A DNA stretch of 46,726 nt from Parasitella parasitica NRRL 2501 (taxonomy: Eukaryota; Fungi; Mucoromycota): positions 41,138 through 87,863 of the forward strand of contig MU619371.1 of the NCBI GenBank assembly GCA_025201805.1, given 5' to 3'. Below are positions 1 through 46,726 of this stretch, in pieces. The position numbers and the translations under genes are program-made. The notes under the pieces are model-generated. The model was given only the letters and a program-made list of their open reading frames with translations. It made no database searches and was not told the origin of the DNA. Each line of letters opens with the position of its first letter. Position 1 is the stretch's first letter.

Positions 1-37
<37 letters not shown>
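1..37. repeat. poly(A) tract
   Basis: Uninterrupted A run at the window start. Confidence 0.9.
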
Positions 38-39
<2 letters not shown>

Positions 40-2005
40 AACACTTGAACTGACATTGCGCATTATTATAAGCAACAATGGTAATAGGGCTTCTCTGTCA
101 CTGGGAATTAGCAACTGATATGAATTATTCACAAATAATAAAGGGTTTTTACAGCAAAATATTATCTTCATTAATTATCCTCTTCTGCTTCCAGCCCAAT
201 AAGCCAAACTTGGTTTATCATTTTACTATGAAGATAGGTATACTTGTGGTATCAAAAATACATGCTTTATAGAGCTGTGTCATGTATTAGAATTGATATT
301 GACGTGACATCATCTGCAGATAGATATTTTTACAGCTTAAAAGCAAGAAATTTAGCTTAGTGTGCCATTTTTTGGCTGATTTCATAATCAAAAGTGTCTT
401 TAAAACACCAGAAATAGTATCCGTTGGGAAAAGACCATGTTATATATGATTTTGGTGCAATTTGAGCATAATTTTTTTTTTCGATGCAAATTGACTGATT
501 TTTTTCGATTTTTTCCTTGTATCCACACATCCAAAATCATTGATTACGCATTATCCTCGATTTTGAAAAAGCAACTTTTTACTATGGCATATATTAGAGG
601 AAAATGATCGTAAAAGACCATTCCTTGCTCTGAAAGACTGGAAATGCGCTCTGATGAAGCAAAATATTGACTTTTCCCTCTTGATCTGCTTTTGAGGTTT
701 TCTCAGCACAATTCCTTCCATAAGCATACGGGAATTATGAAATGATACCATCGTGTAGAGCGTCCAAAAAGACACCTATTATCATAGACCGACTGCCGTG
801 GTATGCATAGTATCGGAGGATGATATCTTGTCTCAAAGGAGTAATTTTGTTTTCAAAATGTCCAAATGGAGTTTTTGAAAGAATTTTCTCTTCCTGATTT
901 TGGATGCATTCAATCTCCGCTTTCAAAGAAAATAAAATGGTGTTTTTTTTTCAAGAAAGTATTAGCTTTGAGTAGCTATGGCAGACCCAATTCAATAGAA
1001 AAACAATTAAAACATAATTTATACAAATGCTGTGCTTCTTGGATTTTTAATGGTAGTACTTGCATGTCTGCACCTGGCCTGACGACCTCACGCTCCGATT
1101 TTGAAAAATACTTTTGCGAAAAAAAGTCGAAAAAGTCGTTGCCATCATCTGATGTCAACTTGGAAAGTACAAAAACTTGCTCTAAGCTACGCATATATAT
1201 GTAATCAAAAGACGCCTTATAGTCTAATGCATTACTTTTAATTACTTGTTTTTGTGTTTGAGATCACTAAACATTGTTTTCTTACAGTCTTTGTCTTTTT
1301 TCTGACAACAACCCACTGAGGTTCGCGTAGACTAAAAAAAAAACAGGCGCCAAAGATCTACACGCTGGTTTTACAAAGACGCACACTTTTGAAGCATTCC
1401 AATATTATGGAAAAGATGCTACAGGTTTGACTAGCAGTTCTACTGTGCAACCGCATATAGAGAACCCAGCTTGGTAATTGGCTGACAAGACTTTCTACAC
1501 TAGAAGACGCCAGATCAACAGAAGGTATAAGAAAGTGCCACCAAGGTAACACACCCATTCATAAAAAATTATTCTGTATTATAGAGATTCATGAAATAAA
1601 TGAAACAAAGCAATTACTCTTTTTCTCTAAATATGGAAAGAAATCTTTTTAGGGAGCCGTTTTTAAATTTCTTGGCTATATTATCAAGTTTGTTACCAGA
1701 AACCCTAGTCTATATTATCACAATCATCATGGCCTTTTATCATTTACTTGGGGGTTTTTTTTTTCAGAAACTGCAAAATGGCAGTATTACACGCTGTTAG
1801 AGTAAATTTCTTGGACTGCACACAAACAAACGGATCCATCGGCCAAAATTCTTTGTAATAGGCGGTTCTGTCGTATGTACATTCGCTTGTTGACATGAAA
1901 ACAATGCGTCTTTTTTTTTTTATTTATTATTATTATTATTATAATTCTGCGGTGAAATTCTACTGATACATGTGCATATATATATATATATATATAAATG
2001 GTTGC

Positions 2006-2573
2006 TTAAGCTTGTTGCTTGAGTAGTTGCTGTTCGTATTCTCTTTGTCTCTCGTATAGCACAAACTTGATTCTGGCCATGGATTTTTGGCACTACAAGA
2101 AAACCAGATTCAGTCGCACGGTCTTGGGGTGATTGATGCATCAAATTACCTTTTTCAAACGGCCTTGATTTGTCCATAACTGTGTTGGTAACTTTAGGCG
2201 GGATGCCTCTTCTCTTTGGGTGGCAAGCACATTACGCTCTTTCAACAAAACGTACCATAATTTGTGGAGGTCCTCGAACGACTTTTGACGAAGCTCTTGA
2301 GCCTTCCAAGCACGGCCTATTATTTTTTTTGTCTTTAATGCATCGTCTTTTTTTTTTCACAAAAAGGCACACTAATTAACCTGTCCAATTTTGTTTCGGC
2401 AACACTTGGTTATTCTCAAAAAATTGGTAAATGCCAGTTGGCTTTGCTGTGCTGGCGGGGGACACTGAGGACGCATCTGCAGATAAAGCGACTCTGGATG
2501 TGTTTATAGAGCGGCTAGCGGTGGTAGCAGCACTCCAGCTGACGGAACGACCGGCTCTTTGCAACAATGACAT
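2006..2573 (-). CDS. MRPL4: Mitochondrial large ribosomal subunit protein uL29m (MRP-L47/MRPL4), 3 coding exons
   Basis: Spliced translation: R/S/A-rich presequence, then GIYQFF...NWT|[37 protein letters not shown]...LKK|[15 protein letters not shown], the uL29m signature. ATG at 2573, TAA at 2006-2008, GT-AG introns. A 5'-UTR intron acceptor (CTGAC...polypyrimidine...TAG) lies just before the ATG. Confidence 0.93.
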
Positions 2574-2739
2574 GTTTCTATACACGAGAAAAAAAAAGTA
2601 AGGTCAGGGTCTGAGGGGTTGACATTTGCGAGGGTTGGCAATATAAAAAANNNNNNNNNNNNNNNNNNNNNNNNNNNNNNNNNNNNNNNNNNNNNNNNNN
2701 NNNNNNNNNNNNNNNNNNNNNNNNNNNNNNNNNNNAAAA

Positions 2740-2985
2740 GAGTCCCATATGCCGTGACGCCTTCCAACGGAACAACAGGCATGCACGGTAAGAACAAATC
2801 GAAAAACTCTCTGATCGACAGGATACATGCCGTGTCTCTATCTATCTCTCTCCTGTAGAGAATATCTCCCATGCTTGCATGATGTGCGGCATGTAACAAT
2901 ATATATAAATGAGAAAAGAAACCCCTACATGGAGATGACATGCATCCGTTTGCTTTAATTTGCGACATCTAATGACTTGGGAAAA
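2740..2985 (-). ncRNA. Candidate structured RNA of unknown family
   Basis: Several nested helices pair fully on the minus strand only through G-U wobbles, e.g. GGAUGCAUGUC (2947-2937) with GGCAUGUAUCC (2831-2821). I did not recognise any family box motif. Confidence 0.4.
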
Positions 2986-3231
2986 TGCAAAAAGCTTTTT
3001 TTTTTTTTAGGAGGGGCCCCAAAGTGACATTTGAAAAGCTTGCATTTTGTCGTTTTATGTAATATATAGAAAGTAGTAGAGTAGAAGGTTAGAGTTATTA
3101 ACTGAAGAAATAAGGGGATCAAAGAAGACGGGAGAAGGGGCGGGGGGGGGAGAGGGACAAGGAAAGATATACATCATTAGTGGGGTTTGAAAAAAAAATA
3201 TTTTGTATATTCTGCCGCTAGAGGCATGCGC

Positions 3232-4548
3232 TTATAAAAGACCAACATCGCGCAGATTGTTCTGAATAATAATATCATTGACAGCAGCCATCACAAACTT
3301 GATCTGCTGTGTATCAGTTGCGCACGTGAAATGAGTGTAGATTTGTTTGGAATCCGACTGATTCAATGACACAAATCGGTTTAGTATGTAATCGCTGGCT
3401 GCTTCGTAGCTCTCGGGACCTAATTTCAATTAAGATTAAATCCTGCAGAAGGGAGCATTGCATCGCCTTACCATCAAAATCTCTAAAGCTTTCATTGAGA
3501 GGATGTTTTGGTAGCTTTTCTCGGAATATGTCAATTTTGTTCAGAAAGAGGATTATCGACGTTTTGATAAACCATCGAGAGTTGCAAATCGAGTCAAACA
3601 AAGTCAACGCTTCCTGCATACGATTCTACGCAGAGAGAGAGAGAGAGAGAGAGAGGATCAATACTAGCCATGATTCACATGCTACATCTGTCGATACGTA
3701 CCACGGTTTCGTCTTCAATGAGCACTTGGTCGTATTCAGAAATGGCTACCAGGAAGATGATGGCTGTCACATTCTCAAAGCAGTGGATCCACTTTTTCCG
3801 CTCTGATCTCTGGCCACCCACATCAAACATGCGATAGGTGAGGTCGCCAATGACAAACGTGGTTTCTGTAATGCCTGTTGTCTTTACTCGCGAGCGGAGT
3901 ACGTCCTGATCTGTCGGCACATAGTTGAGGTCTCCGATGCGGTCGATTGAATCAAAGTAGCTTTTTGAGGCAGGGTTAGACGAGGCGATCAGCACAATAT
4001 GTGGTCCCCACTTACTATTTAGCAGAGTCGTTTAGCTGATATTCGCGGCTTCTATCGAATACGCTCAAGAGATTCTCGTCTTTCCACAGAGATTTCAATG
4101 CCAGAGTCACTTCAGGAGGAAGCGAATCACGTTCTATCTGCGGTGGTAGGTCAAGGATCACTGTAGAATGGTGTTTGTTCTGCGACGTGGCGTACGAGAT
4201 GCCCATGTTCTCCATGGCCTCCAGTATGACTCTCATCGACTGGACTGTGTTGGAAAAGATGATCTCCTTGAAGGCCTCTCTCTCATCGCGGGAATAGCCG
4301 CCGTCGTGAATCAGCTTCATCTGCTTGAGTATAGTCGATTTGCCAGACTCACCAGCGCCTAATTACGTACAAGCGTTAGTCAGCTCCTGAGCATGCTTAC
4401 CAGCACATTTGTAGACGAATAGACACTTACCCAACAGAAGCATCTTGACCTCGTTCCGCATGTTCAGCTTGTCCCGCTTGATTTGGTTGTCGATTTCCTC
4501 GTTGCGAGCTTTGCCATCGTGGACTTCGTTGGATTGACAGCAGCCCAT
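3232..4548 (-). CDS. Heterotrimeric G protein alpha subunit, fungal group I (Gi-like), multi-exon
   Basis: MGCCQS myristoylation/palmitoylation N-terminus; [10 protein letters not shown]-loop, [26 protein letters not shown] and TCATDT motifs; C-terminus NNLRDVGLL. Confidence 0.97.
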
Positions 4549-7062
4549 TGTTCACGGTTATTCAGATCTGAAAAAGAAAAGAAAAAGAAAAAGAAAGAAA
4601 AAAGGCAAAAAGATAAGGGGATCCTTCTGATCAGAAAAGAATCAGGCAAAACAGTATGCAGTCAGAATCCCCTCTTTTTGCTGTTCAAACAATAGTTCAT
4701 TTCTAGCCTATTACAGATAACCTGTTGTCCCCCCCCCCCGACACACACACACACCCCTTCTCTGCCTAATTGCTCCTCCTCCTTACTCCTTGAATTTGTC
4801 TCCTTGTTGTTTATGATCTCTGTCTCTGTTTGCTGATAAAATAGCACACTCTCATCGTACATACTGCAGGCCGCTCGTTTGAGTCGAAAAACTCTAGTGT
4901 CTTTCACTGCCACAGGTGCATATTATCAAGACATCATGCTACCACCCGCTACCGTCAAACTCAATAGACAAGCAACCTGGTACCAATTAGACTAATTAAT
5001 AATATATATCAACTTGGAGGTACAGTGCGACCTTTTGCAAAACCCAGTTTTCTACCCATGCTGCTGCTCTTTTACAATTTGGAATAACAGGGGCTCTCTG
5101 TCTCTCTCTCTCTTTCAAGGAGCGGAACAATAACCGTATAGTTCTCTGGGGCAAACTCCAGTTATTTGACTTGGTCTGTCCCTCTCATTGCTGCAACTCT
5201 GAAGCAAGTATTTTGTGTTCCCAAAACAATAGGAGTAAATGAAATTAAAAAAAATTACCGTCATATAATAGCAAAACGAGGAACTTGGCTTACAGCGAGA
5301 AATATCAAGTTTTTTTTATTCATAGACAATTGCTTATCTCGCATTTGAGAAGGAATTAGATGTTTGCATCAAAGACGGCATACGCAGTTGGTAACAAATA
5401 ATATAACGGCACGGCGCCTTTCTAGACGCATTTGCAGTATTAATTGTAATTGCATACTGCCTTGCCACCGCTAAAAAAGCATACAATACGATTGACACAT
5501 TGTGTTCCATCAAACACTACATGTACGCAAGTGCAAATCAAATGCGATTACGTTAGACTTGTGTCGCCACGTTGTTATCCTGCTCAGTGTCCAACGCTAT
5601 TTGCACAGGAGAATAGCAAATGTTCTCAATACAGTTTTTGAGCAGCAGCAGCACAGTTTCATGCCATCCAGGACATCAATAACGGACTCCTTGATTTACA
5701 TTACTTGATGAGAAAAAAAAGGACCAAGTAACATTTATGGTGGCGGCAACAACATGCAATGGGCTCTGCGTCACAAAACTTGATGATCTACATGGATGCT
5801 TAAACATCTCTTTGGTAATCTCGTGCAAGCCGGATTTTTGTTTTTGTGGATATCGCCGTGCTTTGAGAGAAGGCGCTTTGATCCGGGAATTTTTGGAAAA
5901 ACATGTAGGTTCTGTTAGGTTTATAGGCTAGACGAGAAACTGGTCCTTTTCTGATACATGTGAAAATTATATTTTCAAAGACCCAAAAGGTGCCAGTCTC
6001 TATGGTGATGTAAACGTCTACAAACGACCATGCCAGTGACGAAAAGGCTATTTTCAGCATTAATGTATGCTGATGGGATGATGTTCTCTATAAAAACTAG
6101 CTTTCCACAGGTTCATCTTGATTTCAACTTCTTGGCCAATTTCTTTCAATTTGCAATGCAAAAAGCCAGATTACCGTCAAGATGTAGCGAAATCTCAAGA
6201 TTGTGACATAGCGTATTCCTGCCTGAGTCAATTCAGACGCACTAAATTATTTGTAAATTGGCAACCTTAAAGGGAATAAAGCGTACGTTCTGGGAACCAG
6301 CATACACACATATTAATCATGGATCAGCCATTGAAAAACGCCCAGATCGGTTCGATTTATCCATGAAGCAATGTGTTTGTTGTTTGATGTTTGATGTAAT
6401 TCAAATGTCTACCTTGTTACAATAAATTTGGCCAATTTCTGTACAACACAACACAATATGGAACAACATTTGGTAGCTTGCTTTTTTTTCAAAACGCAGA
6501 ATGTAGCTCAATGAGGGAGAGTCGCAAAAGCAATATCATTTGATATTGAAAATGATCCAAAGACTGACTGATGTCATTTTATTACCGGGAAACAACAATT
6601 GCAAACTCTATCAATCATACTGAATGTACAAGATGATGACCGCTATTTCCTCTTGTTAGCAATGGCCCCCATTAGCTTTGTATGTTGATCAACAAATGCA
6701 CAATAAAAGCAGTAGCATTGCCACTTATGCCGATAATGAAACCTGTACAAATGGTCAAGACAGAGAGGTTCTAATGTGACATCATGCACAACTGCGCATG
6801 CACTTGAAATAATTCTATATATTATACATTGAAAACACACGACCATTAGGCTTGTATACCCTTGACTCGGAGTCAGTTTGTTTAGTTGCAAACAAAAAAT
6901 GCAGACTATATATATCGAACATGGAGTATGTATTTCATGATTTTGTGCGTTACTTGCTCATATTACAAATGACACAAAAAAAAAAAAAAAGCTATGATAT
7001 GCATAACTTTCATTTGGGTCGATTTCACAAAAATTAATATATACAGCCAAAAGGTTTTAATC

Positions 7063-7104
<42 letters not shown>

Positions 7105-7769
7105 CATTTAGTATGAGTGATTAGCACGGCAGAAACAAAAGGATTTCACTGACATCTAATAAATCTAATTCATCCTTGATGCACTTGGGCATTTCCAATG
7201 ACTCATTTATATATCAAGGGAGAGAATAAGCAGAAAAATAAGAAAGGCGTATATTGCAAAAAGTACCAGCGAATACCTGTCGTTGCGAAATCCTAATTTA
7301 CTATTTCTTTTTACTAAAACATCGAAAATAATGCTCTAAAACTGTATAGTTCCGAAACTGATATGTCTCGATTAAGGCTAGCGCTTTTATTCCACATCGA
7401 ATAAAACAACATTTTCTATTGGAAATTTAGAGAGTAAATATAGATCTACGGGTTTTCATCGAATCGAGGTCACTGCATTATCTTAGGGGCTCAGCACGCA
7501 CCATAGGATACATTGTAATAATGTGCAAACAATGTTGGTTGATTGGGGCATCTTTAGAAACCTCTCATTTTTCTCTTTTTGCACTAAATACCTGTGTTAC
7601 TCGCAGGCATAATATAAAAAGCAACTCCGTTCAGCTGCCAATCCAAAATCTGATTCCCATTATAGGAGTTGCATGATGTCATATCACTGCGTATCATGTA
7701 TAAAAATAAAGATAGACAGGTAGTTTACTACGATTTATCCTCTTTCTTTCAAACAATCACAACGAAAAA

Positions 7770-7997
7770 ATGGCTTCATTACAATCCAAAGCACCAGTTG
7801 ACCTCCACCAACATCGCAATACAATCACGTCGTCAATGACGAGAGAAGATGTAATGTTGCTTGCTCAGAATGAATATGCTCGACAATTATGTAAATTTAC
7901 AAAAGCACAATTAAAGAAAAAAGTGCCTTGTTACACCGAGCAGCGTAACATTGGAATCAAAACAATGCCTTTGTTAAAGTCAGCATCTCATCAGTAA
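7770..7997 (+). CDS. Small hypothetical protein (75 aa)
   Basis: Intronless ORF with A-rich start context (aaaaaATGG), TATAAA about 70 bp upstream and a helical-looking core (MLLAQNEYARQLCKFTKAQL). Confidence 0.55.
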   Translation: MASLQSKAPVDLHQHRNTITSSMTREDVMLLAQNEYARQLCKFTKAQLKKKVPCYTEQRNIGIKTMPLLKSASHQ

Positions 7998-8657
7998 ATA
8001 ATCATCACTATCATATACTCATTTCTGTAAATACTTCCTCCACTTGCTTGCGATATCTTTACACCTGTGTCGTCTACTAAACATTACTGTCGCGCTCAGT
8101 CTCGATGCTAAAAGTTTTTATATTATGCAGAAATTAACAGTTTAGAAAAGTATCATAAAATTCAAGTTAATAAATAAGCCATATAAAAGTGTTTGTATAT
8201 ACACAACTCTTTTTTTTTTTTTTTTTTTTNNNNNNNNNNNNNNNNNNNNNNNNNNNNNNNNNNNAATTCCTCAAGTTCCAGTCCTCACTGCCCTTATGCT
8301 CAATTGATTATTGTGAAAAAAAAGTTGAATTTTAATGTAAATTGGCTTGATTTTAGACTTACAATGCTCAAGGTTTGAATGTACTACTCGCCCCCCCCCC
8401 CAAAAAAAAAAGAAATATTATTCATAGCTCTCTTGTTTAATTGTATATCCATTCACTGGACATTGAGCAATCAATGCAATAATTGTAAGAGTATCCAATC
8501 CTATTTCTCCAGACCCGAATGGGTTGCTACCTACAGGAACCGAGTTTACTCTGGTTTCTCGTCCAGGAAATATTGTAGATTCGAAATACATCTAGCGCAA
8601 AACATTTTTGTGGAGCTTTCCTCATCTGGTCATTAGTGAGTGTCGACATTTATTAAT

Positions 8658-10266
8658 TTAAATCATATCGATAATGGCGGTGACGCTGGATGTTTGCTGC
8701 TCGCCTTCATCTTTGACGATACGTTTAATTGATTTCCACCTCCCCAAGTTACGGCTGCTTTGATTAACTGTATCACAAATCAGAGAAAATGGCATCAGTA
8801 ACTGTAAAATAATAATCCCCCTTTGTATTATAGTAATCCTACGTGATGTATAGCTACAATTAGCCTGCCCCAGCATGATTTTCGGCAATGAATCACGATC
8901 TTCGAGGTTGCTGATCCTTTTTCTATTTGGGGCTGTATTTGATCTTTTGAGAATATTGGTCGGAAGTGGCGAGCTCGTGTTTTTACTGAACGAAAACATG
9001 TCAGAGGCAGAAAAAGAAGAATGCGGCATTGAGTATGGCCCTTTGGCCTGTTCAAATGACGAGTTGATCGTGGCCGAATGTCTGCGTTGTCTAATGTGCG
9101 GCGGTAGTGAGACGGAGGGTGATGAAGGTACCGTGGCCTTTTCACAATTCGCTATTTCAGGCAATTTTGATATTAACGGGATTGTGAGTCAGGACGATCA
9201 TCAACTAACCTGGATATGCCGAGATCTTGTCAACGTCATTCTGCAAAGAGTTTGGCATCAGGAATTTATTTTGATGCAAGATGAGGAATTCAAGAGCTCG
9301 TTGAGATTCCTTGTAGCCTGCAGGATTTGTTGCATGAGCAGGATCAGAGAAAATGACCTATTTTAGGGCCGAGTAAATCCATATATGTGCAAAGTTCAAA
9401 AAGCTATTAATAATTACTGGTGAGAAGGCCGTTGCTAACGACGACGATTCCATACGAGTGTATTCTGCACATTGTGAGAATAAATAAAGCAGATCCAATA
9501 AATATAATAAAAGGTATTGATGTGCTATTGGTAGTCTCTCAATGAGGTTCTGGAACGCATCGATCTTTGATTCCAAACTAGGAAATTCAGCATCTGTTTT
9601 TTTGTTAGCTTGTGTGATCAAGTATAACAATGTCTTGGGGGGGGGGGAACGGTACCTAATGTGGTCTTGAATAATGCTTGATAGTGTAGACTAATCAATG
9701 GTTGTGGAAGATGGTTGAGAAAACGTCGCATTACATTGGATGCGTCATGAACTGTGTAGTCTTGCCAGTTTAGATGAAGGCCGTAATCTTCAGAGGGAGC
9801 ATCGAAGATGGCTTGCAGCATTGATATTCGCTTGGCATTACCTGAAAGACGGAAGATGCCTTCTGTGTAGAGGGCTACAGAACAAAGTTACACTGACTGT
9901 GGCATTGATAAGCTATCCTCCTATTAGTCACCTTTTTCCTTTAGAAAGGCCCCGCATTTTGCAACGATGGTTGGAATAATGGCATTACAATGACTGTGTG
10001 CGCGCTCATCTAGGTAAGATATCCTTGAATGTGCGTATCTTAGTGAATCCGTTAACGGAATACCAAACACAACTCCTTGTTTTTCTGAAAGTTTATTTTC
10101 TGCAAATTTGGTTTGTTTTGAATTTTTGATTTTTACCATATTGATTTCCTCTTTCAGTTTTCATGTTACTGTTGGCTTTTCTCCACCATGCTTTCACGAG
10201 CGATTTTTGACTAGGCGATAACTCTAGAAATGGAGACTCGGATGATGATGATATTAAAGTTGGCAT
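8658..10266 (-). CDS. Rho GTPase-activating protein (Sac7/Bag7-like), multi-exon
   Basis: Exons give VFGIPL...IPTIVAKCGAFLKEK, EGIFRLSG (arginine finger), YTVHDASNVMRRFLNHLPQPLI and LLLYLLDLL...RMESSSLATAFSP, followed by a Ser-rich tail. The 3' exon boundaries are less certain. Confidence 0.9.
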
Positions 10267-10267
10267 A

Positions 10268-10334
<67 letters not shown>

Positions 10335-11778
10335 AGGAGAAAATAAACGGTGAAAAGAAATTGCAGTTTTTACTGTTTGTTTTTTGCTTAATTTGGATGA
10401 CTCCCTGAGTACGGTGCCTCCAGCTTTTCACGCTTTTATAAAATGTCAATTGGAAGCTCAATTTGCATTACCAACACAAGTTGATTAACCCAAGTACAAA
10501 ATTTCGAGATAAACCTTCTTATTGCTCATATTGACACTCTATCGCACAATAATTCCGATTCCCCTTTATTGATATATACATACTTTTGGTCTTGTCTTTA
10601 TCATCTAGCTTTTACAAATATATGTAGCAAAATTAAATGTTGTAAGCAATGAGCATCTTACATGGTTGCTATAGCAATATGGAAACCAAAAGAATGAATA
10701 TACTTGGCATTACAAATGACGAGGCTACTCCCTTATAAAGCTCCAGGATACACCACAATGGCCTTGTGGGTTTATTACTCTTAGACACCTTACAACAGAT
10801 TCATGTGCAAAGAAATCTGTTGGAAAAAGAGGCCCAAGACATAGTTTAAATGGGTGTATTTGGTCATCTTTGCGACTGACAAGATCGTAATATTAATGAC
10901 TCTATTTGTCAATCCTCAGCTACACAGCACAAGTGATGAGGAACGAGGATGAGACTGCAAAGCATGAAATTCCATATACATATTTAGTCCCACCTGCAAG
11001 TCGATACTTTGATATGCTAGAAATATGCCAATTGACGCCTATCGTACAAATTAAAGATATTACACCACAATCAACATTGCTTGGAGTCGGAAAATTCTAA
11101 CGTCTGAAGGGGATTATGTTGTAAAGATCCAAGGCGTCCCCATCAAAGAGATATTTAAATGAAATGGTAGATTTTCGTGAACCCCCCCCACACACACACA
11201 CACATGCGCTGCCAACTCGCAGGACTTGGCACCAAGTGCTTTCAGCAAGGAAATTACGTATACGTGCTTAAGAGCAGTATTCAGTGAATATTTTCAACTC
11301 TAATCTCGTATGTCTAGAAAGCTGTGCGTCCTTTTAGGCTGGTCGTAATCAATTTTGCTGGGCTGAGAACGTCGCCGCAAGGTCTTTCCAACTTCATGTC
11401 GTAAAGCATGGTTTACTATGGCAATAGCATCCTTTTGATTGCTGTTAATTGTATATGATTTTTTGACTGGAGATACGTAGTAGGTCTGCAATAAAGCAAT
11501 TCATGGGAAATAACCTCCAATTCAGACGGTTCCCGACACATTTGCAATGTCGAATTGTCCCGAGAAACCACCAAAATACACATGTATCTATAGTATTTGA
11601 AGGTGTCCATAGTCCCCGTAAGAAAAAAGTTTATTGTTTGCGTCTATTCAAAATTAGTAGTGGAAGAGAATATAGAAAAAAGCAAAGAGGAGGATATTAA
11701 CTAAGAGGGACAATATTGGTCCACGATAAATACGATTCTATTTACAACTTTTATCGAGTGTTTCGTTCAACTTTTATA

Positions 11779-11788
11779 TCAAGATGTG

Positions 11789-11820
<32 letters not shown>

Positions 11821-12045
11821 TGTGGTATCTCTTTTCCTTTTGACAATGATGACCTTCTTTTTGGCGCTAGATTGCTTCTTTTGATCTTCTAGAAATGCAG
11901 AACGGTCGTTTTGATCGTAAGCTGGACAAGGTAATAAGGCGGGACCTGCCACTGTCAAAACGGCTCCTACGGCCACCGCAACAAAAAGATTGTTGGTTAT
12001 CCGCTGCTTTTGTGAATGATTCAAATGTCGAACTTTTGTCCACAT
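11779..12045 (-). CDS. COA2: Cytochrome c oxidase assembly factor Coa2-like small mitochondrial protein with C-terminal polyQ
   Basis: RITNNLF + hydrophobic stretch + LPCPA resembles the yeast Coa2 pattern (KIVNNLY...VLPCPA); basic N-terminus. Confidence 0.65.
11792..11822 (-). repeat. CAG microsatellite encoding polyQ
   Basis: (CTG)n run on the + strand inside the Coa2-like ORF. Confidence 0.9.
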
Positions 12046-13159
12046 GATTCAAACAAGGCTTAGTGTAAGTTGCTGTTGGTTGAAATGAACCAAAGAGGTG
12101 AGAGATGTAGATGTTTGATTNNNNNNNNNNNNNNNNNNNNNNNNNNNNNNNNNNNNNNNNNNNNNNNNNNNNNNNNNNNNNNNNNNNNNNNNNNNNNNNN
12201 NNNNNNNNNNNNNNNNNNNNNNNNNNNNNNNNNNNNNNNNNNNNNNNNNNNNNNNNNNNNNNNNNNNNNNNNNNNNNNNNNNNNNNNNNNNNNNNNNNNN
12301 NNNNNNNNNNNNNNNNNNNNNNNNNNNNNNNNNNNNNNNNNNNNNNNNNNNNNNNNNNNNNNNNNNNNNNNNNNNNNNNNNNNNNNNNNNNNNNNNNNNN
12401 NNNNNNNNNNNNNNNNNNNNNNNNNNNNNNNNNNNNNNNNNNNNNNNNNNNNNNNNNNNNNNNNNNNNNNNNNNNNNNNNNNNNNNNNNNNNNNNNNNNN
12501 NNNNNNNNNNNNNNNNNNNNNNNNNNNNNNNNNNNNNNNNNNNNNNNNNNNNNNNNNNNNNNNNNNNNNNNNNNNNNNNNNNNNNNNNNNNNNNNNNNNN
12601 NNNNNNNNNNNNNNNNNNNNNNNNNNNNNNNNNNNNNNNNNNNNNNNNNNNNNNNNNNNNNNNNNNNNNNNNNNNNNNNNNNNNNNNNNNNNNNNNNNNN
12701 NNNNNNNNNNNNNNNNNNNNNNNNNNNNNNNNNNNNNNNNNNNNNNNNNNNNNNNNNNNNNNNNNNNNNNNNNNNNNNNNNNNNNNNNNNNNNNNNNNNN
12801 NNNNNNNNNNNNNNNNNNNNNNNNNNNNNNNNNNNNNNNNNNNNNNNNNNNNNNNNNNNNNNNNNNNNNNNNNNNNNNNNNNNNNNNNNNNNNNNNNNNN
12901 NNNNNNNNNNNNNNNNNNNNNNNNNNNNNNNNNNNNNNNNNNNNNNNNNNNNNNNNNNNNNNNNNGAGAGTGGACAAGAATGAGCGAGAGAGTCCAAATT
13001 TATCGCTGCATATGTATGTGTACATTGGGCTATTTGATTGTTATTTTGGTTCATTATTTGGCTGGTGTTTTTCCGTATTAAACCTGCTTCTTTGTCGTTC
13101 GTCTTCTTCTTTCTTTTTCCATCATTTACGCTGCTAATACAACACTGCGATACGCCAAA

Positions 13160-14443
13160 ATGCAAGATGATGACTGGGAAGTGGACATCAATTTAGGATT
13201 AGAATCAATGCACTCCATCTTTCGCAAAAGAGCCGTACCCGCCTATGAACCGGACAAAGACCTGGCATTGGCTTGCGAGAGGTATCAGTATCCCCAAAAC
13301 TACATGAACGACGACCTGAGCAGCATTGCCAGCAGCGTTGTATCAAGTCGATTTTCTGAACTATCTCTTCACCATAATATCGACGATTTCATGCTTGACG
13401 ACCCTACGCCACCAAAGCCACTGCAGCCGCCGCCGCCGCCGAACGAGATGACTATAAAAGAGCAGCAAAACTTGCCTGGCGTTGTAAGGAAGCTAGGCCT
13501 CCGCTTTCAAAATGTAATACAAGAGAACGACGATTGGAGCGACGATGTTGAGATCCCTACAAAGGAGACCCCACTAATCATGGCAAAACAAAGAGAATAC
13601 GTGCAGCAGATTGATTTTGACGGCGACATTGGCCCTTCTGTCAGCGAGCGTATGGCTCGTTCGACAGCGCCCCCCACAGTCGCTCCGAAATTCAGGTACG
13701 ACGTCGAACAAGACGACGATCAAAATGACATGGCTGGCATAGATTTTCCTGCAAACATGGCTATTCTTTCAAAGCGCCTAGAGGAAAAGAAAACGTCTGC
13801 CAGTGCTCTGTCACCTCCAACCGAGATGACACGGACCATCCATAAGAGCAAAATTCCAACCTCTCCGAAATCAAAATTGCTCGCCTCCATGCGAGAAAGA
13901 GACAATGAAGATTTCGCAGATGGCCTGCATCTTGAAGAGAAAAGCCTTCATGTGGATATATCCAGCAAGCCATCCCGGCAACCACAGACCGGCAGCAAAA
14001 AAGCCAAGTCTCCGGCTAATAATCTGACAACCAGTAGACTAGCCAGACCAACGCCTGTTTCCAAAAGCCGCATCCCAGAGATACCCAAGCGACAGCAGCT
14101 TGGCCGCCAACAGCCAACAGCAGCACAATTGCCAGCAAGACGCAATATCTTGGCAGGCACGCAATCACCAGTAAAGCGCGAGGACGACAAGAACGTAGTT
14201 TTAGCTAAAGAAAGACAACAGCCAAGGCCCATCGTAAACAGAGCGTCACCGTCCAAGGAACCCATTGAAAGAAAAAGCGCAGCTGGCTACACCTTAATTT
14301 CACAGCCAAAGAACAATAAAGAAGGCTACTGTTTGCAGTTGGACAATTTGGACAATCTAAATGACCTTCGACCCAAATTTTCATGGCAAAAAAGCAGAAG
14401 CAAACATGGAACGGATTCACAGCGTCCTTGGCGTAGAAACATA

Positions 14444-14493
<50 letters not shown>

Positions 14494-15084
14494 ACAACAA
14501 CAAAAACCGCAACAGGTAACATTTTGATTGTCTGTAATTGCAAATTAAATTAACTGCAATATTTTCATTGTTAGAAAGCCAAGGTCAGATTGATTAAACT
14601 ACATGAGCAGCCAATCAAAAGGAAATACAACAATATGGTATTTGATCCAGTTGCTCAGAAGTGGAAGGGAAATGAGCAGAGCTTACAAGACTTCCAAGAG
14701 AAAACATACCGTCGTCCAATGCTGATGACCCAACGACAACAAAAACCAAGCCACTATGCCGCTGTCATGGGCAACACAATGGTGTTCAATGCGACTGAAC
14801 AAAAATGGGTGTCTGCCTATGGTCCCCAGCAAGAATTCAACGAGCTAGATGCCATCGAGGATCTGGTTGAGGATGCTCCAGCACAGAGACGCATCATGAT
14901 CAACAATAGGCCCTCAGGCGCACATAGCGTGGAGTTTAAACTGTCAGTGGAAACCAAGCGACAGATGATGCTGGATCAGCAAAAGCACGAAGCATTCATT
15001 CGAAACTGGCCGTTGGGGGACGAGCCTCTTATTCATAGACTTGGCCATTCTGTTGGACAGTCCAAGTACTTTTTATTCCAATAA
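13160..15084 (+). CDS. Byr4/Bfa1-like septation/mitotic-exit GAP scaffold, 2 exons (intron about 14515-14574)
   Basis: Disordered N-terminal part with DDW motifs. C-terminal imperfect duplication MVFDPVAQKWKGNEQSLQDF ... MVFNATEQKWVS...DAIEDL is typical of Byr4/Bfa1. Confidence 0.78.
14444..14503 (+). repeat. CAG/CAA microsatellite encoding about 20 Gln
   Basis: Direct reading of the sequence. Confidence 0.92.
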
Positions 15085-15303
15085 AACATGAGATTTGATT
15101 CCTAATGATGTACACATACATTTCTGAACGACCGTAAAAGGAAATTAGTTTTCAACAGCAAGCCTGTTTTTGTAAGATCGTATACGGTAATTATTTAACG
15201 TAACATTTCTCCTTGATTTTACGGAACTTTTTTATTATTATTATTATTATTATTTTTATTTACTTTCTTTCTTTCTTTATTTGCTGTTATAAACCGCTAG
15301 TAC

Positions 15304-17425
15304 ATGATGACTGTAGACTTGTTCACTGACGGAGCACACATTCAAGCCAACGACCTGATCAACCAGATGGCCGAACTGGAGGTAAAGCGTTGCAACCGCA
15401 TGCCGTTTGGCACCCATTAATAATGAATTGTTAGGGCGGCTTGCACGCCATGCTGGAAAAGGTCAAGGGCGACTCACAAATGACCAAGGTAAGTTGCCAT
15501 GGCGACGAAGAAAGCGGCGGCGGCGGCGGCGGCGGATCAAAGCACGCTAACAGTGTGTTTGCAGGATATTTCTACCTTTTTAAAGAAAAGGGCATTTTTA
15601 GAAGATAGCTACGGTAGAGACATGGTCAAAGTAGCACAGACAACAGCAGAGGCATTTGACAAAGCGCATCCGAAATCAGGGTAACACAATGAAGCAGGGA
15701 GCGGCATCAGCGTACTCAAAAATGCTGGTTTTGTAGGACGTTTGGTGATGTTTGGATTTCCATGCTGAAAGTGCACGAAAACATTGGAAATCAACGCATC
15801 AAGTTTGCTGCTACCATCTCTGATTCGGCAGAGGACCTGCTGTCTGTCGGCAAAAATATCGAAAAGGACAGAAAAAAGGTAACTACACAATGGCAAGTGC
15901 GATCTGCGCTGCGATGGCTCACCAATGCCTAGATCAAAGATGCAGGCATGCACTATGAGAAGCTGGTAACAGATGCCGATCTGCAGCTGGAGAAGAGCAA
16001 GCAAAAGTTTGAAAACACCAACGAGGAGTGGGGCCGCGCTGTATCGCAGCGAAACCAAGAGCCTACACAGACCACCAAGAAGAATTTGTTCCGATCCAGT
16101 CGCACTCCAGCTCAGGTGAGTCTCTTGCAGGACTGACCCGCGCTCATACTCACGCTCTGTGGCCTCTCCCCACACATAGCTGGATAGAACAGAAAATGAA
16201 TGCAGGAATAAAATGGATGCTGCTGATGCTCAATACAAAGCGCAGCAGAAAAAGACGCTTCAGACACACGCAGAATACTATGAATCTCACCTCCCAAAAG
16301 TGCTCAAGGTAATTGCTTGACAGTAGAATGGACGTGCATGCATGATTTAATGCAGATGCAAATGTAGGATCTAAAAGCAGTAGATGATGAGTGCAACGTG
16401 GCCCTTCGATACCAATTGGCAAACTATGCCTATACATTCGAGCAAGCACTAACTGAAGATGGTTTAGCACTGGATAACGACCAAGGCACAGGATTAAGAG
16501 GCCTCATCACAAAGATTAGATACGATGCCGATTGGGTGGAGTTTGTTCGACTTTGCGCCGAGAGAAGCAGTAGAGTACAAAAGAATGAGCTTGTCCAGCC
16601 AGAGAATACAGTAAGGTATCGGTTTTCTTGCGTGTAAAGCATGTCACTAAGCAATCTCTTTAGCTGCCTGCGAATGCCAATTTCAGCAATAATCGAGTCT
16701 TTGGCGTGTCGTTAGAAAAGCAAGCGGAAATGTCCGAGGATATGGTGCCTGACATTCTAAAGCAATGCGCAACAGTAGTAGAGGAATACGCTCTTAGCTC
16801 AGTGGGGATATACAGGATTCCAGGAACAAATAGTCGTATACAAAAGATCAAACAGAAGTTTGAAAACGGAGATCCTAACCCCATATCTGAGGAGGACTTG
16901 ACTGACATTAATAACGTTACGAGCGTGCTGAAATTGTGGTTTAGAGAATTGCCTGATCCTCTGTTTCCTTCAAGTTTCTACAATCAATTTTTGGATGCAG
17001 TTAGTAAGTTTCCCTCTATTATACCCAAAAAGCCTCTTTAATTTAATACTGTCGTAGAATCGCCCGATGATAGAAGTAGGGTTATTTGCTTACACACTAT
17101 TATCAATGACTTATCAGATGCTCACTACGCTACGCTAAAATATCTAATGTGCCATCTTGACAAGTAAGTACATAAGCCCTGTCATCCTTCAATGTGCATT
17201 GTTTTTAAAATCTGTGTCTTATTCAGGGTCCAATCTCAGCAGCGCCTCAATAAAATGGGTGCTTCAAATCTAGCGACCATCTTTGGCCTGACATTGATGA
17301 GTAGTGAAAGTGGCTCGCAGTCTCAGATGGGTGTTCACGACAATCAGCGTTTTGGAGATTCTCAGTTGCAAGCTCAGGTTGTTCAAACAATATTGGAAAA
17401 CTATTCCGAAATCTTTGAAGAATAA
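15304..17425 (+). CDS. F-BAR (FCH) + RhoGAP protein (Rgd1-like), many short exons
   Basis: N-terminal coiled coil with FLKKRAFLEDSYGR (FCH motif). C-terminal VFGVSL...VPDILKQC...GIYRIPG...DINNVTSVLKLWFRELPDPLF...NKMGASNLATIFG RhoGAP domain. Confidence 0.92.
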
Positions 17426-18073
17426 GAACAGATTATAGATATACATTTCTTCAATAAATAATATGCTTAAAATACCGTAGTTTATAGCCTTTTAAAACGG
17501 GGGCTGGACTAAAATGCACATGCAGCTGCTTTTTCAAAGAAGAAAAAATGAAAATAACTGCGCCAGGACATCTCGAGTTTGAATAGGCTCAAGTATGCAG
17601 ATCTTTTTGATGATGCTTTTCAAGGATCATACAAAGTCATGAAACATTAATAGCCTTTTGAACCCTGCAAGGCATTTCTTATAGTATATTCTTGTCTAAA
17701 ATGGAAAAATATTGGATTTTGCACAATAAAGCAATAAAAAAAAGCCTACATCCCTGTTTCAAGCTACAAAATCTTAAAATTAAGGCTTCCAAAGTCTGAT
17801 GCCCTTCACTCGCATGATTTATGGCTTTCATTAACGTACACCTATGCAACATATCTGACAATACTAGATGATTTTCGATACATTTACACCCGCCAGTACT
17901 TTGACTGATAGACTTTCTTGGCAATATTTTTGTAAACCGCAGATTTGTGAGTAATAAAGCTAGTGGTGATTTGAAATTAGAATGATTTGAGAGTTAGCCA
18001 TATATACATTGTGTAGTATAAATCGTGTCACGCAAGAAAACTTGATCCTTTTGTCACTGATATCAACAAAAGG

Positions 18074-19887
18074 ATCTGATAAGAGTCTTTAAAATTCAAG
18101 GGTCATGAGAATGCGGGGTTGCGCATCCGATTTAGTTTTTGTGCATCGTATGTCATAAATGATCTGATAAGAAACCAAGAAATCAATCTATGATTGAATT
18201 GATGCAAACTCTATATTTCAGGTGCCTTCTGATTTGCACCCAGCTATATTTCGAAATAGCATTCCTTCGAGATAGACCCTTCCACTTCATACGCTTTTCG
18301 TGCTTATTAAAAGTTTAATATCCCAAGAACCAAAGTACAGACGTTAACTTTCGATAGATAATGTACATATTTAACAAATCAGCCTTTATGTTTGGCAAAA
18401 CTTGTTTTTTTCTTTCTTTTTTTTTTGTATGATGTGAACTACAAAGCTATTAAATGGTCTGCTTCTGGAGCCGCTGTATTAAAAGATAACAGAAGATTTA
18501 GGAGTTTTTCAATACAAACAAAGAAATGGGGCTCATACGAATAGATATCCTGAATCTAGTCCTCCAAAACTAAAAGTGAGATACATGCATGTACTTTCTG
18601 CGTGCACAAATTAAAGGATCTGATAAGATTTTTCTTTCTTGCTATTATTGTTTAACCCGAGGTGCCAAGGATTATTTTAGGTCTAAAGATTAAAGATTAT
18701 TTGAGAAAATGAAACTTTATTTATCCAGTGTTTTATATGATTATAAGCGATACTTTTTCATTTATCAGATCTTACGCAATCAGATAATTATGCGGGGGTT
18801 CTTGAAAAAGATCTGATAAAGAACTTGACTAAAAAAAAAAAAACGAATTAATTAAAAATAAAAAAAAGATAATCTAATAATTATTCTCGTCAGAATCCTG
18901 GGAATATAATTTTGTTTTCGAACATTTTGGTTTATACTAGACTCTTTACTTTTTACCGCTTTATAGCCGTGTTTTTTTTGAATGGTAACATTTGTCTGAT
19001 TATGTCCTGTATCTGCCAGATTATAATTGTTTATCATTTACTATCTAATCGTACACACATTTGCTAAAGGTTTTCTATGTCTTTTTTCAATCCTAATGTT
19101 ACATGTGGTAGCACTAGATTACGATGCGTTCTTGTTTCGGGAAAAAAAATTATCAGATCTTTTGATGGTTGGTTAATTGCGACATCCCCCCATACTTTGA
19201 GACGAATAAAGTTAAAGACCATTGGCGTGTGAAATCCTTATCTTTTGATGGTAAAGGCAAGATGCAGAAGCCTCTAGACACAAACAAAGGCAAGTTTCAT
19301 AAGAAAGGGAAAAAGATGGACAGAAATGAAAACAATGAGAATGTAAAATAAACATTTCTTATCAATTTGGTTTATCAGATCTTGAATAACTTTTTACTTT
19401 TTTTTTTTTTTTTTTTTTTNNNNNNNNNNNNNNNNNNNNNNNNNNNNNNNNNNNNNNNNNNNNNNNNNNAATAATAAAAAAAAAGGCTCTCACATACTCA
19501 ACCCCCCCCCCCAAAAGCTTTTATCAGATCTAAGAAGATTAGGCAATCTATTTTGGATTGTCGGGTATATTCGTTAGATTTCAAAACTGGTTGGACATAC
19601 TGCACTCTTTAATGACTCATGTATAACTGTATATTTTTATCCTCCAATTCGACGACGGAAAAGATCTGATAAAGATTTCATGCGAACCTGGGTCACTTTC
19701 AAACGACATACCTCGTCAAACTCCTTGTCAGATCTAAAAAGCACATGCCAAGTAAAAAAAAAAAAAAATCACCTTATAAATAAAAACAAGTTCAGCCTAT
19801 TTTTTGAGTTACTAGTCGAAGGATTTAAAATTTAGTAAACATAATGGTGCGATGTAAAGCAGGGGGCGGAGCTCTAGAATCAGATAA
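18074..19887. promoter_or_regulatory. Dense cluster of ATCWGATAA sites (SreA/Fep1-type iron-responsive GATA motif) upstream of the PPR gene
   Basis: Perfect matches at 18074, 18162, 18618, 18762(-), 18779, 18811, 19150(-), 19372(-), 19521(-), 19664 and 19879, in both orientations with unrelated flanks. Near-matches at about 19725 and 19937. Confidence 0.8.
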
Positions 19888-19959
19888 TCAAACAATTCGT
19901 TTGAACCTTAATTTGTTGTTAGGGTCACCTGCTAGGATCAGATATATAAACTATTTTTG

Positions 19960-20003
19960 ATTGGCCGTATCTCACAAACATCATTTCCATATTCTTATAA
20001 ATA
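19960..20003 (+). promoter_or_regulatory. Core promoter of the PPR gene: reverse CCAAT box and TATA box
   Basis: ATTGG at 19960-19964 and TATAAATA at 19996-20003, then a pyrimidine-rich tract about 85 bp before the ATG. Confidence 0.55.
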
Positions 20004-20088
20004 GGCAAGACAAATTTTCCCTCTTCCTTGTTTTTCTCTTTTAATTACATCCCTTAAAATAATATCAATTGTACTATAAATCATTACT

Positions 20089-23000
20089 ATGCAAATCATG
20101 ACCACCACAACTACATCGAAAGCTGCTGCCGCTGCTCTTCATAACAATAACAAATACACATCTCGTCGCAACAACAAGTACAAACAGCAATCACGTCGTC
20201 GCTCTTCTACTACGTCTACCAATAGTACCTCTTCTCAATCTCTGACTCTTCCTGCCCAGCAAAATTGGGAACACCAAAAGCATGACCTGCTCACAAAAGC
20301 CACATCTGCACAATCTCATCATACTCCAGACGAGGAGAAGGAAGAGCCCATCTTCAATATTGTATATAGTGCGCCTGTAGTAGATATGATAACTCCTCCT
20401 CCTTCCCCAAAGTCTTCTCCTCTGGCACCTTCGGCATCTCAAGCGTTTGAAGCCAACGACCGTATTCTCAATGTCAGACGTCTTGGCCAACTCAAGCTTC
20501 TCATGTCTGAGTACGCCGCTCTTCAGAAGGAAGGCCTTTTATTTACTGACCACACCTTCAACCTCATCTTTGATGCTTATGCAAGTCTTCGCCGTGATGG
20601 CACCCCTTTGACTCCCATGTTGAAAAGTAAGTTTCGCTGTGTGCAGCCCTTTTATCAGTTTAATCAGATAATTAATTTTCTCCTACCCCCCACCCCCTTT
20701 TCCTCCAATTCAGTGTATGAAGAAATGGTCCGCTCTGAGATCCAACCCAGCAGTTCCACATACACTCTTCTCATCCGAACCTTGTGTAAGCGTGATGTTG
20801 AAGTACAAAAGGTTATTGCCATGCTGAAGCGCCAAAATGCCCGCTCTTCCAGCCATCAAACCAAGTCCAACAACATGGCCGAACTGGAATCCGAAGAGAA
20901 TCTGCAAAAGGCCTTGGCCATGTTTGATGCTGCTGTCTCTGAAAGTCTGGTACAGTTCTTTGACGCCGAGCTTTACAATCAGATTTTACGTGTATTGTCG
21001 CACTATGGTAACACCGAGCAATCCCTTTATGTGTATCAGCAGCTGGAGACCCACTCCATGCCCACATCTGCTACCTTTGCTGCGCTCATCAACCTGTTTG
21101 GCCGTGTCGGTGATCTGTCTTCGGCCTTGGTGTACTTTGAAAAGTATGCTCAGCTCAAAGACAGCGTTGGTCCCCACGATGCCTCGTACGTGTACAATGC
21201 CTTGGTCGATGCCCATCTTAAATGCCACCATCTGGAAGGTGCGCTCAAGATTGTCCAGCAAGATATGATGTCTGCCGATGTCAAGATTTCTACAATCCCC
21301 TACAACTCAATCATCCGCTATTACTGCATCGAGAATCAGCTGGACCAGGCCAAAGAGCTCATTCAGTCCATGAAGGACGCCTATCCTCAACCGGACGCCA
21401 GCAGCTATGGCCCGGTCCTTTCCTCATACTGCCAATTGGGCCTTTACAGCGAAGCCACTGAAATGTATCAAGCTCTTATCCAGACCGACATCTCCAAATC
21501 GTATGGCAATCTGGCCAACTATGCGTTGCTGTGTCTCAAGGATTCTGGTAGCGGCAACAAGGTAATTGAAGTTGTGAACGATATGCACCGTGCTGGCCTT
21601 GAGCCTGACTCTGTCTTGGCTGAGCGTATCGTTACTCATTTTGCTAAGCTTGGCCAAGTCAATGATGCTATTACTGCACTTGGTTGCATCCTTGACGCTA
21701 TGAAGGCTCGTTCCCTTGCCAAGGGCATTGCGCAAGTCAAAAATGCTTCTATTCAAGTCGCTACTGCTGCCCAGGGTTGTTTCGAACAGACTTTGCAAGT
21801 GGCTCGTATGATGGTTCCTCATTGCCCCCATGGTTTGCCTCTGCAGTTGGCCAAGACACTGATTGAAGACTTTGAATTTGACGCTAACCACGACGTAGTA
21901 AACCAGTCTGACTACGCCATCTTGTTTGATGCCTCGATTACGATTGCATCTGATGCTTCTCGCAGCAAGTCCTCTCTGTCTCCCATCAACATTTTCGTGT
22001 TCTGTCTTCAATCCGAACTGACTAGCAAAGGCTTCAAGGTGTGCCCCAGTGTCAAGTCTCGCGTAGCTGCCTACTTTGCTCGTGTGGGTGACAAGAAGGC
22101 CGCTCAAAAGTGGGATGCTCTCTTCAACAAGGTCGAAGGCTTTGCTGCTATTGTTGCCAGCCCTGTTACTACTGCTGCAGTATCGGAATCTGAGGAGGCG
22201 TCTGCTGCTGTCATGAAGGCTGCTATCCATGGGCAACTCGACGAATCTCTTGAAATCTTGCGTACGCGCATCGCCGATGCTAGCCTTGTACCTACTGCTG
22301 AACCTCTCCGTGATGCTATCGCCTTTGTCGGTAAGCAAGGCCATCTTGAAACTGCTGTTGCCATGTACCGTCTCGCTATCAAGTGTTTCAAAAAGTCTTC
22401 TCTGGACTCACAGCGTATGGAACGCGCTATTTACATGATGACAAACAGCATTCTTATCGGGTATGCGCAACAGGGCGACATGGTCAATGCTAAAAAGTAC
22501 TATGAACAAATCAAGTTGATGGGCCGCTTCCCTGATGGCAATGGCTATGCTAGCTTGCTGCTTGGCAGTGCTAAATGCGCTACTGATGAAGCCACTGATG
22601 CCCTGACCATCTACGACGAAGCCAAGCGCCGTGATGTCAAGCCCACCACTTTCTTTTACAACGTTGTAATCTCCAAGCTGGCCAAGGCACGTAAATTGGA
22701 TGCTGCTATGAAACTCTTTGAAGAAATGCAAAGCTTCAAGGTCATGCCCAACTCCATCACTTATGGCGCCATCATTTCTGCATGTGTTCGCGCTGGTTCC
22801 GAACCCTTGGCTCGCAGATTGTTTGCTGAAATGCTGGCTTCGCCCTCTTTCCAGCCTCGCGTTGGCCCGTTCAACAATATGATTCAGTTCTATGTTCGTC
22901 AGCAGCCCGACCGTGAGCGTGCTCTCGAGTACTTTGCCGAATTGCGCCGTCGCCATATCAAGCCTTCTGCTCACACATACAAGCTTTTGATGGAAGCCTA

Positions 23001-23577
23001 TTCTCTGATTGCTCCTTATGACATGCCTACTGCCCACCGTATGTTGAGTGATATGGAACGCTGCGACCATCTTCGTCCTCAAGCTACTCATTATGCGACT
23101 TTAATTTACTCTTACGGCACTCTCCAGCGTGATGTCAGGAGCGCTGATCGAGTCTTCCAGGATATGGACGCCAAGAACGTAGCCAAGGATGAGGTTGTTT
23201 ACCAAGCTATGCTCGACACTCTTGTGAGCAATGACCAGTTGGCCCGTGCTGAAAAGCTTTATGCCAAGATGCAAGGCGCTATTCAAAAGAGCTCTTCTCC
23301 CTACATCGAAAATGTCTTTATCCGTGGCTATGGTCAAAAGGGTCTATTGGACAAGGCCAAGGCTATGTTTGATGCTATGACTGATGACAAGATTACAAGC
23401 AATCAATCCTCCTCTTCTGCTGCTGTTATTCGCGAGCCCAGTACATATGAAGCTATGGTTCGTGCCTATGTTGAAAACAAGAGAATGACTGAAGCCAAAG
23501 AGATCTTTGAATTGATGGTGCAACGTGAGTTCCCTGAAAAGGTCACTGCCTTGGTAGCTGAATTGATTTCTGCTTAA
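20089..23577 (+). CDS. Large pentatricopeptide-repeat (PPR) protein, probably mitochondrial and Ppr5-like; one 87-nt intron at 20627-20713
   Basis: Many 35-aa PPR units (e.g. PTTFFYNVVISKLAKARKLDAAMKLFEEMQSFKVMPNSITYGAIISACVR; PSAHTYKLLMEAY). The first ~60 aa are R/K/S/T-rich and free of acidic residues. Removing GTAAGT...CAG restores MLKMYEEM. Confidence 0.93.
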   Translation: MQIMTTTTTSKAAAAALHNNNKYTSRRNNKYKQQSRRRSSTTSTNSTSSQSLTLPAQQNWEHQKHDLLTKATSAQSHHTPDEEKEEPIFNIVYSAPVVDMITPPPSPKSSPLAPSASQAFEANDRILNVRRLGQLKLLMSEYAALQKEGLLFTDHTFNLIFDAYASLRRDGTPLTPMLKSKFRCVQPFYQFNQIINFLLPPTPFSSNSVYEEMVRSEIQPSSSTYTLLIRTLCKRDVEVQKVIAMLKRQNARSSSHQTKSNNMAELESEENLQKALAMFDAAVSESLVQFFDAELYNQILRVLSHYGNTEQSLYVYQQLETHSMPTSATFAALINLFGRVGDLSSALVYFEKYAQLKDSVGPHDASYVYNALVDAHLKCHHLEGALKIVQQDMMSADVKISTIPYNSIIRYYCIENQLDQAKELIQSMKDAYPQPDASSYGPVLSSYCQLGLYSEATEMYQALIQTDISKSYGNLANYALLCLKDSGSGNKVIEVVNDMHRAGLEPDSVLAERIVTHFAKLGQVNDAITALGCILDAMKARSLAKGIAQVKNASIQVATAAQGCFEQTLQVARMMVPHCPHGLPLQLAKTLIEDFEFDANHDVVNQSDYAILFDASITIASDASRSKSSLSPINIFVFCLQSELTSKGFKVCPSVKSRVAAYFARVGDKKAAQKWDALFNKVEGFAAIVASPVTTAAVSESEEASAAVMKAAIHGQLDESLEILRTRIADASLVPTAEPLRDAIAFVGKQGHLETAVAMYRLAIKCFKKSSLDSQRMERAIYMMTNSILIGYAQQGDMVNAKKYYEQIKLMGRFPDGNGYASLLLGSAKCATDEATDALTIYDEAKRRDVKPTTFFYNVVISKLAKARKLDAAMKLFEEMQSFKVMPNSITYGAIISACVRAGSEPLARRLFAEMLASPSFQPRVGPFNNMIQFYVRQQPDRERALEYFAELRRRHIKPSAHTYKLLMEAYSLIAPYDMPTAHRMLSDMERCDHLRPQATHYATLIYSYGTLQRDVRSADRVFQDMDAKNVAKDEVVYQAMLDTLVSNDQLARAEKLYAKMQGAIQKSSSPYIENVFIRGYGQKGLLDKAKAMFDAMTDDKITSNQSSSSAAVIREPSTYEAMVRAYVENKRMTEAKEIFELMVQREFPEKVTALVAELISA

Positions 23578-23876
23578 ATTTCTCATATCTTTATAAGCTT
23601 GCATTACTGTATATATACTTGCTGATAATAAACTTTTGTAAATACACTTTAAAACATATGACAATCTTGTATTTTGATTTAAATGTCTACTCGCGGCCAA
23701 TTGATCTTGTACTTGTAAAAAAGGGGTGCTTATAATGAGTATTATTATGCGGGTAGCTTTTCTACTCTGTGCTCGCAAAGCATTGGCTGAAAATGTCAAA
23801 TCAAGTCTTAAGAACAGTGTGCATTATTTGAGACATTGCAAAAGTTGACTTTCAACAGTAGCTGATTCAAGTACTT

Positions 23877-24032
23877 TTTTTATTCGCGAATTCAGTAAAA
23901 GTTGAGTGATAGGCATAAAGATCCTTCTGATTGGAAAATACTTGCTGTTTGAATTGCCATATTAAAACTATCAAGGGCAAAATGCTTCTAGCAGGCCATC
24001 ACCTCAACTTTTACTGAATTCGCGAATAAAAA
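23877..24032. mobile_element. MITE-like element with 30-bp perfect terminal inverted repeats
   Basis: TTTTTATTCGCGAATTCAGTAAAAGTTGAG (23877-23906) is the exact reverse complement of 24003-24032, with a 96-bp non-coding spacer. Confidence 0.7.
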
Positions 24033-24560
24033 GAAGAAGCTTAGCACTTGAACCAATTGCTGCCTAAAGCCAACTCAAGCAATGATTGCATCAAATATCT
24101 GATATTGAACTTCCGTTTCAAGCATTGTACTTTCTTTTGGCATTTTTTTTTAGAGCACCAGCACGTGAAAATGTTTCGTGCAAGAGCCATAGTGAGAGTC
24201 GCACTGCGACGCAAAGTGAGATGCACAGTGAGACGCAAGCCAAAGGCTGTTCAGAAGAAGGTGGATGACAACTTTGAAAGTCCAAGAGTCTTGGAATCAG
24301 CCAAAACCATATCTGCTGATAACTGTAAAAGTTGGATAAGCTATTCGTAATGGTACTCGCTTTTCCAATCAATGTCTGGCCCTTGAGTCAAAAAACTACA
24401 TCTTTCGTCCCTGGACTCTTCTGAGATGTAGTATTGCCCAATATCTACATATCGCCTTTTGAATTGGTGGTACCGGTATAGTGGCATTACTATTTAGCCA
24501 TCAAAATGAAGAAATTTTTTTTTTCCCCAGTTTTCTCCAGTATATCAAAAACTTCATAGC

Positions 24561-25755
24561 ATGGCTACTGACGATGACAATAGTATAGACTTGGCCTTCC
24601 AAGAGGAATCGGGCATCAGTCTACTCAAACAAGATGGTACAGAAGAACTGAAACGTGCACACCAGCAAACAGAAGAAGAAGCGCAGAAAGCTAAACTTTG
24701 TCAAATATGCCAGGAAAAAGATTGGATCTACACCTGTCCGTCATGTTTAACACATTCATGCTCGTTGAAATGCGTCAAGCAGCACAAACAGCGAGATTCT
24801 TGTTCAGGGCAGCGGGACAAGACAGCCTATGTACCATTGCAGAAATACACTGAATCCCACATGATGAGCGGTACGCTTGAAACTGTCCCATACAGCTGCA
24901 GCAATGTACTGACTCTTTTCAATACAGATTACACCTATTTGGAAGATGTGTCTAGACAATCTGATAATATTACTAGAAGCAGAATGGATACGAATAAAGA
25001 CCTCAAATTAAAATCAGCCGAGAATCGAGCTAAAGCGTTTAGTAAAATAGCAAATCAGCACGGAATACATTACTCTTCGCTGCCGATTGGCATGAGCAGA
25101 AACAAATTGAACCAAAGCAACTATAGCAAAAAGTAGGCAAAATCGACGATTTGACGAAAATGAATACCGACTGATTTTATCTAGCCTGAAGCAGATATTC
25201 TGGTCTCTCGAGGTAAATTTCTGCTGCGACGGCAAGAAGGAACGATACTTGGAGCATTCGTAAGTCTCTACAGGCCCTAGCAAACCGCCCACAAAGCGTA
25301 CTGATAACGCAATTAGATTCCCCCAGATTAAGCCGTTTGCTGCATTTTTTGAGAATCTATTGCTGGTAGAAAATCCACAGGGCAAAGGAGCGTACAGCAC
25401 CATCCGCCACCAAGTAAAGTTATTCGTTGATGCGGGAATTGGCCAATTCAATATTGCATTGAAGAAAGAAAAATCGCCTCGAGGACACTTTGTCGATGTA
25501 TCGCATCATATTGATCTGCTGTTCAAAGACGTCTTGAAGGGTGAACAAATCATTGAATACCCAATCTTTTATGTTTGGCTGAAATCTCAGGAACGACCAT
25601 CAGAGATTTTGGTGCTGGAAAAAAAAAGGCAGCTGATAACGACCATAAAGACGGAGAATGAAAGCGGTGTTGTAGAGCGCGCATCCGTGGACAACAAAGA
25701 CGGCGCTGCATCCGAAGAGGCTGCAGAGACAAACGATATGCCTGTGCCAGTATGA
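24561..25755 (+). CDS. BCD1: Box C/D snoRNA biogenesis protein Bcd1/ZNHIT6 (zf-HIT)
   Basis: CQIC...YTCPSCLTHSCSLKCVKQHKQRDSCSGQRDKT zf-HIT, then MMSDYTYLED, LPIGMSRNKLNQS, IFWSLE and LKGEQIIEYPIFYV motifs across exons. Confidence 0.92.
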
Positions 25756-26088
25756 GCAGGACAAATGTGCTGCTAAAGGCTGGTCGGACGTTTGTGCCCA
25801 TGTCCTGTCATATCACAACATGCAAACCCTTTAATAAAACGGGCCGTCATACCGAGCTTTAGTGCTCTTTTTATCAGAAATGAAATGTTTTAGTGAATAA
25901 ACATTTGGAACGGCTTGTGTCGCCCGCTTTTGTCAATATTGAGCCCACCAACCATATTATTGCGTTTAATGCTTTGGAATATATAAATAAATTTTCGACT
26001 CGGCAATTCTTTTACTTTTTTTCTTTTTTCTTTATTTTTCTTTTTTACTACCTCTTTGTAATAAAGAAATCCCCCCCCCCCCTCCAAC

Positions 26089-27323
26089 ATGATCATCAAC
26101 GAATACCGTGTCATCAACAATTGTACCGAGCAGGAATACCAAGTTGGTAAGTATGAAACAAGTCTGTTTTTGTAAAGAAATGACATTGACATTTGACACG
26201 CTGAATAGCTCAATTGTATGCTACTGCTACGGCATCCAAGAACTCCACCGGTGGCGGCGAGGGTGTGGAGGTTTTGAAAAACGAGCCTTACGAAAAGATC
26301 AATGAAAAGACAAAAGAAATGGAAAAGGGCCAGTATACTCACAAAATCTATCGTCTGGAATCTCGTGTTCCTGGCTGGGTTCGCGCCATTGCTCCAGCAG
26401 GCGCACTCGACCTTTATGAAGAGGTAATTGATGATGACTGGATGTCTGATATTTGCTCAACACAGAATCGTTTAGGCTTGGAATGCGTACCCTTATTGTA
26501 AGACTGGTAAGTGTTTCTTTATTTTCTATACGTTTGTGGGGGGGGGGTATGGGAGCCACCAAGGGATAGATAAGGGATTTGCCTCCCTAATCTATTTGTT
26601 TCCTCTGTTTTTTTAACAGGGAAAGGCGAGCCAAATTCGGGGGTTAAATCTTTTTTTTTTCTTCTTTCACTAATCTGAATATACCGTTGCTCATGTAGTT
26701 TTAAAGGTAAAAATGCATTGCAAATAATAGAGTATGGCTACTGATATATGCCTGAAGAATGGGTACATGAAGGAAAACTTTTCTATTGTTTACGAAACTC
26801 TTCACGTTAACAACTCTCGTGGCGAATTGGAAAATGCTCTCAGCATCAACAATGAAGAACTCAAAAAGCGTAAAGTCATCATCATCGATATCGCCCATGA
26901 CAAGATTGATTCGAAAGACTACAAGCCTGAAGAAGATCCTCTGAAATACCATTCTGAAAAGACCGGTCGTGGTCCTTTGGTGGATCCCGAATGGCAAAAG
27001 AACTGTGAGCCTGTGATGACTTGTTACAAGCTAGTCTATATCGAATTCAAATGGTTTGGTATCCAAGGCAAAACCGAGTCTTACATTGCAAAGACGGTCC
27101 ATAATTTATTCACCATGTTCCACAGGCAAGTTATCCTTGACATGTAAACACATGCTGGCTAGTAACACCCCCTTTTTTTTTATACAGACAACTCTTTTGC
27201 TGGACTGACAAATGGTACGGATTAACTATTGACGATATTAGAAAAATTGAGGAGCAAACCAAGAAAGATTTGGATGAAAAGAGAAATGTTGGCACTTCTC
27301 CTCTTGATCAGAGCAGCAAATAG
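26089..27323 (+). CDS. Phosphatidylinositol transfer protein, class I START-like (PITPalpha/beta type)
   Basis: Spliced product MIINEYRV...EYQVAQLY...[14 protein letters not shown]...GQYTHKIY...[19 protein letters not shown]...KTGRGPL...MTCYKLV...FKWFGIQ...[21 protein letters not shown]. Includes an 8-nt micro-exon (26699-26706) and a GC-AG intron (27126-27187). Confidence 0.95.
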
Positions 27324-27377
27324 CTGGGGAAAAATAAACTAGCAACAACATTTAGAAAAAGACGCACACACTGTTTA

Positions 27378-27911
27378 TTATCGTTGCTCCTCATCGGATG
27401 ATGGTGTGGAGCCTTTCACTACATAAAAACTGCCACTTTTTTCCTGTGCCAGGTTCAGTAAATCTCTGCCTCGCATTTCTTTGGCTGATTCGATTTCATT
27501 ATCGTCGCGAAGTATTTGGCCGTCATCTGCTTTCCAGATGTGTGTCAGTGGTCTATCGACAGACGCATCCCACAGTTTAATGTTGTCTGTAAATTGTGTG
27601 AGCTGATCGATCTCTGCTTTCAGCTTTAATTCGTGCTGTTTATCCCTTATAGTAAGCTGAGCAAGACTCAGCAAATGTTTAAATTGCTTGTCTGAAATAG
27701 GCTCTGTTTTTGACTGAAGCAGGGACTCTATAGACCACGTAGGTTTTAAAGGCTAATTTCTTGCATTAGGGCCATGCTATTAACAATTCATCATAATTAC
27801 CAAGCAATATTCGTCAACAGGAACTGGGTAATAATGTCAGTTATTGTTCAAGGCGGCCCACACATTTGCTTTACCTTTTGCAGAATATAACCTTCGAGGC
27901 ACTCGAAACAT
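27378..27911 (-). CDS. Mitochondrial glutamyl-tRNA(Gln) amidotransferase small subunit (GatC/GatF, Gta3-like)
   Basis: Presequence MFRVPRRLYSAK; PTWSIESLL...FKHLLSLAQL...IDQLTQFTDNI...RPL...LLNLA...SFYVVK fits the GatC/F layout. Confidence 0.72.
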
Positions 27912-28469
27912 GATAAAACTAGAATGAAAGGGGGTGAGGCAGCGGGCTTGCCCGCTTGAGCCTTTTAAAGCGGTCATATCTACTACACACACTTGCAATG
28001 AATCAACTCCTTTTCAATTTTGAAATATTGTGTTGTTGGTGGTAAATAATCTCAAATCAAAGTGTATAGTGTGCAGATGTGTTTATTTAAAGACAAATTA
28101 AAAAGTTAATATCTGGTGTGGCTACCATCGCATGCGATGACCTGTTTTACAGCGGACAGGAGGTGATACTTTGGACAAGTTTATCTATATGTTAGACATT
28201 TCACAATATCAGTTGGCTTAATGATAGTAGAACCTAAAACATCGTATTCACGCAAGCCGGTTACTCTCCCAAATATTAGCGTGCTCTTTTATTGATATGT
28301 GAATCACGTTCTTGTAAAGCCATATTTTGGTTTTGTGTCGAGACATGTAGAAAAGGATAGGGATTACGACAAACAGTGACCGCGAGTGCTGATTTATTGC
28401 AAGTGCATTTCTGGATGCTGTGGTGTGATTTCCCCCCTCCCCCCAATTTCTTTTCTCTTTACAGTTTCA

Positions 28470-29502
28470 ATGAGCCAAACAGAATCTAGTGCACTCTTGC
28501 TTCAAAGGCAACTAAAAGGCAAGTATTTTTACTTTTTTTTCCATGCATTATAGTCATAATACAAAATGCTGGCACAAGGAGATTGCTTTTCTCCATGTAA
28601 TTTTTTTCACACCTCTCTAGCGTTTATCAAAGAGAATGGCTAAATGTGTTGATTTTCATGTCAAATGTAGACCTTCAAAAGAATCCAGTTGAAGGGTTTT
28701 CGGCAGGGTTAGCAAACGATAATATTTATGAGGTAAAATACCAACAAACAGCAATCACTAGCTTTGTGTTTTTGCTGAGCAAATCTTTGTAGTGGGAAGT
28801 GCTTGTTATAGGGTCTCCAGACACCTTGTAGTAAAGTATATTTTCTGATCTGACAACTTGGATCCGTTTGTTATGAAATTTTAAATCTTGGCCTGACTCA
28901 TTTTTTTTTATGTGATTTTAGTGAGGGCGGCCTCTTCAAAGCAAAACTTGTATTTCCTAGAGTAGGTTTAACGCAATGGTTGAATGCTTTGCTCGTATTG
29001 ATACGTATTGCTTCTAGTCCTATCCGATTGAACCACCCACAATGTCTTTTCTAACAGAAATGTATCACCCAAACGGTAATTAGAAAAAAAAAAGGTTCTT
29101 CCTTTTGGAGCACACTAAAAAAAAGGGTTAATAGTTTATCCTGATGGCACTGTATGCATATCCATACTTGTGAGTGAAAGCATACAACATACGATCTGTA
29201 AAAAAAAAAAAAAAAAAAAACAATCAGCATCCTCCAGGTGATGATAAATATGGCTATGAGAAAGCAAGCGAGCGCTGGTCTCCAGTTCACACTGTTGAAA
29301 CTATTTTATTGTCAGTTATATCCATGCTATCAAGCCCAAATGATGAATCTCCAGCCAATATAGAAGCAGCTGTAAGAGAAAAATCAGCTGATATTGTTCG
29401 TTGTCTAATTTATCATTCAAACAGAAACAATATCGTGATGACTATCCTCAATTCAAGAAAAAAGTTTCCAGATTAGTTAGGCAATCTGCTGAAATGCTGT
29501 AA
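28470..29502 (+). CDS. Ubiquitin-conjugating enzyme E2, UBE2G/Ubc7 class, multi-exon
   Basis: Spliced [23 protein letters not shown]...WEVLVIG...YEGGLF...[60 protein letters not shown], with the catalytic Cys and the acidic loop insertion. Confidence 0.96.
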
Positions 29503-29672
29503 ATAACCCTGTTAGATAATGAAGATACTGATAATAAAGTATGTGTTGAACCTCCCGAAGCGAGCATCCAGATGATAAATCTTCCTTTGCATTGTCTACT
29601 ATTATGGCCTCATATAAATGACACTTTAACGCATAGTGTTAATAATACATACTGACAAACTGGTTTCTTTAT

Positions 29673-31952
29673 TCAGTAAGGAGGACATTGACTCAACGCC
29701 TTTTCTAGACGATGGTAACGAACAGGTGGCTCTGCTTGCTGCTGCTGCTGCTCTTGAGGCCTTGCCTCGAATTGACTTTCATCATTGGGGACTATTGGCT
29801 TTTTGACAATAGGCTCGTCGAAGATTTCCTCCTTTGCAGGTGCTTGGATCACAATTTGTTCGTTTGTATCGGCAAACCCATTCTCATCATTAGGAACGAC
29901 AATGTTTCCCTCTTCTTTTGCGACGGGCACGGGAACCTCAGTTTGCTGCTTGCCAACAACAACCTTTATAGTGGGAGCTTCTTCTTCGCCGTGTGACGGA
30001 ACTGCCAGCTCTGGTAAATCGTCCTTATTATCCTTGCTTTCCGTGGCCTTGTCATGGGTATCGAAAAGCGCTTGGTCCTCAACTTGAGTGGTAGCCACTT
30101 GTTCTTGCTTTTCTTTCGGGTCCTCTTTAGCAGTTGCAGCTTGATCTTTACTCTTGGGTTTAGACGCTACAATGACAGGCACCTTTTGATTGTCAGGAGT
30201 GTCCGCAGTTTCCTCTTGTTCCTTCCTGACAGGAGATTGTGGTGGAACAGCGAAAGGCTCTTTGTTGACTTCAAACACCTGTTTCTCTGTGCGGATTTCA
30301 AAAACCTCCTTGTCCTCCACATGGACAGGTATAACGTTTTTGTCAGTGGGAGCAATGATAACTTGTTCTTCAGCAGCGTTGCATGTGGGGCAATAGACAG
30401 CCTCTTTTTTATCAGGTTGGGGGGATTCTACTTTCATGTCAACGTATTCCGGTGTAGCAGTGGGGCGGACAGAAACCAGCTTGATAATGTCGTCGTCGTT
30501 GCTAGCATCCTTGGCATTGGTAGCTTTAGTCTGGATGAAATCAGTTGCAGTGACAGTGGTAGTAATGCTGGATGTCGTTGCCTTTTCGTTGGCTAGAGTA
30601 GAAACAGGCTTTTCTTTGACTGGGGCAGCACTAGAAGAGGATTCCGCAGCTTTCTCGGTGGAACTCTTTGGTTTGGTTTTTGCATCTTTTGTAGTAGCAG
30701 CGGTGGGCGTTGTGATTGGGATTTCGAATGTGGACTTGGTAGCGGCAACGGGCGTCTTTGTCTCGACTATAGAGGATGCCACGGTAGATTTTCTAGGCTC
30801 ATTTTTTATAGGCCGTTGAGGGAGTAAAGTTAAAGCGTGATTAAACAATTGATGGGCATGTGTGCGATCCTTGACCAACAACAACAAGGGCTTTACATTC
30901 TTGTCCACATAACTCTTGACGTTTTCGTCATAAAATTTGCTCACATGTGCAGTTGCAGGGTGCGTTTGAACAAAAGGCCGAAACTGATACTGGTAAAAAT
31001 CAATAGTTTCCCAGTAAATGTCGATCAAAATGGGGACGAGGTCTGTGTTCTCAGCTCGATGATATACTCCAAGCACGGTCTCCACGACTCGATCTCTTGC
31101 CTCTTTTACAGGAGTCGGCAGGCTCTCCCATTGTTGCTTGGCAAAATTTTGAGCTATTTCCGCTTGTTTCGATGCTTCATCGAAATACGGCTGTATTTGC
31201 ATCTTGACCTGATTTACCTGAATCTTGGATTTTTCAACGATAGGCGATAATTTGGGATACACATGCTGAACATAAACTTGGGACGCCTGGGCGCAGCCTT
31301 CATCCACCAAAGGCTTTCCATATCGGTCATGCAAAAATGATAGTTTTTTCAGCGCAGGAACACCGTAGTCATTATACAAACCGGATGCTCTTGATACAAA
31401 AGGGCCCACATGAGGATCAATATTGGATTGATAAAACTCTGTTTCATACATCTTGTACAAATCTAATTTGATCGGATCAATGGCTTCGCAAATGGCTGGT
31501 TTATCGCTGTTTTCATCAAAAGGAGAGCCACAAGCATAAATGATGTTGTAACCGAGATAAGTAACAATAGATAGCGAAAGAAGTCGACGAAAGGATGTCC
31601 TCTTGCTACGTTTCTATTTTTTTAAAAAAAAAAAAAGAAAAAAAGGGTTGAGTGTTTACGCTGGCATGATCGAAAAAATCGAAATACTTGCCATTTTGGC
31701 CATGTGGGCATCATTTATACCAACGGATGGGTTTCTGGGCTGAGGAGGTTCCTATCATAATAACCATGAGCATTTTATCTTTTTTTTTTTTTTTTTCTTG
31801 ATCAGGAAATTTTACCGTTTTTCTCTCTATAGACGCACATGTTATTAATTAGTCTGCCATTTTATTACGCATAAAAAACACTTGCCTCCTGGGATTTTGC
31901 CTTTTGCTCCCCCAGTTTTTAATTTTCGGTTTTCAACAGGTTTAGTAGGCAT
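29673..31952 (-). CDS. Uncharacterised single-pass membrane protein: helical domain plus long T/E/K/P-rich low-complexity tail
   Basis: Spliced N-terminus MPTKPVENRK...|ERKT|EPPQ...|KRSKRTSFRRLLSLSIVTYLGYNIIYAC...C joins in frame to the 595-aa ORF. Two GC-AG introns and an 11-nt micro-exon (31816-31826). Confidence 0.8.
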
Positions 31953-32976
31953 TGTTTACTACTCTTTTTCTTTTTCTTAATAAAAAAAAAAAAAAGGTGT
32001 ATAGTAAAGAAGGAAACAAAGACAAACAATACGCGCCTCGTTTTTTGTAGTGATGTCTCGGCTTTACAATTTTTCAATGCAGGCAGCTACAGCTGTGTTA
32101 CAGTTGGGTTTTTTTTTAAAAAATCTTGAAATGCGAAAGCACCGAGCTATCGAACACGCATTACGTAAGAGAATTGATGTATTTAGGTTTGTTTTGTAAC
32201 AATGACTTCTCTTGCCAGCACTATCATAACTATCGTGACAAGAGAATGAGAATGAGAAGCCTCATACTACAATACACTATGTAAAGCTATTAGCCCCAAC
32301 ATCACCATCTGATATGCTTTGAACAATAAATATGCCACACAATCAATGCGTCCGAAATCCATAGTAGAGGGCTGGTCGAATTGTAGTATTCATGTCGCGT
32401 CCCATCTTCAACTTTCACAAGAAAGAAAAAGGAGGCGCATTCACCTCTGATCTACATGAATCTTAATTTGTTTGTGTCAAAATACAGTAAGGATGGTGGA
32501 ACAGTAACGATTATCATTGAGGCAAGCAGCCTTTCGGAGGGAAATATCATAACAAGTGTCAATACCTAAGCTATCTTTAGGAAATTATATGAAAATTTAT
32601 AATATAAAAATCCTGTCTGCATTAAATTAACACCTGTGATCTGTCAAATAGAATCAACTAATATTAGGGGATGTCAATAATGACATACTTTAACAGTGAA
32701 TGGCTATTGTGCTCACGTATCTAGTAACGACGACAGTGCATGCTTGTAAAAGTTTCGCTTAAACTTGGTACGCTGATATTTTTTTGCAGATGCAAATGTA
32801 TTTTCTTTTACATCCAGTGCAAATAATGCAACGATCCGACAGCCTGAATTTTGTGCAAAACTAGGCTTTTCTAAGCGACTGCTGTTAATTCAAAGTAATT
32901 TAGTAATTTTCATCAAAGGGTTTCTTCAAATGGTATAAAACATGGTATATTGGATGGTTGAAAGTTTGATGAAGTT

Positions 32977-34552
32977 TTATAGGAAACTAGTAGCATTTGC
33001 CCGAGGTGGGGACGGAGGTGTACGCGCTCTGCCTGTTGTGGCATTGTATTTTTGCTGTTCTTGCTCTACTCTGCTAAGTCTAGAACAATCGTCATCATTG
33101 CTAATGCTGTTGCGATTGCTTTCAGTTTCTGCTAATAGTAGATTATTCATGGAGTCTTCTGGGCGTTTGGTCATACTGAAGGAGAATCGAGTCTCTTCAT
33201 TTGATTGAATACAGTTTTTTAGGTTTGTTTTGTATCTGGACGATACACTCATCTCAAAAGATGTCAGTTTGCCGCTATTATCTGCAGTGTTTTCATTGCG
33301 TTGTTCTTGTGAAATTCGAGAGTCAGAGGACGATCCAAAGGAGAGGCTTCCCAATTGAGATGCAAATTCAGGGCTGTATAACAAGAATGATGAATTAAAA
33401 ACCGTATCAAACTACGTAATCAGTGAAAACTTACTTCAATAATATAGCTGCTGCCACCACAAAGGTGACAATGGGACCAGCAAGCAGCCAAATAGCTTCA
33501 ACAAGTGTATTGATGACAAGGTTTTCAATGATTGTAGCGCGATATTCGCAATATAGCCCTATAAGGACTGCAAACATCCACATGCAGGTGGAGCCTACAG
33601 CCACGATGATTTTGATCTTCAAGGCACCGGTTCTAAGCTTTTTGATATTGACTATATCAGACTGCCTTTCTAAATGTTTATGTAATAAGCGCATTAAGCG
33701 GATGCCTGCAAACAACAGCAATGTACCCAAGTAACCACAATAGAACGTCCAAAAAATGTATTGAGCCTTGGTTAATTTCAAAGCCATGTGGTTATTACCT
33801 TGTACAGCATAGATACCAGCAGCAATAGCACAGCTCAAGTTGGTTATGAATGGAAATGTGATAGTTATCAAGCAAAGTATGTTGACTATAACATGTGATT
33901 TCACCCAATTACCATAAATCACCCGGCTGCTCTATTCGACCAGAAGAATAAAAACTTTTAGCATTTACAAAAGCTATAGAATTGGGTAATATTTACCTCT
34001 GATAGTGTATATGCTATCCCAAACAGGTAACAAGCAAAACTCGTATAGCCGCAAAGAAAATTAAACTCGAACATGACTATTGCAAGCAGATTATCATCAA
34101 ACAACTGCCAAAAAGTAGAATAAATAGAATCTTACATGATCTGAAAACTGGAACGTTAATGACATCAGTCAACATTACGATAGAGTAAATCGTCTGCACT
34201 GTTTAAAAGTACGTTAATTTGATTCATACTTCATCATACGTAAAGTAGCATAATGAATATATTTACATAAATTGAAGATGGTCCCAAAAAAAAGTATCGA
34301 CTCTATAGGCTTTGGCCGAGGAAATCCATTTTTGATTTCGAATATTTTTTCGTTTTGGTGAACTAGTCGACTGTATAATATAATAACACAAACAGCGCTG
34401 AGGATAGCTTGCGTAACTGTTGCTATTATATACAGAACTTTGCTTATATTCGCTTCTTCGCAGCCGTAGATTGTGTACCGAAAATCACAATGGCATATTC
34501 CAAACTCATTGCAAGGCCTCCAGAATGTTGATTGTAGCTGCGTATCACCCAT
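32977..34552 (-). CDS. Multi-pass (7TM/GPCR-like) membrane protein of unknown function
   Basis: Cys-rich N-terminus (CNEFGICHCDFR...C), RPKPIES motif, several hydrophobic helices across exons and a Ser-rich cytoplasmic tail. Confidence 0.75.
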
Positions 34553-35439
34553 TCTCAATGTCACGAAATATGTTTATAATACAGGTTCAGCACAGAGAAG
34601 TTGTGAAAGAGAAAGAAAGCGAGAATAGAGACAGATGTGCAGAAGTCAAGTACTCAAATTAAGGAGATACACGAGCGTTGCACTTCAAATACACTAGCAG
34701 AAAACAACTTTTTATACAAATTGCAATTGAAAGGGTTTTCCAATCATTATGTTAACAAGGGAAACATACCCTAATTGCGGAAAACTCTATGTTATTACTC
34801 AATCTTTGGATATCCATTAATTTGAATTTGCTTAGAGCAGTTGTCGATGAATACTCATGTGCATGTCTTTAAAACCCTAATGTGGTAAAACCTTATATAT
34901 TTGTACTATTAGTCAATTATGCAAAACAAGATCGTGAAGCAGATGTTTCATCTATCTTTGTCCATCATGAGTTTTATTTTCTTGGTACAGGTACATCAAA
35001 TATCCATGACAGCAAGAGATCTGCAGCTGATAGTTTATGAAAAATGAAAAAAAATCTTCTTTTATTACTCTACACCACCATTACAGTCTGATCAGACTAT
35101 ATCTTTGTTTNNNNNNNNNNNNNNNNNNNNNNNNNNNNNNNNNNNNNNNNTTTGTTTTGCTATGTGGGGCCATACAGCGCTTATTTACTAAATTTCATGC
35201 TACAAAGGAGATCATATTTCCCAAGATCATGCAAAAGCTGCAGAAAACACATGGGGTCACATAACTCCTTGGTACCAAAGCATATTAATTGCATTGCTGA
35301 GAATTGACTCAAGTCATATCAGATGGCGCGATATGCTATACCGTACCATTCGGGCATGTTCTTTACTTTTCACAGCTGCAAAACTATGCAAGTCAAAGTT
35401 AAACTGGCATAGACTTCGTGCTGTTCAAGCGGATGACTT

Positions 35440-35470
<31 letters not shown>

Positions 35471-37112
35471 GAAACCAACCCTTTGTATTTTCAGGAACAC
35501 ACTATAGAGTCAAGTTATTTCTGCACGCTAATGCAGCAGTTCCCTTCTGTGCGTTTATGCTGCTTTGATCGAGACAATGAATTGTTTATTTTCTTTACCC
35601 TGGCTGCGATCATTGAAACTGTCAAACTTTATTTACCATCACAAAAATCTTGACATGCTGTACAGCAATGTATTTTATATGAATAAAAGTACAAACTTTT
35701 GGCTCTGATATGAGGTTGTAAAGTCAAAACAAACAAAAACATCTGGCTTTCGAGGTTTGCTTCGTGTAACTCGAAGCTTTTCCTTGCCAAAAGTGAAAAT
35801 ACTATAAACTTTACGTGAACTATGAAGATCTAAAGGAAACAAATTGCATTTTGTTGTTGCACATTCGTAGGTGAAGCAAAATGAGTGTTGTCTACTAGTA
35901 TAAAATTTAAACTATAACAAATGAGCAACAAGCAAAATGTAGAAGGTTTAAAAAGTAAAGTTCGTATTTACTAGGTTACTCGAAACACTTACTATAGAGA
36001 GGCGGCTACAGCACGCACCGTTACTTTCAGATTATATAAAGCTATCAATAAGTTTCTAATCAAAAGGCCAATTCCCTGTTAGAGAGATGCAAATCAACTT
36101 GGATTTCCTCAGGATAAGATCATATCAGTGCTAAACACAAGCCAAGTTTGCTGGGAGTCAGATTTTGATCTTCTTTAACTTGCTACAGCCGCATCATCTG
36201 TAAGCTTGATTCCGAAAATTTATCCATGACTCTAATATAGTCATATGGGTCAACTTTTTGTTGATTAAATGCATAAACTAATAGAATATCAACTTTGTAG
36301 TAAATAAGTAAATAAAAAAAAAAAGAGACCTGCTAGCTTATTGATAAGAGTTCGCACTTGGCAAAGTCAATGCAATTTATTTTTTGTATTAATAGCGAAT
36401 GGTCGATAGTAAGATAACTTGCTACCCACAGGTAAATTGATGACTATTGGCACCCTCTGTTACAAGTTACCTCGAGCTTGTTAGGGTATCCTCGCTCCAC
36501 TTGTTTGGAATCCTGCTTGGAACCGTTAAATAAAGTACACGGTACATGTATTTCAGCAACACAGCATTATTCTTCTTCACATTGGCGTTGATGAACACTT
36601 ACCTGCTGGGTATTTCTGATGGCGGTTTGTTTTGCGTAGAGGATTCATCGGCTATAGGCATAATTAGTGTCTTTTTGAGGGTCAAAGCAATTTATAGATT
36701 GTCATTCCCTACTTTAGAATATGAATCAACTGTATGCACGATCGAAACCCTTTACTAACATTTTTCGAGATACATTCTGCCTCCATGAATTGTTAAAAAA
36801 TTATCTGGTCCTTACTTGTGATTTCATTCAATAAGTAATTAATAGTACTGTATTAAACCCAGAAGATCTTAATAAACAATTTACTATCTCAAAAATCGTT
36901 GATAAATCGTTGATAAATCCTTAATTCTGTTTTCCGATGTTCAAAGTTATACTGGAGATCCTTCTAAACTTAGATTGTTAATCTCAGGAGATGTTATGAA
37001 TGCAGAGAGAAAATATAGAGATTCTTTTGATTTACAACCACAATCATTAGTTGTATTATCAAGTAGTAATTTACTGTGGAGTCCTAAAGATTCTGCAACT
37101 GTCGTTTAAACG

Positions 37113-40100
37113 AGCAGAAAATGTATTCATAATGAAAATGGGTAAATAGAACAAAATGCGAGTTAGGTAAGGCTTTAAAAGTCTTACCCATCGTTATTTG
37201 CAAGTCACTTGTGCAGCGAAACGCAGTAAAATCCTTTCTTTATTTTGATAGTAGATTGAATGTGCAATAAGCTGTTATTTTACATCTTTATTGAAACAGT
37301 GTCTACGAGGGATACGAAAGAAAACTAGTGCAGAGATGATATATTTTATAATATTACATGTGTATCTGTTGTAATTAAAGAACTCGTCAAGATTTTCTGA
37401 TATATTATGAATGTTTATTGCACCATTTTCGTTGCGGGTTCTTTTTTCTTCTAGTATCTTGATTGCTTTATTTTGGTTACTTTCGTTGTAGTTTCCACTA
37501 CGCAGAAATATCTCCATTCGCTTAATCGCTTTTTGACGGCGTTGGTAGAATTTTGAAAGACTTGATGTTCCTTTCCAATTTTTAACTCTATGTATTCTAT
37601 CAAGTTTACACACCGGATGGTAACCGGGAAGACCATCAAAGCAAATACGCCAAAGAGCAGGTAAAGTTTCGGCTTTTTTGAAAGCTTGAATAGTGATATC
37701 AAGTCCTTCGGTTCCTGCAGCTGCTGAAGATGTTGGCTGTTGTGAGGCAGGTACTGGCTGGGATGTCGTAGGGAGAGAGAAAGAAAATTGACTTGACAAC
37801 GTGGAATTATTTAATATNNNNNNNNNNNNNNNNNNNNNNNNNNNNNNNNNNNNNNNNNNNNNNNNNNNNNNNNNNNNNNNNNNNNNNNNNNNNNNNNNNN
37901 NNNNNNNNNNNNNNNNNNNNNNNNNNNNNNNNNNNNNNNNNNNNNNNNNNNNNNNNNNNNNNNNNNNNNNNNNNNNNNNNNNNNNNNNNNNNNNNNNNNN
38001 NNNNNNNNNNNNNNNNNNNNNNNNNNNNNNNNNNNNNNNNNNNNNNNNNNNNNNNNNNNNNNNNNNNNNNNNNNNNNNNNNNNNNNNNNNNNNNNNNNNN
38101 NNNNNNNNNNNNNNNNNNNNNNNNNNNNNNNNNNNNNNNNNNNNNNNNNNNNNNNNNNNNNNNNNNNNNNNNNNNNNNNNNNNNNNNNNNNNNNNNNNNN
38201 NNNNNNNNNNNNNNNNNNNNNNNNNNNNNNNNNNNNNAAAAATTTCAGCTGGAAAAGTTTGGAAGCCTTGACATAGAGTATTAAGAGATTGAACTTGGGC
38301 AGACAAAGTAGATATTTGATTCTTCAAATCTCTGAGGTGGTTGTCGACTTGTGGTATGGCTCTTTGAAGTAACAAATCACCAGGTTCTTCAATATTCTTC
38401 AATATTCTCGAGAGCACGATTTAAATTGCTAAAATTTTTAAAAAAAATGCAAAAAATAAGGTTTCTCTCTGTCGTTTGAGGCGCTAATTTCTACATACCG
38501 TTCAAATTGTAAATACAATTCATCTTGAAACAATGTATCATACCAAAGTGCATGGTCAGGGTAAGTCTTCTTCATAATTACTGAGTCCTGAAGGAATACA
38601 ATACGTAATTGGAGCAGAAGACGCAAAAATCCATCAGTAGCAGTTGAAGTTTCCAATACTTCCTCTTTGTTAATCCTTTCTAACCAATAATCAACTCGAG
38701 GAAATACCTTCTTTAGCAGCTCTTCTGGTGGTGTTACTGTAGAATGGATCAAATAAAACTGTCCAGCATCTCTTGTAAAAGCTGCTAATGTTCTCAATGC
38801 TTCTCTTGGCAAATGAGTTAGATAGTTCGACGTCAATGCTGAATTGTTCCAGCGACCTAGGCGCTGGATGGCTGCTTCACTTGTACCAAACATCTCCGCC
38901 ATTCTTGAACCAGAGCCCCTCATTGCATGAGTTTTTGCTTTGCTATTAAGACCAACAGCTTTGAATGCTTCTTTTGTACAGTTAAGATGGTGATCGTAGG
39001 AGATGGAGGTCTTGGGGTCGTTTCTTGATCTAGTCGATTTGAAACCAAACCAATCGCGAATCTCATTGAATTCGGGAAAAGGTTCACCTGCAATATGCCA
39101 ACGATAGAATAGATAAAAAGAGAGTAGCATTTGAGGACAAATGTTTACATTCTTGTTACGTAAAGAAGCAGTAAACTCCAAACGGCCTTCTTGATTTTTT
39201 TTGCCTTGTTTTAATACCATAATGAGCGCATAACATGGGCTGATCCCCTCATTTTCTAATAGCATACATTGCAAGTCTGGAAACTCCATCATGCGCAAAC
39301 TTTCCCCACGAAGTAACCCATAATGCTGCAACAAAAAAGTAACACCATTTCGTAACCCCTCTTAGGTATTTTTACGGAAGTAATGCTCTACAAGTTTCTC
39401 CATTTCAGCAGTAGTAGAGTACCCATCAGCTACAGTACCCACTCCACGATCGACATAGTTTTCCCGTTTGTGCTTTTGTTCTTCATACTTGAGGCTTTGT
39501 AAAAGAGCATCAACAAGCTTACCATGATGGTGAGGGTGATTGCTGTGTGGATCATTCACTGATTGCTCGTTATGGAGATCAACAACAGCAGATATGTACA
39601 TCTTGACAGTAGAGAGACCGACACGCTTAGCATTTGTAGAAGAAGTTGAGGCAGCACGCTCCAGCAATTTACTCTTCTTAATTGATTGTCATCGAGAACT
39701 TCACTAGGTACTTCGCCAGTTTGAAGAAGATCGGAGTCGGTTGGCAATGGATGATTTTCCTCTGTGGAAGAAGTAGAGATCGGATTACTGCTTTCATTTG
39801 ATGTTTGTCGTCGTTTAGTTTCTCTCCTATTTCAAATTAGTAATTTGGTCACTAAAGACATTTTCTACTCCAATTAGCTTACTTTTTATATTCCCTATTG
39901 ACAACCTCAATTTTATGTTTGATTATTAAAAAAAAAGGGCATGAGTGAGTATTATAATTTCAAACCATACCTGAGTATGCAAAAAAAATGTAGCTTTTTA
40001 TCATCAGGGATTTCGTTTAATGGACCCGGTGGACAAAACTTTTTACACCATTCAAGAAATTCTTCCTTTCTATTCTTATAAGACTTTGTTGTGTTTTTTG

Positions 40101-40471
40101 ACCGAACTTGTTTAACCTTCTCAGCCGTTTATTGGGCAGCAGTTTCGGCCGCTTGGGCATAAGCATAATCACTGTTCATTGCACTTATGTGTTGGGCTGG
40201 TACTTGAGGCAGAGGAAGAGAACTTGATGCATTACTTTCCCTTAAACCATTTATAATGTTTTGATTACGTCCTATTAAATTAAGATAGTATTATGAGTTT
40301 ATTTAATCTATTCAATTTTTATTTTCTTCGTCCTGCATTTTTTTTGGGTTGACTTAATGATAAAAATGAAATAAGAAATAAAGAGAAATCGAAGTAAATC
40401 ATTCATGCGCAATTGCATGTTGTTCTTAACATAATTTCAATTTGGTGAGCATTTGCTGAGCATTTTCTGCT
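37113..40471 (-). mobile_element. Crypton (CryptonF-type) tyrosine-recombinase DNA transposon, degenerate
   Basis: Contains an Ndc10-like YR domain and a GCR1_C-like C-terminal region. Bracketed by an 11-bp inverted repeat AGCAGAAAATG (37113-37123) / CATTTTCTGCT (40461-40471); the ends are inferred. Confidence 0.8.
37275..40338 (-). pseudogene. Crypton tyrosine recombinase (NDC10_II + GCR1_C-like) with premature stops and a frameshift
   Basis: Catalytic set LLRGE, GKKNQ, KTHAMRGSG, LGRWN, SNYL; N-terminal SKNTTKSY...EFLEWC; C-terminal LWRICFDGL...KFYQRRQK. In-frame TAA at 39362-39364, a frame change near 39670 and a further stop near 40130. Confidence 0.88.
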
Positions 40472-40514
40472 AGTGCTTCAAATAATATTAAATTTATCTT
40501 TGTAGTCATAACTG

Positions 40515-41620
40515 TTATGTCAAAAGTCTGATAAAATTAATCTGCCAAATTAATCGCGATCGATAAACCATATCCTCAGAAATAATTGCCCGCGGTAATA
40601 GCTGTCCATATTCTTGTTGCATTACTAATTGTTCAGTCCATCCCTTATACTTTAGTTTCTCGGAACCATATACAGGATAATAATATGAGATAAAATCAGT
40701 CAGCTTCAACGACTGTGATCTGCCATAATTATAGACAGAAGATCATGACAATGTACTTCAATTGAAGATTGAAGATTGTCCAATGATGTGATGTGATACG
40801 CTTGTGTAAATTGGAGAATAAAGTCTCTGTTTCAAATCAAGAAGGTTATTCCTGTAAGTAACACAGATCTGAGCACCAGGATAAAGGTTAAGGCTCTGTC
40901 AGATCAAAGACGTGTAGCCCTTGCTGTATAACCTCATATCGTACCCTGTCAAGTGAATTGTCACTGTGAATTAGTCTTGTCAATTAGTAATCTAAATAAG
41001 TCACCATAAATTTATGTAGTTGTAAAAAGTATAAATAGCAGATGCAATTTCGATCTTAAATAAAGTATCTTTAGTTTTCGTATCTCGTTAACCTTTGGTT
41101 TTTTTATTATCTTTTTGATCCAACAGACTGTACTTGAGGTCCACCTTTTTTAGCTTCATATCTTTGTACAACGTTTTTCTTGTATACAGTATGTCCTTCG
41201 ATTCCTTCTCAACTTTTTTATCCTTAATATCGCTTCTAATTCCACGATGCTCATCATGCGGAGGATTTATTGGTACATAAATCACCTCTCTCCTCTCTCG
41301 ATGCTTGGTGGGTATCCATACCAAGTAAATCATAAGCGGCTTCAACTGAACCAACGATGCGACTTTTCATATGTACCCCAAGACGTCTCTTTTCATGTAT
41401 TCGTTCGAAGCTAAACTGGACATCATCATCTACTTTTGTGAGATACTTGGCCAAATAATGCAATGCAGCTGGTCCCCGATTCACTTGAATATCCAGATTT
41501 GCTTCAAACAACGCCAGCAAAAAAAGAATTTTATGGATTTGCATTGCCATCCAATAGGCCACATTTATACATCATCGCGCTGTCAGGAACTGTGAGTAAC
41601 ATTGATTGCTTGGCGTGAGC
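40515..41620 (-). mobile_element. Helitron Rep/helicase remnant
   Basis: ANLDIQVNRGPAALHYLAKYLTK (HUH Y2 motif YxxKY) followed by SRIVGSVEAAYDLLG, typical of Helitron Rep; broken by frameshifts. Confidence 0.78.
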
Positions 41621-42676
41621 CTTGATTGGTGTTGGTTTCACTAGGTGTAATATCGAAACATGAGAAGCTTGGCATAAGTCTTGATTGGTGCGTGACTTGA
41701 ACTGTGCAACATTACACGGTTTATGATGATGCAATGATGGTTGAGTACGCATGAATCACATGTGATCTACACGCTGACATAATCTCGATCTGCATGAATT
41801 CTCGATATACTTTGAAAGGCGTACAGTAGCTCATCATGACAGAAATGTGCTATTAATATAGACTGGATAAGACTATGCAAGAAACGATATACGTTTATGG
41901 ATCGATATTAAATAATCTTCGTATAGAAGATTGATTAGGGTACCTCGGGTAAAGTCTACCTCCTCACTCAAATAGATTTGAGTTTTCTTGAGTCTGCTGA
42001 TGTGTTGGTTAGCACAAAGTCAAGATGCTAGCTACGCAGTATTGTCGTACATGTTAAATTGCGATAGCAGAAAATTTATCTACAGTTTAAGTATATAAAG
42101 GTTTATCTACCTGGCCAGTAGATGAACGGGAGCTTTATACACTTGTCGATTTGATAATAAAACCTACTATATATACCACCTTTATAAGTTGACATTATAT
42201 TGTTTTTTTTATTATAATTTTTGTTGTTCCAGAAAGGCATGAGATTAAGCAATTATTAGATTGGTAATTCTTTGTATACAATGACAAGAATAAGCTATTA
42301 ATGTACTACAGTAGAACATGTAATAAACTTGGTATTACATACAAAGTTCAATGTTTAACCATGATGACAAATAGTGTTAGAATAGATATAATCTAGTATA
42401 AAAAGATGGCATTTTCTTATCAATAAAGTCATTAGTTTTTGTGTCTGATTTTATTTTTATAAAGTTATATACATTTTTTGAGCAGATCATATTTATATAT
42501 CCTCTGCGGATAAATTTTTTTCCTTGAATTCATATAACAACTTATACCGATTCCACAGCTCTAAAACTCTTCTCAATCGTTATTTATGCAGTCACTTGGA
42601 GTAAAAGTTTTAGAGCTATTTTACGCTTCTTATAAAATAAAAATATTATTTCTGCTTTCTTTCATTTACTTACAAA

Positions 42677-43985
42677 ATGCCACATGCAAAATATGAAAGT
42701 TGTTTGAATGATTTTACAAAGAGCTATGTTTTTTTACAAAAGCTAAAAAGTCATTGGGCAATTGCACATAATTTGGTTGCCAAACATTCATACCGCACAA
42801 AACCCAGAAAGCACGTACTGAATTGTGCAATATGCAATAAAGGAGGAATTGACAGAAGTATCATGCAGAGTCATTACTTGGATCGTCATGTATACGACAA
42901 GAAAAATATTGGCAATGCTGGCAACGATGCCATTGATCGTTTACAGTTGGCAAACATCGACCAACTTGCGTCTTTAAACATAAAGTCTTTGGGCATACAA
43001 CCTCTTTTGTAAGTAGAGCGAGTAAAGAGAGAGATAATAGTAGTCTCTTATAAATGTAGGGCTTTCTCGAGCATTTTTATGCATGAGCAAACGGAGGAAC
43101 CAGCACAAAAGATGTTCTCAACGGTGTTTGTTGAGTCAGTGAGACGCGTTTTGAAAGTATTTTTTATAAATCAAGTATACAAAATTGTATATTAAAAAAA
43201 TTGGCTTAGGAATTGGCAGGAGGGGCTGGAAAGCTGACTTGTTTCAAAAACATGATTGCGTTGCTTTCTGAGAATGGTGAGCAAAAGATTGAAGATTCGC
43301 TGCTGGTCTGTCTTTCAGATTTGTATGTATTATGGTTTGATGATGAAATGTCTTTATTAATTTTGAGGTGAACAGTATTATGCTTTCCAATAATTACAGA
43401 AATCAAATAACTACGGAACCAGAAATTTGCTCGCAATATGTGGATCCAATAATGAAGAAGTTGTTTGCGGGTTTTCACGAGGGATTTTATGCTGCAGGGT
43501 AAATTGTCGTAAATCAATTGGTGAATGTGCATGCGGTTAAAATATGTTGCAGAGAAAACAGCAAAATATCTGATAATATGGAGAGGCCAGATTATATGAT
43601 TGAAAAATTTGATCTCAACAATGAGCATCTGTTATTTTCCTGCTTTGGTGAGATAAAGCCAGCTTCTAAACCATCCCATTATTATACCATGGATATTTAT
43701 AGGCTGGCTTTGTTCTCAAAGAGGGAACTGATCCAAAACAGTTTGAATCGTGTAACGTCCTTTTTTTGCATCGAAAATATGATACGCTTCTTCTGTTTGT
43801 CCTCCAGTGGAGACGTTTTCAGTTTCGTAGAAGTTGCTGAAGTTGTGCTACCCAAAAAGGCATACAATGCAAATTTGTTGGTGCCGCGCATGGAAAAACT
43901 GGCGATTGTTTGCCATATGCATAGTTGTGTTCAAGTTGTTGAGAATGCATATCTATGCAAAGAATCTGGAAATCTTACCTTTTGA
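42677..43985 (+). pseudogene. Fragmented gene with a C-terminal PD-(D/E)xK nuclease-like domain, probably repeat- or transposon-associated
   Basis: RPDY...CFGEIKP...DIYRLALFSK pattern in ORF 43518-43985. Upstream parts are interrupted by stops or introns, so an intact model could not be built. Confidence 0.5.
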
Positions 43986-46726
43986 TTTCTTATAAAAATA
44001 AAATCTCTGAGTTGCAATGCTCGAAGTCTGTTTATAAAATCTGGATTCGAAATATTGGGAGAAAAGCCGTCCCTATGTGCAACCAAAGTTATCAATTTTC
44101 AATTGCCTTTTGAACACATTTTGCAATTTTGTCTTTTTAATCAACATGAAAATATTATTTGTTGGCATCAATCCTTCTTCAACAACTTCAGACCACTATG
44201 GCCTCGCCAATGTTCTCATGAGAATATATATGTGCATGAAGGGGAACAGTTTTTAGAGCCAAAAAAAGTGCTTATCGAGCTAGGTTAAGGCGATAAATGT
44301 GCTCATGCGAGAACAAAAATTGAAACATCTTAAATGATCACATTTTTATGCTTAAATGAGCACATAAATTACTAGTTTCATAGGCTTAAAATTACGCTCA
44401 AAAGGCTTGAAAAAATGTGCTCATGTAGCGAAAATGTGCCCGTACACTCAAAAAAATGTGCTCAAAAAAGTAAAATTTGCGTATAAAAATAATGTAGCTG
44501 TAGCTTTTGTTTATTTCTCAATTTTTGTAGTATGGACCAGTAATTTATTATTGCTTTCATTTCATATCGTTACATACAATATTGTCTTGATTATGTAGCC
44601 TTTGGTTCACACAGGCAATGATGGAAAACAGTGCAAGGTTAGCTATTACCCGATTTGAAATTGAAGCAGCCGCTGAGGTATTTGCTATAGACAAGAAAAG
44701 TGCATCAGTAAAATAAATTTTGTTGGCGACAATAACAAATAACCACCTACATTAATTGTGAAAAGAGATGATACACTACAACATCATATAAAATACTCGA
44801 AAAAAGAAGCAAGGTTTAGCTTCATAACTTCTAGAATCCAGGGCAAAAATGAACAGCAAACCTCTCATATTATCGTATATGTTCAGATACTGGGCACAAA
44901 ATTATACCTGTAGCGTGCCTAAATATATAATATAGAAGAGATCTAGTTTTAGTTTATATTAATTAAGCAAAAGAAGCAAGCCAAAAAGTATTCAATACTA
45001 CCTTGACATTGACACCCAAACGACGTAATATAAAAAAGTAATTTAAACATAGTATTATATTTAGCTATTGCCTATATATAGCACTAAAAGAAGTCAGTCA
45101 TTTAGTAGCTACAAACAATTTAATGCACATAGCAATACCATAATCTCATATGAAAGATTGAACTGAGTAGAGCCTCTATTGTGTTATTGACAAAAGAATT
45201 AAAAGTTTGTTAGAATAAACTCAAATACATACCATGATGATATCAATACACAAAATATGTTGTGTATCATTTCTTTATTCCAAGCTATACTGCAAGCTGT
45301 TCCTTGATAAAATAGAAGCTACAATTTCTTATAATGATGAAACTACAGATACGTGAAGATGTTAGTATTCTGTATAGTGTACTTATATTTGGCACAAAAT
45401 GTGCTAATATTGTATGTTTTTTAAGTTAAAATACCAGTTTATAAAGTTGTAAAGTTAGTGAAAACAAAAGAAAAAGACCAAGGAGAAGCTAACAAAGAAG
45501 CTAAAATATGCATTCGGTCATCACAATATGCAATGTTTGCGCTAAGCATGCAGTAAAAAGCCAATAGAAAAGCACCGCTACAAGGTCGTCTCAACATTTG
45601 AAAGCAAGGCATGTACAAACAAAAATATACTTTACTCAAGTGTATTGCTACTGGTGCTAGCATTATTATTACCAGCGGCTTTTTTTTCATCATCTTCAAC
45701 AACACTTTGGTTAACAGTAGGTACTTCTTCGTCACTTTTTGCGCTCGAATGAACATTAGTATGATCGTGCGAGCATAAATAAACTTTTTTTACTCAAAAC
45801 AGATGCGATCTTTGCAATATCTCAACAAATATTTGGTAGCAAATGTTACTACAAGCACAAAAAAAATCGAAATGTCTCAGGAATTATATTATATAATTAA
45901 AAAATGAGCCATCTCAACTTTTTTTATAAATGTACATGCAATGGAATGGTATAACTAAAAGCAAGTAACTAAAANNNNNNNNNNNNNNNNNNNNNNNNNN
46001 NNNNNNNNNNNNNNNNNNNNNNNNNNNNNNNNNNNNNNNNNNNNNNNNNNNNNNNNNNNNNNNNNNNNNNNNNNNNNNNNNNNNNNNNNNNNNNNNNNNN
46101 NNNNNNNNNNNNNNNNNNNNNNNNNNNNNNNNNNNNNNNNNNNNNNNNNNNNNNNNNNNNNNNNNNNNNNNNNNNNNNNNNNNNNNNNNNNNNNNNNNNN
46201 NNNNNNNNNNNNNNNNNNNNNNNNNNNNNNNNNNNNNNNNNNNNNNNNNNNNNNNNNNNNNNNNNNNNNNNNNNNNNNNNNNNNNNNNNNNNNNNNNNNN
46301 NNNNNNNNNNNNNNNNNNNNNNNNNNNNNNNNNNNNNNNNNNNNNNNNNNNNNNNNNNNNNNNNNNNNNNNNNNNNNNNNNNNNNNNNNNNNNNNNNNNN
46401 NNNNNNNNNNNNNNNNNNNNNNNNNNNNNNNNNNNNNNNNNNNNNNNNNNNNNNNNNNNNNNNNNNNNNNNNNNNNNNNNNNNNNNNNNNNNNNNNNNNN
46501 NNNNNNNNNNNNNNTCCTATAAATACTAAGATGTTTTTCTCTAGATAAAACCTCAGTATACTTTTATAATAAAGAACCCCAAACTTGATTATAATTGTAA
46601 TTTCATATCGCTTTTATTTTTTTTTTTTTTTTTATTTCGTAAATCTTTCAAATTTACTGCAGTACATTTGGGCCAAAATTATTTATGGTCTCACAAGCAC
46701 ATTAATGCTCCCATGACCCTAAAAAT

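Follow-up and report, generated by a model that had tools for sequence, protein, structure and literature searches.

SreA, Fep1, Urbs1 and SRE are iron-sensing two-finger GATA repressors of fungal iron-uptake genes. The HapX/Php4-CCAAT complex is the known fungal iron-sparing arm and represses iron-consuming pathways at nuclear genes. The virulence of Mucorales depends centrally on iron acquisition; to our knowledge, the iron regulators of this group have barely been studied. ATCWGATAA is the motif of the A. fumigatus SreA regulon and agrees with the sites that Urbs1 and Fep1 use in vivo (PMC2610380), and it has been noted in the rfs promoter of M. lusitanicus (PMC9226013). S. pombe Ppr5 (1261 aa), the longest PPR protein of that species, is a general regulator of mitochondrial translation with a negative effect (PMC3185421). 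A literature search turned up no paper that connects Ppr5 or LRPPRC with iron in fungi.

We scanned a 46,726-nt stretch of the Parasitella parasitica genome (the window) and found 11 perfect ATCWGATAA sites at 18074–19887, upstream of a gene encoding a PPR protein. The array reaches from –2015 to –210 relative to the PPR ATG, with seven sites on the plus and four on the minus strand. The locus contains the following features:

18074–19887, both strands: ATCWGATAA array, site starts 18074+, 18162+, 18618+, 18762–, 18779+, 18811+, 19150–, 19372–, 19521–, 19664+ and 19879+
18896–19322, minus strand: weak spliced transcript within the array; its joint 19130>19196 reads CT..AC, that is, GT..AG on the minus strand
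19150–19162, minus strand: conserved site, identical in Parasitella, M. circinelloides, M. hiemalis and Thamnidium, in surroundings 42–57% identical
19226–19235: conserved block CGTGTGAAAT, followed by a simple GATA site (CTTATC)
19420–19469: assembly gap, non-coding, bordered by a T-run and an A-run; flanks collinear with M. circinelloides
19520–19531, minus strand: conserved site, kept in all four aligned species
19613–19619, plus strand: TGACTCA, AP-1/bZIP-like, conserved
19661–19672, plus strand: conserved site, kept in all four aligned species
19875–19889, plus strand: proximal site TAGAATCAGATAATC at –210; Mucor and Thamnidium counterparts at –202 to –239
19936–19946, plus strand: conserved variant site GATCAGATATA, one mismatch to the motif
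19960–19964, minus strand: reverse CCAAT box, within TGATTGG, at –129
19996–20001, plus strand: TATAAA at –93
20089–20626, plus strand: PPR gene exon 1
20627–20713, plus strand: PPR gene intron, 87 nt, in-frame, GT..AG, seen in a spliced RNA contig; carries the site at 20663
20714–23577, plus strand: PPR gene exon 2, with PPR repeats throughout

All 11 intergenic sites reported in a first-pass annotation were recovered, and its rough estimate of about 0.1 sites by chance agrees with the 0.12 expected in the 2663-bp spacer under a first-order Markov model. That annotation had seen a single match outside the array (43568); the window holds four, at 17111, 20663, 24959 and 43568, the one at 20663 being a 12th site inside the first intron of the PPR gene that is kept in M. 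circinelloides. The window total of 15 sites compares with 1.5 expected from shuffles, and at least 15 sites occurred in 0 of 100 shuffles. Genome-wide, we counted 1463 ATCWGATAA in 32.8 Mb (0.045 per kb versus 6.1 per kb in the array), so that the array is ∼136-fold denser than the genome average. As background for the site counts we used, besides the genome-wide number, the remainder of the window, eight loci of GATA genes and the downstream half of each orthologue locus. The array sites share the extended consensus AAA(A/G)GATCTGATAA, with a common core of ∼13 nt; among 75 sites pooled from all arrays, 72 have G or A at position –1. Six of the 71 genomic copies of AGATCTGATAA sit here, more than in any other cluster of the extended motif across the 32.8-Mb genome, and a genome-wide cluster comparison revealed no comparable site cluster elsewhere. 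The assembly gap does not affect these results because it is non-coding and the sites flanking it (19372 and 19521) have orthologues in the same order and with similar spacing in the contiguous M. circinelloides sequence, with which the flanks are collinear. At most one further site could be concealed in it.

The first 60 residues of the PPR protein contain no acidic residue, 9 R/K and 21 S/T; the N-terminus thus looks like a presequence, and the protein is presumably mitochondrial. Its domains are PPR_2 (2e–67), PPR and PPR_long, with no other domain detected, and its PDB matches are PPR proteins only (LRPPRC at 5e–9). Protein atlas and PDB searches returned generic PPR matches and no specific name. 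With exon 2, or the stop-free ORF reading through the in-frame intron, as query, a 1253-aa PPR protein of S. cryophilus was found at 1.6e–72, the sole Schizosaccharomyces protein among ten named representatives. The reverse search with this protein placed three Parasitella paralogues on top at ∼1e–70, followed by the next match at 6e–12. The C-terminal ∼390 aa are 35% identical to the S. cryophilus protein; the likeness is strong only in this C-terminal third, and the N-terminal two thirds are barely alignable. Judged by these reciprocal searches, the Parasitella protein is one of three co-orthologues of a Ppr5-sized Schizosaccharomyces PPR protein. The resemblance to the Ppr5 family proposed in the first pass is borne out as a reciprocal best match to this 1253-aa protein, while the step from the S. 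cryophilus protein, annotated as 'PPR repeat protein', to Ppr5 itself is taken from its size and PPR-only domain content. One source calls a Choanephora paralogue 'PPR protein 5'.

We found that the array is a conserved property of this gene. Upstream sites number 10 in M. circinelloides, 11 in M. hiemalis, 10 in Thamnidium, 12 in R. delemar, 9 in R. microsporus, 7 in Phycomyces and 6 in Umbelopsis, whereas the orthologue genes together with their downstream DNA contain 6 sites in 58.8 kb. The proposal that the motif might be enriched upstream of orthologues is thus strongly supported, with 6–12 sites at each. When four species are aligned, little but the sites is conserved: of eight blocks without any change, four are sites and another is the one-mismatch variant. 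The array accompanies the PPR gene at 10 other Mucoromycotina loci, and its upstream neighbours differ (RhoGAP, lipase, pectinesterase and 3-beta-HSD genes across the loci). Hence, the PPR gene is the array's common partner, which supports the first-pass reading of this gene as the target. In Parasitella the upstream RhoGAP gene is oriented into the spacer, as the first reading had it. A hidden protein-coding gene in the spacer was ruled out, with no ORF longer than 61 aa and weak RNA contigs. Upstream of paralogue B there are 4–5 conserved sites, and upstream of paralogue C one. No ATCWGATAA was found in the 1.8-kb upstream region of the S. cryophilus homologue or in the 384 bp of upstream intergenic DNA examined for the homologue of the basidiomycete Panus rudis. 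We conclude that this is a real, conserved cis-regulatory array. The array is probably iron-linked.

Other promoter elements are conserved as well. R. delemar has a related proximal site at –205, and Mucor, Rhizopus and Thamnidium keep the CCAAT box between –123 and –161; the Parasitella box at –129 is a candidate site for the CCAAT-binding complex. We favor, with some reservation, the view that the 1.8-kb upstream region constitutes a set of conserved two-finger GATA sites, a switch read by an iron sensor and acting on the PPR gene. We observed directly that the array exists, is conserved and stays with this gene, that the genome encodes the factors and carries the motif at iron-uptake genes, and to which family the protein belongs. 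The mechanism is modelled on the known behavior of Fep1, SreA and Urbs1. Under iron sufficiency, the sensor would carry an iron-sulfur cofactor on its Cys-rich linker and sit on the roughly 12 sites, lowering transcription of the PPR gene. Under iron scarcity it would dissociate, and the gene would be driven by the conserved CCAAT, bZIP-like and TATA elements. Since the product is presumably mitochondrial and is one of three co-orthologues of the Ppr5-sized Schizosaccharomyces protein, cytosolic iron status would in this way determine how much is made of a factor that regulates the use of mitochondrial mRNAs. We infer the identity of the binder, the sign of regulation and the role of the protein.

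Two SreA/Fep1-class factors, each with two GATA fingers around a CX5CX8CX2C Cys-rich linker, are encoded in the genome, and they are the most likely readers of the array. Three more two-finger GATA genes lack the Cys-rich linker. One could instead expect a functional PPR-gene array to be read by another GATA factor responding to a non-iron signal (nitrogen, light, development or oxygen), possibly as an activating enhancer, with the three linker-less two-finger factors and AreA-like or white-collar proteins as candidates. We regard this as unlikely, although it is the most serious of the competing explanations. The genome offers ample choice of readers, with a total of 43 GATA fingers and five genes of the two-finger type; the palindromic ATCWGATA is also bound by the vertebrate two-finger GATA-1 (cited in PMC2610380), and in DAP-seq data of R. 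microsporus, which include the SreA homologues GATA Znf4 and Znf8, the regions bound in vitro were similar for every GATA factor (PMC12638772). Motif clusters are also present at the velvet, phytochelatin synthase and Ccdc124 genes, and since velvet and Ccdc124, for example, are not iron genes, this argues against a purely iron-specific motif. However, the same motif is found at the FET3-FTR1 divergent promoter (3 sites) and at the heme oxygenase (4), rfs (rhizoferrin synthetase, 1) and CCC2-like Cu-ATPase (2) genes. Moreover, the form described for the iron-sensing subfamily is the whole 9-mer preceded by R, and the genome encodes two SreA-class factors. The FET3-FTR1 sites do not have the G that PPR arrays typically show at –1, and the two ferric reductase upstream regions checked contained no site.

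Expression data also bear on the choice of reader. In a single RNA run, the PPR mRNA contig reached a depth of 1432, ∼10 times that of the neighboring RhoGAP contig, contig depth being a poor measure of expression and the run being of unspecified culture condition. Such abundance is in line with a different GATA reader and disfavors tight repression in ordinary medium. A study of Lichtheimia corymbifera reports that an 1167-aa PPR gene, a putative orthologue, rose 2.2-fold in hypoxia while FTR1 and FET3 went down (PMC4133162), which would fit a reader of oxygen; we did not count this gene as evidence because its neighbors are unlike those of the orthologue locus. Given that the mRNA is abundant and that the motif also clusters at non-iron genes, we put forward the iron-sparing circuit, in which the array would raise the PPR protein under iron shortage, as a hypothesis.

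The array could also control the spliced minus-strand RNA at 18896–19322, which, or the transcription of which, would modulate the PPR promoter and make the PPR gene an indirect target. This is improbable. Low-depth spacer contigs do show the minus-strand GT..AG joint at 19130/19196, and the gene-free upstream stretch is unusually long (2.7–5 kb) at most orthologue loci. However, the depth of these contigs is 7–14 versus 1432 for the PPR mRNA in the one RNA run, no convincing ORF was found in the transcript, and the region is poorly conserved outside the binding site itself. The sites run far past the transcript, down to –210 from the ATG, and in Umbelopsis and R. microsporus the arrays fit within 1.1 kb. 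Finally, although the local DNA is rich in A and T and a 9-mer of such composition, with 1463 genomic copies, is not extremely rare, an origin of the sites as chance matches or remnants of repeats or mobile elements without regulatory role has next to no probability and is already refuted by the excess (11 observed versus 0.12 expected), the unshared flanks, the site-by-site conservation across genera while surrounding DNA diverges, and the recurrence of arrays at orthologues in two orders. The only repeat families found were the motif cores, alignable over 15–21 nt, and a dispersed repeat or mobile-element remnant was thereby ruled out; the description of the site flanks as unrelated in the first-pass annotation was accurate, and the dispersed repeat family that it had named as a possible objection did not materialize.

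Returning to the iron-sensor reading, we suggest that the conserved array places mitochondrial gene expression under the control of iron status through the PPR gene. If SreA-like sensors read the array, the PPR promoter would be the most heavily targeted of that regulon, and iron sensing would be linked to expression of the mitochondrial genome, which the HapX/Php4 pathway cannot reach because it acts on nuclear genes only. A bolder version, to which we give little credence, is that the cytosolic iron sensor of Mucoromycotina is wired directly to dedicated paralogues of a general regulator of mitochondrial translation, such that the strongest SreA target of the genome would not be an uptake gene but a switch that throttles or reprograms mitochondrial genome expression under iron shortage, with the array-free third paralogue serving the constitutive function. 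Such a nuclear-to-mitochondrial iron-sparing route is not known to have been described in fungi. The system comes with built-in controls in the form of arrays at two of the three paralogues, conservation over two orders and absence at the examined Dikarya homologues.

Compared with the SreA/Fep1/Urbs1/SRE regulons, Parasitella has the same ATCWGATAA with R at –1 in both orientations, the cognate Cys-rich-linker factors, and the motif at genes of reductive iron uptake, siderophore and heme oxygenase functions. The difference lies in the target, which is the gene of a presumably mitochondrial PPR protein and not one for iron acquisition, and in the scale: ∼12 sites over 2 kb exceed every checked Parasitella locus, including FET3-FTR1 with 3. 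Like Schizosaccharomyces Ppr5, the Parasitella protein is a large PPR-only protein with a presequence-like N-terminus; on the other hand, the family comprises three paralogues in Parasitella, and the S. cryophilus homologue is without upstream ATCWGATAA. With the HapX/Php4-CCAAT arm, the proposed circuit would share its outcome, less respiratory-chain synthesis when iron is short, and the Parasitella PPR gene has a conserved CCAAT box at –129. However, the known arm uses a CCAAT-bound repressor on nuclear genes, whereas the route proposed for Parasitella would use a derepressed SreA target acting on mitochondrially encoded mRNAs.

The window contains 15 perfect matches to ATCWGATAA, where 1.5 are expected (pattern search, dinucleotide-preserving shuffles). 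Eleven of them fall within 18074-19887, seven on the plus and four on the minus strand, just as the first-pass annotation had placed them in both orientations. Its estimate of about 0.1 sites by chance agrees with the 0.12 that a first-order Markov model gives for the 2663-bp spacer between the RhoGAP gene and the PPR gene. It had noticed a single match outside the array (43568), but there are four (17111, 20663, 24959 and 43568). Across the 32.8-Mb P. parasitica assembly, ATCWGATAA occurs 1463 times (0.045 per kb) versus 606 for the reversed control, and the array density of 6.1 per kb is about 136-fold the genome average. The array sites have in common the extended core AAA(A/G)GATCTGATAA. 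The 11-mer AGATCTGATAA is found 71 times in the assembly (reversed control, 17), with six copies in the array and at most two in any other 2-kb stretch; for the 10-mer GATCTGATAA, 9 of 199 copies lie in the array. Clusters were ranked by the 11-mer, whose list is complete, because the lists for the 10-mer and for BGATCTGATAA give the first 100 places. A repeat finder aligned only 15–21 nt around each array site, so we rejected the idea that the sites are copies of a longer repeat, in line with the unrelated flanks noted initially.

A 50-N assembly gap (19420-19469) lies in non-coding DNA with a T-run on one side and an A-run on the other. The flanking sites (19372 and 19521) align with orthologous sites of M. 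circinelloides, where the sequence is contiguous, in the same order and at similar spacing; the gap is without effect on the array finding. Further gaps in the window occupy 12121-12965, 37818-38237 and 45975-46514, along with smaller runs (largest, 845 N).

The RhoGAP gene is on the plus strand, ends at 17425 and, as annotated, points into the array region. No ORFs longer than 61 aa were found in the spacer. Two features were delineated:

20089-23577, plus strand: PPR ORF, including an in-frame 87-nt intron
18896-19322, minus strand: weak transcript within the array, spliced at intron 19131-19195 (minus-strand GT..AG), no convincing ORF

A 3498-nt contig from one public run starts at 20074 and skips 20627-20713 (GT..AG), and the RhoGAP contig of the same run skips 17164-17226; since these contigs are spliced, the run is RNA. 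Contig depth gauges expression poorly, but the values of 1432 for the PPR mRNA and 153 for RhoGAP show that the PPR gene is well expressed under the culture condition of that one run. Spacer contigs at 18896-19322 are weak in this run (depth 7–14), and the minus-strand transcript may represent promoter-upstream noise or a regulated non-coding RNA. The PPR gene is followed by a zf-HIT/BCD1-like gene (24561-25136) that contains one ATCTGATAA, at 24959.

The first-pass annotation had proposed looking for motif enrichment upstream of orthologues, and we found it at each of the following.

ATCWGATAA sites upstream of the ATG of PPR orthologues (counted over 2.66 kb, or over a shorter intergenic length where one is given)
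M. circinelloides: 10
M. hiemalis: 11
Thamnidium: 10
R. delemar: 12
R. microsporus: 9
Phycomyces: 7 (9 within 5 kb)
Umbelopsis: 6 in 1.1 kb
Lichtheimia hyalospora: 3 in 0.87 kb
Syncephalastrum: 2

These 2–12 sites compare with 0.05–0.17 expected by chance per upstream region; in the genes and downstream DNA of seven loci from this list, 58.8 kb altogether, there are 6 sites. The upstream neighbour varies (RhoGAP, lipase, pectinesterase or 3-beta-HSD-like gene, or no gene within 5 kb), and in several species its 3' end faces the array. Hence, the constant partner of the array is the PPR gene, and we are highly confident that the array is functional and dedicated to it. When 2.7 kb of upstream DNA from four Mucoraceae was aligned with MAFFT, pairwise identities were 42–57% and only eight blocks of at least 8 nt proved invariant, four of them sites and one a one-mismatch variant. 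The proximal promoter also retains a reverse CCAAT box, CACCTG, TGACTCA and TATAAA. Conserved elements other than GATA sites include:

19958-19964: reverse CCAAT box
19613-19619: TGACTCA
19866-19873: GCGGAGCT
19226-19235: CGTGTGAAAT

The CCAAT box could additionally connect the PPR gene with the HapX/CCAAT complex.

Pfam matches of the encoded protein are to PPR families only. Searches used exon 2 plus the stop-free read-through ORF rather than the spliced protein; exhaustive HMMER search reached Dikarya homologues through the C-terminal ~420 aa. Among these is a Schizosaccharomyces cryophilus protein of 1253 aa, named 'PPR repeat protein', with 35% identity over 390 aa. Searched back against the assembly, it matches the window gene and its paralogues on contigs C208 and C81 at about 1e–70, and nothing beyond these three loci better than 6e–12. 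S. pombe Ppr5, at 1261 aa, exceeds all other PPR proteins of this yeast in length (PMC3185421). Given its length and these reverse matches, the three Parasitella genes are probably co-orthologues of Ppr5. The annotated resemblance to the Ppr5 family accords with the similarity searches, in which the S. cryophilus protein was equated with Ppr5 by size and PPR-only domain content.

The C81 paralogue (49% identical) has four sites just upstream (locus L004:4593-5581). They are conserved in its M. circinelloides counterpart, which has five (L016:3786-4726), some identical including flanks, e.g. AATCAATCTGATAAGATGGA. The third paralogue (C208, ~2452-5835, minus strand, open frame of 1139 aa) has a single distal site (upstream region L032:458-3001), so the family is split into array-bearing and array-free copies. 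ATCWGATAA is absent from the 1.8 kb upstream of the S. cryophilus homologue and from the 384 bp of intergenic DNA upstream of that of Panus rudis. The array therefore characterizes Mucoromycotina and, within the family, two of the three paralogues. The hypoxia sheet of Table S7 in PMC4133162 lists a 2.2-fold rise (RPKM 105 to 235) for Lichtheimia corymbifera LCOR_01248.1, a PPR protein of 1167 aa, and a drop of about 4-fold for FTR1 and FET3; the genes around LCOR_01248.1 are unlike those at the L. hyalospora orthologue locus, making it a candidate orthologue only.

Elsewhere in the assembly, the sole full FTR1 gene adjoins an oppositely oriented multicopper oxidase gene, and their common promoter has three sites. 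The extended motif also clusters upstream of heme oxygenase (four sites), a CCC2-type Cu-ATPase with four HMA domains (two) and rhizoferrin synthetase (one); two ferric reductase upstream regions checked have none. Six sites each precede a phytochelatin synthase gene (L003:4313-5455, contig C82) and a velvet-domain gene (L006:3021-4819, C158), two genes that would not be expected in an iron regulon marked by this motif, and three precede a Ccdc124 gene. Five more sites fall within the 2 kb that follow FTR1, between the ends of two genes (L001:7230-8337, C127), around a 111-aa minus-strand ORF without a Pfam match that may be an unannotated iron-regulated gene. The Histoplasma Sre1 site, (G/A)ATC(T/A)GATA, agrees with G or A at position –1 in 72 of 75 sites from all arrays. 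Assignment of ATCWGATAA to iron-sensing GATA repressors is borne out by the A. fumigatus SreA regulon, whose motif it is, and it fits the sites that Urbs1 and Fep1 occupy in vivo (PMC2610380); it was also noted in the M. lusitanicus rfs promoter (PMC9226013).

In two factors encoded by the assembly, a CX5CX8CX2C linker separates two GATA fingers, as is characteristic of the SreA/Fep1 class; the linker is missing from three further two-finger GATA genes. The open frame of one SreA-like gene (L018, C62:66000-70000) contains three sites and is preceded by another at a distance of ~950 bp, and the seven other GATA-gene loci (31 kb) have none.

Overall, the best-supported reading is that the PPR gene is controlled through the array by a GATA factor with two fingers, the SreA-like iron sensors being the likeliest candidates. 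If they behave as Fep1 and SreA do, they would occupy the array and repress the gene when iron is sufficient, and leave its promoter upon iron starvation. The PPR product would then alter translation or stability of mitochondrial mRNAs and, if Ppr5-like in action, cut back production of those respiratory subunits that depend on heme and iron. Against this mechanism stand the abundant PPR mRNA in the one RNA run, the motif clusters at genes without a known iron role, and the other two-finger GATA factors together with reported in vitro binding of similar regions by R. microsporus GATA factors (PMC12638772). We consider it reasonably probable that SreA-class factors read the array, give even chances to repression in iron-replete cells, and regard a negative regulator serving iron sparing as unlikely. 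In the literature searched, we found neither an account of this array nor a tie between Ppr5/LRPPRC-type proteins and fungal iron regulation. The ATCWGATAA motif and its regulator class are already known; the target gene, the array size and the conservation across two orders are new.
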